Assembly: GCA_963741955.1 (NCBI GenBank)
Contig: CAVUKB010000005.1
Coordinates: 1,120,001 to 1,184,000, forward strand
DNA length: 64,000 nucleotides
From: an uncultured Acidobacteriota bacterium
GTDB lineage: Bacteria; Acidobacteriota; Thermoanaerobaculia; Gp7-AA8
Reading direction: 5' to 3'
In this document: positions 1-64,000 of the stretch, piece by piece
Layout: each line of letters opens with the position of its first letter
Position numbering within the stretch: position 1 is the stretch's first letter
Program-made: the position numbers and the translations under genes
Notes under the pieces: model-generated
Told to the model about the DNA's origin: nothing
The model's input: only the letters and a program-made list of their open reading frames with translations
Database searches by the model: none

Positions 1-240
1 GCCAAACAGCTCGCAGACCAGGCAGTGCTCCGTGCCAAGGCACGCCTTCTGGTTCGCCGACGGATCGCACGGCTCTCCACCAAGCCCGCGCACCAACACC
101 TCGAACCACCAGCGGATCGAGCCCAGAAGGCCAGTCGTGATGAGGCGGTTGGCGTTCCTCGACTTCGCTGTACTCGCGTCGCCGGTCCAGACGTCGGTCA
201 GCGCCTGCAGTTCGTACGTCCGTGCGCCCGAATTCGTCAT
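1..240 (-). CDS. cmr1: Type III-B CRISPR RAMP protein Cmr1, N-terminal 80 aa (runs off the window edge)
   Basis: Not in the ORF track. Manual translation from ATG at 240: MTNSGARTYELQALTDVWTGDAST...RLITTGLLGSIRWWFEVLVRGLGGEPCDP...C...HCLVCELFG. This fits the Cmr1 pattern (LTxxWTG, GxxGSxRWWxExxxRGLGG, Cys cluster, LFG). The start overlaps the cas3 stop (ATGA). Confidence 0.85.
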   Translation of the reverse strand, partial: MTNSGARTYELQALTDVWTGDASTAKSRNANRLITTGLLGSIRWWFEVLVRGLGGEPCDPSANQKACLGTEHCLVCELFG

Positions 241-3044
241 TTCGGTCTCCCAATCGCTTCAGCCACCTCGCTGGGCCTGGTGCACGCGCTCGGGTTCTCG
301 CTCGCGCGCCAGTCGGCGATGCGGACGAGCGCTTCCAGGTATGCCAACGTAAACGGACCGAGATGGCGCGGCTCCGTCTCGGGCACGACGCCGGCGTCGC
401 TCTTCTCCTCCGGCCGCCAGGGTCCGAGAAGATCGGCAACGAGGCCCGTCCAGCCATGTCCGGTCAGCACGAACTCGCTCCCCTCCCAGCGTCCCTCCGC
501 CCCGTCCTTTGTGATCGAGAAATCGAGCGGCCACCGGTCGTCGCCGATCGCGAGTGTGTCCGGCTCGCTGCGCACTCCGAAGACGTCGTCGCCCTCGCCA
601 GTCGTCGAACGAAGCACGGTACGCGCCTTGCCGTGATGCGTCGCAGCCAGATAGACCGCGAGTGCCGGGTAGGTGGCACCGCCATCGCGGTACTTCCGCC
701 ACATCGCGAGCGCAGAGGCGACCTCGTGGCGAAGGCCCGGACGAAACTGGACGTGCCCGGCCCAGTGAACCGCGGAGATGGCACGCAGTGAGCTCAGGCC
801 GGCCTCGTCGAGCTTGTCGTCGATCGCCCAACGAAGGCGTATGACCGCTCGACGACCGCGTCGGCGCGCTTCATCAGGGAGGGAAAGCGCTGTCGGTCGG
901 AGCCGGGCGACCGTCTCCCGTACAGCGGTTGCATCGCCCACGACGTCGACCGCCAACACGCGCGGGCTCTTGGCAAGCAACGCGTCGGGTATGCCGGAGC
1001 GATCGGGCAACGCGGTCTGCCACTGCGGATGCGCCTTGCCGAGATCGTGCAGGCCCGAAGCTTCGACGACGGCGGAACGCGTGTCCGCAGTCAGTGAGAG
1101 CGCATCACACAGCCTCTCTGCCTCACGGCGTGCGTCCTCGAGGTGGTCGGCGAGACGCGACCAGTAGCCGACCTCGGTCCATGCATCGTCTCTCAGAGTC
1201 GCGCCGCGCCCGGCGCGCGGCACTTCGGCGAGGATGTTCCGCTTGTCTCCCGTCCAGCCTTCGCTGGCGTCATAGCCTCCGACATCGCGCTTGAGCATGA
1301 CGAGCATCCCGGGGCGGATGTCCCAGTGGTTCACGCGCTCCCAGCGGTCCGCCTCGTCGTCCCACAGCCACGCTTTGCCCCTGCTGCTCTCCAGCATCTT
1401 CCGGACGCGGACGAAGGAGACGGGACAGCCCTCCTTCGCGGGTTCCAGCAAGGGACCGTCGAGGTCTTCGCCGCGCGGAGGGTTGTCGCCCGACCAGTCG
1501 CGCCAGAACACCGTCACGTCGAGATCGGGATCGGTGCCGCGCACGAACGCGCTGACGTCGGTGAACCCGCCGTGGACATCGCGCTCTGTCGAGAAGAGTC
1601 CATGCACATCGAGGGCGCGCGGCAGCGGGCTGGGCCTCGGCTGAAGTGCTTCGCCCAGCTCCTCTGAACATTGCGTGCTCAGATCGGTGATCGCCTGCGC
1701 GAACGCCTCTCTCTGCGAGAGGGGCGCGAACTCATCGACGAGTTTCCTGGCGCGCTCGATGTCGGAGGCCTCGTAAGGCCCAATGCGCTCGACCTTCCTG
1801 GCTGCGCTCTCCCTGGGTGTCTCCCAGATCCAGGCACGAGCGTCCTGGTCGTCTCCCTTTCGATTCAGGCGACCGAGACGTTGAAGCATAGAAGCCCAGG
1901 GCGCGAGCTCCGTCCAGAGGCGATGCGCCGAGATGTCCACCCCCGCCTCAATGACTTGCGTGCTCACGCAGATCAGGCCGGGGTCGTCCCGCGGTAGCTC
2001 GCCTGCTTTGCGGCTGGCGTCGAACTCGAGAAGGCGTTTCTCGTGTCGGGCGCGATCTTCGCGCCGGAACCGCGAGGTCAGCAGAACCTTGTGACCCACC
2101 AGCGACATCGCGCGGAATACCTCGCGCGCCATATCCACAGTGTTGCAGATGACGAGCGAGAGCGTGCCCGCCGCGTGCTTTTCCACCACGGCCTTCGCGA
2201 TGGCTTCGGGCGTGATTGCCCCGGACTTCACCGCGCCTCGCTTCTTCGCGCTAGTGATTTTCGCGTCCGCCGCAGTCGGCCGCCACCACTCGACGAGGCG
2301 CTTGGCGTCTCGCCACCACTGGAGGTTCTGATCGTTCTCGAGTGTGGTCGTCAGCTTCCCCTCGAATGCGACCTGCTCCGGCGACACTTCGCCAATCCCC
2401 TCGCGCGTTCGGTCGGTGGTGCTCAGAAACTTCGTGCCGACGGTGGCACTCATCCACGTCGTCAGGGACGGCTTGAGCGTGGGAAACCGCTTCCTGCGCA
2501 TCCAATCGAGCTGCGAAGTCGTCCAGAGGCCCGGCCCCATGAGCTGAACCTCGTCGATGAGCCAGCGGCAATCGTTGTTGAGCAGGCCGAAGTGCATCGG
2601 CCACTCGAAGCGACTCATCGCGTAGCCGCGATTGAGCGCGCGCGACAGAAGCTGGTCCTGCGTGCCAATGAGCACCCAAGGTTTCTCGGGCAGCCGGACC
2701 CACTCCTCTTCGATCGACCCACCCATGAGCTGAAAGACTGCGATGTCGATGTCGGGCTGCAAAGCTTTGAAGTACGCCCGGAGCCGGTCTGCGGTTTGCG
2801 TTACGAGGCTTCGCATCGGTAAGCAGTACACGACGTGCAGCGGCTCTGGCTGATTCATGATAAACCGACGCCAGGCCCACGCGAGAACCACCTCTGTTTT
2901 CCCGAGGCCCGTAGGGACGGGGAGAATGTCCGGCAGACCACCGGCGGCAACTTCGAGCTGCCAGAGGTAGGGCTGGAGACCGCCCGTCGCCATCGCGAAG
3001 AAGTCGGCGAACGTTTCAGAGGAGCCAGTTGCCAGCGTGTTCAT
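237..3044 (-). CDS. cas3: CRISPR-associated helicase/nuclease Cas3, type I-G (I-U)-like with C-terminal HD domain
   Basis: SF2 motifs PTGLGKT, IDEVQ, MSAT, VSTQVIEAGVDIS, QRLGRLNR. C-terminal HD motifs LADH, LHDLGKA, RHE, THHG, IADWRAS. AAGGAG RBS before ATG 3044. Confidence 0.92.
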   Translation of the reverse strand: MNTLATGSSETFADFFAMATGGLQPYLWQLEVAAGGLPDILPVPTGLGKTEVVLAWAWRRFIMNQPEPLHVVYCLPMRSLVTQTADRLRAYFKALQPDIDIAVFQLMGGSIEEEWVRLPEKPWVLIGTQDQLLSRALNRGYAMSRFEWPMHFGLLNNDCRWLIDEVQLMGPGLWTTSQLDWMRRKRFPTLKPSLTTWMSATVGTKFLSTTDRTREGIGEVSPEQVAFEGKLTTTLENDQNLQWWRDAKRLVEWWRPTAADAKITSAKKRGAVKSGAITPEAIAKAVVEKHAAGTLSLVICNTVDMAREVFRAMSLVGHKVLLTSRFRREDRARHEKRLLEFDASRKAGELPRDDPGLICVSTQVIEAGVDISAHRLWTELAPWASMLQRLGRLNRKGDDQDARAWIWETPRESAARKVERIGPYEASDIERARKLVDEFAPLSQREAFAQAITDLSTQCSEELGEALQPRPSPLPRALDVHGLFSTERDVHGGFTDVSAFVRGTDPDLDVTVFWRDWSGDNPPRGEDLDGPLLEPAKEGCPVSFVRVRKMLESSRGKAWLWDDEADRWERVNHWDIRPGMLVMLKRDVGGYDASEGWTGDKRNILAEVPRAGRGATLRDDAWTEVGYWSRLADHLEDARREAERLCDALSLTADTRSAVVEASGLHDLGKAHPQWQTALPDRSGIPDALLAKSPRVLAVDVVGDATAVRETVARLRPTALSLPDEARRRGRRAVIRLRWAIDDKLDEAGLSSLRAISAVHWAGHVQFRPGLRHEVASALAMWRKYRDGGATYPALAVYLAATHHGKARTVLRSTTGEGDDVFGVRSEPDTLAIGDDRWPLDFSITKDGAEGRWEGSEFVLTGHGWTGLVADLLGPWRPEEKSDAGVVPETEPRHLGPFTLAYLEALVRIADWRASENPSACTRPSEVAEAIGRPK

Positions 3045-3286
3045 TCTCTCCTTCACACGTAACGGGGCGGAACGATCGTATCAGTATTCCATTCCGCGTC
3101 ACCGCGTTGCAACGCGGCGCCGCGAAATCTCATATCGTTTGGGCTTTTCGAGTTCCTACCGCAGCGGCCTCGATTCTGGCAGACGCACGTTTGACGAGCA
3201 GGACGAGCAGCCCGTACAGCGAGCTGTCGCGAAGAATTGCGTCGTAAACGCGGTGCGGAGCCCCAAGCAACGGGATCTCCATGATT

Positions 3287-3396
3287 AAGTTCGGCCACGA
3301 GCGTTCTCGCGAGTTCCTCCACATGCCTCGAACGTACTCCCCTCTCCTGTCAGTTTCTGTCATTCGCGATTCTTCTTTCCCGAGCCTCGAGCCTCG
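3287..3396. repeat. Short copy (~110 bp) of the WYL 3'-end/downstream segment
   Basis: Essentially identical to ~7121-7231 (aagttcggccacgagcgttctcgcgagttcctccacatgcc...gagcctcgagcctcga). Confidence 0.9.
3331..3362 (-). promoter_or_regulatory. Putative WYL-activated promoter, copy upstream of cas3
   Basis: Minus strand reads TGACAG-AAAC-TGACAG-N10-TACGTT, the same layout as the PafBC motif TGTCRG-N10-TAnnnT. Confidence 0.5.
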
Positions 3397-3493
3397 ACTC
3401 TCCTTCGACGGGAGCGGGGAGCGGCGCGAGTGGGTATGAGCGATCTTCCGTCGGTTCGATTCACCAAACTTTTGGGGCATCGGTTCGAGCAAC

Positions 3494-3904
3494 GAGTCAC
3501 GCCGGACGGACGGGCTGCGTTTCGAAGTGCGCTCCAGGGTCCTTGAAAGTTCGGCCACATCTGAAAGTTCGGCCACGAGCGTTCTCGCGAGTCTTCCCAC
3601 ATGGCGCGAACGTACTCCCCTCCCCTGTCAGTTTCCGTCATCCGCGATCCTTCTTTCTCGAGCCTCGAGCCCCGAGCCCCGAACCCCGTCTCCCGCTCGT
3701 CGACTCTCGCGCTTCCTTCGCGGCGGGACGGGAGCGGGCCGGGGTCGCGTCGGATGCGCGCGCGGGTTTGCGCGAGTGACGCTCGTGCGCGGCGGCCGCG
3801 CCGTTCGCGATCTCCGCAACGCGATCGACGAGCTCCGGAGGCGCGATCGCCTGCGCGGCGCCGCCGAACGTCACCACCCATCGCGCGATCTCCTCGAGGT
3901 GCGC
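3494..3904. repeat. Diverged ~410 bp direct repeat of the WYL 3' end plus downstream DNA
   Basis: Aligns by eye with ~7068-7460 and encodes the same WYL C-terminus (HLEEIARWVVTFGGxAQAIAPPELVDRV). Contains a local duplication of gaaagttcggccac. Confidence 0.92.
3609..3640 (-). promoter_or_regulatory. Putative WYL-activated promoter, middle copy
   Basis: TGACGG-AAAC-TGACAG-N10-TACGTT. Spacing is conserved despite substitutions in and around the motif. Confidence 0.45.
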
Positions 3905-3959
3905 CCTCCGGGCTTACCCGGGGCTACCTTCCGGCACGCCTCCGGCGTGCCTCGGCGGT

Positions 3960-4092
3960 CTTTCTCCCGTTTCAGGCTCACGGATTGTGATTTTGTACGA
4001 GGGATCTCCTGCGCTTCCTCGAGCGTGAGATGGAAGGCGAGGTCCTCCGAGAGCCGCTCGGCATTCCGCACTCGTAGGCGAGCCCCGATCAT
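3960..4092 (-). pseudogene. ORF6N-like DNA-binding domain remnant
   Basis: RNAERLSEDLAFHLTLEEAQEIPRTKSQSVSLK resembles the ORF6N motif RNxERFPEDFxFQLTxEE...LRSQIVTLK. The N- and C-terminal parts are absent. Confidence 0.5.
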
Positions 4093-4138
4093 GCTTCTTC
4101 CCTATGTTTTCTATTCTCTCGACCGGTGGCGACGAAGC

Positions 4139-5245
4139 TCATCGCTTCTTCCTCCTGCTCACTTTCTTCTTCCTCGCGGCTGAACCCTTCACCGGCTCGA
4201 CGTTCTTTGACCCGTCGTCCAGCCGCTTCACCTCCTCCAGCGCGTGGTCGAAGTCGCTCGTCGGCCGGTCGGCCTCCAGCCTGCGTCGCTCCGCCTCGTG
4301 TCTTTCGAACTCTGCATGAGCATGCTGCCCGGCAAGCTCGTGCGACACGGCCCCGGCATGCTTCAGGACATTCCGCTCGTTGAACTGAAGAAAGGCGTCC
4401 AGTCGCGTAACCCATTCGGCCATGTGCATCGGCTTTTTCCGTCGCGCCTGGTCTTCGGCAAAGTCGAGGTACATCGTCACGATGCGATTGAGCTCGCGGA
4501 GCTCCTCCTCGTTCAGGTAGTTCTTCGCAACTGTGACGTCGGCTTTTCGGATCGGGCCGTACGGCGCGTTTTTCCAGGTGGCCAGCCCCATGTGGGGGCG
4601 GGAGGCATCTGCACGCTGCACGATCACTTCCGCAGCGGTCCGCCCGTGAATCGCCCAGTGCAGCTTGTTCTGTACCGTTGCAAAGAAGGTCTGGCTGAGG
4701 GGGTGGGCAGGATCGTAGTCGATGCTGGTCGCGTAGATGTCCGTGATCTTCTGGTAGAACATCCGTTCCGAGGCGCGGATGTCACGAATGCGCTCGAGCA
4801 GCTCATCGAAGTAGTCGGCGCCCAGCGTGCGGCCTTCCTTGAGGCGTTCGTCGTCGAGGGTAAAGCCCTTGACCAGCAATTCACTCAGCCGCGCCGTGGC
4901 CCACTGCCGGAACGCCGTGCCGCGCGCCGAGCGGACCCGGTAGCCCACCGCCAGAATGGCGTCGAGATTGTAGTGCTCGATGCTCCTGGTGACATCGCGG
5001 GTGCCCTCGCGCTGAACTATTCGGAAACTCCGAATAGTTGCCTCCGGGTCGAGCTCGCCATCCGCATAAATTCCGCCCAGATGCTCGTTCACCGTCGGGA
5101 CCGACACCTGGTACAGCTCCGCAATCAGCCGCTGCGACAACCACACCGTCCGCCCGTCGAGGCGCACCTGGAGGCGCGCTGCGCCGTCCTCGTAGATGAG
5201 GATCTGGCCGGACTCGGGAGGACGCGCGTCACCTGTCATCGCCAC
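4139..5245 (-). CDS. RhuM-family (virulence RhuM) DNA-binding protein
   Basis: TVWLSQRLIAELYQ, YNLDAILAVGYRVRSARGTAFRQWAT, YFDELLERIRDIRASERMFYQKITDIYA, FFATVQNKLHWAIHG, AKNYL. This family is often found in type I R-M loci. Confidence 0.9.
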   Translation of the reverse strand: MAMTGDARPPESGQILIYEDGAARLQVRLDGRTVWLSQRLIAELYQVSVPTVNEHLGGIYADGELDPEATIRSFRIVQREGTRDVTRSIEHYNLDAILAVGYRVRSARGTAFRQWATARLSELLVKGFTLDDERLKEGRTLGADYFDELLERIRDIRASERMFYQKITDIYATSIDYDPAHPLSQTFFATVQNKLHWAIHGRTAAEVIVQRADASRPHMGLATWKNAPYGPIRKADVTVAKNYLNEEELRELNRIVTMYLDFAEDQARRKKPMHMAEWVTRLDAFLQFNERNVLKHAGAVSHELAGQHAHAEFERHEAERRRLEADRPTSDFDHALEEVKRLDDGSKNVEPVKGSAARKKKVSRRKKR

Positions 5246-5378
5246 GCTCCCTGCGTTTCGAATCCTCTCACTCGGGAGAGGTCGTCACAGATCGTGACCA
5301 CCTTCCGGGGGGCGGCGATCTCATCCCGTGGGGATGTTGGTCGTAACTCGTTCAGTCCTCCGCTGAAGGTCCTCTGCA

Positions 5379-6941
5379 TCAGAATCCGAGCTCCTTCAGG
5401 CTCTTCGCGATCGCTTCGTCGAGCTTTACCGCCTCGGCCTGCTGCTCGCGCAGCGTCGCGGTGAGGCGTTGCATCTTCTCCTCGAATGGCTCGTCGTCTT
5501 CCTGGGCGGTCTCGGCGCCGACGTAGCGACCCGGCGTGAGGACGTGGCCATGCTTGCGGATATCGTCGAGCGTTGCTTCCTTACAGAAGCCGGGGATGTC
5601 CTCGTAGTCTCCGGCATCGGAATCGCCCCGCCAGGCATGGTAGGTGCCGGCGATCTTTTCGACGTCCTCATCCGTCAACTCACGATGGGTACGGTCGATC
5701 AGGGTTCCCATCTTTCGGGCATCGATGAAGAGGGTATGGCTACGGCGGTCGCGGAATCGGTGGTTCTTCTTGTCCCGTGTCAGGAACCAGAGGCAGACGG
5801 GGATCTGCGTGGAGTAGAAGAGCTGCCCCGGCAGGGCGACCATGCAGTCGACGAGATCGGCCTCGATGATGTTCTTCCGGATCTCACCTTCCCCCGACTG
5901 GTTCGACGACATCGAGCCGTTCGCGAGGACGAACCCCGCGATACCCGTCGGGGCGAGATGGTGAATGAAGTGCTGCACCCAGGCGTAGTTGGCGTTGCCC
6001 GCGGGGGGGGTGCCGTAGGCCCAGCGCTTGTCGTCCTTCAGCAGCTCGCCGCGCCAGTCGCTGTCGTTGAACGGCGGATTCGCGAGGACGTAGTCGGCCT
6101 TGAGGTCGGGGTGCTGGTCGTTGTGGAAGGTGTCGCCGTGGGCGATCTGTGCGTCGATACCGCGGATTGCGAGATTCATTTTCGCGAGACGCCAGGTCGT
6201 GTAGTTCGACTCCTGACCGTAGATCGAGATGTCGCCGAGCCGCCCGGAGTGCGCCTCGATGAACTTCTCGCTCTGCACGAACATCCCGCCGGAGCCGCAG
6301 CATGGATCGTAGACGCGCCCCTTGTACGGTGCGAGCATCTCGACCAGCACGCGGACGACATGACTCGGCGTGTAGAACTGGCCCCCCTTCTTCCCCTCCG
6401 CGCTCGCGAACTGCGCGAGGAAGTACTCGTACACGCGACCGAGCGTGTCCTTCGCGCGAGAGGCTGCGTCGCCGAGGGCGATGTTGCTCACGAGATTGAT
6501 GAGCTGCCCGAGGCGATCCTTGTCGAGACCGGGCCGGGCATACTGCTTCGGCAGCACGCCCTTGAGTGACCGGTTGTCCCGCTCGATCGCCTCCATCGCG
6601 TCGTCGACGATCTTCCCGATGGTCGGCTGCGGCGCGCTCGCCTTCAGGTGCGACCAGCGCGCCTCCTTCGGCACCCAGAAGATATTCACCGCGCGGTACT
6701 CGTCCGGATCCTCCGGATCGGCCCCTTCGGAGACCTGCACCTCGAGCTCCTCGCGTTTCGCCTGGAACGCGTCGGAGATGTACTTGAGGAAGATCAGCCC
6801 GAGGACGACGTGCTTGTACTCCGCCGCGTCCATGTTGTTCCGCAGCGCGTCGGCCATCTGCCAGAGCTTCGCCTCGTAACCGATGGTCGCGGCAGAGCTT
6901 TCCCCTCTCCCGTTCGGCTTACCGGACTTCCGTGCTGCCAC
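5379..6941 (-). CDS. hsdM: Type I restriction-modification methyltransferase subunit M
   Basis: [49 protein letters not shown], catalytic NPPF. GTG start at 6941 with GGAGGA RBS. Confidence 0.95.
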
Positions 6942-7038
6942 TGATCCTCCCGTTCGCCACAGGACTGAGATCGAAATTCGGAACCCAGCTTCGCATTCTA
7001 GCGGATTCATCTTAGGAGTGACCGGGAGGGGGAAAGTC

Positions 7039-7158
7039 CTACCCCCCGCGCGAAGATTTCGAGTTTCGAGTCACGCCGGCCGGACGGGCCGCATTGCGAA
7101 GAGCGTCCATGAGTCCTTGAAAGTTCGGCCACGAGCGTTCTCGCGAGTTCCTCCACAT
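7039..7158 (-). CDS. Putative leaderless 39-aa small protein ([30 protein letters not shown]...)
   Basis: ATG lies 6 nt after the TACGTT -10 box. Compared with the copy starting at 3602, four substitutions in ALRNA are synonymous third-position changes. Confidence 0.4.
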
Positions 7159-7164
7159 GCCTCG

Positions 7165-7196
7165 AACGTACTCCCCTCTCCTGTCAGTTTCTGTCA
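7165..7196 (-). promoter_or_regulatory. Putative WYL-activated promoter overlapping the WYL stop codon
   Basis: TGACAG-AAAC-TGACAG-GAGAGGGGAG-TACGTT. Confidence 0.5.
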
Positions 7197-8264
7197 TTCG
7201 CGATTCTTCTTTCCCGAGCCTCGAGCCTCGAGCCCCGAGCCTCGTCTCCCGCTCGTCGACCCCCGCGCATCTTTCGCGGCGGGGCGGGAGCGGGCGGGGG
7301 TCGCGTCGGATGCGCGGGCTGGTTTGCGCGAGCGGCGCTCGTGCGCGGCGGCCGCGCCGTTCGCGATCTCCGCAACGCGATCGACGAGCTCCGGTGGCGC
7401 GATCGCCTGCGCGTCGCCGCCGAACGTCACCACCCATCGCGCGATCTCCTCGAGGTGCGCGAGCGTCACCCGGTATTCGAGCCCGCCGTCGGGAAGACGC
7501 TCGATCCGCTCTCCTTCGTGATGACGCGCGTTGCCGACGAGCGGCGCGAGCTTCGCGTCGAAACGGATCACCATCTCTCGCGGCTCCTCACTGCGATAGA
7601 GGCTCCACGCATGGCCGAGGAATTCCTCCAGGTCGAATCCCTCCGGCGCGGCGAACGTCTCCTCGCGCATCCGCACCGCGGCGACCCGGTCGAGCCGGAA
7701 TGTCCGCGCCTCCTTCGCTTCGTGACACCACCCGAGGAGGTACCACGCCTCCGCACGGTGAAAGAGACTCCACGGATCGACGCGGCGCCAGCGGCGCTTT
7801 CCCGACCGGAGCGAGACGTAGTCGATGTCGGCCGAGCGGTGCCGGATCATCGCAGTCTCGAGCCCGGAGAAGGCAGACCCGGCGAGCGCGCCGGAGCGGT
7901 CGAGCCCCGCGAGGGTCGCGACGCCCGCATCGTCATCGGGATGGAGCGCGTCGAGCTTCGCGCCGAGGATCTCGAGACGGCGCGCGAGCGTGGAGCTGCG
8001 GCGCAGCGCGCGACTGTCGAGCGCGAGACGGAGGAGCGACCACTCGAGCGGCGAGAGCGAGAGGGGCCTCAGCGTCGCACCTTCGATCAGCCGGTAGCCG
8101 CCGTCTTCATGCACGATGGGAACGCGCAGCTCCTCCAGAACCGCGAGGTCGCGGAACATGGTCCGCTCCGAGACGCCGAAGCGCGCGGCGAGATCGGCGA
8201 CCGTGTAGCGACGATGCCCGCCGAGGAGCTGCACCAGATCGAAAAGACGCGAGGCGCGGGACAT
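7194..8264 (-). CDS. HTH-WYL-WCX transcriptional regulator (PafB/PafC/YafY-like)
   Basis: N-terminal HTH (TVADLAARFGVSERTMFRDL), WYL motifs (RRVDPWSL, AWYLLGWC, RTFRLDRV) and a WCX-like tail. AAAGGAG RBS before ATG 8264. The ORF-track extension into the repeat array is spurious. Confidence 0.93.
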   Translation of the reverse strand: MSRASRLFDLVQLLGGHRRYTVADLAARFGVSERTMFRDLAVLEELRVPIVHEDGGYRLIEGATLRPLSLSPLEWSLLRLALDSRALRRSSTLARRLEILGAKLDALHPDDDAGVATLAGLDRSGALAGSAFSGLETAMIRHRSADIDYVSLRSGKRRWRRVDPWSLFHRAEAWYLLGWCHEAKEARTFRLDRVAAVRMREETFAAPEGFDLEEFLGHAWSLYRSEEPREMVIRFDAKLAPLVGNARHHEGERIERLPDGGLEYRVTLAHLEEIARWVVTFGGDAQAIAPPELVDRVAEIANGAAAAHERRSRKPARASDATPARSRPAAKDARGSTSGRRGSGLEARGSGKKNRE

Positions 8265-8373
8265 GGGTCTCCTTTCCCGGGAGGGTTGCGCCGGATGCAA
8301 TCTATCCCACAGGAGGAGTGTCGGGGAAGGCGATTTCCCTACCCCCCCGGCGTGGTTTTTCACCTCGCCTCGC

Positions 8374-10963
8374 CGCCTTTCGGGTTTTCGCGGAGAAGAC
8401 GCGGATCGAGTTGCGCCTCGACAACTCGCCTCTCGCAACTCGCAGAGAGGTCGTTGGCTGCGGCCTCGAATCCAACTTTCAGGGTTGCCCCTCACCCTTC
8501 CCTCTCCCCGAACGGCGGTCGCCGGCTGAAGGTCGTGAGTGCGGACGGGGAGAGGGTGGAGCCCGCCGAGTGGGAACGGGTTGCGCTTCGTGGGGGTGGG
8601 CGGGGGTTGCGCCCTTCGGGGTTTTCGGAGAGAAGACGCGGATCGAGTTGCGCCTCGCCAACTCGCCTCCCGCAACTCGCAGAGAGGTCGTTGGCTGCGG
8701 CCTCGAATCCAACTTTCAGGGTTGCCCCTCACCCTTCCCTCTCCCCGAAGGATGGTCGCCGGCTGAAGATCGTGAGCGCGGACGGGGAGAGGGTGGAGCC
8801 TGCCGAGTGGGAGCGGGTTGCGCTTCGTGGGGGTGGGCGGGGGTGGCGCCTTTCGGGTTTTCGCGGAGAAGAGCGGATAGAGTTGCGCCTCGACAACTCG
8901 CCTCTCGCAACTCGCAGAGAGGTCGTTGGCTGCGGCCTCGAATCCAACTTTCAGGGTTGCCCCTCACCCTTCCCTCTCCCCGAACGGCGGTCGCCGGCTG
9001 AAGGTCGTGAGTGCGGACGGGGAGAGGGTGGAGCCCGCCGAGTGGGAACGGGTTGCGCTTCGTGGGGGTGGGCGGAGGTGGCGCCCTTCGGGGTTTCGCG
9101 GAGAAGGCGCGGATCGAGTTGCGCCTCGACAACTCGCCTCCCGCAACTCGCAGAGAGGTCGTTGGCTGCGGCCTCGAATCCAACTTTCAGGGTTGCCCCT
9201 CACCCTTCCCTCTCCCCGAAGGGCGGTCGCCGGCTGAAGGTCGTGAGTGCGGACGGGGAGAGGGTGGAGCCCGCCGAGTGGGAACGAGTTGCGCTTCGTG
9301 GGGGTGGGCGGAGGTGGCGCCTTTCGGGTTTTCGCGGAGAAGAGCGGATAGAGTTGCGCCTCGACAACTCGCCTCTCGCAACTCGCAGTGAGGTCGTTGG
9401 CTGCGGCCTCGAATCCAACTTTCAGGGTTGCCCCTCACCCTTCCCTCTCCCCGAACGGCGGTCGCCGGCTGAAGGTCGTGAGTGCGGACGGGGAGAGGGT
9501 GGAGCCCGCCGAGTGGGTACGGGGTGCGCTTCGTAGGGGTGGGCGGGGGTGGCGCCTTTCGGGTTTTCGCGGAGAAGAGCGGATAGAGTTGCGCCTCGAC
9601 AACTCGCCTCTCGCAACTCGCAGAGAGGTCGTTGGCTGCGGCCTCGAATTCAACTTTCAGGGTTGCCCCTCACCCTTCCCTCTCCCCGAAGGGTGGTCGC
9701 CGGCTGAAGGTCGTGAGTGCGGACGGGGAGAGGGTGGAGCCCGCCGAGTGGGAACGAGTTGCGCTTCGTGGGGGTGGGCGGAGGTGGCGCCTTTCGGGTT
9801 TTCGCGGAGAAGAGCGGATAGAGTTGCGCCTCCACAACTCGCCTCCCGCAACTCGCAGAGAGGTCGTTGGCTGCGGCCTCGAATCCAACTTTCAGGGTTG
9901 CCCCTCACCCTTCCCTCTCCCCGAAGGATGGTCGCCGGCTGAAGATCGTGAGCGCGGACGGGGAGAGGGTGGAGCCCGCCGAGTGGGAACGGGGTGCGCT
10001 TCGTAGGGGTGGGCGGGGGTGGCGCCTTTCGGGTTTTCGCGGAGAAGACGCGGCGGCGCGGATAGAGTTGCGCCTCGACAACTCGCCTCTCGCAACTCGC
10101 AGAGAGGTCGTTGGCTGCGGCCTCGAATCCAACTTTCAGGGTTGCCCCTCACCCTTCCCTCTCCCCGAAGGATGGTCGCCGGCTGAAGATCGTGAGCGCG
10201 GACGGGGAGAGGGTGGAGCCCGCCGAGTGGGAACGGGGTGCGCTTCGTGGGGGTGGGCGGGGGTGGCGCCTTTCGGGTTTTCGCGGAGAAGAGCGGATAG
10301 AGTTGCGCCTCGACAACTCGCCTCCCGCAACTCGCAGAGAGGTCGTTGGCTGCGGCCTCGAATCCAACTTTCAGGGTTGCCCCTCACCCTTCCCTCTCCC
10401 CGAAGGATGGTCGCCGGCTGAAGATCGTGAGCGCGGACGGGGAGAGGGTGGAGCCCGCCGAGTGGGTACGGGGTGCGCTTCGTGGGGGTGGGCGGGGGTG
10501 GCGCCTTTCGGGTTTTCGCGGAGAAGAGCGGATAGAGTTGCGCCTCCACAACTCGCCTCCCGCAACTCGCAGAGAGGTCGTTGGCTGCGGCCTCGAATCC
10601 AACTTTCAGGGTTGCCCCTCACCCTTCCCTCTCCCCGAAGGATGGTCGCCGGCTGAAGATCGTGAGCGCGGACGGGGAGAGGGTGGAGCCCGCCGAGTGG
10701 GAACGGGGTGCGCTTCGTGGGGGTGGGCGGGGGTGGCGCCTTTCGGGTTTTCGCGGAGAAGAGCGGATAGAGTTGCGCCTCGACAACTCGCCTCTCGCAA
10801 CTCGCAGAGAGGTCGTTGGCTGCGGCCTCGAATCCAACTTTCAGGGTTGCCCCTCACCCTTCCCTCTCCCCGAACGGCGGTCGCCGGCTGAAGTTCATGA
10901 GTGCGGACGGGGAGAGGGTGGAGCCTGCCGAGTGGGAACGGGTTGCGCTTCGTGGGGGTGGGC
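8374..10963. repeat. Tandem array of 11 x ~235 bp multi-hairpin units
   Basis: gagttgcgcctc recurs at about 8408, 8645, 8880, 9116, 9351, 9586, 9821, 10065, 10300, 10535 and 10770. Each unit contains CCCCTCACCCTTCCCTCTCCCCG...CGGGGAGAGGG. Confidence 0.97.
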
Positions 10964-11016
10964 ACCCCTCCGGGGTGCGTCGCTAATGAGGGGTCAGGTC
11001 TTTACCGGCTGCGGAG

Positions 11017-11679
11017 CTACCAGGCGGAATCGCTCTTCAGCGCGAGCCGGAGAGCGACCGTCCAGGGACGCCTGGGCGGGCTCCCGGGCGAGGCCGGCTG
11101 GAGCCTTTCTCCGATCATCGTCGTATCGCACGGCGTCCCGGTGAAGACCTCCGGAGGTATGGTCGCGATCAGCTCACCGGACGAAGGATCGACGCGTGCC
11201 TTCAGCGACACGTAATCGGTGAGTGACTGATCGTCGATGCAGACCGCGGTCTCGGCGACGAGGTCCCGGTGATACCCGGCGGGAACGGCTCTCCCGAAGT
11301 CCTCCGGGACCGCGACTCTCACTTCGATCGGGGCCGGGTCTCCACCGAGAATCACGATGGTGTAGAACGTCGCCGAGGAGGCGCGGGCGTACTGCCCGCC
11401 GAGAAGATCGGGACTGCTGCGGATCTGCCGGAGAAACGAGCGCTTCTCCCGTTCCGAGATGGTCCGTCGCACCAGAATCGTCACTTCCCCTGAAGAGGGA
11501 TGCGGCTCGACGGTGGCAGTGATCGCTCCGGGAATGGTCGCGGTACCCCCTCTCGGAGTGACGGAAGCCTCCGCCGTGACGACGTCGGGTTTCTCCTTCT
11601 TCGCCGCGGAGGCGAGCGAAGGAAACGCGAGAGTCGCGGCGAGCGCGATGCCCGCGAGCGCGAGAAGGTCTCGTCTCAC
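11017..11679 (-). CDS. Secreted hypothetical protein
   Basis: GTG at 11679 after GGAGGAGG. Signal peptide MRRDLLALAGIALAATLAFPSLASA. Confidence 0.65.
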   Translation of the reverse strand: MRRDLLALAGIALAATLAFPSLASAAKKEKPDVVTAEASVTPRGGTATIPGAITATVEPHPSSGEVTILVRRTISEREKRSFLRQIRSSPDLLGGQYARASSATFYTIVILGGDPAPIEVRVAVPEDFGRAVPAGYHRDLVAETAVCIDDQSLTDYVSLKARVDPSSGELIATIPPEVFTGTPCDTTMIGERLQPASPGSPPRRPWTVALRLALKSDSAW

Positions 11680-11756
11680 GCCTCCTCCTCCCCGCGAAGT
11701 GAATCCGTTCTCCTCGGCGGTCGCGCGAGGCGAGTGCCGGCATCGCGTCCCGCCGC

Positions 11757-14231
11757 TCAAATCGGATCTCCCGGAGGAACCGGAAGCGGCGCGATCTTCT
11801 TTCGCGGCGCGACCGGGCGGCGGAGGAACTCCTCGATGTCGTCGCGGATCGCGGCGCGGTGCGCGCCATCGACCGCGTCCGCCGTCGTGGACGTCTTCTG
11901 CAGGTCTGACCCCAGGCGCCGGAGCGCGTCGGTCGCGATGGCGCGCACGTCGGATGCGGCATCTTCGTTCGCCGCCAGCCCCATCAGGTCGTCCACCGTG
12001 ACCCGCTGCACCGCGCGCGCGATCGCATCGCCGTAGGAGTCGGTGACCTTCTCGCTCCAGGTGCGATCGACCAGCGCCTTCACCACCTCCTCGAATCCCG
12101 GGTTCTGCGCGTCCTGGGCGTGAAATTCGATCAGCCGCGCCGCGCGGTGCGGCTCGAGAACTCCCGATACCGCGAGATCCGCTGCGATCGACGCGGCACC
12201 GATCGGATCGAACACCGGATCGGTGCGCGACGGGAATCGCTCCGTCGGCCCTCCCTCCCAGCCGAACGGCACCGGCGGAATGAGCTTCAGGATGCGCGTC
12301 GGGATCCGCAACGAGTCCACCGATACGGTGTCGAGCACCGCCGCGAGCGCGTCGCGCTGCGTCGCCGCCGGAACGATGTGACGGACGTCGGACGGCACCG
12401 GTCCGTTCGGTGTCCGCACGCTGTAGGTATAGAAGAGACCCCCCAGCGACTTGACCGCCGCCTGCAGCTGATAGCGATGATGGAGATAGAGCGGAAGAAA
12501 CTCCGCCTCGAGCTGCGACATCGGCATTCCCGGCTGGAGATTCCCTTCGCCGAAGTGATTCATCGCGATGCGGCGCACGTCCATCTCGTGACGGAGCATC
12601 GCCACCGGGTCCGCGCCGTTGTCCCACAGACTGGCCAGCGGATGCGCCGCTCCTGCCGGCCGCGCGTCTTCGTCGGTGATGAAGAGCATCCCGTGATGGA
12701 TCGCGTCCTCCACGAGCTTCTCCAGTGCGGCATGCTCGTCCGTCCCGGGAGGAAACTGCGTGTATGCGTACGCGATCGCGAACTCGTCGTACGCGCCGAT
12801 CCCTCTCGCATACGCGTTCGACAGATCGAGTTTCCCGTTGCGGATCTCGACCATCGGGGCCGGGTAGTCCATCACCGATGCCCGGCCGTACGTGCTCGCG
12901 GCGAAGTTGTGGGCGAGACCGATGGTGTGGCCGACCTCGTGTGCGCCGAGCTGGCGCAGCCTCGCCAGGGCCATCGCCTTCGCATCGATCGACGGATCGG
13001 CTGCGGCGAGCGCATCGCCGTCGGACGGAGCCGCCACTCCTTCGAACAGCGGCACCAGCCCCTCACCGATCAGGAAATCCTGCCGTACCCGGAGCGATCC
13101 GAGCGAGACGTTCCCCTTCAGGATCTCCCCCGTGCGCGGGTCGACCACGTTCGCGCCGTAGGACCAGCCGCGCGTGGAGCGATGCACCCAGGTGATGACG
13201 TTGTACCGAAGGTCCATCGGATCCGCTCCCGGCGGAAGCATCTTCACCTGGAACGCATTCCTGAAACCCGCGGCCTCGAACGCCTGGTTCCACCACGAGA
13301 TACCGTCCAGCAGCGCACTCCGTACCGGCTCGGGAGTTCCCGGGTCGAGGTAGTAGACGATCGGTTTCACCGGCTCGGACACGGCCGCGCCCGGGTCCTT
13401 CTTCTCCAGACGGAACCGGGTGATCCACCGTTTCTCGATCGGCGCAGTGAGGGGTGATGCGAAGTCGTAGAAGTCCACGCCGTACACCCCGACCCGAGGG
13501 TCGAATGCGCGCGGGTGGTATCCCGGCGGCGGCAGCTCCACCAGGGAGTAGTGCTCGCGTACCGTGATCGCCTTCGGACTCGGCGTCACCTGCTGCACGA
13601 GTCTTCCCGGATTTCCGCTCGTGACGAAAGTGAGCAGCACCTCGACCTCGGTGTTTTTCGGAAAAGCCTTCGTCTGCGGAAGCCACACCGCACTCCGCGA
13701 ATCGTCGAGCGTGTAACTCCCCTGCTTCGTCTCTTTCAACTGATCGGCCACACCGTGGGCATCGCGGACGAAGAACGGCGTCGCATCCACCAGGACCCGC
13801 TCTCCTTCGCTCGCTACGATCGGAAATCCCCACAGCACCGATTCGGCGAACGAATTCGCGACCGCCTGCTGCTCCGCCACGTCACCGGTGAGAGCGCGAT
13901 AGCGGTAGTTCGGCTCCACCATGAGGAGCTTCGGTCCGATGCGCCGGAACGAGACGACGTGCGTCCCGCCGAGCTGGTTGCGATCGAGACCGATCGGGTT
14001 CGATCCGATGCCGGCCGGCAGTGAGACCTGCATCAGCAGCTCCTGATCGAGATGCGGGACCTCCATCAGCAGCTTCCCCTCGCCCGCATCCCAGTAGAGC
14101 GGCACGTAGCCGTCGATCTTCTGCATTCCTCGGGTTGCTGCGGCGACGTCGGTCCCGGGTGGCTTGCTTTCGGCCGCGACGAGAGGCAATGCGAGGATCA
14201 GAGTCAGAAGGGCGATTCCGGTTCGGCGCAT
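11757..14231 (-). CDS. Secreted zinc metalloprotease (DUF5117/DUF4953 Met-zincin)
   Basis: Signal peptide, DPRVG, KPIVYYLD, DPRTGEILKG, HEVGHTIGLAHNF, SVMDY Met-turn. Confidence 0.9.
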   Translation of the reverse strand: MRRTGIALLTLILALPLVAAESKPPGTDVAAATRGMQKIDGYVPLYWDAGEGKLLMEVPHLDQELLMQVSLPAGIGSNPIGLDRNQLGGTHVVSFRRIGPKLLMVEPNYRYRALTGDVAEQQAVANSFAESVLWGFPIVASEGERVLVDATPFFVRDAHGVADQLKETKQGSYTLDDSRSAVWLPQTKAFPKNTEVEVLLTFVTSGNPGRLVQQVTPSPKAITVREHYSLVELPPPGYHPRAFDPRVGVYGVDFYDFASPLTAPIEKRWITRFRLEKKDPGAAVSEPVKPIVYYLDPGTPEPVRSALLDGISWWNQAFEAAGFRNAFQVKMLPPGADPMDLRYNVITWVHRSTRGWSYGANVVDPRTGEILKGNVSLGSLRVRQDFLIGEGLVPLFEGVAAPSDGDALAAADPSIDAKAMALARLRQLGAHEVGHTIGLAHNFAASTYGRASVMDYPAPMVEIRNGKLDLSNAYARGIGAYDEFAIAYAYTQFPPGTDEHAALEKLVEDAIHHGMLFITDEDARPAGAAHPLASLWDNGADPVAMLRHEMDVRRIAMNHFGEGNLQPGMPMSQLEAEFLPLYLHHRYQLQAAVKSLGGLFYTYSVRTPNGPVPSDVRHIVPAATQRDALAAVLDTVSVDSLRIPTRILKLIPPVPFGWEGGPTERFPSRTDPVFDPIGAASIAADLAVSGVLEPHRAARLIEFHAQDAQNPGFEEVVKALVDRTWSEKVTDSYGDAIARAVQRVTVDDLMGLAANEDAASDVRAIATDALRRLGSDLQKTSTTADAVDGAHRAAIRDDIEEFLRRPVAPRKKIAPLPVPPGDPI

Positions 14232-14295
14232 TCGGTTCCTTTCTGAGCTGCATATCACGCAATTCACGCAATTCGCGCAAATGATGAAACACCCC

Positions 14296-14751
14296 TCACC
14301 CCGACACCTTCTCCCACTTCGCCCAGTACGCCTTCCACGCCCCTCCTTCGGGAGCGAATCGCACTTCGAAGTTCCAGGAGGAAGCACGGGGAAGGAACTG
14401 ATCGAGGCCGCCCAATTTCCGGGGCACGCCGGCGAAGTTCGCGTGAAACTTCGCGGTCGCAGCGACGTCGCTCCGTTGGATCTCGACACCGGTCAGAACG
14501 ATCTCGATCTTCTCGTACCCGGCGAAGAGCCGTCGCAGAGTATTCACCGCCTCGGCGTAGTCGAGTCCCGACGGGTCACGGTATTCGGGCGAGAGATATT
14601 TCGCGAACGCGTCGGCGTCGCGATCCTCTGCCGCACTCTCCATGCCGTCGAGAGCACCGCGCACCGGATCCTTTTCGTGTCTGCATCCGAAGGCGGTCAC
14701 GAGAGAGAGCAACGCCAGCGATATTGCGATTCGGCGAAGCGGGCGGGGCAT
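14296..14751 (-). CDS. Lipoprotein, NTF2-like fold
   Basis: Lipobox-like AFGC. Pattern EDRDADAFAKYLSPEY...FAPEGGAWK. Confidence 0.65.
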   Translation of the reverse strand: MPRPLRRIAISLALLSLVTAFGCRHEKDPVRGALDGMESAAEDRDADAFAKYLSPEYRDPSGLDYAEAVNTLRRLFAGYEKIEIVLTGVEIQRSDVAATAKFHANFAGVPRKLGGLDQFLPRASSWNFEVRFAPEGGAWKAYWAKWEKVSG

Positions 14752-14910
14752 GCGCGGATTGTACCCGAAACGACCGCTCGGTTCCGGGCCGGCCCCGATT
14801 CGGCGACTCTCCTGATTCTGCCGGTGAAGGACCGCGGCTTCCGCTGCGTCCGGAAACGATGGAAACCGTGCCGCGCCGGTTTCAGTTCCGACTCGCCGAA
14901 ACCGGCGAGC

Positions 14911-15960
14911 TCACTTGACCAGGCGGATCTGCGGCAGGCGATCGAGTCGAGGAGGGAGACTCTCAGGTTCAGCGGCGACGCCCGGCTCTTCCGGCTCCGC
15001 ATCCGAGACGAGACTTTCCGGATGCTTGCGCGACCACTTGTTCCGGTAGAGGTCGTGATCGCACGCCCGGACGAGCTGCTCGAGTGTTCCGTCCTTCAGA
15101 TACTCCGTACTCGAGATTCCCGAAGTGACGCCGATCCCCAGCATGTCGGTATCGACGGTCCACTGGAGCGAGGCGACCGTCTGTGCGATCCGCTCAGTGA
15201 TCTCGACCACCTGATCGATCGGCGCCCCGGCGATGAGCATGATGAATTCGTCTCCGCCGTACCGTCCGATCAGATCGCCATAGCGGGCCGACTGATGAAA
15301 CGCCGCGCCGACGTCGGCGAGAATCCGATCACCGACGTAGTGCCCGTACTTGTCGTTGATCTCCTTGAAATCGTCGAGGTCGAAGAGCGCGATGGCCATT
15401 GGACGGAGCGGCGAGAGCATGGCCCGCGACGCTTCCTCGAAGAAGTAGCGGCGATTGAAAAGACCGGTCAGATCGTCACGCATCGCGAGCCGGTAGAGTC
15501 GCTGGTTCTTGCGGACGAGCTTCGCCTGGCGGTCGATGACCCGGCGATACGAATTGATCTTGGCCAGAATCTCCTCGCGTGAAGCGGCCTTCGGGAGGAA
15601 ATCGTCGAAGCCGTCATTCAGCGCGTCGATCCTGGTCTTCTCATCCGAGGCGACGGTGAGCATCACGACGAAGAGGTCGAGCAGCTCCGGATCGGCGCGA
15701 ATCGCCTCGACCGTTTTGAATCCGTCGAGCTTCGGCATCCGAAGGTCGAGCAGAACCAGATCACACGGGCCGCCCTCCCGCAGAAACTGCAGAGCCGCCT
15801 GGCCGTCTTCGGCGAAGACCACGTCGAGTCCGAACCGCTGAAGGAGTGCGGCGATCCAGGCACGGTACTGAGAGTCGTCGTCGACGATCAGGACCGTCAA
15901 ACGCTCCGCAGCGACCGATTTCCGGTCGTCTTTCCTGCGGCGCTCGGTTCGTCCGGTCAT
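14911..15960 (-). CDS. Response-regulator diguanylate cyclase (REC-GGDEF)
   Basis: VLIVDD, DLVLLDLRMPKLDG, DDLTGLFNRR, DLDDFKEINDKYGH, RYGGDEF. Confidence 0.93.
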   Translation of the reverse strand: MTGRTERRRKDDRKSVAAERLTVLIVDDDSQYRAWIAALLQRFGLDVVFAEDGQAALQFLREGGPCDLVLLDLRMPKLDGFKTVEAIRADPELLDLFVVMLTVASDEKTRIDALNDGFDDFLPKAASREEILAKINSYRRVIDRQAKLVRKNQRLYRLAMRDDLTGLFNRRYFFEEASRAMLSPLRPMAIALFDLDDFKEINDKYGHYVGDRILADVGAAFHQSARYGDLIGRYGGDEFIMLIAGAPIDQVVEITERIAQTVASLQWTVDTDMLGIGVTSGISSTEYLKDGTLEQLVRACDHDLYRNKWSRKHPESLVSDAEPEEPGVAAEPESLPPRLDRLPQIRLVK

Positions 15961-16052
15961 TTTGAGCCTCCGTCAGCATTCAAATTCCGCACCAGAGCGA
16001 CCAGAGCCGAATCCGCGGCGTCGGTTCCCGAACCGTGTATTCTTCCGCCCGC

Positions 16053-17198
16053 ATGGCTGCTCCCGTCGTCATCACCCGCGACGAGGCTCGAAACGCACTC
16101 GTGCGGCATCTCGCGCTCGACCGGCCCACCGGAACCGGAAGAGCCGGCATCCGAAGGGTCCTCGAGCGGCTCCGCTGCATCCAGCTCGATCCGCTCGACG
16201 CGATCGGCACCAACGCCGATCTGGTGGTGATGGCGCGGGTCACCGGCGCAGAGCGCGGTGACGTGTGGTCCGCGCTCTTCCCCGACGCCGGATTCGAACA
16301 TTTCGCGAAGGAGCGCTGCATTCTCCCGGCATCCTCCTTCCCCTGGTACCGCGAACGCGGACATCGTGCGCAGGCGCCGTGGTGGCGGCATCATGAGCGC
16401 GAGGCTCGGGTGGAGCCACGCGCAGTCGAAGCGGTGCTCGAAGAGATCAGGGAACGGGGGCCGCTCACCCTCCGCGAGATGACCGACCACGGCTCGGTGA
16501 TGCCGCTCGACTGGAGCGGCTGGATGGGAACTTCGAAGGCCACCACGATGGCGCTGGAAATTCTCTGGACGCGCTGCGAGGTCGTCGTCGCGGGACGCGA
16601 CGCCTCCGGCGCGAAGATCTACGACATCCCTTCCCGAACCCTCGGCCCGTTCGCCGCGGCCCCGGCGGAGGGGGACTTCGCACGGTGGGCTCTGCACGAA
16701 CGGGTCACTGCGGCCGGACTTCTCTCTCGTGCCGGGGGCTCCCACTGGTCGATGCTGGGAGAGATTCGCACCTCGGCGCTACCCGACGAGATGATCGAGG
16801 CGGGCGAGCTCGTGGAAGTCTCCATCGAGGGCTCGCCTCGAAAGTATCTGGCGCTCCCTTCGTTCCTCGCCCGGCGGAGGTCTCGATTCGACGATCGGGT
16901 CCGCATCCTCGGCCCTCTCGACCCGCTGCTATGGGACCGCAACCTCGTGCGCCATGCGTTCGAGTTCGAGTACGCCTGGGAGGTCTACAAGCCGGAACAC
17001 CTCAGGAGATGGGGTTGGTACGTCTGCCCGCTTCTCTTCCGCGACCGCCTCGTCGGACGCGTCGACGCCCGCGTCGAGAAGAATGTGCTGCGGGTGAAGA
17101 AGCTCTGGATCGAATCGGAGATCGAACGGCCACTGATCCGTGCCGCGCTCGAAGACCACGCGCGGCGTTGCGGCGCCCGCCGGATTAGAGGCATCTAG
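16053..17198 (+). CDS. YcaQ/AlkZ-like (HTH_42) DNA cross-link repair glycosylase family protein
   Basis: IQLDP (QxD motif), ILGPLDPLLWDR, FEYAWEVYKPEHLRRWGWYVCPLL, LVGRVD. Confidence 0.85.
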   Translation: MAAPVVITRDEARNALVRHLALDRPTGTGRAGIRRVLERLRCIQLDPLDAIGTNADLVVMARVTGAERGDVWSALFPDAGFEHFAKERCILPASSFPWYRERGHRAQAPWWRHHEREARVEPRAVEAVLEEIRERGPLTLREMTDHGSVMPLDWSGWMGTSKATTMALEILWTRCEVVVAGRDASGAKIYDIPSRTLGPFAAAPAEGDFARWALHERVTAAGLLSRAGGSHWSMLGEIRTSALPDEMIEAGELVEVSIEGSPRKYLALPSFLARRRSRFDDRVRILGPLDPLLWDRNLVRHAFEFEYAWEVYKPEHLRRWGWYVCPLLFRDRLVGRVDARVEKNVLRVKKLWIESEIERPLIRAALEDHARRCGARRIRGI

Positions 17199-17266
17199 TA
17201 TCTAGTATCGAGTATCGAGTATCGAGTATCGAGTATCGAGTATCGAGTATCGAGTATCGAGTATCT
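17197..17266. repeat. Heptanucleotide microsatellite (AGTATCG) x ~10
   Basis: Eight perfect AGTATCG units flanked by AGTATCT, starting at the stop codon. GGATCGA-type heptamers follow to ~17330. Confidence 0.95.
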
Positions 17267-17454
17267 GAAAGGCATTGTGGATCGAGGATCTGAGAGGCAT
17301 CGCGGATCGAGGATCGTGGATCGAGGACGAGTGGTCCTCGAAGCCGTCCCGGAACGAGCCCATGGGTAAGAGGGAGCCTGCGGAGAGTCGTTCGCGAGAT
17401 CGAGTTCGGAACCTTGCACGAGTTGTGCTCAGACGAATGGGCGGAGGTACAGGT

Positions 17455-18249
17455 ATGAAAAGTCAACTCCGCTACGGAGCGATGCTCACCATCGTCGCAT
17501 TCATGTTCGCGGGATGTTCGTCACTCGGCGCCAACGGCAGCTCGGTCTCTCTCGATCAGGAATGGCAGCTCGGGGACCAGATGGCGGCGCAGGTCGCCCA
17601 GCAGGTTAAGCTCGTCCACGACCCCGCCGCACTCGCTTACGTGCGCAGCGTGGGTGAGAAGATCCACCAGCAGACGCCACTGGCGAACCGGCCGTTCGAC
17701 TTCGAGATCGTGAACGATCCGTCGGTCAACGCCTTCTCCCTTCCGGGAGGGCACATCTACGTCAACACCGGCCTGATTGCACAGGCCGACCGGGTCGACA
17801 TGCTCGCCGGCGTCATTGCGCACGAGATCAGTCACGTGGTCCACCGCGACGCGATCAAACAGCTCGAACAGCAGCAGGAGATCAACGCCGTCGGCAGCAT
17901 TCTTCTCGGACAGAACCCCGGCGTGCTCGCACAGCTTGCCGCACAGATCGTCGCCGGCGGCGCGATGGCGAAGTTCAGCCGCCAGGACGAGAAGTCGGCC
18001 GACGATCTCGGACTGGAGCTGATGACGCGGGCCGGATACGATCCTCACGGAATGGTCGCCATGTTCCAGAAGCTCCTCGCCCTCGAGCAGAGCGATCCGA
18101 ACGCGGTGGCCCGCTTCTTCGCCGATCATCCGACCGCCCAGAGTCGCATCCGCGACCTGCAGCAGAAGATCGCTCAAATGGGCAATCCCACCGGCATCCG
18201 GAATGACCCGCAGTACCAGGTGATCCGCCAGCGCGTGATGGCCGGCTGA
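17455..18249 (+). CDS. M48-family zinc metallopeptidase lipoprotein
   Basis: FAGC lipobox, NAFSLPGG, HEISH, FSRQDEKSAD, DHP. Confidence 0.9.
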   Translation: MKSQLRYGAMLTIVAFMFAGCSSLGANGSSVSLDQEWQLGDQMAAQVAQQVKLVHDPAALAYVRSVGEKIHQQTPLANRPFDFEIVNDPSVNAFSLPGGHIYVNTGLIAQADRVDMLAGVIAHEISHVVHRDAIKQLEQQQEINAVGSILLGQNPGVLAQLAAQIVAGGAMAKFSRQDEKSADDLGLELMTRAGYDPHGMVAMFQKLLALEQSDPNAVARFFADHPTAQSRIRDLQQKIAQMGNPTGIRNDPQYQVIRQRVMAG

Positions 18250-18534
18250 TCCCATCCGGCGTGAGAGATCCTCGATCCGAATGCCGGAGCTCGATTCCCG
18301 GCCGGGGTCGCATCGGCCCCGGCCTCCTCAATTGAAGACCTGACCCCAATGATCGACGACCGGCCGCCCGGACTCGCCCACCGGCTCCGTTTCGTTTCTG
18401 CAACGGGAAATCGCCACACCCTCTCGCCTGGGAGTCTGCGCGGTAGAAACGATGTGAGAAATGCGGGCTGGCGTTATTTGCATTCATCTTGCACCTTCAC
18501 CCGCGGGAGACCTCTGCACGTGGAACTACCGAAC

Positions 18535-19635
18535 ATGCATCGAATCGCGCTCGGCACACTTCTCGCGACCGCGCTGCTGTCGGGCTGCAGACACAATGCT
18601 GCGGAAGAGACGAAGCCGGAGGCGGTCCTGCTCGGCCCGGAAGATACGGCCGTCGCTTCCGTAGAGAGCTTCTCGACCGGTCCCAAATTGACCGGCACGC
18701 TGACGGCCGCAACTCAGGCCGTCATCCGTGCGCAGATCGGCGGCACAGTCACCGACGTCTCCGCGCAACAGGGAGAGAGCGTGCGCGCGGATCAGCTTCT
18801 CGCGCGCATTCAGAATGCCGCGGCTGCCGAAGGGGCACAGTCGGCCACCGCCGCAGTGACCAACGCCCGCAACAACCTGCAGAACGCACTGAACGAGCTT
18901 GGGCGGCAGCGCGAGCTCTACAAAGCCGGAATCGTCTCCAGGCGTGACCTCGACAACGCCGGGCAGAACGTGAGCGCGGCTCGTTCCATGGTCAAGCAGG
19001 CCGAGAGCCAGGCGGCCTCGGCGCAGCAACAGGTCGGATACACCGCCGTCCGTTCCCCGATCCAGGGAGTGGTGAGTGAAAAGGGCGTCTCTACCGGCGA
19101 CGTGGTTCAGCCGGGCTCCGCTCTCTTCACCGTGATCGACCCATCCAGTCTTCAGCTCGAAGCATCGATCCCCACGTCCCAGCTCTCGCAGATCTCGGTC
19201 GGCCAGCCGGTGGAGTTCACCGTCAACGGCTATCCGAACCGCGCCTTCACCGGAAAGATCGCACGCATCAATCCGGTAGCCGATCCTTCCACCCGTGAGG
19301 TGCGCGTCTACGCGGAAGTTCCGAACCGGGAGCGCGTGCTCGTGAGCGGACTCTATGCGGAAGGACGGGTACGCGCCGATTCGCGCAAAGCTCTCGTGAT
19401 TCCCGATTCCGCCATCGACCGCAGCATGCAACAGCCGGCGGTGATGGCGGTGCAGAACGGCCGGGTCACACGCATCGAGGTGAAGCTCGGCGCGAAAGAC
19501 GAAGCAACCGGTCGAGTCGAGATCCTCAATGGAATTCAGCCCGGACAGGTCGTGCTCACCGGCGCGGCACAGGAGCTCACCCCGGGAACCATCGTCCGGA
19601 TCAAACCTTCGCAAGGCACAGCGAGTCCGGCATGA
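18535..19635 (+). CDS. RND efflux periplasmic adaptor (MFP)
   Basis: LSGC lipobox, lipoyl half-motifs, VRSPIQGVV, INPVADPSTR. Overlaps the RND transporter gene. Confidence 0.92.
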   Translation: MHRIALGTLLATALLSGCRHNAAEETKPEAVLLGPEDTAVASVESFSTGPKLTGTLTAATQAVIRAQIGGTVTDVSAQQGESVRADQLLARIQNAAAAEGAQSATAAVTNARNNLQNALNELGRQRELYKAGIVSRRDLDNAGQNVSAARSMVKQAESQAASAQQQVGYTAVRSPIQGVVSEKGVSTGDVVQPGSALFTVIDPSSLQLEASIPTSQLSQISVGQPVEFTVNGYPNRAFTGKIARINPVADPSTREVRVYAEVPNRERVLVSGLYAEGRVRADSRKALVIPDSAIDRSMQQPAVMAVQNGRVTRIEVKLGAKDEATGRVEILNGIQPGQVVLTGAAQELTPGTIVRIKPSQGTASPA

Positions 19636-22600
19636 TCATCTCGGACTCCGCCATTCGCCGGCCGGTCGTCACGATCGTGGCCATGCTCATCCTCGTGGTC
19701 TTCGGACTCTATGCGCTCTCGAAGCTCGAAGTCGACGAGTATCCCGACATCGCCGCACCGGTGGTCTTCGTCGCCGTTCCTTATCCCGGCGCCTCCCCGG
19801 AGCAGGTCGAGCGCGACGTGACGGATCCTCTCGAGGAGCAGTTCAACGCGATTCCGGGAGTGAAGAAGATCACTTCGACCTCCACCGACGGTTTCGCCCA
19901 GATCATCGTCGAGTTCATCTACAGCAAGAATCCCGATCAGGGAGCTCAGGACATCCGCGACGCGATCTCCTCGCAGCGGAACAATCTCCCGACGGAGATG
20001 AAGGAGCCGATCATTCGGAAGTTCGATCCGAATGACCAGCCGATCGTCTCCCTCGTTCTTTCGTCGCCCACGAAAACCCCCGCGGAGTTGACCATGCTCG
20101 CCGATCCGGGCATCACCCGGCAGCTCCAGGGGATCAATGGCGTCGCCGAGGTGCGAGTCCTCGGCAACGTGGACCGTGAGATCTCGATCGAGATCCGTCC
20201 CGACGACCTCGCGGCAAAAGGAGTGAGCGTTGCGCAGGTCGTGCAGGCGGTAGAGGCGCAGAACCTCTCCGCTCCGGTCGGCCGGGTGATCGGTTCGACC
20301 ACGGAAGAATCGATCCGGCTGAAGGGCCGGCTCGAGAACCCCGAGGATTTCTCGCAGGTGGTGATCGCCACGAGGAACGGACAGGTGGTCCGGCTGGGCG
20401 AGGTCGCAGACGTGATCGACGGTCATGCAGAGCAGCGCTCCGCGGCGTACTTCAACGGGAAGCGCGCGGTCGGGATCGACATCACCCGGACCAAGGGAGT
20501 GAGCACGACTCGGGTGTCGGATGCGGTGAAGGCTGCGGTGGCGAAGATCCAGAAGGGACTCCCGGCGGGAGTGAAGCTCGAGGTGGTTCGCGATGCGGGA
20601 GAGCGCGTGCGCCACTCCGTCTCCAATGTCGAAGAGGCCCTGATCGAAGGCGCGCTCCTGACCGTGCTGGTGGTCTTTCTTTTCCTCAACTCGTGGCGGT
20701 CGACGGTGATCACCGGACTCGCCCTCCCGGTCTCGGTGATCTCGGCGTTCATCGCCGTGCTCGCCTTCGGATTCACTCTGAACACCATGTCGCTGCTCGG
20801 GCTCTCACTGGCGATAGGAATCCTCATCGATGATGCGATCGTGGTGCGGGAGAACATCGTGCGTCACGTGGAGATGGGAGAGGACCACGTCACGGCGTCT
20901 CATCGCGGAACGGACGAGATCGGCCTCGCCGTCGCCGCGACGACTTTCTCCATCGTGGCGGTGTTCGTTCCCGTCGCGTTCATGGGAGGGATGGCCGGAC
21001 AATGGTTCAAACCGTTTGCTCTGACCATCGCCTGTGCAGTACTGGTCTCGCTCTTCGTCTCCTTTTCGCTCGATCCGATGCTCTCGGCGTTCTGGCCCGA
21101 CCCCGAGCTGGAAGAGGGAGCGCATCGCAACCCGATCTCGCGAGCGCTCGACCGCTTCAACCGCTGGTTCGACCGGATGGCCGATCGCTACAAGGGAGTG
21201 ATTGCCTGGGCTCTCGACCACCGGCTATTGATGGCGATCATCGTGACCGGATCGTTCATCGGAGCGATCGTCCTGCAGGCGTGGCTCGGCGGTGCAGGGT
21301 TCGTCCCCAGGAGCGACCGGAGTGAATTGAGTGTGTCGTTCAAGACTCTTCCCGGATCGAATCTCCATTACACGTCGCTCAAGGCGGCGGAGATCGCGGC
21401 GACGATCCGGCGGCATCCGGAGGTGGACTACACGTACACCACGATCGGAGGAAGTGAGACGAGCGGCGCCGGCGTCGACGAAGGGAGCGTCTACGTCCGT
21501 CTGGTGCCGAAGGCCGACCGTGCGATGTCCCAGAGCGAGATCTCGAATCGCATCCGGGAGGAGGTCGACAGAATCGGCGGCGTCGAAACGTCCATCGGCA
21601 ACGGAGGCCCGGGAGGCGGCGGCAAGCAGATTCAGGTCGAGATCCGCGGCAACGACCTCGCCACTCTGCAGCGCGTCGCGCAACGGGTCGAGGGAATCGC
21701 GTCGAGGGTTCCGGGCGCGAAGGACGTAGACCTCTCCACGCGCGGACAGAAACCGGAGATCGTGATCGACGTGAACCGCGGACTCGCCGGATCGCTCGGG
21801 GTCAACGTCGCGGAGATCGCGCAGTCGCTGCGGCCGGCGTTCGCCGGAGTGAAGGCAGGCGACTGGGTCGACCCGAATGGTGAGACCCGTGACGTGACCG
21901 TGCGACTCGTCTCCGGAGCCCGGACCAGTCCCACCGATCTCGCCGAGCTACCTCTGACGGTCCAGCGCGCGCCGGCGGCCCCCGCCACCGCGGGCCCCGG
22001 AAGTGCGGGCATCGGCAGCGCGGCAGCTTTCCCTTCCACCCTCCCGCTCGGGCAGATCGCCGAGATCCACACCGCGCTCGGTCCTTCGCAGATCGATCAC
22101 CTCGATCGTGAGAAGGTGATCACGGTCGGCGCGAACGTCACCGGGCAGTCGCTCTCCGAGGTCTCGCGCGCGATCAACTCACGCGTGTCGAAGCTCACGC
22201 TGCCGGCCGGCGTGTCGGTCGGACAGGGAGGCGAGGTCGAAAGCCAGGGTGAAGTCTTCAGCGGGATCTTCAAGGCTCTCGCGCTCGCGATTCTCCTGAT
22301 GTACTTCATCCTGGTGATCCAGTTCGGTTCGTTCCTCGATCCGGTCGCGATCCTGATCTCCCTCCCTCTCTCGCTGATCGGTGTCGTCCTCGCACTCCTC
22401 GTCACTGCAGATACGCTGAACATCATGAGTCTGATCGGGGTGATGCTGCTGATGGGAATCGTGACCAAGAACGCGATTCTCCTGATCGACTTCGCGAAAT
22501 GGCGCCACCAGAGCGGCATGCCGCTCCGCGAAGCACTGATCGAAGCGGGACGGGTCCGGCTTCGCCCGATTCTGATGACCACACTCGCGCTGATCGCCGG

Positions 22601-22862
22601 CATGATCCCGGTCGCCCTCGGGATCGGCGAAGGCGCGGATTTCCGCGCCCCTCTCGGCCGGGCCGTGATCGGGGGCGTGATCACGTCGACACTCCTGACG
22701 CTCCTGGTCATCCCCACCATCTACGAGGTCCTTTCGGAGTGGAGAGAAAAGTTCACCGCGCGCTTCCACCGCCACCCTGAGCCGGAGCCCGCGCAGGCGG
22801 TTCCCGCAATCCAGTTCACGCACGAGCGGAGGAAGCGTGAGCGCCGTCGCGGACAGCGCTGA
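19632..22862 (+). CDS. RND efflux transporter, AcrB/AcrD/AcrF family
   Basis: AIRRPV, GILIDDAIVVRENI, GIVTKNAILLIDF, RLRPILMTT. 1076 aa with two TM bundles. Confidence 0.95.
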   Translation: MIISDSAIRRPVVTIVAMLILVVFGLYALSKLEVDEYPDIAAPVVFVAVPYPGASPEQVERDVTDPLEEQFNAIPGVKKITSTSTDGFAQIIVEFIYSKNPDQGAQDIRDAISSQRNNLPTEMKEPIIRKFDPNDQPIVSLVLSSPTKTPAELTMLADPGITRQLQGINGVAEVRVLGNVDREISIEIRPDDLAAKGVSVAQVVQAVEAQNLSAPVGRVIGSTTEESIRLKGRLENPEDFSQVVIATRNGQVVRLGEVADVIDGHAEQRSAAYFNGKRAVGIDITRTKGVSTTRVSDAVKAAVAKIQKGLPAGVKLEVVRDAGERVRHSVSNVEEALIEGALLTVLVVFLFLNSWRSTVITGLALPVSVISAFIAVLAFGFTLNTMSLLGLSLAIGILIDDAIVVRENIVRHVEMGEDHVTASHRGTDEIGLAVAATTFSIVAVFVPVAFMGGMAGQWFKPFALTIACAVLVSLFVSFSLDPMLSAFWPDPELEEGAHRNPISRALDRFNRWFDRMADRYKGVIAWALDHRLLMAIIVTGSFIGAIVLQAWLGGAGFVPRSDRSELSVSFKTLPGSNLHYTSLKAAEIAATIRRHPEVDYTYTTIGGSETSGAGVDEGSVYVRLVPKADRAMSQSEISNRIREEVDRIGGVETSIGNGGPGGGGKQIQVEIRGNDLATLQRVAQRVEGIASRVPGAKDVDLSTRGQKPEIVIDVNRGLAGSLGVNVAEIAQSLRPAFAGVKAGDWVDPNGETRDVTVRLVSGARTSPTDLAELPLTVQRAPAAPATAGPGSAGIGSAAAFPSTLPLGQIAEIHTALGPSQIDHLDREKVITVGANVTGQSLSEVSRAINSRVSKLTLPAGVSVGQGGEVESQGEVFSGIFKALALAILLMYFILVIQFGSFLDPVAILISLPLSLIGVVLALLVTADTLNIMSLIGVMLLMGIVTKNAILLIDFAKWRHQSGMPLREALIEAGRVRLRPILMTTLALIAGMIPVALGIGEGADFRAPLGRAVIGGVITSTLLTLLVIPTIYEVLSEWREKFTARFHRHPEPEPAQAVPAIQFTHERRKRERRRGQR

Positions 22863-23102
22863 CAGCGCTGACGTCAATACGGATTCGTCACGCCGCCTCG
22901 TCGCGAGGAGATGGAGAGTCGCCTGAATCAAAGGCCCGCGCAGCTTCGGCGACGAGGCCGCAGTGGTGACCATGTCGAGGAGCGGATGACAGCCTCGATC
23001 GTTCACGGGGCTTCCACTGCGCGAAATCCCGCGAACACTCCGGTCCAGGAAGCTTGCGCGGCAGAGACGGCGTGAGAAATCGGGGGCAAAGCAGGTTCTT
23101 CC

Positions 23103-23131
23103 TTGACGCGTGCGCCCACCGCGAAGAGAAT
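23103..23131 (+). promoter_or_regulatory. Sigma70-like promoter of the MoxR operon
   Basis: TTGACG-N17-GAGAAT, ~15 nt before GTG 23146. Confidence 0.5.
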
Positions 23132-23145
23132 CCAATGAAATCTCT

Positions 23146-23427
23146 GTGAATACGGCCACTATCTCTCCACGTCTTTGCATCCATCATCCGGATCGACCGG
23201 CACAGGCCCGGTGTATGCGGTGCGGGAGCTCCATCTGTCAGGAGTGTGCGACGCAATGGGAGGGAATCAACTACTGCGCTTCATGTCTCGGTGAGATTCG
23301 CCATCCGTCCGCAGGGAATTCCTCCGCGCGAGGATGGATCGCGCTGTCACTCACCGGTCTCCTTCTCTTCGCAGCCCTCCTCTGGCTCCGCGTCTGGATG
23401 GGCGTACTCGTGGCGGCACTCCGGTGA
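23146..23427 (+). CDS. Small B-box-like zinc-finger membrane protein
   Basis: CIHHP...CMRCGSSICQEC...YCASC, then one TM helix. Confidence 0.75.
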   Translation: MNTATISPRLCIHHPDRPAQARCMRCGSSICQECATQWEGINYCASCLGEIRHPSAGNSSARGWIALSLTGLLLFAALLWLRVWMGVLVAALR

Positions 23428-24263
23428 GCGATCGCTCCCACTCCACGTCGTCCGTGCTCAATGATGCAGCGGTTCTGGTCCGGAGGATCGCCGCTCCATG
23501 GGCGGCAGTCGTTACCCTGACCTCTCTTCCTGCCGTAGTGCTCTGGATCCTCTTCTGGAGTGAACTTTTCGAGCTTGGCTCCGACGCTTCGCACTACACC
23601 GGATCTCTCCTGAAGCTCTCAGCGGCACTCGGCGCAGCCGCACTGCTGCAGTCGTGGGGGCGAATGGTGTTCGTCCATGCCTGCAGAGTGAGTCGCGACG
23701 AGGAGCGCATCGCTGGCTACGCCGCCTTTCGCCTTCCCCTTGCGGGGACTTTCGATTACCTCGTCCTCGCGTTGCTCATCGAGCTCGCTCAGTACGCCCT
23801 CCTTCCGGCCGTCGTGACGATCCCCATCCTGGCGATCTTCTCCGGCCTCGCAGCCGGCGCCTCGACGCTGTTCAAAGAGCCCGGACTGATTCGTTCTTTG
23901 CGCCTCCTCGCACGCTTCACGGCGAAGAGCCGGATCATTGCCGCAGCGAGCGCCGTGCTCGCGCTCGGAATCCTTCTCTGCTGGATCAACCTCTTCGTCT
24001 TCTCGAGAGCCGCAATCTCCCTCGCTGCCACGGTCGGACTGATCGATCGCGCCTCCTGGGCGGCGGTATTCAGCCCCTCCAATCCTTTCCTTCTGATGGT
24101 GCTGTTCGGAGCGAGTCTCCTCGCGGTTCAACCGTTCTGGCTGGCCGCGAACGTGGTTCATGTCGACCAGCTTCGCGATGCGGAGAGCGGCGATGATCTT
24201 CGAGTCTGGTTTCGCGAGATCTCCCGCGAGATCGACCAGACCTCCAGGGAGATCGCATCGTGA
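23424..24263 (+). CDS. Integral membrane protein
   Basis: About six hydrophobic segments. GTGA overlaps with both neighbours. Confidence 0.75.
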   Translation: MSDRSHSTSSVLNDAAVLVRRIAAPWAAVVTLTSLPAVVLWILFWSELFELGSDASHYTGSLLKLSAALGAAALLQSWGRMVFVHACRVSRDEERIAGYAAFRLPLAGTFDYLVLALLIELAQYALLPAVVTIPILAIFSGLAAGASTLFKEPGLIRSLRLLARFTAKSRIIAAASAVLALGILLCWINLFVFSRAAISLAATVGLIDRASWAAVFSPSNPFLLMVLFGASLLAVQPFWLAANVVHVDQLRDAESGDDLRVWFREISREIDQTSREIAS

Positions 24264-25297
24264 AACGGATCGCGATCGTCCTCACGATGGTGTTCGTCAC
24301 CGGGATGGCGGCCACGCTCCAGGCGGCGATGCCGCTCGAACAGTACGTCACGGCTCTTCAGCAGATCCGCTCCGCTCTCCTTGCGGGGAATATCGAAGCG
24401 GCGCAGAAGACCGCGAGATCGATCCGCAACCGCAGAGTTGCTGCAGTCCGCGGCGAGTTCGCCGCCGACGAATCGCTGCTCCAGCCTCTGTTCGCCGAGC
24501 GACCGAAGGTATCGATGATCGTCCGCAGGATCGAGACGACGGTCGATGCTCTCACCGCGGCGGAGCCGCCGGCAACGGTCGTCATCGATCCGCAGCTTCT
24601 CTCGCGGATCCGCGCGGAAGATGCGTCGAGAGATCCACGAGCCGGCGGTCCGGAAATGCCTCGACCGGCGCTCGATCAGAAGTCTTCTCTCGAACACCTC
24701 GGAGAGCGGCTCGCCGCTCTCTGGGACGAGGTCACTGATCTCCTGGAGAGATTCTTCCGCTGGATTGCGCGCCTCTGGCCCCATCGGCAATCCACCGATT
24801 CCACGGCGGATGAAGGGTTTCCCTGGATCGTCGCTGCGGTCGTCGGCCTGATCCTGATCGCGATTCTCACCCTCGCGATCGGAGCGTGGCGGCGCGTCGG
24901 TCGCACCGCAGGAGAGATCATCGATTCCGATCCACTGCCGGCGGGGGCCCATGATGACGATCCGATGTCGAGAGAAGCGAACGAGTGGGAGCGCTATGCC
25001 GACGAGCTGGCGGGAAAACGACGTTTTCGCGAGGCGATTCGCGCCTGGTATCACGCCATTCTCGTCGCGCAGTGCCGCGCAGGGCTCCTCACCTACCGCA
25101 AGGGACGGACGAATTGGGAGTACGTCGCAGCTCTCTCTCACACCGTGCCGTGGCGTACTTCGTTCGCCGAAATGACCCGCGACTTCGAGCACGAGTGGTA
25201 CGGACAAACCGAGAGCGAGGAACACGTGCTCGAAACGTATGGGCGTGAGGCTCGGAGCCTGCTGCGCGCTCTCCGCAGTCGGACGGAGGCGGCATGA
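24260..25297 (+). CDS. DUF4129-domain membrane protein
   Basis: Signal peptide, TM helix, FREAIRAWY...GRTNWEY...FEHEWYG. Confidence 0.82.
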   Translation: MKRIAIVLTMVFVTGMAATLQAAMPLEQYVTALQQIRSALLAGNIEAAQKTARSIRNRRVAAVRGEFAADESLLQPLFAERPKVSMIVRRIETTVDALTAAEPPATVVIDPQLLSRIRAEDASRDPRAGGPEMPRPALDQKSSLEHLGERLAALWDEVTDLLERFFRWIARLWPHRQSTDSTADEGFPWIVAAVVGLILIAILTLAIGAWRRVGRTAGEIIDSDPLPAGAHDDDPMSREANEWERYADELAGKRRFREAIRAWYHAILVAQCRAGLLTYRKGRTNWEYVAALSHTVPWRTSFAEMTRDFEHEWYGQTESEEHVLETYGREARSLLRALRSRTEAA

Positions 25298-26427
25298 TCC
25301 GGCACCGCTGGCTGATCCTCGTGACGACCGGAGCGTTGACGCTTCTCCTGCTGGTCGTCCTGATCTGGACGCGCTCGCCGTTGCGCGAAGGATTCGGACC
25401 CGGCTCCTCGATGAGCCGTTCGCCGGATGGGCTCTCCCAGGCGGCAGCGTATCTCCGGCGGAGCGGATCGCAGGTCGGCATGCTCAGTCAGCCCATCGAT
25501 CCGATCTGGATCGAGCCGGATGCGGTGGTGCTGCGAATTCTTCCCGCGGTGAACCAGCTGCTGCAGCGGGACCCGGCCGGGGGTGACGAGCCGGTGACCG
25601 CGCCCGGTGTCATCCTCACCGCTGCCGAGAACGCATGGGTCGCACGGGGCGGACGACTGATTCTCGGAATCGCGCAGGACTATGGAGCGGTCGCGGTGCG
25701 CGGGCTCTCCTCGCCAGCGCCGGTCATCCGCTCGTTTCCGCTCTGGCCGTCGGTGCACGGCGTCGAACCTGCTCCACAGGGTTACCTGGACGGGTCGGGG
25801 CTCGCGCGTACCCACACGATCCTCCTCTCCGACGGACATCCGGTCCTGGTGCGGGCTCCCCTCGGCCGCGGTGATGTGATCCTCTTCTCACTACCCGAGG
25901 CATTCGAGAATCAGCACCTGGCGAAGGCGGACAATCTGGCTCTTCTGGTCGAGCTCACCGGAGGACGGCCGGTCTATTTCGACGAATTCGCCCACGGCGT
26001 CTCGGCTGGAAACGGCATTGCCGAGCTTCTGACCGTCTGGAATCTCGGGCCGCTCCTCGTCCTCCTCGTCATCGCCGCGATCCTGAGTGCATGGCGGAGG
26101 GGAACGCGTATCGGGCGTCCCGACGACCGGACGCGTGATTCACGCTCCGAAGCCGTCGACATGGTCGACTCCCTCGCGATTCTCTACGATCGCGCACTTC
26201 GCCACGACGAGGCTCTGGTTCTTTACAGGCGGCATCTCGAACACACCATTTCGATCCGAACCGGCGCTCGAGGATCCGAGCTCGCGGATCGGGTGGCCAG
26301 ACTGACCGATGGTGAGCAGGTGACAGCAGGCCGCAGCGGCCCTGATATGAGCAGCTCTCGTTTTCACCAGCTTCTTGCTCTACTGAATAGCGCTTTCCGG
26401 AGGATTGAGGATGCAAAACGTCGCTGA
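25294..26427 (+). CDS. DUF4350-domain protein
   Basis: N-terminal TM, WVARGGRLIL, GRGDVIL, FENQHL, FDEFAHG. Canonical position before moxR. Confidence 0.78.
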   Translation: MIRHRWLILVTTGALTLLLLVVLIWTRSPLREGFGPGSSMSRSPDGLSQAAAYLRRSGSQVGMLSQPIDPIWIEPDAVVLRILPAVNQLLQRDPAGGDEPVTAPGVILTAAENAWVARGGRLILGIAQDYGAVAVRGLSSPAPVIRSFPLWPSVHGVEPAPQGYLDGSGLARTHTILLSDGHPVLVRAPLGRGDVILFSLPEAFENQHLAKADNLALLVELTGGRPVYFDEFAHGVSAGNGIAELLTVWNLGPLLVLLVIAAILSAWRRGTRIGRPDDRTRDSRSEAVDMVDSLAILYDRALRHDEALVLYRRHLEHTISIRTGARGSELADRVARLTDGEQVTAGRSGPDMSSSRFHQLLALLNSAFRRIEDAKRR

Positions 26428-27373
26428 GATCGCGCACCGTTTCCAGGCACTTCGAGAGCAGCTCGACCGGGTGATTCTCGGCCAGGAGAAGGTGAAGGAA
26501 CAGATGATCGTCTGTCTCCTCGCGGGAGGCCATGCCCTCCTGGAAGGTGTTCCCGGAACGGGAAAGACGCTTCTGGCTCTGACGCTCTCCAGACTCGTCT
26601 CCTGCAGATTCCGGAGGATTCAGTTCACTCCCGACCTGATGCCGGCCGATCTTCTGGGAGCGAACATCTTCAACCAGAAGAGCCAGGAGTTCGTCTTCCG
26701 TGCCGGCCCAATCTTCACCGACATCCTGCTGGCGGACGAGATCAACCGGACACCTCCCCGGACGCAGGCGGCGCTGCTCGAGTCGATGCAGGAGAACGCC
26801 GTCACGCTCGACGGAGTGAGGCGCCGCATCTCCCCGGTCTTCACGGTCCTCGCCACTCAGAACCCGGTGGAGTTCGAAGGGACGTACCCTCTTCCCGAGG
26901 CACAGCGGGACCGATTTCTGCTGAAGATCAACATCGACTATCCCGCGAGGGATGACGAGGCGGGGATGCTGTCGGCTTACGCCACGGGGAGGCGACTTCA
27001 CGATGATGTGGTCGGATCGCTCGAACCGGTGATGAGCGGACCCGAACTGCTCCAGGCGCGTCAGTTGGTCGGCCATTCGGTGCGCGCCGAGAACGAAGTG
27101 CAGCGCTACATCCTGCAGATCGTTGGAAGCACTCGGGAGGACGACTCGGTGCAGATCGGAGCCGGACCGCGCGCTTCGCTCGCCCTTCTGGAGAGCTCCC
27201 GCGCCCTCGCGGTTCTGCGCGGTCGCGATTTCGTGATTCCGGACGACGTCAAGGAAATGGCTCCGGCGGTGCTTGCGCATCGGATCACCCTCACTCCCGA
27301 GGCCGAAATGGAAGGCCTGACCCTGGAGGACGTCGTCGGCCGGATCTTCGAAATGGTGGAGGTGCCACGCTGA
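26411..27373 (+). CDS. MoxR-family AAA+ ATPase
   Basis: EGVPGTGKT, RIQFTPDLMPAD, LADEINRTPP, ATQNPVEFEGTYPLPEAQRDRF. Confidence 0.96.
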   Translation: MQNVAEIAHRFQALREQLDRVILGQEKVKEQMIVCLLAGGHALLEGVPGTGKTLLALTLSRLVSCRFRRIQFTPDLMPADLLGANIFNQKSQEFVFRAGPIFTDILLADEINRTPPRTQAALLESMQENAVTLDGVRRRISPVFTVLATQNPVEFEGTYPLPEAQRDRFLLKINIDYPARDDEAGMLSAYATGRRLHDDVVGSLEPVMSGPELLQARQLVGHSVRAENEVQRYILQIVGSTREDDSVQIGAGPRASLALLESSRALAVLRGRDFVIPDDVKEMAPAVLAHRITLTPEAEMEGLTLEDVVGRIFEMVEVPR

Positions 27374-28677
27374 TCCGTCCCGGCGAGCGGCTGGTGCCGC
27401 TCCTGCTGATCGTCGCTGCGGCTTCGCTCGGAGTTCCGCTTCTGCCGGAGCTCGTCTGGCCCCTCGCTGCGGTGCTGCTCGGATTGGTCTTCGCCGCCGC
27501 AGGAGAAGCGACCGTGCTCTCGCGCGTCCGACTGGTTGCCGAGAGGCCGAAGTCCGTGGTGCTCCTGCTCGGGCAACCCGAGACGGTGACGCTGGAGGTC
27601 CGCGGCAGCGGAGCTCGATCGCTCCGTCTGGTGGTCCGCCAGCGCTGGCCGAGACTCCTGCTCGAGAGCTCGACCCGACGGCTGGCGATCTGCCGTCCGA
27701 AAGAAGTTCTGAGCGTTCATTTCCAGGTGCAGGGAGTGCAGCGAGGTTCCGCCCGCATCGAGCGACCGGTGATCGCCTCGACGATCTGGAATCTCGTCGA
27801 ACGGATCACCGAAGTCGGCGACGAGACGGAGCTGAGCGTGATCCCGAATCTCCGGGAAGTTGGAAGACTCCATGCGCGCTTCAATCAGCTCGTCCTTCGC
27901 GGTCTCGGTAGCAGGACCTCGGCCCGCCTCGGCAAGGGGCGGGAGTTCGACCGACTGCGCGATTACGTGCAGGATGACGATCACCGCGACATCGCCTGGA
28001 AAGCGTCGGCCCGGCACGGACGGCTCATCGTGCGGGAGTTCCGGCTGGACCGCTCCCAGGAGATTCTTCTCTGCGTCGATCGCGGTCACCGGATGGCGGC
28101 TCGGGTGGGGCATCTCTCGCGACTCGACCACGCCATCCAGGCGGCCCTGCTGATGGCGTACAGCGGAAACCGGATGGAAGACCGGGTCGGCGTCCTCTCG
28201 TTCGCGGAGGTGGTCGAACAGGGAGTGGCGCCCGGACGCGGCGGAGCACACCTCCGCAGGCTGACCGAATTCACCACCCGCATGGATGCCGCCTACCGTC
28301 ACACCGATTACCTCGCGCTCGCCGCACACCTGCGCCGGCGTCTGCGCCACCGGACGCTGATCATGCTGCTGACGTCTCTTCCGGTCGAGCAGCATCAGAA
28401 CGAGCTCGTACAGGCCGCTGCGATCCTCTCCTCACAGCATCTGATGATCACCATGGCCATGTCCGACCCGGCGCTCGAAGCGGTGGCGGCGATCGAGCCG
28501 TGCGACAGGAAGAGCCTCTGCCGGAATCTCGTCGCGCGCGACATTCTTTTCCGGCAACGAATGCTGATTCGTGAGCTTCGCGGCCGTGGAACGATGGTCG
28601 TCGAGACCACTCCCACGGACGTGGGACTCGACGCAGTGAACGCCTACATCGACGTGAAGAGGAGGCAACTCCTGTGA
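27370..28677 (+). CDS. DUF58 (vWA-like) protein
   Basis: GREFDRLRDYVQDDDHRDIAWKASAR...LIVREF. Probable CTG start overlapping the moxR stop; the alternative is GTG 27394. Confidence 0.9.
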   Translation: MIRPGERLVPLLLIVAAASLGVPLLPELVWPLAAVLLGLVFAAAGEATVLSRVRLVAERPKSVVLLLGQPETVTLEVRGSGARSLRLVVRQRWPRLLLESSTRRLAICRPKEVLSVHFQVQGVQRGSARIERPVIASTIWNLVERITEVGDETELSVIPNLREVGRLHARFNQLVLRGLGSRTSARLGKGREFDRLRDYVQDDDHRDIAWKASARHGRLIVREFRLDRSQEILLCVDRGHRMAARVGHLSRLDHAIQAALLMAYSGNRMEDRVGVLSFAEVVEQGVAPGRGGAHLRRLTEFTTRMDAAYRHTDYLALAAHLRRRLRHRTLIMLLTSLPVEQHQNELVQAAAILSSQHLMITMAMSDPALEAVAAIEPCDRKSLCRNLVARDILFRQRMLIRELRGRGTMVVETTPTDVGLDAVNAYIDVKRRQLL

Positions 28678-29699
28678 AAGCCTCTCCGGCAGCGACGATC
28701 GACGTGGAGCGATTCATCCTCTCCCGGCGCGATCGATGGAATCGTCTCGGACGGCTCCTCGACGTCGCAGAGAACGCTCCGGAAAGAGAGCTCGGGGCAG
28801 AGCGCATTCAGGAGCTCGTCGAACTCTATCGCTCCGCATGTTCCGATCTGAACGAGGCTCGGTCCTACACCGCCAATCCCGAGCTTCTCGGCCGGCTGAA
28901 TCAGCTGACCGGGAGGGCTTATCGCTTCGTCTATCGCGGTACGCGCTCGCGTCCTCTGCGCCGCTCCCTGACGCAGCTGATCACCTCGGAGATCCCCGCT
29001 GCGTTCCGGCGCCGGAAGAGCTACGTCCTCTCCGCAGCCGGCGCGCTGCTGGTCGGAATGCTCTTCGGAATCGTTGCGGTGGCGCTCGATCCGGCCAACG
29101 GACAGCGCCTCGTGCCGATGCAGTTCTTCACCGAAAGGCCGAGCCAGAGAGTGCAGAGAATCGAGCAGGGAGACGAACGGATCGATTCAATCGAAAAGGC
29201 GGCGTATTTCGGAGCGTCGCTCTACACCCACAACATCAAGGTCTCGCTCCTCGCGTTCGGCCTCGGTGCTCTTACTTTCTTCGGAGCGTATCTCCTCCTC
29301 TTCTTCAATGGAGTGATTCTCGGAGCGATCGGTACGTTGTACGTTCTCGATGGAGTGCCCCTCTTTTTCTTTGCCTGGGTCGGTCCTCACGGAGGTCTCG
29401 AGATCCCGGCGATCGTCTTCGGAGCGGCCGCCGGCCTTCTGGCAGGAGAGGCATTCCTTTTCCCGGGAGACCTGAGCCGGGCCCGATCCGTTCGCCTCGC
29501 TTTTCCGGACATCTGGAGAATGATCCTTGCCACGGCGATCACGCTGGTGCTGGCCGGAATCGTCGAGGGCTCCTTCTCGCAATTCTCTTCGAAGACCTTT
29601 TCGTACCCCGTAAAGATCGTGGTCGCTCTTCTGCTCTTCACGTCGCTGATCAGCTACCTCTTCCTGAGCCGTCACGACGGCGGCGGAGAGTCGCCATGA
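28674..29699 (+). CDS. Stage II sporulation protein M (DUF95)-family membrane protein
   Basis: LYRSACSDL, HNIKVSLLAF, NGVILG, PHGGLEIPAI, LAGIVEG. Confidence 0.88.
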   Translation: MKASPAATIDVERFILSRRDRWNRLGRLLDVAENAPERELGAERIQELVELYRSACSDLNEARSYTANPELLGRLNQLTGRAYRFVYRGTRSRPLRRSLTQLITSEIPAAFRRRKSYVLSAAGALLVGMLFGIVAVALDPANGQRLVPMQFFTERPSQRVQRIEQGDERIDSIEKAAYFGASLYTHNIKVSLLAFGLGALTFFGAYLLLFFNGVILGAIGTLYVLDGVPLFFFAWVGPHGGLEIPAIVFGAAAGLLAGEAFLFPGDLSRARSVRLAFPDIWRMILATAITLVLAGIVEGSFSQFSSKTFSYPVKIVVALLLFTSLISYLFLSRHDGGGESP

Positions 29700-30448
29700 G
29701 ACGGAGGGAGTTCGTGGTGGTCACTCCGGAGCACGTCGAGATCCGGCTCGAGCCGGCGGGGCTCGGCAGCCGTTTCCTCGCGCTTCTGACTGATGCCGCG
29801 ATCATCATGAGCATCGCCGCCACCATCGGAGGGATTACCGCGAAGATCGCCGGCCCGGGAATCGGGATGGCAGTCCTCGCTTCGGTGAGCCTCTTTCTCT
29901 CCATCGCGTATCACATCTGGTTCGAGACACGCCGCGAGGGGCGGAGCCCGGGGAAGAAGATCACCGGACTGAGGGTGGTCGACGCCCGCGGTCTTCCGAT
30001 CGGACTGGAACAGTCGCTGGTCAGGAACATCACCAGGACGGTCGATTTCCTGCCGGCCTTCTATGCGTTGGGAGCGATCGTGGCGTTGTTCGACCCGAAT
30101 GGACGTCGATTCGGCGATCTTCTCGCCGACACGATGGTGATCCGTGAGGACACTCCTCTCGAAGCACCGGCGTCTCTCGCATCGGTACGGAAGTACAACT
30201 CACTCCGGACTCCTCGGGTGATGAGAATGATCCGTCACCGGATCTCACTCGAGGAGAGAGAGCTCCTCCTCTCGCTGGTCCTGCGTGGAGAGCGGCTCGA
30301 GCCGGGGGCGCGTTACGACCTGATGGAAGAGGTCGGGAACTGGTATCGCGACCGCCTCGGGATCGACGATCCGAATCTGAGCGGCGAGAATCTGGTGCGA
30401 GGTCTCACCAGCATCGTCTTCTCTCGCCGGGAAGGATCAGTGGAGTGA
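29696..30448 (+). CDS. RDD-family membrane protein
   Basis: VTPEHV, AGLGSRFLALLTD, GRSPGKK..GLRVV, RRFGDLLADTMVI. ATGA overlap with the upstream gene. Confidence 0.88.
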   Translation: MRRREFVVVTPEHVEIRLEPAGLGSRFLALLTDAAIIMSIAATIGGITAKIAGPGIGMAVLASVSLFLSIAYHIWFETRREGRSPGKKITGLRVVDARGLPIGLEQSLVRNITRTVDFLPAFYALGAIVALFDPNGRRFGDLLADTMVIREDTPLEAPASLASVRKYNSLRTPRVMRMIRHRISLEERELLLSLVLRGERLEPGARYDLMEEVGNWYRDRLGIDDPNLSGENLVRGLTSIVFSRREGSVE

Positions 30449-30567
30449 TTCCGCGGATCGCATGGACCGGTCGATCTGATACAATTCAGCTCTCCCGCTC
30501 CCGGACAACCCAACCATGAGCCTCAGCGAAGTGCGGCCCCTTCGCACAGTGGCAAAGGAGAGCAATC

Positions 30568-31164
30568 ATGTTGATCTGCCGCAATCATCCCGAGATCACC
30601 GCCGGGGTGGTCCGCTGCTCCCGCTGCATGGTTCCATACTGCAGCAACTGTCTGGTCCGGATTCAGGGAAAGCCTTTTTGCGGGACCTGCAAAATCGAGC
30701 ACGTCACCGATGTTCGCTCCGGAGTGAGTCCCGATGAGCTCGAGCTCGCGGGGATCGGCAGACGCTTCGTCGCCATCTGGCTCGACGGCTTCATTCTCGC
30801 GATCCCTGTGATGGTCGTCGTCTTCGTGGTCATCTTCTCCGCCGCCCTCGCCTCGGGCGGAAAATCCGAGCCCCCGGGCTGGGTCAGCCTGGCCGGCTAT
30901 GGCACCGCAGTCATCTTCATCGTGTATGAGGGACTGATGCTGGGCGCGCGGGGACAGACTCTCGGAAAGATGGCCATGAAGATCAAGGTGGTGTCCGCTG
31001 ACGGGGGTGACATCTCGAAAGGGCAGGCTTGGGGACGTTCGGTGATGCGGGCGATCTTCGTCAGCCTCCTCTCGCTGATCAATTATCTTCCGGCCTTCTT
31101 CACCAAAGAGAAGACCTGCATTCACGACATGGCTGCGAAGACCCGGGTCATACTCTGGAGATGA
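30568..31164 (+). CDS. B-box-like zinc finger plus RDD-domain protein
   Basis: CRNHP..CSRC..YCSNC..FCGTC, then AGIGRRFVAIWLD, GQTLGKM, IHDMAAKTRV. Confidence 0.85.
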   Translation: MLICRNHPEITAGVVRCSRCMVPYCSNCLVRIQGKPFCGTCKIEHVTDVRSGVSPDELELAGIGRRFVAIWLDGFILAIPVMVVVFVVIFSAALASGGKSEPPGWVSLAGYGTAVIFIVYEGLMLGARGQTLGKMAMKIKVVSADGGDISKGQAWGRSVMRAIFVSLLSLINYLPAFFTKEKTCIHDMAAKTRVILWR

Positions 31165-31167
31165 CGG

Positions 31168-31773
31168 ATGGAGGCGACGGCAAAGTCCACCCGTGCTTAT
31201 CAGGGCCCCTCCTGCCCGCGCTGCAGTCAGCCGCTCGATCACGCCACACTGATCAGCGGACCGAATACCTGCCCACGCTGCAGACGATCCTTCCAGGCGG
31301 TCCGATTCGATCCGGCACCTCCCGACGCGCGGATTGCGCGCGTCGGAGAAGGAGGGCCGACCGGCGACACACCATGTGCGAACCATCCCATGAATGCAGC
31401 GGTGATCGAGTGCAGCCGTTGCGGAACCTTCATCTGTGCACTCTGCCGGATCGACACCGACGGGAAAGCCCTCTGTCCGGCGTGCTTCGAACGTCTCTCC
31501 GCGGACGGATCGCTCGAGGGAACGACCATGACGTTCCGGGACTACGGCGCGTTGTCCAGCACCAGCGCCGTCGCCGGCTGCCTGATCTATTTCATCGGCA
31601 TTCTCACCGGCCTTCTCGCCATTTACTACGGCATCCGCGGCTTGCGTCAGAAGAAAGAGCTCGGTGATCGCGACGGAGTGGCGGGAATCTGGGGCGCCAT
31701 CACACTCGGAGTGCTCGAGTCTCTGATCGGCGGATTCATCGTCTTCTATCTCCTGATCGAGGTGGCGAAATGA
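31168..31773 (+). CDS. Zinc-ribbon plus B-box-like membrane protein
   Basis: CPRC..CPRC, CANHP..CSRC..ICALC..LCPAC, and two C-terminal TM helices. Confidence 0.8.
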   Translation: MEATAKSTRAYQGPSCPRCSQPLDHATLISGPNTCPRCRRSFQAVRFDPAPPDARIARVGEGGPTGDTPCANHPMNAAVIECSRCGTFICALCRIDTDGKALCPACFERLSADGSLEGTTMTFRDYGALSSTSAVAGCLIYFIGILTGLLAIYYGIRGLRQKKELGDRDGVAGIWGAITLGVLESLIGGFIVFYLLIEVAK

Positions 31774-32303
31774 CCCCGACCAGACGACGCCTGCTCGGCA
31801 AGCGAATCGGGTTCGTCACCCGTGAGAGGATCTACCGGGTCGAGGACGCTCTCGAGATCGACGAGTCCGATCACTACATGGTCACCCGGAAACGGGTCTT
31901 CTTCGACGACGTCCTCCTCGTGACTCGACATCAGAAGCTCGGAGCCGCTTTCCTGAGCATCACCGGAAGTCTGGCCCTTCTCTTCGTCTTCGTCTCGATC
32001 GCGGTCGGATTGAATGAGCCGATCGGCGGGACGATCGTTTTCGCCCTGGGCGGACTTCCGTTCTGCGTCGTGTTTCTCATCCGCCTGATCTTCAAGGTGG
32101 ATGTCATCTCGGTGTTCGGCCGCCGAACCATGGCTCAAATGTATTTTCCGTTCCGGAAGAAGCAGGCGCAGGAAGTCTTCAATGAGATCTGCGCCGCCAC
32201 CCGAGCCGCGCAGCGCAGGAGGACGGCGGAGCGCCCCCTCTCCGCTCCCGAACCGGCTCCGCCGCCTCCCCTCCCTCTTCCGGAGAGCAACCCTTCCGTC
32301 TGA
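31770..32303 (+). CDS. Hypothetical membrane protein
   Basis: ATGA overlap, two TM helices, Pro-rich tail. Confidence 0.7.
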   Translation: MTPTRRRLLGKRIGFVTRERIYRVEDALEIDESDHYMVTRKRVFFDDVLLVTRHQKLGAAFLSITGSLALLFVFVSIAVGLNEPIGGTIVFALGGLPFCVVFLIRLIFKVDVISVFGRRTMAQMYFPFRKKQAQEVFNEICAATRAAQRRRTAERPLSAPEPAPPPPLPLPESNPSV

Positions 32304-32773
32304 AACCTGCGATAGGCAATCCCGGATCTTCTTTCATTCGCCGTGTGTCCGACTCCGGCGTGGTCTCAGTCGCGATCCGCCGGTCCGGCCCGTCGGCTTC
32401 GTGCTCCAATCCGGCCGAACGTCACCAGAATGACCAGGAACTTCGACGGTGCCGGTGGTCGTCGGAGGAGAGCTCCTACGCCGGAGTCGTGACGCGGAGC
32501 GTCGATTCTCGTGTACATGCCGTGGGATGAAGACGCGGCTCCCTACAGCCTGGCCTGCGTGTCCCACCTGTTCAGGTTGCCTGATACGAGATTCTTCCAG
32601 TAAGGTGTTCAACATACCCCTATCGAGCCACAACAAATCGCGGCGCGTCAAAGCGACCGCGTCGGGATTTCTTTCTCGAAAGAGAAGGGACTCGCGCGAC
32701 TTCAGCATCTCAATTCGACGAACTCGGCCGGGAATGCGACCGGCCGAAGCGAACGAGGAAGGAGAATATTCAA

Positions 32774-34624
32774 ATGATGCATCGATATAGGGTGATTCTC
32801 TTCTGTCTTACGGCGACTCTGATCTCGGCAATCGCAGTCGGTCAGGTCATCCCCATCAAGAATTGGCCAGCGCCGCCCACGTGGACACCTCCGGCCGGCT
32901 CCTCAGGGCAGCTCTCCGCTCAAACCCATCTTTCGCCCGCCATACCGTTCGTAGCGATCACTCCGTGCCGAGTCTACGATTCACGCAGCGCGTCGATTCT
33001 CACCGGCGGCACGTCTCGAACCATCAATGTCGACGGGACGTCGTGCGCCACGTGGCCTTCGACGGTCGAGGCGTACTCGATCAACATCACGGCATTCGGA
33101 TCGACCTCGGGAGGCGGATACGCATTCCTCACGGCTTACCCGACTGGCTCGACCAGACCAACCGTCGCGACGCTCAACTTCCTCCCGGGGACTCAGGTCG
33201 GTAACTCAGCGGTCATTCCAGCCGGCACCGGTAACGATATAGACATTTACTCCACCGCGACGACGCACTTCACCATCGACATCAATGGCTACTACTCCAG
33301 CCAGCTTCCTCAAATCTTCGGTCCGACGATGCAGTTTGTCGTCAGCGAAAACTGCGACAATTGCGCCGCGATTCTCGGCCAGAACGGGTCGACTGCGGCG
33401 GGTTCGCATGGAGTCGGCGGATTCGCGAGCGGTGCGGGACAGGTCTATGGTGTCCAGGGACAGGTCAGCTCATCGGCCACGTCCTCGTCAGCAGGTGTGC
33501 ATGGCATCAGCGACTCCAGTGCCTCGTCTGCCTTCGGGGTTTATGGTCAGATCACGACGACAAGCGGGGGAGCCTTCTCCGCCGCGGTACGGGGCCAGCA
33601 CAGTGGTACCGGGGGCGGCGGGATCGGTGTCTGGGGTAGCCACGACGGGGGCGGCTGGGGCGTCTACGGCACCTCCTCAACCGGTTACGCCGGTTACTTT
33701 TCTTCCAATGGTGGCATCTCTCTTCTCGGCGTGGCCGGCGGGACGAGCGGAACGAACTACGGCGTGAAGGGAACCACCAGCAGCACGTCTAATGGAGCAG
33801 CCGGTGTTTTGGGGGTCGCTTCGGGTGGTACCTTCGACTTCGCTACCGGCCTCGGAGGTTCCTCCGGTGTGGTCGCCATGTCTCAGGGCGGACCTGCAAT
33901 TCTGGCGCTTTCGACCGGCCGTGCGGTTCAAGGCTCAACTGGCACGGTAAGCACGGGAACATTCTCGTTCAGCGGCTCGAGCGGAATTCTCGGGTTCAGC
34001 AGCACATCCGGCGTGCACGCCTTCGGCGATATTACGGCAAGCGGGACGAAGTCATTCGTGGAGCCGCATCCGACCGAGGCAGGGAAGATCATCCGCTACA
34101 TCGCGCTGGAAGGCGGCGAGGCAGGAACCTACTTCCGCGGACGAAGTCACTTCAGTGGAGGAATGGCCGTGATCCCGGTTCCCGAAGATTTCCGGCTGAC
34201 CACGACGCCCGACTCTCTCAGTGTTCAAATCACGCCGATCGGAGATCTCGCTCAAGTCGCCGTCGTCAGCGTCGGGCTCGATCAGATCATGGTGAAGGCA
34301 TCCAAGGACGTCGAGTTCTACTACATGGTGAATGGAGTCCGCGCCGGATTCGATCATTTCGAGCCGGTCCAGCGGGATCGCGACGAGTTCTTCATTCCCA
34401 AGGGCCCGGACGATCGTCTCGAAAATGTCTGGGGTGCGGAGATCCGCAAGCGCCTGGTCGAGAACGGCACGTTCAATTCTGACGGGTCGGTCAACATGGA
34501 TACGGCTCGAGTAAAAGGGTGGACGAAGGTCTGGGCCGAACGCGCCGAAGCACAGCGTGAGGCGGCCGAACTGGCGCGTGAGCGCCATCTGAATGGACAG
34601 CAGCAGCAGCTCAGTGACCAGTAG
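32774..34624 (+). CDS. Secreted Gly/Ser-rich fibre-like protein
   Basis: Signal peptide, FVAITPCRVYDSR domain, repeated GVxG motifs, C-terminal KSFVEPHP...LEGGEAGTYFRG domain. Confidence 0.8.
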   Translation: MMHRYRVILFCLTATLISAIAVGQVIPIKNWPAPPTWTPPAGSSGQLSAQTHLSPAIPFVAITPCRVYDSRSASILTGGTSRTINVDGTSCATWPSTVEAYSINITAFGSTSGGGYAFLTAYPTGSTRPTVATLNFLPGTQVGNSAVIPAGTGNDIDIYSTATTHFTIDINGYYSSQLPQIFGPTMQFVVSENCDNCAAILGQNGSTAAGSHGVGGFASGAGQVYGVQGQVSSSATSSSAGVHGISDSSASSAFGVYGQITTTSGGAFSAAVRGQHSGTGGGGIGVWGSHDGGGWGVYGTSSTGYAGYFSSNGGISLLGVAGGTSGTNYGVKGTTSSTSNGAAGVLGVASGGTFDFATGLGGSSGVVAMSQGGPAILALSTGRAVQGSTGTVSTGTFSFSGSSGILGFSSTSGVHAFGDITASGTKSFVEPHPTEAGKIIRYIALEGGEAGTYFRGRSHFSGGMAVIPVPEDFRLTTTPDSLSVQITPIGDLAQVAVVSVGLDQIMVKASKDVEFYYMVNGVRAGFDHFEPVQRDRDEFFIPKGPDDRLENVWGAEIRKRLVENGTFNSDGSVNMDTARVKGWTKVWAERAEAQREAAELARERHLNGQQQQLSDQ

Positions 34625-34640
34625 TCAGACCGCTACAGGG

Positions 34641-34672
34641 GGACGGAGCCGCGCGGGCGCGCGGCTCCGTCC
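34641..34672. terminator. GC-rich hairpin between convergent genes
   Basis: GGACGGAGCCGCGCG-GG-CGCGCGGCTCCGTCC, a perfect inverted repeat without a long U-tract. Confidence 0.6.
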
Positions 34673-34692
34673 GTTCCAGAGTCGTCGGACTC

Positions 34693-36474
34693 TCACGGCC
34701 CCGCAATCTCCCAGTTCGGATCGGCGACACTATAGAGGTTCGTCCCGGAGAGGTACGTCGTTCCATTCAGGAACCAGACGTTCACCGCTCCCGTCGCGTA
34801 GTTCCGCCAGATCAGATCCGGGTGGCCGTCGTTGTTGTAATCGCCGATCGCCTGGATCTTCCAGTTCGGATCCGCGACGTTGAACAGGTTCGCTCCCGAG
34901 ACATAGGTCGTCCCGTTCAGGAACCAGACATTCACCGCGCCGGTCGCGTAGTTCCTCCAGATCAGGTCCGTCTTCCCGTCGTTGTTGAAGTCGGCCGCCC
35001 CTTCGATCTTCCAGTTCGGATCCGCGACGCTGAACAGATTCGCTCCCGAGGTGTACGTCGTTCCATTGAGAAACCACGCATTCACCGCGCCGGTGGTGTA
35101 ATTCCTCCAGATCAGATCGTCTTTCCCGTCCCCGTTGAAATCTCCCACCGCTTCGATCTTCCAGTTCGGATCTGCGACGTTGAACAGGTTCGCGCCCGAC
35201 ACGTACGTCGTCCCGTTCAGAAACCAGACGTTCACTGCACCCGTCGAGTAGTTCCTCCAGATCAGGTCGGACTTGCCGTCGCCGTTGAAGTCTCCCACTC
35301 CGTCGATCCGCCAGTTGGAGTCTGCGACATTGAACAGGTTTGCGCCGGAGGTGTACGTCGTCCCGTTCAGGAACCAGACGTTCACCGCTCCCGTCGAATA
35401 GTTCCTCCAGATCAGATCCGGCTTCGTGTCGCCGTTGAAATCACCGCGGACGAACGCCGTGGCCGCCTGCCAGTCGGCGCAGGTTGCGGGGTCGCCAATG
35501 CCGAACGTGCCCGTCGTCGGATACTTCCACGTCGTCGAACCGGAATCCTTGAATTGAAAGTAGTAGCGATGGCAGCCGCTCCCGAGTCCCGTCCGGCTGG
35601 TAGTCCAGGCACCATTGGTCGTCGTGCCGCGATCGAGCGTCAGCGCGTACGACGTTCCGTCGACCACGACGCTGCTCTGGGTCGGCGCTGATGAGTCGTA
35701 CCAGTTCGCCCAGAATTCAACGGTCGAGCCCTGGCGGGTTCCATCCGTGGCCCAGTGCGCGCCGGAGACGAGCTTCGAGGGAGAGCTTCCGGAGCCGAAG
35801 TCCTGAGTCCAGTACGGTTCTCCGAGAGCGTCGCTGTAACCGACGCCGACTCCGGGACCGGGCGCTTTCAGGATATTCCAGCGGTGACCGTTCGTCAGGC
35901 TGAACGTGCAGGTTGTGTTCGTGGTCGATTCCAGCAGCAGCGCGTAGAACGCGGACTTGGGCGTCGCGTAGCTCCGCGCGAGATTCTCGGCTCCGGCAGT
36001 CGAGCCGAACAGCGCGATGCGACTGGTCCAGGTGGTCGTGCCACTGAGTACGCCGCCGCTGCAGGAGCACGAAACCGACCCGTCGCAGCTATTCGGATAA
36101 AGGCTCGAGATGTTGTTCACGAGTGTGCAGGGAGTGTCGTGCTGGAGATTCAAGGACGCACGGGCGAGAAAGTCGGAGTAGAACCGCGAAGAGTGGTTGA
36201 GGTTCGCGTTGTAGTTCAGCGGCGCGACCGGCGTGTAGCAGGTTCCCGAGAGCTCCGCAGTCGAGCACCCGGTACAGCTCGCGAGCTCGGTCGAAGGTTC
36301 GACGCGCGCCCGGTTCGTCAGCTCGATGAAAGCGCGCTCCTCCCACTTCGGAAATGTGTTCACCGGTTCTCCGAGGTTCGCGAAAACCGGCGTCAACTCA
36401 CCGGCGGAGACCAGCGTGGGAATGCACGAGACGGAGAGAAAGAGGAGAATCCACAGCCGGGCGGGAATTCGCAT
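34693..36474 (-). CDS. Secreted CAP/SCP-domain protein with five FG-GAP/VCBS repeats
   Basis: CAP motifs TNRAR, AENLA, GHRWNIL, GVGY, YWTQDFG. Five ~51-aa repeats GDFNGDGKxDLIWRNYxTGAVNVWFLNG. Confidence 0.88.
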   Translation of the reverse strand: MRIPARLWILLFLSVSCIPTLVSAGELTPVFANLGEPVNTFPKWEERAFIELTNRARVEPSTELASCTGCSTAELSGTCYTPVAPLNYNANLNHSSRFYSDFLARASLNLQHDTPCTLVNNISSLYPNSCDGSVSCSCSGGVLSGTTTWTSRIALFGSTAGAENLARSYATPKSAFYALLLESTTNTTCTFSLTNGHRWNILKAPGPGVGVGYSDALGEPYWTQDFGSGSSPSKLVSGAHWATDGTRQGSTVEFWANWYDSSAPTQSSVVVDGTSYALTLDRGTTTNGAWTTSRTGLGSGCHRYYFQFKDSGSTTWKYPTTGTFGIGDPATCADWQAATAFVRGDFNGDTKPDLIWRNYSTGAVNVWFLNGTTYTSGANLFNVADSNWRIDGVGDFNGDGKSDLIWRNYSTGAVNVWFLNGTTYVSGANLFNVADPNWKIEAVGDFNGDGKDDLIWRNYTTGAVNAWFLNGTTYTSGANLFSVADPNWKIEGAADFNNDGKTDLIWRNYATGAVNVWFLNGTTYVSGANLFNVADPNWKIQAIGDYNNDGHPDLIWRNYATGAVNVWFLNGTTYLSGTNLYSVADPNWEIAGP

Positions 36475-36770
36475 TTCAGGCCTCCTGGAACAGCTGCTGA
36501 GTTCTTGATTCTAGCATCCGGAGCCGGAAATGCCTCACGCGGGGTCGGATTCCCGGCGCAGAAAAGCTCCTTCGATCGGCGGTGGCTCGACAGGAGGGGC
36601 CGCCACCGACCCACCATCCCGTGGCGACATTGTATGGTAATGGTCGATCGAGTCGCGAGGGGTCCCAGCTGCGACACGGATGATGCGTCGAGGTCGCGAA
36701 TGGAACGATCGCGCTGCTGAAACAGCGTCTCCGCGGACACCGGTTGCAGATCGTAGATAATAGGTCCGCA

Positions 36771-39302
36771 ATGCGTGTCTACAAGTTCGGCGGCGTGGCC
36801 GTCGGTTCGGTCGAGGCGGTGCATACCGCCGCAGCGCACGTCGAGCGCGCGGGAGCGCCGCTCGTGGTCGTCGTCTCCGCGATGAACGGAGTCACCGACC
36901 TCCTTCTCTCCTGCGCCGAATCGGCCCTGAAGCAGGATCGCGGCGGGTGGGTCGCGGCGGCGCAGCGCTTCGAATCGCGTCACCTGGAACTCCTTCGAGC
37001 TCTCGAGCTCCGCCACCCGCGGATCGATCCTCTCGCGACCCTGATCACCGAAGCGACGCGCGAGCTCCGCTCGATGTGCGAGAGCATCTCCGTCCTCGGC
37101 GAGCTGACGCCGCGTGCCCGCGACACCGTCGCCGCGCGCGGCGAACGCCTCCTCGCCAGGATCTTCGCCGAAGTTCTCGAGGAGCGCGGCACGGCGTCCG
37201 CCTATCTCGATGCCACGGATCTGATCTTCACCGAGCATCGGCTCGGGGGGCTCTGGCCGAACTTCCCGCGCTGTGAGCGCGCCACGAAACGCATCGTCGC
37301 TCCCCTTCTCGCGGAGGGGCGCGTGGTCGTCGTTCCCGGATACCTCGGACGCGGACCCGACGGAGAGCTCGTCACTCTGGGGCGCGGCGGCTCCGATTTT
37401 TCCGCCGCGATCCTCGGTCGGAGTCTCCATGCTGAAGAAGTGACCCTCTTCAAAGAGGTCGACGGCATCATGACCGCCGACCCCACCAGCGTTCCGAACG
37501 CCCGGCTCCTCCCCGAGCTTCACTATCGCGAAGCGGCGGAGCTCGCGTTCTACGGCGCGAAGGTGCTCCACCCGCGCACTCTGATTCCACTCGCCGACCG
37601 GCGCATTCCTCTCCGCGTACGCAACGCGTTCCAGGCCGAATCCACCGGCAGCCGCATTGCGAGCGACGTCCTCCCGGGCGACTATCCCGTCCGTGCACTC
37701 ACCGCGATCCACCGCCAGGCGCTCATCTCCATCGAGGGGAGCGGAATGATGGGCGTTCCCGGCGTTGCGGGGCGCGCGTTCTCCACCCTCTCCCAGGCCG
37801 GTCACTCCGTCTCCATGATCAGCCAGGCATCGAGCGAGTCGAGCATCTGCCTCGTTCTGCCGGAGTCGGAAGCGGCCCACGCGGTCGTCGCTCTCGAGAG
37901 CGCGTTCGAGGCGGAGCGGCGCCTGAAGCTCGTCGAGCGGATCCGCGCCGAGAAGAGAATCGCCCTGATCGCCGTTGTCGGCCTCGGCATGCGCGGACGC
38001 CCCGGCATCGCCGCCCGCACGTTCTCCTCCCTCAGCGGGGAACGGGTGAACGTGATTGCAATCGCTCAAGGGTCGTCGGAACTGAACATCACCGTCGCAG
38101 TCTCGGAAGAGGACGCGGCGCGCGCGCTGCGCGGACTCCACACCGAGTTTCAACTCGATCGGATCCGCCCCCTCGCCGACGTCTCCGGTCGCGAATCGAA
38201 GCTCACGCTCCTCGGGTTCGGCCAGATCGGACGCGCTCTCGCCTCGCAGCTCATCAGTCAGGAGAAACATCTGCGCCACGAGCTCAGCGCCGATCTTCAG
38301 GTCATCGCGGTCGCGGATCGCTCGGGGATACGGATCGACGAGAAGGGGTTCTCCGCCACCGCTCTGCAGAAGATGGCGCGTCGGAAAGCGGCGGGAGGGA
38401 AACTGTTCGACCGCGACTCGCCACTGACACTGCAACAGATCCAGGAGCTGATGCGGAAGGAGCTGTGGCTTCTCCCGTCCCACCGCCCCATCCTCGTCGA
38501 CCTCACCTCCGAAGAGACGGCGCCGCTGATCCAGGAAGCGCTCGAGCGCGGATTCCACGTCGTCCTCGCGAACAAGAAACCGCTGGCCGTTCCGCAGATC
38601 GAGTTCGACCGGATGATGCAGACGGCGAAGGAACGGGGCCTGTCGCTCCGTTACGAGGCGACCGCCGGCGCGGGACTCCCCGTGCTCGATACGCTGGCGA
38701 AGCTCCGCGAATCGGGCGATCGCGTCGAGACGATCCTCGGCTGCTTCTCCGGAACCCTCGGCTTTCTCATGAGCGCGCTGGAAGACGGTGTTCCGTTCGC
38801 CGACGCGGTGAAGAAGGCGTGGAAGCTCGGCTACACAGAGCCGGATCCACGAGAGGATCTTTCCGGGATGGACGTCGCGCGCAAGGCGCTGATCCTCGCG
38901 CGCACGCTCGGACGCCGGGTGGAGATCTCGGACATCACGCTCGAACCGTTGTTCGGTCCCGAGCTCGACGATCCGGATCCTGAAACGTTCATCGAAAACC
39001 TCAGAAGTCTCGACGACGTCTACCGACGCCGGCTCGAGAAGGCACGCCGGGAGAAGAAGGTCCTTCGCTACGTCGCACGCATCGGACGACGGGCGATCCG
39101 CGTCGGGATCGACGCCCTTCCGGAGAGCTCGCCGATGGGTCGCCTCCGCGGAACGGACAATCAGGTCGTGATTCACTCGCGGCGATACAAGACGAATCCG
39201 CTCATCGTGACCGGACCCGGCGCGGGAGCAGACGTCACTGCGGCCGGCGTCCTCAACGACATCGTGGCCATCACCACCGAGGAGCGGAGGCGGGTGCGTT
39301 GA
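36771..39302 (+). CDS. thrA: Bifunctional aspartokinase/homoserine dehydrogenase
   Basis: KFGG, VVVVSAM, TLGRGGSDFSA, two ACT domains, GFGQIG, ANKKP, YEATAGAGLPV, GPGAG. Confidence 0.95.
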   Translation: MRVYKFGGVAVGSVEAVHTAAAHVERAGAPLVVVVSAMNGVTDLLLSCAESALKQDRGGWVAAAQRFESRHLELLRALELRHPRIDPLATLITEATRELRSMCESISVLGELTPRARDTVAARGERLLARIFAEVLEERGTASAYLDATDLIFTEHRLGGLWPNFPRCERATKRIVAPLLAEGRVVVVPGYLGRGPDGELVTLGRGGSDFSAAILGRSLHAEEVTLFKEVDGIMTADPTSVPNARLLPELHYREAAELAFYGAKVLHPRTLIPLADRRIPLRVRNAFQAESTGSRIASDVLPGDYPVRALTAIHRQALISIEGSGMMGVPGVAGRAFSTLSQAGHSVSMISQASSESSICLVLPESEAAHAVVALESAFEAERRLKLVERIRAEKRIALIAVVGLGMRGRPGIAARTFSSLSGERVNVIAIAQGSSELNITVAVSEEDAARALRGLHTEFQLDRIRPLADVSGRESKLTLLGFGQIGRALASQLISQEKHLRHELSADLQVIAVADRSGIRIDEKGFSATALQKMARRKAAGGKLFDRDSPLTLQQIQELMRKELWLLPSHRPILVDLTSEETAPLIQEALERGFHVVLANKKPLAVPQIEFDRMMQTAKERGLSLRYEATAGAGLPVLDTLAKLRESGDRVETILGCFSGTLGFLMSALEDGVPFADAVKKAWKLGYTEPDPREDLSGMDVARKALILARTLGRRVEISDITLEPLFGPELDDPDPETFIENLRSLDDVYRRRLEKARREKKVLRYVARIGRRAIRVGIDALPESSPMGRLRGTDNQVVIHSRRYKTNPLIVTGPGAGADVTAAGVLNDIVAITTEERRRVR

Positions 39303-40213
39303 ATCGTGCGACCGTCTTCGTGCCCGGTTCCATCGGAAACGTCGGTCCGGGCTTCGACGTGCTGGGTCTGGCGATCGGAGGAATCGGCGATCGCGTGACG
39401 GTGGAACTGACGGACGGGCCCGCGCGGATCGAAGAGATCAGCGGCCGCGACGCCGCGCTGCTCCCACGCGAACCGGAGCGGAACACGGCGTCGATCGCCG
39501 CCGCAGCGTGGCTGCGACGGGCCGGCGTGAACAAGAATCCGATCGTATCCATCTGCAAGTCCCTCCCGCTCGCAGGGGGAATGGGAGGGAGCGCCGCGAG
39601 CAGCGTCGGCGGGGCGTACGCCGCAACGCTCGCCGCTGGAGCAGCGGTCGACACGAACGAGATCATGGCCGCCGCGCTCGAAGCGGAGGAAGTCGTCGCG
39701 GGGCGCCATCTCGACAACATCGCGCCGTCGACGCTGGGCGGGCTCTGTCTGGTGCGAGGCGTCGATCCGGTCGACGTGATCTCGGTCGCCGCTCCCGAAT
39801 CGTGGCGCGTGGCGCTGGTCACTCCCCGCGTACGCATCTCCACGCGCGACGCGCGCGGAGTTCTCCCGGAGCAGTGGGACAGCGCCTCGTGGATCCAGCA
39901 GATGGCGAATACCGCCGCACTTCTCTACGCGTTCACCATCGCGGACGAAGATCTCGTCTCTCGTGCTCTCGACGACCTCTATGCCGAGCCGCGACGTGCA
40001 GCGCTGATCCCATCCTTCCACGAGATCAAGCGCGCCGCGCTCGCAAACGGAGCATTCGGCTGCTCGATCAGCGGATCGGGACCGACCGTCTTCGCCATTG
40101 CATCGGAGCGACGGGTCTCGCAGTGTGCAGCCGCGATGAAGAACGCACTCGGGGGCGTCGAAGGCGACGTACACGTGACCTCGATCGCACGCGAAGGAGC
40201 TCGGAGAGTATGA
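39299..40213 (+). CDS. thrB: Homoserine kinase
   Basis: NVGPGFDVLGLA, PLAGGMGGSAAS (GHMP motif), HLDN, ISGSGPT. Confidence 0.94.
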   Translation: MNRATVFVPGSIGNVGPGFDVLGLAIGGIGDRVTVELTDGPARIEEISGRDAALLPREPERNTASIAAAAWLRRAGVNKNPIVSICKSLPLAGGMGGSAASSVGGAYAATLAAGAAVDTNEIMAAALEAEEVVAGRHLDNIAPSTLGGLCLVRGVDPVDVISVAAPESWRVALVTPRVRISTRDARGVLPEQWDSASWIQQMANTAALLYAFTIADEDLVSRALDDLYAEPRRAALIPSFHEIKRAALANGAFGCSISGSGPTVFAIASERRVSQCAAAMKNALGGVEGDVHVTSIAREGARRV

Positions 40214-41415
40214 GTGAGTGGCTCGAATGCGGCAGCTGCCGGAAGGAGTTCGACCTGACGGAGAATCGCGTGACGTGCGATTGCGACGGACTCCTCGCGG
40301 TCACACGCGACCGGATTCCGGCGGGACCCGAGAAGTTCGACGCTCGCCGCGCGTCGCGACGCAACGTCGACCAGAGCGGCGTGTGGCGATTCCGGGAAGG
40401 GGTTCTGGACGTCGCCGAGACTCTGATCGTCACCCATCCCGAAGGAGCCACGAGACTCTACGAACGCGAAGGAATCTTCTTCAAACACGAAGGGGAGAAT
40501 CCAACCGGATCGTTCAAGGATCGCGGGATGACGGTCGCGGTCACTCAGGCGGTTCGGCTCGGGGCGCGCGCGGTCGCCTGCGCCTCGACCGGAAACACCA
40601 GCGCGTCGCTCGCAGCGTATGCGGCGCAGGCCGGGCTGCAGGCGATCGTCTTCGTTCCGGCGGGGAAGATCTCCGCGGGAAAGCTCGCCCAGACCCTCGC
40701 GTACGGAGCGAAGTGTCTCGCCGTACGCGGCGACTTCGACGCAGCGATGCAGCTCGTCCGTGAGGTCACCGCTCAGCGCGGCATCCACCTTCTCAACTCG
40801 ATCAATCCGTTCCGCATCGAAGGCCAGAAGACGATCGTCTGGGAGCTCCTGCAGGATCTCGAATGGAACGCTCCCGACTGGATCGTCGTCCCCGCCGGAA
40901 ACCTCGGCAATACCAGCGCATTCGGCAAGGCGCTGCGAGAAGCATTCGAAGCGGGATGGATCGCGCGGCTGCCGCGCCTCGCCTCGATCCAGGCGAGTGG
41001 CGCCAATCCCTTCTTCCGCGGGTTCCGCGAGGCGTTCGCGAACAGGCATCGGGTGAACGCGGAGACGGTCGCCACCGCGATCCGGATCGGGAACCCGGTC
41101 AGCTGGGATCGTGCGGTGGAATCGATCCGTTTCACGCACGGAGTGGTCGAAGAGGTGACCGACCGCGAGCTGATGGAAGCGAAGCGGGCGATCGACCGGA
41201 TGGGCATCGGATGCGAGCCTGCCTCCGCGTGCACGCTGGCCGGAGTGCGGAAACTGCGTGCGGCGGGAGTGATGCGCGAAGGCGAGCGCGTCGTGTGCGT
41301 CCTGACCGGACATCTGCTGAAGGATACCGGCGCGGTGATGCAGAACGTCGGCCCGGATCAGATCGTGGAGATCGACCCGACCCTCGAGTCTTTCGAGCGC
41401 GCGGTGGTCCTGTAG
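40210..41415 (+). CDS. thrC: Threonine synthase
   Basis: KHEGENPTGSFKDRG, CASTGNTSAS, EGQKT, PAGNLGN, TGHLLKD. ATGA overlap with thrB. Confidence 0.94.
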   Translation: MSEWLECGSCRKEFDLTENRVTCDCDGLLAVTRDRIPAGPEKFDARRASRRNVDQSGVWRFREGVLDVAETLIVTHPEGATRLYEREGIFFKHEGENPTGSFKDRGMTVAVTQAVRLGARAVACASTGNTSASLAAYAAQAGLQAIVFVPAGKISAGKLAQTLAYGAKCLAVRGDFDAAMQLVREVTAQRGIHLLNSINPFRIEGQKTIVWELLQDLEWNAPDWIVVPAGNLGNTSAFGKALREAFEAGWIARLPRLASIQASGANPFFRGFREAFANRHRVNAETVATAIRIGNPVSWDRAVESIRFTHGVVEEVTDRELMEAKRAIDRMGIGCEPASACTLAGVRKLRAAGVMREGERVVCVLTGHLLKDTGAVMQNVGPDQIVEIDPTLESFERAVVL

Positions 41416-41458
41416 AGCGTCATGGTCTCGCGGTCCAGGCGGACGGCCCTTGCGCCTC

Positions 41459-41506
41459 ACTCTGCAGCACAAAGCTCTTGACGAAAAATCGAGCCGGCTC
41501 CAAGAT
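41459..41506 (+). promoter_or_regulatory. Palindromic operator plus sigma70-like promoter
   Basis: ACTCTG-CAGCA-CAAAGC (41459-41475) abuts TTGACG-N17-CAAGAT. GTG start lies 6 nt after the -10 box. Confidence 0.55.
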
Positions 41507-41512
41507 GGAGCC

Positions 41513-42109
41513 GTGGCGAGCACTCCGGAACGTCCCCCGACTTTGCACGAACATGCGGCGGACAATCTCCGTTTCATCCGCGAGGCGATGGCCAGGGCGG
41601 GGACATTCACCGCGGTGCCGGGCCGCGGAATCGTGCTGGTCGGATCGACTGCGCTCATCGCTGCCTGGATTGCACACACTCAGCCCACCCCGCTCCGATG
41701 GATGACCGTCTGGCTGGTCGAGCTGGCGATCGCAGAGATCCTCGGCATCGGCGGAATCGTCCTGAAGGCACGCAGTACCGGTCTCGGGCTTCTCGCTGCG
41801 CCGGTGCGTCGATTCGCACTCGCGTTCATCCCTCCTCTGGTAGTCGGCGGTCTCCTCACCCTGGTGATGTGGAACGGCGGCGACACGACATCGATCGGGC
41901 CGATGTGGCTCCTCCTCTACGGGGCCGCAGTGATGACCGGCGGAGCGCTCTCGGTCCGGGTGGTTCCGTTCATGGGATTGACGATTCTTCTGACCGGATG
42001 CGCCGCGCTCGTCTTCTCCGCCGCGCCGGTGGACTTGTTCATGGCAATCGGATTCGGTCTGGTGCAGGTCGCGTTCGGCCTGCGTATCGCGAGGAGGTAT
42101 GGTGGCTAA
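41513..42109 (+). CDS. Integral membrane protein co-transcribed with a wHTH regulator
   Basis: AADNLRFIREAM, about six TM helices, FGLRIARRYGG. Overlaps the next gene. Confidence 0.8.
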   Translation: MASTPERPPTLHEHAADNLRFIREAMARAGTFTAVPGRGIVLVGSTALIAAWIAHTQPTPLRWMTVWLVELAIAEILGIGGIVLKARSTGLGLLAAPVRRFALAFIPPLVVGGLLTLVMWNGGDTTSIGPMWLLLYGAAVMTGGALSVRVVPFMGLTILLTGCAALVFSAAPVDLFMAIGFGLVQVAFGLRIARRYGG

Positions 42110-42485
42110 GAGATCGGCGGCAAAGTCGAAAGCGCCAGCAGCATCGACCAGACGGCGGAGCCTGTCGGCGGTTCACGGTGAGGCGATCGCTTCCGCGCCG
42201 GAGCTCGACCGGCTGATCCACGAACGGCTGCGGCTCGGAATCGTCAGCGCTCTCGCGGTCAACGACAGCCTCACCTTCGGCGAGCTGAAGGATCTTCTCG
42301 ACACGTCCGACGGAAACCTCAGCGTTCACGCCCGGAAGCTGGAGGACGCCGGCTACGTCTCCTGCAGCAAGAGCTTCCAGGGAAGGTTGCCGAGGACCGA
42401 GTACCGTCTCACCGCCGCCGGACGCCGCGCTCTGGAGCGATACCTCGGGCACATGGAGTCGATCATCCAGGCGGTCACCGGGTAA
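42099..42485 (+). CDS. Winged-helix transcriptional regulator (HTH_34 type)
   Basis: LDRLIHERLRLGIVSAL...TFGELKDLLDTSDGNLSVHARKLEDAGYV...PRTEYRLTAAGR. Confidence 0.92.
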   Translation: MVAKRSAAKSKAPAASTRRRSLSAVHGEAIASAPELDRLIHERLRLGIVSALAVNDSLTFGELKDLLDTSDGNLSVHARKLEDAGYVSCSKSFQGRLPRTEYRLTAAGRRALERYLGHMESIIQAVTG

Positions 42486-42489
42486 CTTC

Positions 42490-43168
42490 CGCGATCCTCG
42501 CGAGCGCGGCTTCGCCTCGGCCAAAGACACCGGGCCGGTTCGCTCGTCTGCACCCCCCAGCGAGACAGGATCTCCGAGGGGTGCGGATCCTCTGATCCGC
42601 CGCGAGGATCGGGTCGAAGCCGACGAAGACGAAGGCTGCGGTGATACGCGGAGCGTCGGCGAAACGCGATCCTCGCGAGAGCGGCTTCGCCTCGGCCAAA
42701 GACACCGTCCCATTTCGCTCGAACGCGATTTACGCGGCAGATCGGAGGATCTGCCGCGAGGATCGGGTCGAAGCCGACGAAGACCGAGACTATGGCTCTG
42801 TGCGGAGCGTCGGTCGCCATGCGCGATCCTCGCGAGAGCGGCTTCGCCTCGGCCAAAGACACCGTCCCATTTCGCTCGAACGCGATCTACGCGGCAGATC
42901 GGAGGATCTGCACCCCCCACAATCTGCAGGGCTCCCGAGGGGCGCAGATCCTCTGATCTGCCGCGAGGATCGGGTCGAAGCCGACGAAGACCGAGACTAT
43001 GGCTCTGTGCGGAGCGTCGGTCGCCATGCGCGATCCTCGCAAGAGCGGCTTCGCCTCGGCCAAAGACACCGTCCCATTTCGCTCGAACGCGATCTACGCG
43101 GCAGATCGGAGGATCTGCACCCCCCGGAATCTCGAGGGATCTCCGAGGGGCGAGGATCGGGTCGAAGA
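42490..43168. repeat. Four tandem ~160-210 bp palindromic units
   Basis: cgcgatcctcgc..gcggcttcgcctcggccaaagacacc at about 42490, 42665, 42822 and 43030, each closed by the inverted arm cgaggatcg. Confidence 0.9.
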
Positions 43169-43188
43169 ACCACGTGACTTCGGCCTGG

Positions 43189-43205
43189 ACTTTGCAGTAT
43201 AAAGT
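43189..43205 (+). promoter_or_regulatory. Palindromic operator upstream of the cis-prenyltransferase
   Basis: ACTTT-GCAGTAT-AAAGT, 5 nt before ATG 43211. Similar to the site at 41459-41475. Confidence 0.55.
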
Positions 43206-43210
43206 ACTTC

Positions 43211-44069
<859 letters not shown>

Positions 44070-44083
<14 letters not shown>

Positions 44084-45236
44084 CGTTCTCATCGCCGGCG
44101 CCGGACTGGCGGGACTCGAGCTTGCGCGGCAGCTCGCCCGGCGTGGTCTCGACGTCGTGCTTGCAGAACGAAAACGCGACCCGGGATCGAAGGTTCAGAC
44201 CACCGGTATCTTCGTCCGCCGCACCTTCGACGAGCTCGATCTTCCTCCCCGCTGTCTCGGCGTCCCGATCCGCACGGTCACGCTCTACTCTCCTTCGCGG
44301 CGGCGAAGACTCACTCTTCGAAGCGCGAAGGACGAATTCCGGATCGGACGGATGCCGGAGCTCTACCGGCATCTCCTCCGTTCCTGCGTCGAGCTCGGAG
44401 TCCGGTTCCTCCCCTCCACGAGCTACGCCGGGGTGACGACCGGACCGTCGGGATCCACCGTTCGGCTCGAGACATCCGATGGAGCGACGACTCTCGATGT
44501 CGCGGTTCTCGTCGGAGCCGACGGCGCGCGCTCCCGCGTCGCTGCGGATCTCGGGCTCGACGTCAACCGCCGCTTTCTCGCAGGTGTGGAAGAGGTCTTT
44601 CCCGATCCTCTCGCCGACGCGGAACCGGAGCTCCACTGCTTTCTCGATCCACACCTTGCACCCGGCTATCTCGCATGGATCGCGAGAGACGGAGGAGAAG
44701 TCCACGTCGGACTCGCGGGTCATTCCGCTCGGTTCGATCCCTCATACGCGTTGCGCGCCTTCCTCCCCATCGCGGCGGAATTCGTCCCGTTCGACTCCGC
44801 CGCACGGATCGAACGTCGCGGAGGGTTGATTCCGGTCGGAGGAATTCACCGGCGGATTGCGAACCGTCACGGCCTGCTGGTCGGAGACGCGGCGGGAGCG
44901 GTCTCGCCTCTCACCGCCGGAGGACTCGACGCATGCATGCGCATGCCGTCGCATGTCGCGGATCTCATCGAGCTGTCCATCCTTAACGGCGACCGGAGAT
45001 CGATCGAGCGTTTCCATGGGCGGGAACTGCGCGCCCGCTTCGCTTCGAGACTCTGGATGCGTCGCGTCCTCGACTTCGCATCATCCTCCGTCGCCCTTAC
45101 CGAGCTCGGATCCGCGCTCCTCACCGCAGCGCCATTCAGAGCGATCGCGCGGCACGTCTTCTTCGGACGAAGCTCGTTTCCCGATCGCGACGCGAAGCTC
45201 GGGGCCCGAGGCTCGAGGCTGGGGGCTCGAGGCTAG
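44070..45236 (+). CDS. FAD-dependent oxidoreductase, geranylgeranyl reductase family
   Basis: [43 protein letters not shown]. Confidence 0.85.
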
Positions 45237-45253
45237 AGTCGTGAGGCTCGAGA

Positions 45254-48200
45254 CGTCCGCTCCCGCAGCCGCAGTCCATCCGCTCTCGCGAGGGTCGCGC
45301 TCCCCTCTCCCCGTCCGCAATCGAACATCTTCAGCCCGAAATCGCCATTCGGGGAGAGGGGCCAGAGGGTGAGGGGAAGTTCGCCGCGCAAGATGCGGTG
45401 ACTGATGAATTGCGAGAACTGCGCACCGTGTCATCGCACGATCTCCGCGACTGACTTTCAGGGTTGCCCCTCACCCTTCCCTCTCCCCGAACTTCGGTTC
45501 TCGACTGAAGTTCATGAGTGCGGACGGGGAGAGGGTCAGGTCTACGTAACACCCAAGCGTCGGCGTCCGCTCCCGCAGCCGCAGTCCATCCGCTCTCGCG
45601 AGGTCGCGCTCCCCTCTCCCCGTCCGCAATCGAACATCTTCAGCCCGAAATCGCCATTCGGGGAGAGGGGCCAGGGGGTGAGGGGAAGCTCGCCGCGCAA
45701 GATGCGGTGACTGATGAATTGCGAGAACTGCGTGACGTGTCATCGCACGATCTCCGCGACGAACTTTCAGGGTTGCCCCTCACCCTTCCCTCTCCCCGAA
45801 TTTCGGTCCGCCGACTGAAGTTCATGAGTGCGGACGGGGAGAGGGTCAGGTCTACGTAACACCCAAGCGTCGGCGTCCGCTCCCGCAGCCGCAGTCCATC
45901 CGCTCTCGCGAGGGTCGCGCTCCCCTCTCCCCGTCCGCAATCGAACATCTTCAGCCCGAAATCGCCATTCGGGGAGAGGGGCCAGGGGGTGAGGGGAAGT
46001 TCGCCGCGCAAGATGCGGTGACTGATGAATTGCGAGAGCTGCGTGACGTGTCATCGCACGATCTCCGCGACGAACTTTCAGCGTTGCCCCTCACCCTTCC
46101 CTCTCCCCGAACTTCGGTTCGCCGACTGAAGTTCATGAGTGCGGACGGGGAGAGGGTGCTGCCGCGCGAGAGCGAAGAGCTTCGGCTGAAGGGAGAACGC
46201 TCGAGAAGGACGGCCGCGTCGACAATACTCACGAGGGGAGAGGGTCAGGTCTACGCAATACCCACCCTTGGGGCGTCCGCTCCCGCAGCCGCAGTCCATC
46301 CGCTCTCGCGAGGTCGCGCTCCCCTCTCCCCGTCCGCAATCGAACATCTTCAGCCCGAAATCGCCATTCGGGGAGAGGGGCCAGGGGGTGAGGGGAAGCT
46401 CGCCGCGCAAGATGCGGTGACTGATGAATTGCGAGAACTGCGTGACGTGTCATCGCACGATCTCCGCGACGAACTTTCAGGGTTGCCCCTCACCCTTCCC
46501 TCTCCCCGAATTTCGGTCCGCCGACTGAAGTTCATGAGTGCGGACGGGGAGAGGGTGCTGCCGCGCGAGAGCGAAGAGCTTCGGCTGAAGGGAGAACGCT
46601 CGAGAAGGACGGCCGCGTCGACAATACTCACGAGGGGAGAGGGTCAGGTCTACGCAACACCCAAGCGTCGGCGTCCGCTCCCGCAGCCGCAGTCCATCCG
46701 CTCTCGCGAGGTCGCGCTCCCCTCTCCCCGTCCGCAATCGAACATCTTCAGCCCGAAATCGCCATTCGGGGAGAGGGGCCAGGGGGTGAGGGGAAGTTCG
46801 CCGCGCAAGATGCGGTGACTGATGAATTGCGAGAACTGCGCACCGTGTCATCGCACGATCTCCGCGACGAACTTTCAGGGTTGCCCCTCACCCTTCCCTC
46901 TCCCCGAACTTCGGTCCTCGACTGAAGTTCATGAGTGCGGACGGGGAGAGGGTTAGGTCTACGTAACGTCCGCTCCCGCAGCCGCAGTCCATCCGCTCTC
47001 GCGAGGTCGCGCTCCCCTCTCCCCGTCCGCAATCGAACATCTTCAGCCCGAAATCGCCATTCGGGGAGAGGGGCCAGGGGGTGAGGGGAAGCTCGCCGCG
47101 CAAGATGCGGTGACTGATGAATTGCGAGAACTGCGCACCGTGTCATCGCACGATCTCCGCGACGAACTTTCAGGGTTGCCCCTCACCCTTCCCTCTCCCC
47201 GAACTTCGGTCCTCGACTGAAGTTCATGAGTGCGGACGGGGAGAGGGTTAGGTCTACGTAACGTCCGCTCCCGCAGCCGCAGTCCATCCTCACTCGCGAG
47301 GGTCGCGCTCCCCTCTCCCCGTCCGCAATCGAACATCTTCAGCCCGAAATCGCCATTCGGGGAGAGGGGCCAGGGGGTGAGGGGAAGCTCGCCGCGCAAG
47401 ATGCGGTGACTGATGAATTCCGAGAGCTGCGCACCGTGTCATCGCACGATCTCCGCGACGAACTTTCAGGGTTGCCCCTCACCCTTCCCTCTCCCCGAAC
47501 TTCGGTTCTCGACTGAAGTTCATGAGTGCGGACGGGGAGAGGGTTAGGTCTACGCAATACCCACCCTTGGGGCGTCCGCTCCCGCAGCCGCAGTCCATCC
47601 GCTCTCGCGAGGTCGCGCTCCCCTCTCCCCGTCCGCAATCGAACATCTTCAGCCCGAAATCGCCATTCGGGGAGAGGGGCCAGAGGGTGAGGGGAAGCTC
47701 GCCGCGCAAGATGCGGTGACTGATGAATTGCGAGAACTGCGTGACGTGTCATCGCACGATCTCCGCGACGAACTTTCAGCGTTGCCCCTCACCCTTCCCT
47801 CTCCCCGAACTTCGGTTCGCCGACTGAAGTTCATGAGTGCGGACGGGGAGAGGGTTAGGTCTACGTAACGTCCGCTCCCGCAGCCGCAGTCCATCCTCTC
47901 TCGCGAGGGTCGCGCTCCCCTCTCCCCGTCCGCAATCGAACATCTTCAGCCCGAAATCGCCATTCGGGGAGAGGGGCCAGGGGGTGAGGGGAAGTTCGCC
48001 GCGCAAGATGCGGTGACTGATGAATTGCGAGAACTGCGCACCGTGTCATCGCACGATCTCCGCGACGAACTTTCAGGGTTGCCCCTCACCCTTCCCTCTC
48101 CCCGAACTTCGGTTCTCGACTGAAGTTCATGAGTGCGGACGGGGAGAGGGTGCTGCCGCGCGAGAGCGAAGAGCTTCGGCTGAAGGGAGAACGTGCGAGA

Positions 48201-49642
48201 AGGACGGCCGCGTCGACAATACTCACGACGGGGAGAGGGTCAGGTCTACGCAACAGCCATCCTTGGGACGTCCGCTCCCGCAGCCGCAGTCCATCCGCTC
48301 TCGCGAGGTCGCGCTCCCCTCTCCCCGTCCGCAATCGAACATCTTCAGCCCGAAATCGCCATTCGGGGAGAGGGGCCAGGGGGTGAGGGGAAGTTCGCCG
48401 CGCAAGATGCGGTGACTGATGAATTGCGAGAACTGCGCACCGTGTCATCGCACGATCTCCGCGACGAACTTTCAGGGTTGCCCCTCACCCTTCCCTCTCC
48501 CCGAACTTCGGTTCGCCGACTGAAGTTCATGAGTGCGGACGGGGAGAGGGTGCTGCCGCGCGAGAGCGAAGAGCTTCGGCTGAAGGGAGAACGTGCGAGA
48601 AGGACGGCCGCGTCGACAATACTCACGCGTTGCCCCTCACCCTTCCCTCTCCCCGAACTTCGGTCCTCGACTGAAGTTCATGAGTGCGGACGGGGAGAGG
48701 GTCAGGTCTACGTAACACCCAAGCGTCGGCGTCCGCTCCCGCAGCCGCAGTCCATCCGCTCTCGCGAGGGTCGCGCTCCCCTCTCCCCGTCCGCAATCGA
48801 ACATCTTCAGCCCGAAATCGCCATTCGGGGAGAGGGGCCAGGGGGTGAGGGGAAGTTCGCCGCGCAAGATGCGGTGACTGATGAATTGCGAGAGCTGCGC
48901 GACGTGTCATCGCACGATCTCCGCGACTGACTTTCAGGGTTGCCCCTCACCCTTCCCTCTCCCCGAACTTCGGTCCTCGACTGAAGTTCATGAGTGCGGA
49001 CGGGGAGAGGGTCAGGTCTACGTAACACCCAAGCGTCGGCGTCCGCTCCCGCAGCCGCAGTCCATCCGCTCTCGCGAGGGTCGCGCTCCCCTCTCCCCGT
49101 CCGCAATCGAACATCTTCAGCCCGAAATCGCCATTCGGGGAGAGGGGCCAGGGGGTGAGGGGAAGTTCGCCGCGCAAGATGCGGTGACTGATGAATTGCG
49201 AGAACTGCGCACCGTGTCATCGCACGATCTCCGCGACGAACTTTCAGGGTTGCCCCTCACCCTTCCCTCTCCCCGAACTTCGGTTCGCCGGCTGAAGTTC
49301 ATGAGTGCGGACGGGGAGAGGGTTAGGTCTACGTAACGTCCGCTCCCGCAGCCGCAGTCCATCCTCACTCGCGAGGGTCGCGCTCCCCTCTCCCCGTCCG
49401 CAATCGAACATCTTCAGCCCGAAATCGCCATTCGGGGAGAGGGGCCAGGGGGTGAGGGGAAGCTCGCCGCGCAAGATGCGGTGACTGACGAATTCCGAGA
49501 ACCGCGCGACGTGTCATTGCACGATCTCCGCGACGAACTTTCAGCGTTGCCCCTCACCCTTCCCTCTCCCCGAACTTCGGTCCTCGACTGAAGTTCATGA
49601 GTGCGGACGGGGAGAGGGTGCTGCCGCGCGAGAGCGAAGAGC
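45254..49642. repeat. Tandem array of 13 modular units (295-460 bp), each with two inverted palindromic elements
   Basis: gtccgctcccgcagccgcag at about 45255, 45565, 45875, 46275, 46673, 46968, 47263, 47574, 47870, 48270, 48731, 49041 and 49338. Confidence 0.97.
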
Positions 49643-49676
49643 TGGTCTCCGAATTGTCGTGAACGCCGTGCACGAT

Positions 49677-50630
49677 CTAGCCTCGAGCCTCGATTCCTTC
49701 GATCTCTCCCCGGGCGATCCGCTCGCCCGGCAGCAGCAGCGAATGGATGGTCAGATGCAACGGGACGGCGATCTGCTTTTCCGCACCGAGCCGGAGCATC
49801 GCTCCGAGCTGGTCATCGAGCTCCGAAGGGCGCCTCTCTTCGAGATCGCGCTGCATCGACGCTCTGGTGGCGGACGGGATCGAATCGACCGCCTTCATGG
49901 TCGCGACCACCGCTCCGTCGTCGAGCGCCACATTGTGTGCGCGGCCTACCGTGACGATCTCCTCCATCAACGCTTCGAGCGCATGACGGCTCTCGGGGAC
50001 ACTGCGAAACACGCCGGCAGGCACCCGGGTAATCCCTCCGATTGCGCCGAGCGGCTCGACGAAGAGAAACTTCTTCCAGATCGTCACGTGGATGTCTTCC
50101 GCGACTGTGGCCGTGAGCCCGGTCGCGCGGTCGAACCGCTCTCTCAACGTGCGAATCCGATCGCTCGAACGGTTGTCGAGCTCACCGAACTCGATGGTCG
50201 GATGAAGCCCGAGGTGCAGGATCGTTCCAGGCTCACCGACAGTGCACGCGATTCGGCAGACTCCGCCGGCGACGTGCGGCCGCCCGAACGCGGAGGCGAG
50301 AATCGACGGCGCTTCCACTCCATTCTGCAGAGGCACGACGAGAGTTCCCTCCCCGATCAGCGGCTGCATCGACTCGAGTGATTCGCGCAACTGCCACGCC
50401 TTCGTCGCGGCGATCACGACGTCCACGGGACCAGCCTCCGCGGGAGATCCGGTCGCCTCCACCTTCTCCAGATGGCAGTCGCCCTCCGGGCTGCGGATGG
50501 TCAGACCCTTGCTCTGCAGCGCCTCCAGCTGCTTGCCCCGCGCGATGAAGACGACATCCTCGCCCGCCTCGGCGAGTCTTCCACCGAAGTATCCGCCCAC
50601 CGCTCCCGTACCGAAGATCGCAATTCGCAT
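49677..50630 (-). CDS. panE: 2-dehydropantoate 2-reductase
   Basis: GTGAVGGYFG, ATKAW, LQNGVE, WKKF, SMQRDL..RPSELD. Confidence 0.92.
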   Translation of the reverse strand: MRIAIFGTGAVGGYFGGRLAEAGEDVVFIARGKQLEALQSKGLTIRSPEGDCHLEKVEATGSPAEAGPVDVVIAATKAWQLRESLESMQPLIGEGTLVVPLQNGVEAPSILASAFGRPHVAGGVCRIACTVGEPGTILHLGLHPTIEFGELDNRSSDRIRTLRERFDRATGLTATVAEDIHVTIWKKFLFVEPLGAIGGITRVPAGVFRSVPESRHALEALMEEIVTVGRAHNVALDDGAVVATMKAVDSIPSATRASMQRDLEERRPSELDDQLGAMLRLGAEKQIAVPLHLTIHSLLLPGERIARGEIEGIEARG

Positions 50631-50694
50631 CTACCCTCCATCGCGAACGCTGCACGTTCGCGCACGCTGCAACCGAACGATCGGATCGTTCGGT

Positions 50695-52053
50695 TCACTT
50701 CCCCAGCAGCTCGAACACGGCGAGAGCGAACGCCTTCACTCCGGAACGAATCGTCGGCGCCGGAACGGGAGCGAATTGCGACGAGTGAAGCGGTGGCAGT
50801 GGCACGCCGCTCTCGCGGCTCGCCTCGACCTTCGCCGGATCGACGGCACCGATCCGGAACTGCAGCACCGGAATCTTCCGGTCCAGCCCGAAGTGTCCGA
50901 CATCCTCGCTCACCATCTCGGGCGGAATCTGCACCACCTGATCATCGCCGAAGCCCTTTTTCCAGACCGCAGCGAGACGCGCGGTCAACTCCGGATCGTT
51001 GTACAGAGCGTCTCCCCGCTCGTTCTTCGACACGGTCACCACAGGCATCCTGTCGTCGGGCATTCCCGCAGCCATCGCCAGTCCTTTCGAGACCCGTGCG
51101 ATCGACTCGAGCACCCTCTTCCGCACCTCGTCCTTGTACGTGCGAACCGTGAGCTGCAGGACGACCTGGTCGGGAATGATGTTCCTCTTCGTTCCTCCGT
51201 GAATCGAGCCGACCGTGATCACCACCGGATCGAGCGGCGAACGCTCGCGGCTGACGATGGTCTGCAGAGCGAGAATGGTCTCCGCCGCGAGCACCACCGG
51301 ATCCTTCGTCTTTTCCGGCATCGCTCCGTGTCCACCCACTCCGCGGATGGTGATGTCGACCGAATCGATGTTGGCGAGAGCGTAACCCGGACAGTACGCG
51401 ACCAGACCTGCGGGAAGATCGGACGAGTCGTGAAGCCCGAGCACCCAATCCGGCTGCGGAACTTTCTCGTACAGCCCATCCCGCAACATCGCGTCCGCCC
51501 CTTTTCCGAGCTCCTCGGCGGGCTGACCGATGATCACCACCGTCCCGTGCCACCGATCCTTCATCTCCGAGAGGACGGTCGCAGTCCCCAGCATCGTCGC
51601 CATGTGAATGTCGTGACCGCACGCGTGCATCACCCCCACCATCTCTCCCGATGCGTTCTTCGACTTGACCGTGCTGGCGTATGGGAGTCCGGTCTGTTCA
51701 GTCACCGGAAGTGCATCCATGTCGGTACGGAGCAGGACCACCGGCCCGTCGCCGTTCTTCATCACCGCCGCGACGCCGTATCCCTTCAGATCCGGATCTT
51801 CGTACCGGCCGAGGTGGTCGATCACGTTGAAACCGAGCTTCCGCAGACGGTCGGCGAAGAATGCGGAGGTCTTCTCTTCGTGACCCGACAGCTCCGGCGC
51901 AGCGTGCAGCGACTGGTATGTCGTGACGAGTGCGGGAAGCTCGGCATCGATCTTCGAATCGAGACCCGAAGCCTCCCGGCTCTGTGCCGCGAGTGGAGCC
52001 GCGGCGAGCAGAGAGAGAACGACGGCGCATGAGATTGCGGCGGAACGAATCAT
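50695..52053 (-). CDS. Secreted M20 amidohydrolase
   Basis: Signal peptide, HAAPELSGHE, RTDMDALP, MHACGHD, QPAEE, GGHGAMP, SEDV. Confidence 0.92.
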   Translation of the reverse strand: MIRSAAISCAVVLSLLAAAPLAAQSREASGLDSKIDAELPALVTTYQSLHAAPELSGHEEKTSAFFADRLRKLGFNVIDHLGRYEDPDLKGYGVAAVMKNGDGPVVLLRTDMDALPVTEQTGLPYASTVKSKNASGEMVGVMHACGHDIHMATMLGTATVLSEMKDRWHGTVVIIGQPAEELGKGADAMLRDGLYEKVPQPDWVLGLHDSSDLPAGLVAYCPGYALANIDSVDITIRGVGGHGAMPEKTKDPVVLAAETILALQTIVSRERSPLDPVVITVGSIHGGTKRNIIPDQVVLQLTVRTYKDEVRKRVLESIARVSKGLAMAAGMPDDRMPVVTVSKNERGDALYNDPELTARLAAVWKKGFGDDQVVQIPPEMVSEDVGHFGLDRKIPVLQFRIGAVDPAKVEASRESGVPLPPLHSSQFAPVPAPTIRSGVKAFALAVFELLGK

Positions 52054-52160
52054 CGGCTTTCCTCCTGAGAAAATGACGAACCAGGATCGAGAGAGCTCCG
52101 AGCATCGCTCCGGCGTTCTTCTCGTTCTCGACTCTGACTTCTGCATTCTGCCTCCATGTT

Positions 52161-53885
52161 CTACATCGAGATGGATCCCTTGCGGAAGGAGCTCCTCCCC
52201 AGCCACGCGTTGACAAGCACCGGGCGTCCGCTCGAGGCGATCTCTCTGGCGCGTTCGAGCGCGGGCAGCAGTGCCGCGCGCTCCCGGACGACGATTCCCT
52301 CCGCTCCCAGCCCTTCCGCCGCCCGATGATAGTCGGTGCGGGCGAGAGCACATCCGGTGTCGTCCCCGAGCACCTCGATCTGCTCCCGTGCGATCTGGCT
52401 CCAGCAGGCGTCGTTGCCCACCACCGCGATCACGCCGATGCGATGCCTCGCGAATGTGTCGAGCTCCGCGAGGGTGAACCCGACCGAACCGTCGCCATAG
52501 AGAATCCAGACCTCACGGCCGGGCCGGGCCGCCGCCGCGCCGAGCGCGAACCCGGCGCCGACGCCGAGCGTCCCGAACGGCCCGGGGTCGAGCCATGAGA
52601 GCGGCTGGTGCGGATGGAGGGTGTACGCCGCAGTCGCGACGAAGTCACCGCCGTCCGCGACGAGAACGGCGCGGTCGGAGAGCACTCCGTCGAGAGCCCT
52701 GCAGAGCGCGATCGGATTGATTCCTCCGTCGTCGTCGGCGGACTGCGCGACGATCTCCTCCTCCCGCGAGCGCTCCGCTCCCTCGAGAAGGTCGATCCAC
52801 TCCGGTCTGTGCTCCGCACCCACCATTCTGGAGAGCATCCGGAAAAACATTCCGGGGTCGGTCTCGATCGCCTGAGAGGGACGGAGGTTGAGGGTCAGGT
52901 CTTTCCTCTCGCGCCCGACCGCGATCACTTTCGCATTCCTTCCGATCTGCCTTCCGTAGTCGAGACGGAAATCCGCCGGCACCCCCGCGAGGATCACCAG
53001 GTCCGCAGCGGCGAGAGCCTTCTTTCGATGGTGTTTCATCTGGAGCGGGTCGCGTTCTCCGAGCAGTCCCCGCGCCATTCCGGAGAGAAACACCGGGATC
53101 CCGAGTTTCCGGATCGCTTCGGCAGTCTCGCCGGCCTTCGCCGGTTCACCTGTGGTCGAGCTCCCGGCGAGGATCAGAGGTCTGCGACTCCCGGCGATCG
53201 CGCGCGCCACGGCGGCCAGTGCGGCGCGGGTCGGTTCGGCGCGGCCGATCTCGATCGGTCCGGGGATCTCTCCAGCACCGCCGGCGAAGAGCCGGTTCGT
53301 ATGCCACGCGAGCCATCGAGCCTGCAGTGACGCAGCGATGGAACGACGGCCGCGCCGTGACGCCGCACCGTACCACTCGCGGACGATGCTCTCGTCATAG
53401 AGGAGATCGACCGGGCACTGGACGAATACCGGTCCCGGCACACCGGAACGCGCGGATGCGAACGCTCGCGTCAGAACCGGAGCGAGCTCGCGCAACCGGC
53501 GTACCGGGAAGACCTCCTTCACGTGAGGTCTGACTGCGGTGATCTGGTCGATGTCCTGAAGAGCGCCCCTCCCCCGCAGCACGGTCGCGGTGGCGCCACC
53601 GAGAAGCACGAGAGGAGATGCAGCGAGGAGGGCGTTCCGCAGCGCCGTCGTCGCGTTCGTCACTCCCGGGCCGGCCGTCACCGCGGCAACTCCCGGAACC
53701 CCTTTGAGCCGCGCATAGGCATCGGCGGCGAAGACAGCCGTCGCTTCATGACGCGTATCGATCACTCGAAGCCCGCGGCGTTTCGCCTCCACCAGGATCG
53801 GGGAGATGTGGCCCCCGCAGAGTGTGAAGAGCGTGTCGATCCCGTGTCGCGCCAGAACCTCCGCGATGATCGCTCCGCCATTCAT
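52161..53885 (-). CDS. Thiamine-diphosphate enzyme, acetolactate synthase-like (IlvBL/2-hydroxyacyl-CoA lyase type)
   Basis: [47 protein letters not shown]...GND. Confidence 0.9.
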
Positions 53886-54188
53886 CGGACCCATTATGTA
53901 CGGCAACGGCCGATTTGCGAATGCGTCACCGCCAGGCGTCCGCGTGCGTCGCGCCACGATTCATCGACGGGCTTTCTGCTCCGGTGCACGAGACGAGATC
54001 CGGCGATCACCCGAATGCGAGTCCCCGAGCTTCCACCGCCCATTTCCCACCGAGGTTGCGCCCCCGCGCGAGTGGACTCAAGTTGTGGAATATTCGGCGC
54101 TTCCGAAGCTGAGCCGCCGTTTGGCCCCCAAGGCCGGACGACCGGCTTCTTCTGTCGATCTCGCGAGCGGAGCTCGAGTGGAGAAAAC

Positions 54189-56795
54189 ATGAGAATGGCT
54201 CCCTCATCTGAGTCGATCGCTTCGTTCGAAATTCTCGGCCTTCTCGGCGATGGAGGAATGGGCCGCGTCTACCGGGCGCGCGATCCGCGGCTCGGACGCG
54301 AAGTCGCGGTCAAACTTCTCCACGAGCGCTTCAGGAACGACGTCGAGCTCCTTCAGCGATTCGAGAGTGAAGCACGATCCGCTTCCGCCCTCTCCCATCC
54401 GAACATCGTCACGATTCACGAGATCGGTGACCTCGACGACGAGGGACCGTTCATCGTCATGGAGCTCGTGAAAGGACGTTCGCTCCGCGAGATCCTCCTC
54501 ACGAGCGAGATCGCTCCCAAAGAGGCGTTGAGAATCGCTGAAGCGATCGCGGACGGACTCGCCGCGGCGCACGAGAAAGGCATCGTCCATCGCGACCTCA
54601 AACCGGAAAATGTGATGATCACACCCGATGGACGAGTCAAGATCCTCGACTTCGGTCTGGCCAAACTCGCCGAATCGGGGTTCAGTGATCAGGACGAGAC
54701 GCTTTCCCGCTCACCGCACCATACGCTGCCGGGGTCTATCATCGGGACGCCGGCGTACATGTCTCCCGAACAGGCGAGCGGCGCGAGCGCCGATTACCGT
54801 TCCGACCAGTTCTCGCTTGGAGCGATCCTCTACGAGATGCTCGCGGGATGGCCCGCGTTCCGGAGAGCGACCGGCGTCGAGACGATGACCGCCATCATCC
54901 GTGAGGAGCCCGAACCGCTGCAGGAGGTGAATCCGTCACTCTCTGCGGACGTGGTTCGGATCGTGGAGCGGTGTCTCTCGAAGTCTCCACAGGAGCGCTA
55001 CGCCTCGACAGTCGATCTCCTGCACGACATCCGTTCGGTCTCCGCGCAGCTCTCGACCGCTCGCGTCACGCCGACCGGAACGCGTTGGATTCGACGCGTG
55101 CGGTCCCACAGGCGGGCCTGGCTGAAGTGGCTGCTCATTCTCCTGGTCGCCGGTTCGATGGCGGCGACGCTCGTGCTCGTCCGGCAGCGGAGCGCAACGC
55201 CGCAAGTGCAAATCCCCGCCGCGGAACCCGCGGTTCTGGCGGTCCTTCCCTTCTCCGATCTGACCGGTGATCCGGAGGGGAAGCGGCTCGCGGCCGGACT
55301 CTCGGAGCTGGTAGCGGGGCGACTCACGGCTCTCTCCGACATTCAGATCGTCTCTCCCGCGTCCGCCGCGAGAATTGCTGAAGACCGATCCCTCCCGTCG
55401 ATCGCGCACGAGCTTGGCGCCACCCGGATTCTCAAAGCCGCAGTCGCTCGATCGAACGAACGGATCCGTCTGACGTTCGCGGTCATCGATCCCTTCACCG
55501 GCATCCAGATCACCAGCGACTCCGTCGACGGCGACGTCAGTGACCTGTTCGGCCTGGAAGATTCCGTCTCCGAGTCGATCCTCCGTTCGATGAGGCTCGC
55601 CACCCGAGAAACGGCACCTCGGCACTCCACTTCGGGGCTCACCGCCCCACTCGCACAGGAACATTACCTGCAGGCGGTGGGCTCTCTGCAGCAGTACGAG
55701 AACGAAGCGTCCGTCGATCACGCAATCGCACTTCTCTCGGAGCTCCGAGGAGAGGCCGGGGATTCGGCGCTGCTGGATGCCGCCCTCGGCCGGGCGTTTC
55801 TTTACAAGTACAACCTGACCCACGACCGTTCTCTCGCATCGGCGGCGGAAGAATACTGCCGCCGTGCGGTTCGACTCGATCCTCACTTGATGGAAGCCCA
55901 CGTGACGGTCGGCGAGCTCTACACGACGCTCGGTCGCTTCAAGGAGGCGATTTGGTCATTCGAGCGCGCCCTGCAACTCCGTAAGGGATCACCCGAGGCG
56001 ATCCTCGGCCTTGCCGTGGCTCTCGACAAATCCGGGCAGGACGTTCGCGCCGAGGTCGCTTACCGCGAAGCCATTGCGGCACGTCCGAAGTACTGGGCGG
56101 GTTACAACAAGTTCGGCGCGTACTATTTCCACCGGAACCGCTACTCGGAGGCGAAGGAAATGTTTCGCCGGGCTACCGAGGCGAACCCGGAGAACTACCG
56201 CCCATACGCGAATCTCGGAGGGACGCAGTTCGCGATCGGCGAGTATGAAGAAGCAATTGGATCTCTGAAGCACTCCATCCAGCTGCATCCCAACGGACTC
56301 GCGTGGTCGAACCTCGGGACGGCTTACTTACTGGCTGAGCGCTATCCTGAAGCCGCGAACGCGTTCGAGAACGCGACTTCTCTGGAGGAAAAGCGGTCCT
56401 CCTTCTGGCGCTATCTCGGCGATTCGTACCGCTGGTCGGAACAGAAAGAGAAGGCTTCCGCAGCGTATGCCGAAGCGATCCGTCTCGCGCGCGAGGAGCT
56501 CCTGGTGAACAGGACCGACGCGAAGGCGCACGTCACGATCGGCGCCAGCCTGGCCAAGACGGGGCACCCCCTCGAAGCCGAGAGCGAGATGAAGCTCGCA
56601 CGACGGCTTCTGCCGAAAGACGGTCACGTCCTTTTCGTCTCCGGGATCGTCACCTCACTCGCGGGGGATCGCGACGAAGCAATTCACTATCTGCAGCAGG
56701 CTCTCGCGGCTGGATACGAGGCGCGGCTGATCCGGGACGAACCCGAACTGAAGAACGTCATCCGCGATCCGCGGCTGACGAAAGTGCTGGACTGA
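54189..56795 (+). CDS. Hanks-type Ser/Thr protein kinase with TM helix, AVLPF domain and TPR repeats
   Basis: [39 protein letters not shown] helix, multiple TPRs. Confidence 0.94.
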
Positions 56796-56831
56796 CCCCG
56801 CCCGGTCGAGACGAGGAAAGGAGAAGCCGAA

Positions 56832-57206
56832 ATGACAGCCGCTGTTGAACCGGCATCGCTGACCAGGGTCACCTCGACGCAAAGCTTCGCTCCGGAAGTG
56901 GTGATTTTCATCGACGGTCTGGGGAAAAAGATCACCGTCCATCCCGAGCACGCCGTCCTCAACCATCCCGAACAACGGATCCATTTCTGCTCGAACGTCA
57001 AAGATTTCAAGATCGAATTCCGAAGGAGGAGCAAGGCGGGATCCGGAACGCACCAGCTGATCGGCCAGAACTTCATCGGACACGACTATCACTGCACACT
57101 CGGCCTGACCAACAATCCCGTTTCCGGGGATCAGGGACCGTTCAAGTTCTGGGTCATCGTCGGACAGAAGGTTCTCGATCCACCCGATATCGAAGTCGAC
57201 TACTGA
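56832..57206 (+). CDS. Hypothetical small beta-rich protein
   Basis: AAAGGAG RBS. Lies directly downstream of the kinase; C-terminus VLDPPDIEVDY. Confidence 0.6.
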   Translation: MTAAVEPASLTRVTSTQSFAPEVVIFIDGLGKKITVHPEHAVLNHPEQRIHFCSNVKDFKIEFRRRSKAGSGTHQLIGQNFIGHDYHCTLGLTNNPVSGDQGPFKFWVIVGQKVLDPPDIEVDY

Positions 57207-57425
57207 TTCGACACGAACATCCGCTCTCGCGAGGAGACGACCTCCTTCCGGACTGGTGGTCGTCTCCACGCCGCCTTCGCCGCCGGTTCGATGCGTCGAA
57301 TGAAGAGATCAGCACGAACATCGCGCTCCTCTCCCTGTTCGTTCGCAGAAAGATCCCTTGACCCGACTCCGAAAGGCATGAAACTGATTCGACCAATCGC
57401 GCACAGGAATATTGGAGGGCATCTC

Positions 57426-60400
57426 ATGCGAACGCTGATTCTGTTGCTCGGCGTCTCTCTTGCTGCGCTTGCTGCAGACGGAAGCTCCTTTCCACCGCGC
57501 CAGGGACCGGTGAACCGACCGGAACTGGTGCCGTACGCCTGCACCTCGATCGAGATTCCGAATTTTCAGATCTCCCAGATCGGCGAGACGCAGTTCCGTC
57601 TGACCTGGAACGCACCGGCGAACGTCCCCGAGCCACAGTATGACGTCCTGGCGAACGTCCGTCCCGGCTCGTGCCAGAGCGACGATCAGCATCTCGTTCT
57701 CGGCACCACCAGCCAGACCACCCTCGACGTCACCCTCCCCGTGGCGGAGCGCGAGTATGCCCTCTACGTCGTCGAGCACAGTTGCGCACAGATCTCGACG
57801 GCCTTCGCGTGGATCGTCGATTCATTCACCGATACCCCTGCCGCTCCGACCCTCACGCTCGGCGCGATCGGAACCAACTCGGTCTCGTTCACCTACGTGC
57901 AACCGGCCCCGGATCATGGAGCGCTGCTGCTGCAGCGATCGACGGACGGCAACAAGTGGGGCAACATCACTTTTCTCGACTACTGCCCGGCGGGCTCTTC
58001 ACACAGCGTCACCGACAATGCTGTTCCCAAGGGCACCTACCACTACCGTCTCGTCGCGTTCAACAACACCAGTTACACCTTCTCGAAAGAGGTGCTGGCC
58101 TCCGTCGGCACGACCGTTCCTCCACCTTCCATCGACTCTTTCGCCGCTTTACCCGCCCAGATTCGCGCCGGTGATACAGCCCGGCTGGTGTGGTCGGCCC
58201 GCAACGCAACCTCGATCTCCATCGACCCGGAGGTCGGCATGCACGACCCGAGCGGATCGGTCAACGTCGCGCCCACCGGCTCGACCACGTACAAGCTCAC
58301 CGCCGTCGGATCGGGAGGAACGGCCACCGCCACGACCACGCTCGACGTTCTCACCGCGCCGGAGGTCCGCATCACCGGCTTTCCGGAGACCATGGTGCAG
58401 GGAACCAGCGGAGCCGGGGCCACTACCTCCTTCACTGTGACCAACATCGGAGGCTCGTCCACCACGGTGAACATGAGCACGGCGGGTGGGTTCTTCAACA
58501 TCTCGCCGGCGCGGCTCGACCTCACGCCGGGCAAGAGTGCCGGCGTTTCCGTGACTTCGAACTCGTCGCTCGCGTCGGGCCGCTACGGCGGAACGATCTC
58601 CTTCACCGGCGCGGGCGTCCCCGCGGGCCTTCAGGTTCCGGTCCTCTGTCTCGCAACACCGACACCGAATGGCACGACCAGTGCGGTCGCGGACCAGAAA
58701 CGAGTCGATCTCGCCGGTCCGAGCGGAAGCGCGCCTTCGGGGAGCGTCTCGTTTCAGAATACCGGCACCGCGACGATGTTCGCCCTCGCCTCTTCCGACG
58801 TCCCGTGGATCGAGCCCGACACTTCGCTCATCGAGATCGCGCCGGGCGTCTCTTCACCCGTGTCGTTCCGGATCAACCGTTCGCTCCGCCCCGATGCCAA
58901 CGCTCCTTCAGGGACGGTGACGGGCAATCTGTCCCTCGTGTTCCGGGCGGGGGCATCCGGAAAACTGGCTGCCGATGACGGCGCCACGTCTCTCGGCAGA
59001 ACCTCGCTGGTGACGGTGACCGATACGTCGCGGCCGGCCACCAGCTCGTCGACCATCCCTCCGCTCGCCGCAGGCGAGCTCGCGCAGTTCGTCGCCGGAG
59101 TGGGGCACCTGGTCGGAAGCACCGGTCAGTTCATCTCCGATGTCGCGTTGACCAATCTCGCCTCGTCGAACGATCTCTCCGGTCTCTCGTTCTACTACTC
59201 CACTCTCGGCAGTCCGAGCTCCACGCCGAGTCTTCTCGCGCAGCTGCAGAAGATCGGCGCTAATACCCCGGTCCAGTTTTCCGATATCGTGAGTACCGTC
59301 TTCAACCGTACTTCCGAGAGCGGCTCGCTCCTGATCCGCGGGAGCCAGGCGAACAATCTCACTCCCAGCGCCACCATCCTGAACGTCAGCGACGCACGCG
59401 GAACGTACGGCACCGCGATTCCGATACTCCGCTCCGACCGGAGCGCCGGTCCCGGCGAGTCACTGATGCTATCGGGGCTTCGGAAGACGGCCGACGGCCA
59501 CACGAACTTCTTCATTCAGGAGACCAACGGAGGAAACGTCACCGTCACCACATCGTGGCTCGATGCGAACGGATCGGTCCTCGCCTCCCTCACCGAAACC
59601 ATTCCTCCGTTCGGGCTGCTCAGAATCCTCGACAGCGATCAGATTCCGACCAGCATGGTCTCGGCCAGAATCTCCTCCTCCCCCACCTCGACCGGACGGT
59701 TCGCCGCGTACGCCACTCCGCTGGACCGGCTGAGCCGCGACTTCTGGGCGGTCACCGACTGGAATCGGCAGAATGCGATGTCCGGCTCCGATCCGATGCT
59801 GGTGCCCGTCGCCGGAACCGTTCACGGAGCCAACAACGCGTTCTTCCGCACCGACCTGTCGGTCATGAACAGCGGCGACTCCAACGGCGTCGCGAACGTC
59901 CTCTATCACTACACCGACATCAACACCGGAGCGACCGCAGAGAAAGCCGCTTCCGTATCGCTCGGAACGCTCCAAAGCCGGACCTTCGGAGACGTCGCCG
60001 GATCGCTTTTCAACCTCACCACGAACACTCTCGGGTACATCATCTTCACGCCGCAGTCGGGGAAGTTCGTCGTCACGAGCCGCACCTACAGCACGGTGTC
60101 CGGCCAGCCCGGGACCTTCGGCACCGGCGTCACCACTCTTCCGCTCTCGGCGAGCCTCCGCCTCGGTCAGACCCGGACCATCGGAGGCGTGAAGGACTCG
60201 AGCCTCGTCTCGATTCAGACTGCAAAAGGCGGCACGTTCCGCACGAACTTCGGCATGATCGAGACCGCCGGCGCTACGGCGGTGGTGCGCGTGACGGTCT
60301 ACTTCTCTTACCAGAGCACCGGCCGCGCGGTGCAGGTCGGGCGCGACTCCGCATGGAAGGAGTACACCCTCGCCCCACATCAGTCGATGCAGATCTCAAG

Positions 60401-60560
60401 AATCACGAACGAAATTCTCGGCGATGAAAGGCGGAGCCAGCTCGGAGATCTCGACAATCTCGAGGTCGAGTTTTCCGTCGTCGGCGGTGATGGCGCAGTC
60501 GCGACCTATCTCTCCTCCGTCGACAACGGCACGAGCGACTCGATCCTGCGGACGGAGTGA
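57426..60560 (+). CDS. Large secreted protein with FN3/Ig/BACON-like domains
   Basis: GGAGG RBS, signal peptide, LTWNAP, YHYRLVAFN, SDVPWI, repeated FxSDV/FRTDL/FRTNF modules. Confidence 0.82.
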   Translation: MRTLILLLGVSLAALAADGSSFPPRQGPVNRPELVPYACTSIEIPNFQISQIGETQFRLTWNAPANVPEPQYDVLANVRPGSCQSDDQHLVLGTTSQTTLDVTLPVAEREYALYVVEHSCAQISTAFAWIVDSFTDTPAAPTLTLGAIGTNSVSFTYVQPAPDHGALLLQRSTDGNKWGNITFLDYCPAGSSHSVTDNAVPKGTYHYRLVAFNNTSYTFSKEVLASVGTTVPPPSIDSFAALPAQIRAGDTARLVWSARNATSISIDPEVGMHDPSGSVNVAPTGSTTYKLTAVGSGGTATATTTLDVLTAPEVRITGFPETMVQGTSGAGATTSFTVTNIGGSSTTVNMSTAGGFFNISPARLDLTPGKSAGVSVTSNSSLASGRYGGTISFTGAGVPAGLQVPVLCLATPTPNGTTSAVADQKRVDLAGPSGSAPSGSVSFQNTGTATMFALASSDVPWIEPDTSLIEIAPGVSSPVSFRINRSLRPDANAPSGTVTGNLSLVFRAGASGKLAADDGATSLGRTSLVTVTDTSRPATSSSTIPPLAAGELAQFVAGVGHLVGSTGQFISDVALTNLASSNDLSGLSFYYSTLGSPSSTPSLLAQLQKIGANTPVQFSDIVSTVFNRTSESGSLLIRGSQANNLTPSATILNVSDARGTYGTAIPILRSDRSAGPGESLMLSGLRKTADGHTNFFIQETNGGNVTVTTSWLDANGSVLASLTETIPPFGLLRILDSDQIPTSMVSARISSSPTSTGRFAAYATPLDRLSRDFWAVTDWNRQNAMSGSDPMLVPVAGTVHGANNAFFRTDLSVMNSGDSNGVANVLYHYTDINTGATAEKAASVSLGTLQSRTFGDVAGSLFNLTTNTLGYIIFTPQSGKFVVTSRTYSTVSGQPGTFGTGVTTLPLSASLRLGQTRTIGGVKDSSLVSIQTAKGGTFRTNFGMIETAGATAVVRVTVYFSYQSTGRAVQVGRDSAWKEYTLAPHQSMQISRITNEILGDERRSQLGDLDNLEVEFSVVGGDGAVATYLSSVDNGTSDSILRTE

Positions 60561-60638
60561 GGCTCGGGGCTCGAGAGGTCGATCCCGAGCGAGGCGAGAC
60601 CCGAGCGCGTCGCGGAAAGAGCTTACTCTCCGCCCAGG

Positions 60639-60869
60639 ATGAAGGTCTATCTCGACGTGTGCCGTCTCAATCGACCGTTCGATGATCAGACGCAGCAGCG
60701 GGTCCATCTCGAAGCCGAAACCGTACTGATGATCATGGAACGATTCGAACGCGGTGAACTCGAATGGATCAGCGGCGACGTCGTTCAGATCGAGATCGAT
60801 CAGATCTCAGACCCCGAACGTCGACGGCGCGTTGGGACCCATGTTGCCATGACTCACGTTCGACCCGGT
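60639..60869 (+). pseudogene. Truncated PIN-domain (VapC-like) gene
   Basis: MKVYLDVCRLNRPFDDQTQQRVHLEAE is a typical PIN N-terminus. Resemblance ends after ~65 aa, and the frame then runs into the opposite-strand gene. Confidence 0.7.
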
Positions 60870-61682
60870 TCAAGAGGCTTGTTTTTTGCCCGACGAATTG
60901 CCCTGGACAATTTTGATCGCAAGGCAGTCATACGTGATTCGCCCCTCCTGATAATTAACGGTACCTCGTCGTAAAAGACGCCATTCCCCATCCTGGAACA
61001 TGCCATCACTTTCTATCCGCTCGACCACATCATCCGAGGCGTCGAGCCGTTTCACCAGCTCGGCGTTTTGCGCCAGGACAACATGGGGGAGACCGGCACC
61101 GACCACCAGAATGACCGGTTCAACGATCAGATTAGAAAGGTCTCGAAAAGAAAAGGCGTCCAGTGTCTCCCTGGATTGCAACCGGATCACTTTGGCCCGG
61201 GCATCCGGTCCAATTGCGTCCTTGGTCGTTTCGATCAGGTCGAGCAGGTAGTAGCGCACATCGTCCAGGTTCTTCGCCTTGTGCAACTTCTCGAGATCCG
61301 GATGGGTTTCAAGGGCCTTGGCCAACATGGACACCTCGCGCAGGTAATGATTGCGCTGGTTATCCGGAACCATGTACATGACGACCAGCGCCACTGGCAT
61401 GCCGTCCGGCGCGCCATAATCGATTCCCGTCGGACTCCAGCCAATCACGCACATGAGATCCTCTTCATAGGACACTCGTGCATGGGGGCAGGCCCACCCT
61501 TTGCCGATGCCGGTATTTATCGCCTGCTCTCTTTTCGTCACCAGGCCGACCACATCGGTTCCGGCCGTGGTTTCGGGAAAGGCCTCGATGATGTGTGCGA
61601 GAAATTGCAGGGAGTGAGCCTTGTCGCTTTCGGGCAGTTCGAACAATCTGCCTTCCTGTAGAGCATCCAAAATGGAATCCAT
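60870..61682 (-). CDS. PTS EIIA (Ntr/fructose-type) domain protein with C-terminal extension
   Basis: REQAINTGIGKGWACPHAR (phospho-His motif), GIDYGAPDGMPV, HYLREVSMLAK. ATG lies 2 nt after the mgtA stop. Confidence 0.82.
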   Translation of the reverse strand: MDSILDALQEGRLFELPESDKAHSLQFLAHIIEAFPETTAGTDVVGLVTKREQAINTGIGKGWACPHARVSYEEDLMCVIGWSPTGIDYGAPDGMPVALVVMYMVPDNQRNHYLREVSMLAKALETHPDLEKLHKAKNLDDVRYYLLDLIETTKDAIGPDARAKVIRLQSRETLDAFSFRDLSNLIVEPVILVVGAGLPHVVLAQNAELVKRLDASDDVVERIESDGMFQDGEWRLLRRGTVNYQEGRITYDCLAIKIVQGNSSGKKQAS

Positions 61683-61684
61683 AA

Positions 61685-64000
61685 TCAATTATCTCCATAG
61701 CGTTTGAAGAACCAGGTCTTTACCAGATGGGTCAACACTGCGTATGTCGTCAGGAAAGCGCCAATCCAGGCCCAATACATCGCAGGTAGGGGAACCATCC
61801 CCAAATCAGCCGCGAAGGCCGAATACGGCAGCCCGGCTCCGACGGCCATGATGCCGAGGGTGGTCATCGTCATGTACAGCGATGCCTGACTGCCAAAGAA
61901 CGGTAGTCTTTTCGTCCGGATGATGTGCACGATCAACGTCTGGGTCAGGAGCGATTCAACAAACCAGCCAGTTTGAAAGAGCTGGGCCAACGATTCCTTC
62001 TGCACGGCGCTGGTTGCGGGATGGAGAAAGTCGCTGCAATGAAAGAAGAACCACATCAGCGCGAAGGTCGCGTAATCAAAAATGGAGCTGATCGGTCCGA
62101 TACAGACCATGAAGCGCTTGATATTGCCGATATTCCATTTGAGCGGTCTTTCAATGAGTTCCGCATCAACGTTATCCGTGGGGATGCCGGTCTGCGAGAA
62201 ATCGTACAAAAGGTTGTTGGTGAGGATCTGCACCGGCAGCATCGGCAGGAACGGCAGAAGGTAACTGGCTCCAACCACGCTCAACATGTTCCCGAAGTTG
62301 GAGCTGGCGCCCATGCGGATGTACTTGACGATGTTGGCGAAGACCTTGCGGCCTTCCATAATGCCTTCTTCCAGGACCATGAGGTTCTTTTCCAGCAGGA
62401 CGATGTCAGCAGCCTCCTTGGCGACATCCACTGCGGAATCCACCGAGATGCCGACATCGGCTGCTTTCAACGCTGGCGCGTCATTGATGCCGTCACCCAT
62501 GAATCCGACCACGTGTCCCCGATGGCGCAGTTCCTTGACGATCTGCTCCTTTTGCGCGGGAGACAGCTTGACGAAGACATTACTGTCTTGAACCGCTGCA
62601 GAAAAGTCGTCCGGCGAAAGCCGCGCAAGGTCCGCGCCAGTAACGAGCCGCTCCACGGCTAGCTCCACATCCCGGCAGACCTTTTCAGTCACCAGACCAT
62701 TGTCGCCGGTCAGGACCTTCACCATGACGCCCGCTTTCGCCATGAGCTCAATCGCCTCCGTTGCGGAGGCTTTGGGGGGATCATAAAAGGCGATGTAGCC
62801 GAGCAGAATCAGTTGCTTTTCATCGTCAACCGTGAACTCAGTCCTGGTTCGAGGGAACTCCCGATAGGCAATACCGAGGACGCGGAATCCATCGCGATTG
62901 AGTTTCTCAACCTCTTCGAACAGGTCGAAGCGGATCATTTCGATCAGCGGATAGACCTCTTCGTCGATCTGGTAATGGGTACAGCATTCGAAAATTTCTT
63001 CCGCCGCGCCTTTGCAGATCAGGACATGATCCTCTTCATAATCAACCACCACGGACATGCGGCGGCGCTGAAAATCAAAAGGTAGTTCGTCGACGAGACG
63101 ACAGTCCTTCTCGACATTCAAATCGGCATGCTCGAGCACAGCCCGGTCGATCAGGTTGCGCAGGCCGGTTTGAAAGTAGCTGTTGAGATAGGCGTACCCG
63201 AGGACTTCTTCACTGCTGTTGCCAATGGTGTCGACATGACGCTCCATGACGACCCGGTCCTGGGTCAGGGTTCCGGTCTTGTCCGTGCACAAGATATCGA
63301 TGGCTCCGAAGTTCTGGATCGACGGCAGTCTTTTGACGATCACCTTCTTTTTCGCCATGGTCAGCGCACCCTTGGCCAGGTTGACCGTGACGATCATCGG
63401 CAACATTTCCGGGGTGAGACCGACTGCGATGGAGAGGCCGAACAGGAGTGCTTCTATCCAGTCCCCCTTGGTCAATCCGACGATGAAGAAGACCGCAAGC
63501 ACCATCACCACCATGAAGCGGATCATCAGCATAGTGAAGGAACGCACGCCGGTGTCGAAACTGGTCTCCTCCCGCTTTTCGTTCAACCGCACCGAAATCG
63601 CGCCGAACAGGGTGCGGGTGCCGGTATTCACGACAACAGCGCGGGCGGTACCGCTGGTCACGGATGTCCCGAGGAAGCAGGCGTTCGGCAACTCCATGGC
63701 CGATGAGACGGATGCGTCAGCACTGGCACCCGTCTTTTCCACCGGCATCGATTCCCCGGTAAGGGCGGACTCGCTGACAAAGAAATCCTTCGCGGTAATC
63801 AGCCGCAGGTCGGCCGGCACAATCGATCCCGCCTGCAGAAGCACGATGTCGCCCGGAACGATTTCCGAGATCCTGACCTCGATGGTTTCTCTATCCCTTA
63901 CGACAAAGGCACGTGACTCGACACGCTTGCCGAGCGATTCGACGGTCCTGCTGGAACGGCGGTCAAGAATGTAGGACAACCCGACGCTCAGTACGACCAT
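61685..64000 (-). CDS. mgtA: Mg2+-translocating P-type ATPase (5' end outside the window)
   Basis: LTGES, VGLTPEMLP, CTDKTGTLT, ELPFDFQRRRMS, ICKGA, MGDGINDAPAL, ASSNFGNM, FQTGWFVESL. Confidence 0.93.
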   Translation of the reverse strand: MVVLSVGLSYILDRRSSRTVESLGKRVESRAFVVRDRETIEVRISEIVPGDIVLLQAGSIVPADLRLITAKDFFVSESALTGESMPVEKTGASADASVSSAMELPNACFLGTSVTSGTARAVVVNTGTRTLFGAISVRLNEKREETSFDTGVRSFTMLMIRFMVVMVLAVFFIVGLTKGDWIEALLFGLSIAVGLTPEMLPMIVTVNLAKGALTMAKKKVIVKRLPSIQNFGAIDILCTDKTGTLTQDRVVMERHVDTIGNSSEEVLGYAYLNSYFQTGLRNLIDRAVLEHADLNVEKDCRLVDELPFDFQRRRMSVVVDYEEDHVLICKGAAEEIFECCTHYQIDEEVYPLIEMIRFDLFEEVEKLNRDGFRVLGIAYREFPRTRTEFTVDDEKQLILLGYIAFYDPPKASATEAIELMAKAGVMVKVLTGDNGLVTEKVCRDVELAVERLVTGADLARLSPDDFSAAVQDSNVFVKLSPAQKEQIVKELRHRGHVVGFMGDGINDAPALKAADVGISVDSAVDVAKEAADIVLLEKNLMVLEEGIMEGRKVFANIVKYIRMGASSNFGNMLSVVGASYLLPFLPMLPVQILTNNLLYDFSQTGIPTDNVDAELIERPLKWNIGNIKRFMVCIGPISSIFDYATFALMWFFFHCSDFLHPATSAVQKESLAQLFQTGWFVESLLTQTLIVHIIRTKRLPFFGSQASLYMTMTTLGIMAVGAGLPYSAFAADLGMVPLPAMYWAWIGAFLTTYAVLTHLVKTWFFKRYGDN

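Follow-up and report, generated by a model that had tools for sequence, protein, structure and literature searches.

A type III-C CRISPR effector module embedded in a type I-G operon, directly downstream of cas3g

Results

The window analysed here is a 64,000-nucleotide stretch of contig C5 from an uncultured Acidobacteriota bacterium, and its left edge cuts through a CRISPR-Cas operon on the minus strand. Beyond the cmr1 start, the operon was read from the genome over 20 kb to the left of the window, giving the order cas3g-[cmr1-cmr6-cas10c/csx11-cmr4-cmr5-cmr3]-cas8g-cas7g-csb2-four-helix-bundle gene-cas4/cas1-cas2-array (Table 1). A six-gene type III-C module is embedded in a complete type I-G operon, directly 3' of cas3g.

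Table 1. Features of the locus and its context. Window coordinates equal C5 positions minus 1120000; from cmr1 onward the operon lies mostly left of the window.
Feature	Position	Strand	Remarks
cas3g	window 237..3056	-	first operon gene; type I-G helicase-nuclease, 939 aa, C-terminal HD
ATGA overlap, cas3g stop/cmr1 start	window 237..240	-	sequence read
cmr1, first 80 codons	window 1..240	-	full gene 309 aa, to C5 1119311 (689 bases left of window)
cmr6	C5 1118514-1119314	-	PADLOC 4e-59
cas10c/csx11	C5 1115560-1118517	-	TIGR02682 281 bits; PADLOC Cas10c 1.3e-117
cmr4	C5 1114607-1115563	-	TIGR02580 2.7e-33
presumed cmr5	C5 1114221-1114610	-	position and tblastn homologues only
cmr3	C5 1113337-1114224	-	PADLOC 9.7e-71
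cas8g/csx17	C5 1111103-1113340	-	TIGR04113 3.8e-143; PADLOC Cas8g
cas7g/csb1	C5 1110007-1111242	-	TIGR02570 5e-10; PADLOC Cas7g
csb2	C5 1108487-1110010	-	TIGR02165 1.9e-27; PADLOC Cas56g
four-helix-bundle gene	C5 1106921-1107841	-	TIGR04258 1.8e-21
cas4g/cas1g	C5 1105223-1106893	-	NF049935 1.4e-216
presumed cas2	C5 1104922-1105215	-	position and tblastn homologues only
CRISPR array, 82 repeats	C5 1098690-1104704	-	
RhuM-family gene (context, non-cas)	window 4139..5245	-	PF13310 1.1e-117
hsdM-type N6-adenine methylase gene (context)	window 5379..7010	-	PF02384 4.1e-111; PF12161 1.1e-27

The cas3g product matches TIGR02621 (5e-179, 597.9 bits against a cut-off of 400) and the PADLOC Cas3g model (9e-214). 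Its Pfam domains are DEAD, Cas3-like_C_2 and Cas3_HD, with the helicase core N-terminal and the HD domain at residues ~632-920 (Cas3_HD, 1e-5), and it carries the motifs GLGKT at 50, DEVQ at 168, LHDLGK at 670 and THHGK at 807. On the minus strand the cas3g TGA stop (237-239) overlaps the cmr1 ATG (240-238), and a GGGAG Shine-Dalgarno-like motif precedes the cmr1 start. The 80-codon fragment in the window matches the RAMP family PF03787 (2.9e-9) and TIGR01894 (4e-9, 36.9 bits against a cut-off of 28.65); the full-length protein matches TIGR01894 at 1.8e-14. The profiles and the bases themselves thus bear out an earlier sequence-only reading of the window, which had described a cas3 with a C-terminal HD domain ending in an ATGA overlap with a frame carrying Cmr1 motifs. 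That reading had also seen no cas gene upstream of cas3, and a Pfam scan of the six ORFs at 3130-7010 likewise found none: RhuM and HsdM were the only two matches, and the other four ORFs had no match. The hsdM-type gene places the locus within a defence island; neither hsdR nor hsdS was found among the scanned ORFs neighbouring it.

The large subunit of the module belongs to the Csx11 subfamily (TIGR02682, 281.3 bits against a cut-off of 248.95; PADLOC Cas10c, 1.3e-117), and a Foldseek search matched it to the Cas10 fold; a sequence comparison of the family profile with solved structures gave no match. The order of the genes is that of type III-C, cmr1-cmr6-cas10-cmr4-cmr5-cmr3, in which cmr5 is placed by position and tblastn homologues, no family model having matched it. 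As one of its explanations, the sequence-only reading had proposed a III-B module inserted into a I-G operon. The insertion stands, with a complete I-G set following the module; the subtype does not. Type III-B requires that the large subunit be Cas10b/Cmr2 and keep an active GGDD palm, and CARF effectors are its usual companions; we rejected this label, as the large subunit here matches Cas10c/Csx11 models only, lacks GGDD, and is accompanied by no CARF gene found in the locus by PADLOC and profile searches.

The same reading had advised checking whether Cas10 keeps its HD and GGDD motifs, and the Cas10c of the locus has neither. GGD[DE] is absent from 74 of 75 sequences of the Cas10c family and HD from all 75, the position of the HxxGK motif being occupied by HM in 74 and by HQ in one. 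To judge from these sequences, the HM state without GGDD is family-wide and old. We found no statement of a family-wide HM in place of HD in the III-C passages of PMC3150331 and PMC12669027, the latter of which describes the cyclase of III-C Cas10 as inactivated and III-C loci as mostly without arrays. A search with PF22335 (palm2) gave no match, and no second Cas10 palm domain was found in the genome. The Zn-finger cysteines are partly lost in the Cas10c clade to which the locus belongs. We know of no demonstration so far of an immune output for a III-C complex without HD and cyclase.

On the I-G side, the locus encodes a Cas3g with C-terminal HD, Cas8g (Csx17), Cas7g (Csb1) and the Csb2 Cas5-Cas6 fusion, with profile scores above the cut-offs, as well as a Cas4-Cas1 fusion, a cas2 recognised by position and tblastn homologues only, and the adjacent array. 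All seven junctions from cas3g to cas8g are 4-nt stop/start overlaps, each preceded by a GGAG-like motif. The six III-C reading frames are all open, and dN/dS between this locus and an independent metagenome contig with the same nested order (L123) is 0.08-0.25 in each of the eight genes compared. The reading frames are thus intact and under purifying selection.

The array repeat occurs at one site only in the genome, other periodic repeats being plain tandem repeats, and its 81 spacers are diverse, none having a full-length match within the bacterium's own genome. There is one copy of cas1, the only three RAMP matches in the genome all lie inside the locus, and a search with one Pfam model, PF01881, found no stand-alone Cas6 in the assembly (16 contigs, 99.1% completeness); given the 16 contigs and the single Cas6 model, a further array or Cas6 may lie in unassembled sequence or have escaped the search. 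The repeat forms an 8-bp hairpin followed by CCCC and then AUUGAAGC. In Thioalkalivibrio sulfidiphilus, the Csb2 of type I-G cuts 4 nt past the 3' end of the hairpin to yield a canonical 8-nt handle (PMC9638904). Because the present repeat fits this geometry, Csb2 cleavage should leave AUUGAAGC as an 8-nt 5' handle. Repeats of this family border canonical I-G relatives as well, and they adjoin III-C modules in three further loci (L021, L040, L042), and in another three csb2 lies directly upstream of cmr1 (L016, L031, L063).

III-C modules were found in many other genomic settings. Of 80 genome loci, 55 show the six-gene order in full and the remaining 25 hold an uninterrupted part of it, truncated by a contig end; none departs from it. 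Their contexts include Hma, type I and type III restriction-modification, BREX-like PglX, I-G, and Cas6b and cas4/cas1 neighbours. Among the 44 loci with at least 1.2 kb upstream, seven have a helicase gene immediately before cmr1, in the same orientation and 6-36 nt away: HsdR in L004, a helicase-nuclease of type III restriction in L029, and HmaA, an SNF2 helicase, in the other five (L007, L047, L049, L060, L062). The other identified neighbours in this position are methyltransferases, HmaC ATPase, csb2, cas4/cas1 and Cas6b. The nearest Cas10c relative is that of L004, where the module follows hsdR and the locus contains no I-G gene; in the Cas10c tree it falls inside the clade of the two I-G-nested modules. 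This III-C lineage can therefore do without type I-G.

The sequence-only reading held that its hybrid locus would be refuted if a complete I-G set followed the cmr genes and homologous cas3 genes lacked cmr neighbours. The complete set does follow, from cas8g, cas7g and csb2 through cas4/cas1 and cas2 to the array. The second part held only for the most part: among 51 informative close Cas3g relatives from metagenomes, 41 run directly from cas3g into cas8g, but six carry a type III module directly after cas3g. One of these is the III-C module of L123, identical in gene order and with cmr1 likewise joined to cas3g by overlap; four are III-D-like and one is III-B (L110). A KilA-N gene occupies the junction in three more relatives. 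In canonical relatives the cas8g start falls within the final 11 nt of cas3g; where modules were inserted, the gene ends have been remodelled into new overlaps, and these tight overlaps are conserved between our locus and L123, which are about 77% identical. The nested III-B and III-D-like modules keep a GGDD Cas10 and bring their own CARF nucleases as effectors, so that the nested III-C module may work differently; no N-terminal HD motif was found in their Cas10 proteins. Tandem arrangements, with the type III module behind csb2, exist as well (L133, L031, L063, L164). A search of 123 further genomes from the family turned up no Cas3g and no Cas10c, which points to horizontal arrival.

Discussion

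The locus is a variant of two arrangements already known, composite type I/III loci and embedded defence systems. Its I-G part resembles that of T. sulfidiphilus in the C-terminal-HD Cas3, Cas8g/Csx17, Cas7g/Csb1, the Csb2 and Cas4-Cas1 fusions, the 36-nt hairpin repeat with 4 nt between hairpin and 8-nt handle, and the tolerance of type I-G for extra genes between csb2 and cas4/cas1 (PMC9638904), but here six III-C genes separate cas3g from cas8g. Its III-C part shares with described modules the six-gene order, the inactivated cyclase and the lack of its own cas6, cas1/2 and array (PMC3150331, PMC12669027), and differs in being embedded in the operon of another system, overlap-joined to both cas3g and cas8g. 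Composite loci with shared arrays, such as the Cst and Cmr locus of Pyrococcus furiosus (PMC4666368), I-F with III-B in Marinomonas mediterranea (PMC5576922) and adjacent archaeal I-B and III-C loci (PMC10120712) similarly set a DNA-targeting type I beside an RNA-targeting type III without its own adaptation genes, for which redundancy against escape mutants has been proposed. Their modules are adjacent, whereas in our locus the type III genes lie within the type I effector operon, separating cas3 from cas8 and joined to both by overlaps of the translational-coupling type. Type I-D also unites type I and III features, with Cas3-family and Cas10-family proteins in one locus (PMC7544194, PMC10212523), but it forms one chimeric complex with an HD-bearing Cas10d and a separate Cas3' helicase; here two complete, separate effector sets are interleaved.

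In the embedded defence systems described in a preprint by Payne et al. (10.1101/2024.01.29.577857), a guest set lies between host-system genes in the same orientation, as do the six III-C genes here, and co-regulation is the proposed benefit. The guest also occurs independently of this host, 71 of the 80 III-C genome loci having no I-G gene by tblastn. The hosts named in the preprint are Hma, BREX, DISARM and type I restriction-modification, and the word CRISPR does not occur in its main text; as at most three embedded genes were allowed between hma genes, a six-gene module would escape that survey (10.1101/2024.01.29.577857). In the present case a CRISPR-Cas system acts as host, and its guest, a type III effector module, would be able to draw on the host's crRNAs. 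III-C modules in Hma, restriction-modification and I-G operons thus extend embedding to CRISPR effector modules as guests and CRISPR operons as hosts, and three different type III modules sit at exactly the same junction of closely related I-G operons, their ends re-tailored into overlaps. Loci of this kind may be split or mislabelled by annotation pipelines built around uninterrupted subtype cassettes.

We consider it probable that the III-C genes encode an embedded, co-expressed back-up effector that uses the I-G crRNAs. The thirteen genes from cas3g to cas2 would be expressed as one or a few transcripts, Csb2 would cut the single array transcript 4 nt 3' of the hairpin, and the same AUUGAAGC-handled crRNAs would load both the I-G Cascade and the Cmr-like III-C complex. 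The I-G arm would proceed through PAM-dependent DNA binding and Cas3g recruitment to DNA degradation; the III-C complex would bind complementary transcripts and cleave them via Cmr4, providing a PAM-independent, transcription-dependent back-up. Embedding would secure co-regulation and co-transfer. A single transcript and a single spacer library probably serve both immune machines, though we infer the loading of I-G crRNAs into the III-C complex solely from the handle sequence and the neighbourhood. Because Cas10c lacks the HD nuclease and GGDD cyclase motifs, the III-C arm probably does no more than bind and cleave RNA, and such cleavage by itself may fail to protect against DNA phages. No type III subtype is less well understood than III-C, whose Cas10 lacks the cyclase and, family-wide here, the HD motif, and the locus offers a compact natural test bed that combines one promoter region, one array, one crRNA nuclease (Csb2) and one Cas3 with two effector complexes.

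It is unlikely, in our estimation, that III-C complexes are instead transcript sensors that recruit or license the neighbouring SF2 helicase-nuclease (Cas3g here; HsdR, type III Res or HmaA elsewhere) to destroy the transcribed DNA, the cas3g-cmr1 coupling reflecting a physical partnership and the cas3g/cas8g junction a docking site for interchangeable III-B, III-C and III-D-like modules. The other explanation of the sequence-only reading, a Cmr complex served by Cas3, is of this kind. Such borrowing would accord with the overlap of cmr1 and cas3g in both nested III-C loci, the helicase genes directly upstream of cmr1 elsewhere, the Cas10c motif losses, the missing N-terminal HD in the Cas10 of the nested III-B and III-D-like modules, and the insertion of all three module types right after cas3g rather than at some other I-G junction. 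Yet only seven of 44 loci have the helicase, tandem modules follow csb2 too, and modules with CARF nucleases and GGDD Cas10 need no Cas3. Moreover, the T. sulfidiphilus Cas3 joined the I-G complex only with Cas8g present (PMC9638904), and unrelated defence genes commonly embed at helicase-gene junctions as well (10.1101/2024.01.29.577857). Were it true, cas3g-cmr1 coupling would be the signature of a type III effector killing DNA via a type I or restriction motor, and docked modules would plug into one crRNA supply and one Cas3.

We likewise doubt that the module is a mobile guest hitch-hiking in defence operons for the sake of expression and transfer, with no use of I-G crRNAs in immunity, or an RNA-guided regulator of the cas operon or host transcripts. 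The many unrelated operon contexts, the missing Cas3g and Cas10c in the 123 other genomes of the family and the position of L004 inside the I-G-nested clade fit a hitch-hiker, and a regulatory mini-array has been proposed beside a I-B/III-C pair (PMC10120712). However, I-G-type repeats or csb2 lie next to several III-C loci of independent origin, which argues for a real crRNA link; 81 diverse spacers with no full-length self match speak for immunity rather than self-regulation; and the remodelled overlaps have been conserved. A non-functional III-C insertion in decay, or a chimeric assembly, is very improbable and already contradicted by the results, since, for all that Cas10c is without known catalytic motifs and its clade has partly lost the Zn-finger cysteines, the motif state is family-wide and old, every frame is open at low dN/dS, and the identical order recurs on the independent contig of L123, C5 itself being 1.47 Mb long.

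Gene organization of the locus

The locus lies in a 5.44-Mb genome of 16 contigs (99.1% complete), in which the window spans contig C5:1120001–1184000, and the anatomy of the locus was read from the 40 kb left of the window, with gene starts taken from the longest ORFs. The gene content, together with the 4-nt ATGA or GTGA overlaps at all junctions from cas3g through cas8g, shows that the first two genes of a complete type I-G CRISPR-Cas system are separated by an inserted and likewise complete type III-C effector module. A GGAG-like motif is found 7–13 nt 5' of each start at these junctions. The sequence-only reading had offered insertion of a type III-B module into a type I-G operon as its second alternative, and the gene models of the left flank bear this out apart from the subtype. 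An assembly chimera was ruled out by an independent metagenome contig (L123) with the identical gene order.

The cas3g product scores 597.9 bits against TIGR02621 (cut-off 400), matches the Pfam DEAD and Cas3-like_C_2 models in its N-terminal half and Cas3_HD at residues 632–920, and has the motifs GLGKT at 50, DEVQ at 168, LHDLGK at 670 and THHGK at 807. Its TGA stop has bases in common with the ATG of cmr1 at window 240–238, and the 80 cmr1 codons before the window edge match RAMP (PF03787, 2.9e-9) and Cmr1 (TIGR01894, 4e-9, over its cut-off). The earlier description of a cas3 with a C-terminal HD domain, joined by an overlap to a Cmr1-like frame of 80 codons, was therefore correct, and an ORF scan likewise found no cas gene upstream of cas3g.

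Features of the nested locus, its upstream region and related loci (L002, stretch left of the window on the same contig; other L numbers, loci from other genomes and metagenomes)
Feature	Location	Strand	Size	Basis
cas3g	window 237..3056	minus	939 aa	TIGR02621 5e-179; PADLOC Cas3g 9e-214
cmr1		minus	309 aa	TIGR01894 1.8e-14
cmr6		minus	266 aa	PADLOC 4e-59
cas10c/csx11		minus	985 aa	TIGR02682 281 bits (cut-off 249); PADLOC Cas10c 1.3e-117
cmr4		minus	318 aa	TIGR02580 2.7e-33
cmr5 (presumed)		minus	129 aa	position and homologues; no NCBIfam match
cmr3		minus	295 aa	PADLOC 9.7e-71
cas8g/csx17		minus	745 aa	TIGR04113 3.8e-143
cas7g/csb1		minus	411 aa (longest ORF)	TIGR02570 5e-10
csb2		minus	507 aa	TIGR02165 1.9e-27
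four-helix-bundle protein	L002 6921-7841	minus	306 aa	TIGR04258 1.8e-21
cas4g/cas1g		minus	556 aa	NF049935 1.4e-216
cas2 (presumed)		minus	97 aa	position and tblastn homologues
CRISPR array	after cas2		82 repeats of 36 nt
RhuM-family gene	window 4139..5245	minus
hsdM methylase gene	window 5379..7010	minus
KilA-N gene at cas3g/cas8g junction	L090 2887-3768; L104 12775-13662; L137 831-1760
SNF2 helicase HmaA	upstream of cmr1 in L007, L047, L049, L060, L062
HmaC ATPase	upstream of cmr1 in L020, L023, L030
HmaB-like protein	upstream of cmr1 in L015
Type III restriction enzyme	upstream of cmr1 in L029
DrmMI/type IIG-like methyltransferase	upstream of cmr1 in L006
PglX-like methyltransferase	upstream of cmr1 in L037
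csb2, cas4/cas1, Cas6b	upstream of cmr1, 3 loci each
HmaB methylase	downstream of cmr3 in L007, L008, L045, L049, L052, L062
HmaC	downstream of cmr3 in L012
Cas3g-like gene	downstream of cmr3 in L057
DruE-like helicase	downstream of cmr3 in L016
PrimPol	downstream of cmr3 in L080

The start of cas7g lies within the 3' end of cas8g, in a different reading frame, both here (L002 11103–11242) and in 39 related loci (L086–L143). This out-of-frame overlap measures 41–137 nt across these loci, and with tblastn similarity to Cas7g starting at query residues 1–28 in 39/39 of the related loci it looks conserved. The four-helix-bundle protein encoded between csb2 and cas4/cas1 has a 'suffix' domain, and its gene contains nine copies of a 9-nt repeat (L002 6933–7038); in L129, too, a short stretch matching this protein follows csb2. 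Scans of this GC-rich genome found no sigma-70-like promoter sites and found terminator-like sites at chance level (14 vs 9.7 ± 3.1; 1 vs 3.1 ± 1.9), both being uninformative at such a composition.

Assignment to type III-C

The type III-B label first given to the module did not stand, as its large subunit is a Csx11/Cas10c without GGDD. Of the Cas10 motifs in question, HD and GGDD, neither is kept in this protein, in which no HD dipeptide occurs anywhere, and the Cas10 palm2 Pfam model has no match in the genome. The order cmr1-cmr6-cas10-cmr4-cmr5-cmr3 is complete in 55/80 genome loci with Csx11, the other 25 holding contiguous parts of it cut by contig ends, and none of the 80 deviates. When 16 diverse Csx11 proteins were aligned, an N-terminal motif, WLHMxGKAH, was invariant; across 75 sequences this site reads HM in 74, HQ in one and HD in none, and GGD[DE] is absent from 74/75.

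A Csx11 profile matched no PDB chain by sequence up to E=1. For an AlphaFold model of the window's Cas10c (pLDDT 69.7, pTM 0.70), the best matches in Foldseek were all Cas10 chains, Csm1 or Cmr2 (E ~1e-6, target TM ~0.5). This fold search gives no residue map; judged from motif context, M28 would stand at the HD aspartate position of other Cas10 proteins. Csx11 has been described as an inactivated Cas10 (PMC3150331), and type III-C is counted among the inactivated-cyclase subtypes, with loci mostly without arrays (PMC12669027). The zinc-finger cysteines of most Csx11 proteins (CPVC...CxxC) are partly substituted in the window's clade (CPVS ... SKSC; Cas10c residues ~391–420, columns ~460–500 of alignment A1, in P0003, P0024, P0034, P0044 and P0054).

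The cas3g/cas8g junction in related loci

A metagenome scan with Cas3g yielded 60 loci, some of them duplicates, 54–85% identical to the window's Cas3g. The canonical order, with cas8g-cas7g-csb2 directly after cas3g, is found in 41/60. Four loci have a type III-D-like module after cas3g (L085, L107, L108, L113), one a type III-B module followed by cas8g (L110), and one the window-type III-C module followed by cas8g-cas7g (L123); in three otherwise canonical loci a KilA-N gene (~295 aa) whose ATG overlaps the cas3g stop precedes cas8g. One locus is odd downstream of cas3g (L138), and nine are too short to classify (L114, L116, L118, L119, L127, L139, L141, L142, L144). Most close Cas3g homologues thus lack cmr neighbours, but six have a type III module straight after the gene.

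The III-D-like modules encode a small GGDD Cas10, a Csx10-type Cas5-7 fusion, multi-Cas7 proteins and a CARF-HEPN protein. The Cas10, of 515 aa, has no N-terminal HD motif (L108 12793–21961; also L113, L085 and L107), and three large multi-RAMP fusions (685, 629 and 947 aa) give weak matches to gRAMP models; cas8g lies ~9.2 kb downstream in L108 and L113, contig ends cutting L085 and L107. The III-B module of L110 comprises Cmr1, a GGDD Cas10b, Cmr3–6, Csx1 and CARF-RelE. The HD motif is absent from the Cas10 of all three nested module types. A tandem arrangement, with type III genes following csb2, is also seen in L133 and probably in L092 and L115.

In canonical loci the cas8g ATG falls within the final 11 nt of cas3g. 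Each guest module sits exactly at this junction, with the end of cas3g, the end of cas8g or both rewritten into new tight junctions, and the frames of L123 overlap or nearly abut throughout. No target-site duplication is visible in the junction sequences.

A tree of Cas3g (48 rows, 46 of them distinct sequences; rows <650 aa dropped) places the type III-bearing loci in scattered positions, each grouping as sister to canonical loci at high support values (L113 and L091, 100; L108 and L121, 99; L110 and L111, 100; L107 within a clade that includes L097, 99). Nine state changes were counted, an approximate figure because five rows with unknown downstream genes (L114, L116, L118, L119, L127) were labelled 'none'. 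The distribution suggests either repeated insertion or else frequent cassette exchange or loss. The guests have diverged as much as their hosts: Cas3g is ~70–80% identical, the III-D-like proteins 67–78% among loci, the III-C proteins of the window and L123 70–89%, and the III-B proteins of L110 and the tandem L133 71–78%, a range that omits a truncated Cmr4 match (87% over 55 residues) at the end of the L133 locus.

No match at 1e-20 to Cas3g or Cas10c turned up in the GTDB family's 123 other genomes, and horizontal acquisition of the locus is probable. In the wider phylum, Cas3g scored above the cut-off in 42/401 sampled genomes, from which 40 loci were fetched (omitted were the unpublished G171 and several sites that were partial or at contig ends). 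There cas8g adjoins cas3g in 19 loci (17 by tblastn, 2 by PADLOC); in the other 21 Cas3g is 25–51% identical, and the neighbours were unrecognised by tblastn, so that diverged type III genes could be missed. Immediately downstream of cas3g, 0/40 showed a type III module by tblastn queries that could miss diverged modules, and thus, within the genomes and metagenomes searched, the nested form appears confined to one I-G clade.

Looser links between type I-G and type III are seen in L164, where a Cas10 follows a I-G set, and in L154 (G124:C18:11189–26044), where cas3g and a short Cas8g-like gene are followed by cmr4, cmr5, cmr6 and csx1, 65–75% identical to those of the L110 guest. No cas10, cmr1, cas7g or csb2 was detected at L154, and this locus may represent a I-G/III-B composite that is partial or has been rearranged. 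In L174 (G470:C8:343900–363806), two same-strand cas3g-like genes flank one cas8g-cas7g-csb2 set, all within ~10 kb.

Type III-C modules in other operons

In the Cas10c tree, the window and L123, both nested in type I-G, form a fully supported clade with L004 and L005. The window's Cas10c has its nearest genome relative in L004, a MAG with the label Polyangiaceae, where the III-C genes follow hsdR of a type I restriction-modification operon (hsdS, AAA_13 ATPase, Schlafen/Fic-like, hsdR) and cmr1 overlaps the hsdR end (L004 4694–8775); no I-G genes lie within the locus. The survey of upstream neighbours covered the 44 genome loci that extend 1.2 kb or more 5' of cmr1, the identified neighbours being on the same strand and mostly 6–50 nt away; cluster representatives were scanned, and the remaining members were assigned by blastp clustering. 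With HmaA found 5' of cmr1 and HmaB 3' of cmr3 (table), III-C is therefore often embedded inside Hma, a system defined elsewhere (PMC8565338), as HmaA–III-C–HmaB. A survey of defence genes that sit within Hma, BREX, DISARM or type I restriction-modification operons, 96.7% of them in host orientation, allowed three embedded genes at most and does not mention CRISPR in its main text (10.1101/2024.01.29.577857).

Proposed crRNA source and function

The array repeat occurs at a single site in the genome, which has one cas1. Candidate second arrays, from other periodic k-mer matches on contigs C1, C4, C5, C9 and C10, were rejected as plain tandem repeats whose 'spacers' also repeat. The one Cas6 Pfam model used (PF01881) has no match in the genome, and RAMP matches there are limited to three genes, the cmr1, cmr6 and cmr4 of this locus. 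Searched against their own genome, the spacers gave no full-length match and only partial ones of 17–22 nt (blastn-short E 5e-4 to 7e-3).

On the transcribed strand the repeat reads CCTTCCGCTTCCGAAAGGGAGCGGCCCCATTGAAGC, in which CCCC and then ATTGAAGC follow an 8-bp hairpin that has a GAAA loop (-14.5 kcal/mol). In the type I-G system of T. sulfidiphilus, Csb2 cuts a 36-nt repeat at a site 4 nt 3' of the base of its hairpin, leaving a canonical 8-nt 5' handle (PMC9638904). From this common geometry, the handle at the window's locus is predicted to be AUUGAAGC. Repeats of the same family, a hairpin followed by CCCC, CTCC or CCAC and then by ATTGAAGC or GTTGAAGC, are found beside the canonical I-G relatives L086, L091, L092, L093, L103, L115, L117, L121, L129 and L140, and they also adjoin III-C modules in L021, L040 and L042, from three unrelated genomes; csb2 is the gene immediately upstream of cmr1 in L016, L031 and L063. 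We infer from these sequence features that the III-C complex would be loaded with Csb2-processed I-G crRNAs.

We consider it probable that the module is an embedded, co-expressed III-C effector that would draw on the I-G array, Csb2 processing and adaptation, would hit transcripts via Cmr4, and would serve as a PAM-independent back-up to Cascade and Cas3g. A comparable redundancy has been proposed for I-F and III-B (PMC5576922). It seems unlikely that the catalytically stripped Cas10c complex instead enlists the neighbouring helicase-nuclease as a DNA effector: a helicase gene does recur immediately 5' of cmr1, and HD is missing from every nested Cas10 type, but many of the cmr1-upstream neighbours are non-helicase, tandem I-G/type III arrangements exist, and the III-B and III-D-like guests carry CARF effectors. 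We also think it improbable that the module is a hitch-hiker or a regulator. That it is in decay is hardly credible, a pseudogenised module being ruled out by the open frames and by dN/dS between the window and L123 (0.08–0.25 across the six III-C genes, 0.17 for both cas3g and cas8g); by this measure the module is maintained by selection.

Array sharing and the embedding of defence systems are already known, and composite type I/type III loci have been described, including adjacent I-B and III-C in archaea (PMC10120712). In the literature searched, of which supplementary tables may hold cases, we found no type III module that sits, with coupling-type overlaps, between cas3g and cas8g, no recurrence of three type III subtypes at this junction, and no III-C embedded in Hma or restriction-modification operons.

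The upstream region

Directly upstream of cas3g lie two small ORFs without a Pfam match, then the RhuM-family gene and then hsdM. A scan of neighbouring ORFs detected neither hsdR nor hsdS, and hsdM may be an orphan methylase or a type I restriction-modification remnant in the same defence island. An Rfam scan of window 3000–12000 gave one sub-threshold match, Acido-Lenti-1 (23.4 bits; gathering score 37), and none to the tandem array that sits between hsdM and a Met-zincin gene. This array (window 8374–10963) consists of 11 head-to-tail copies, 95% matching, of a 235-bp unit, a length that is not a multiple of 3, and each copy contains an inverted repeat of the GGGGAGAGGG/CCCTCTCCCC type.
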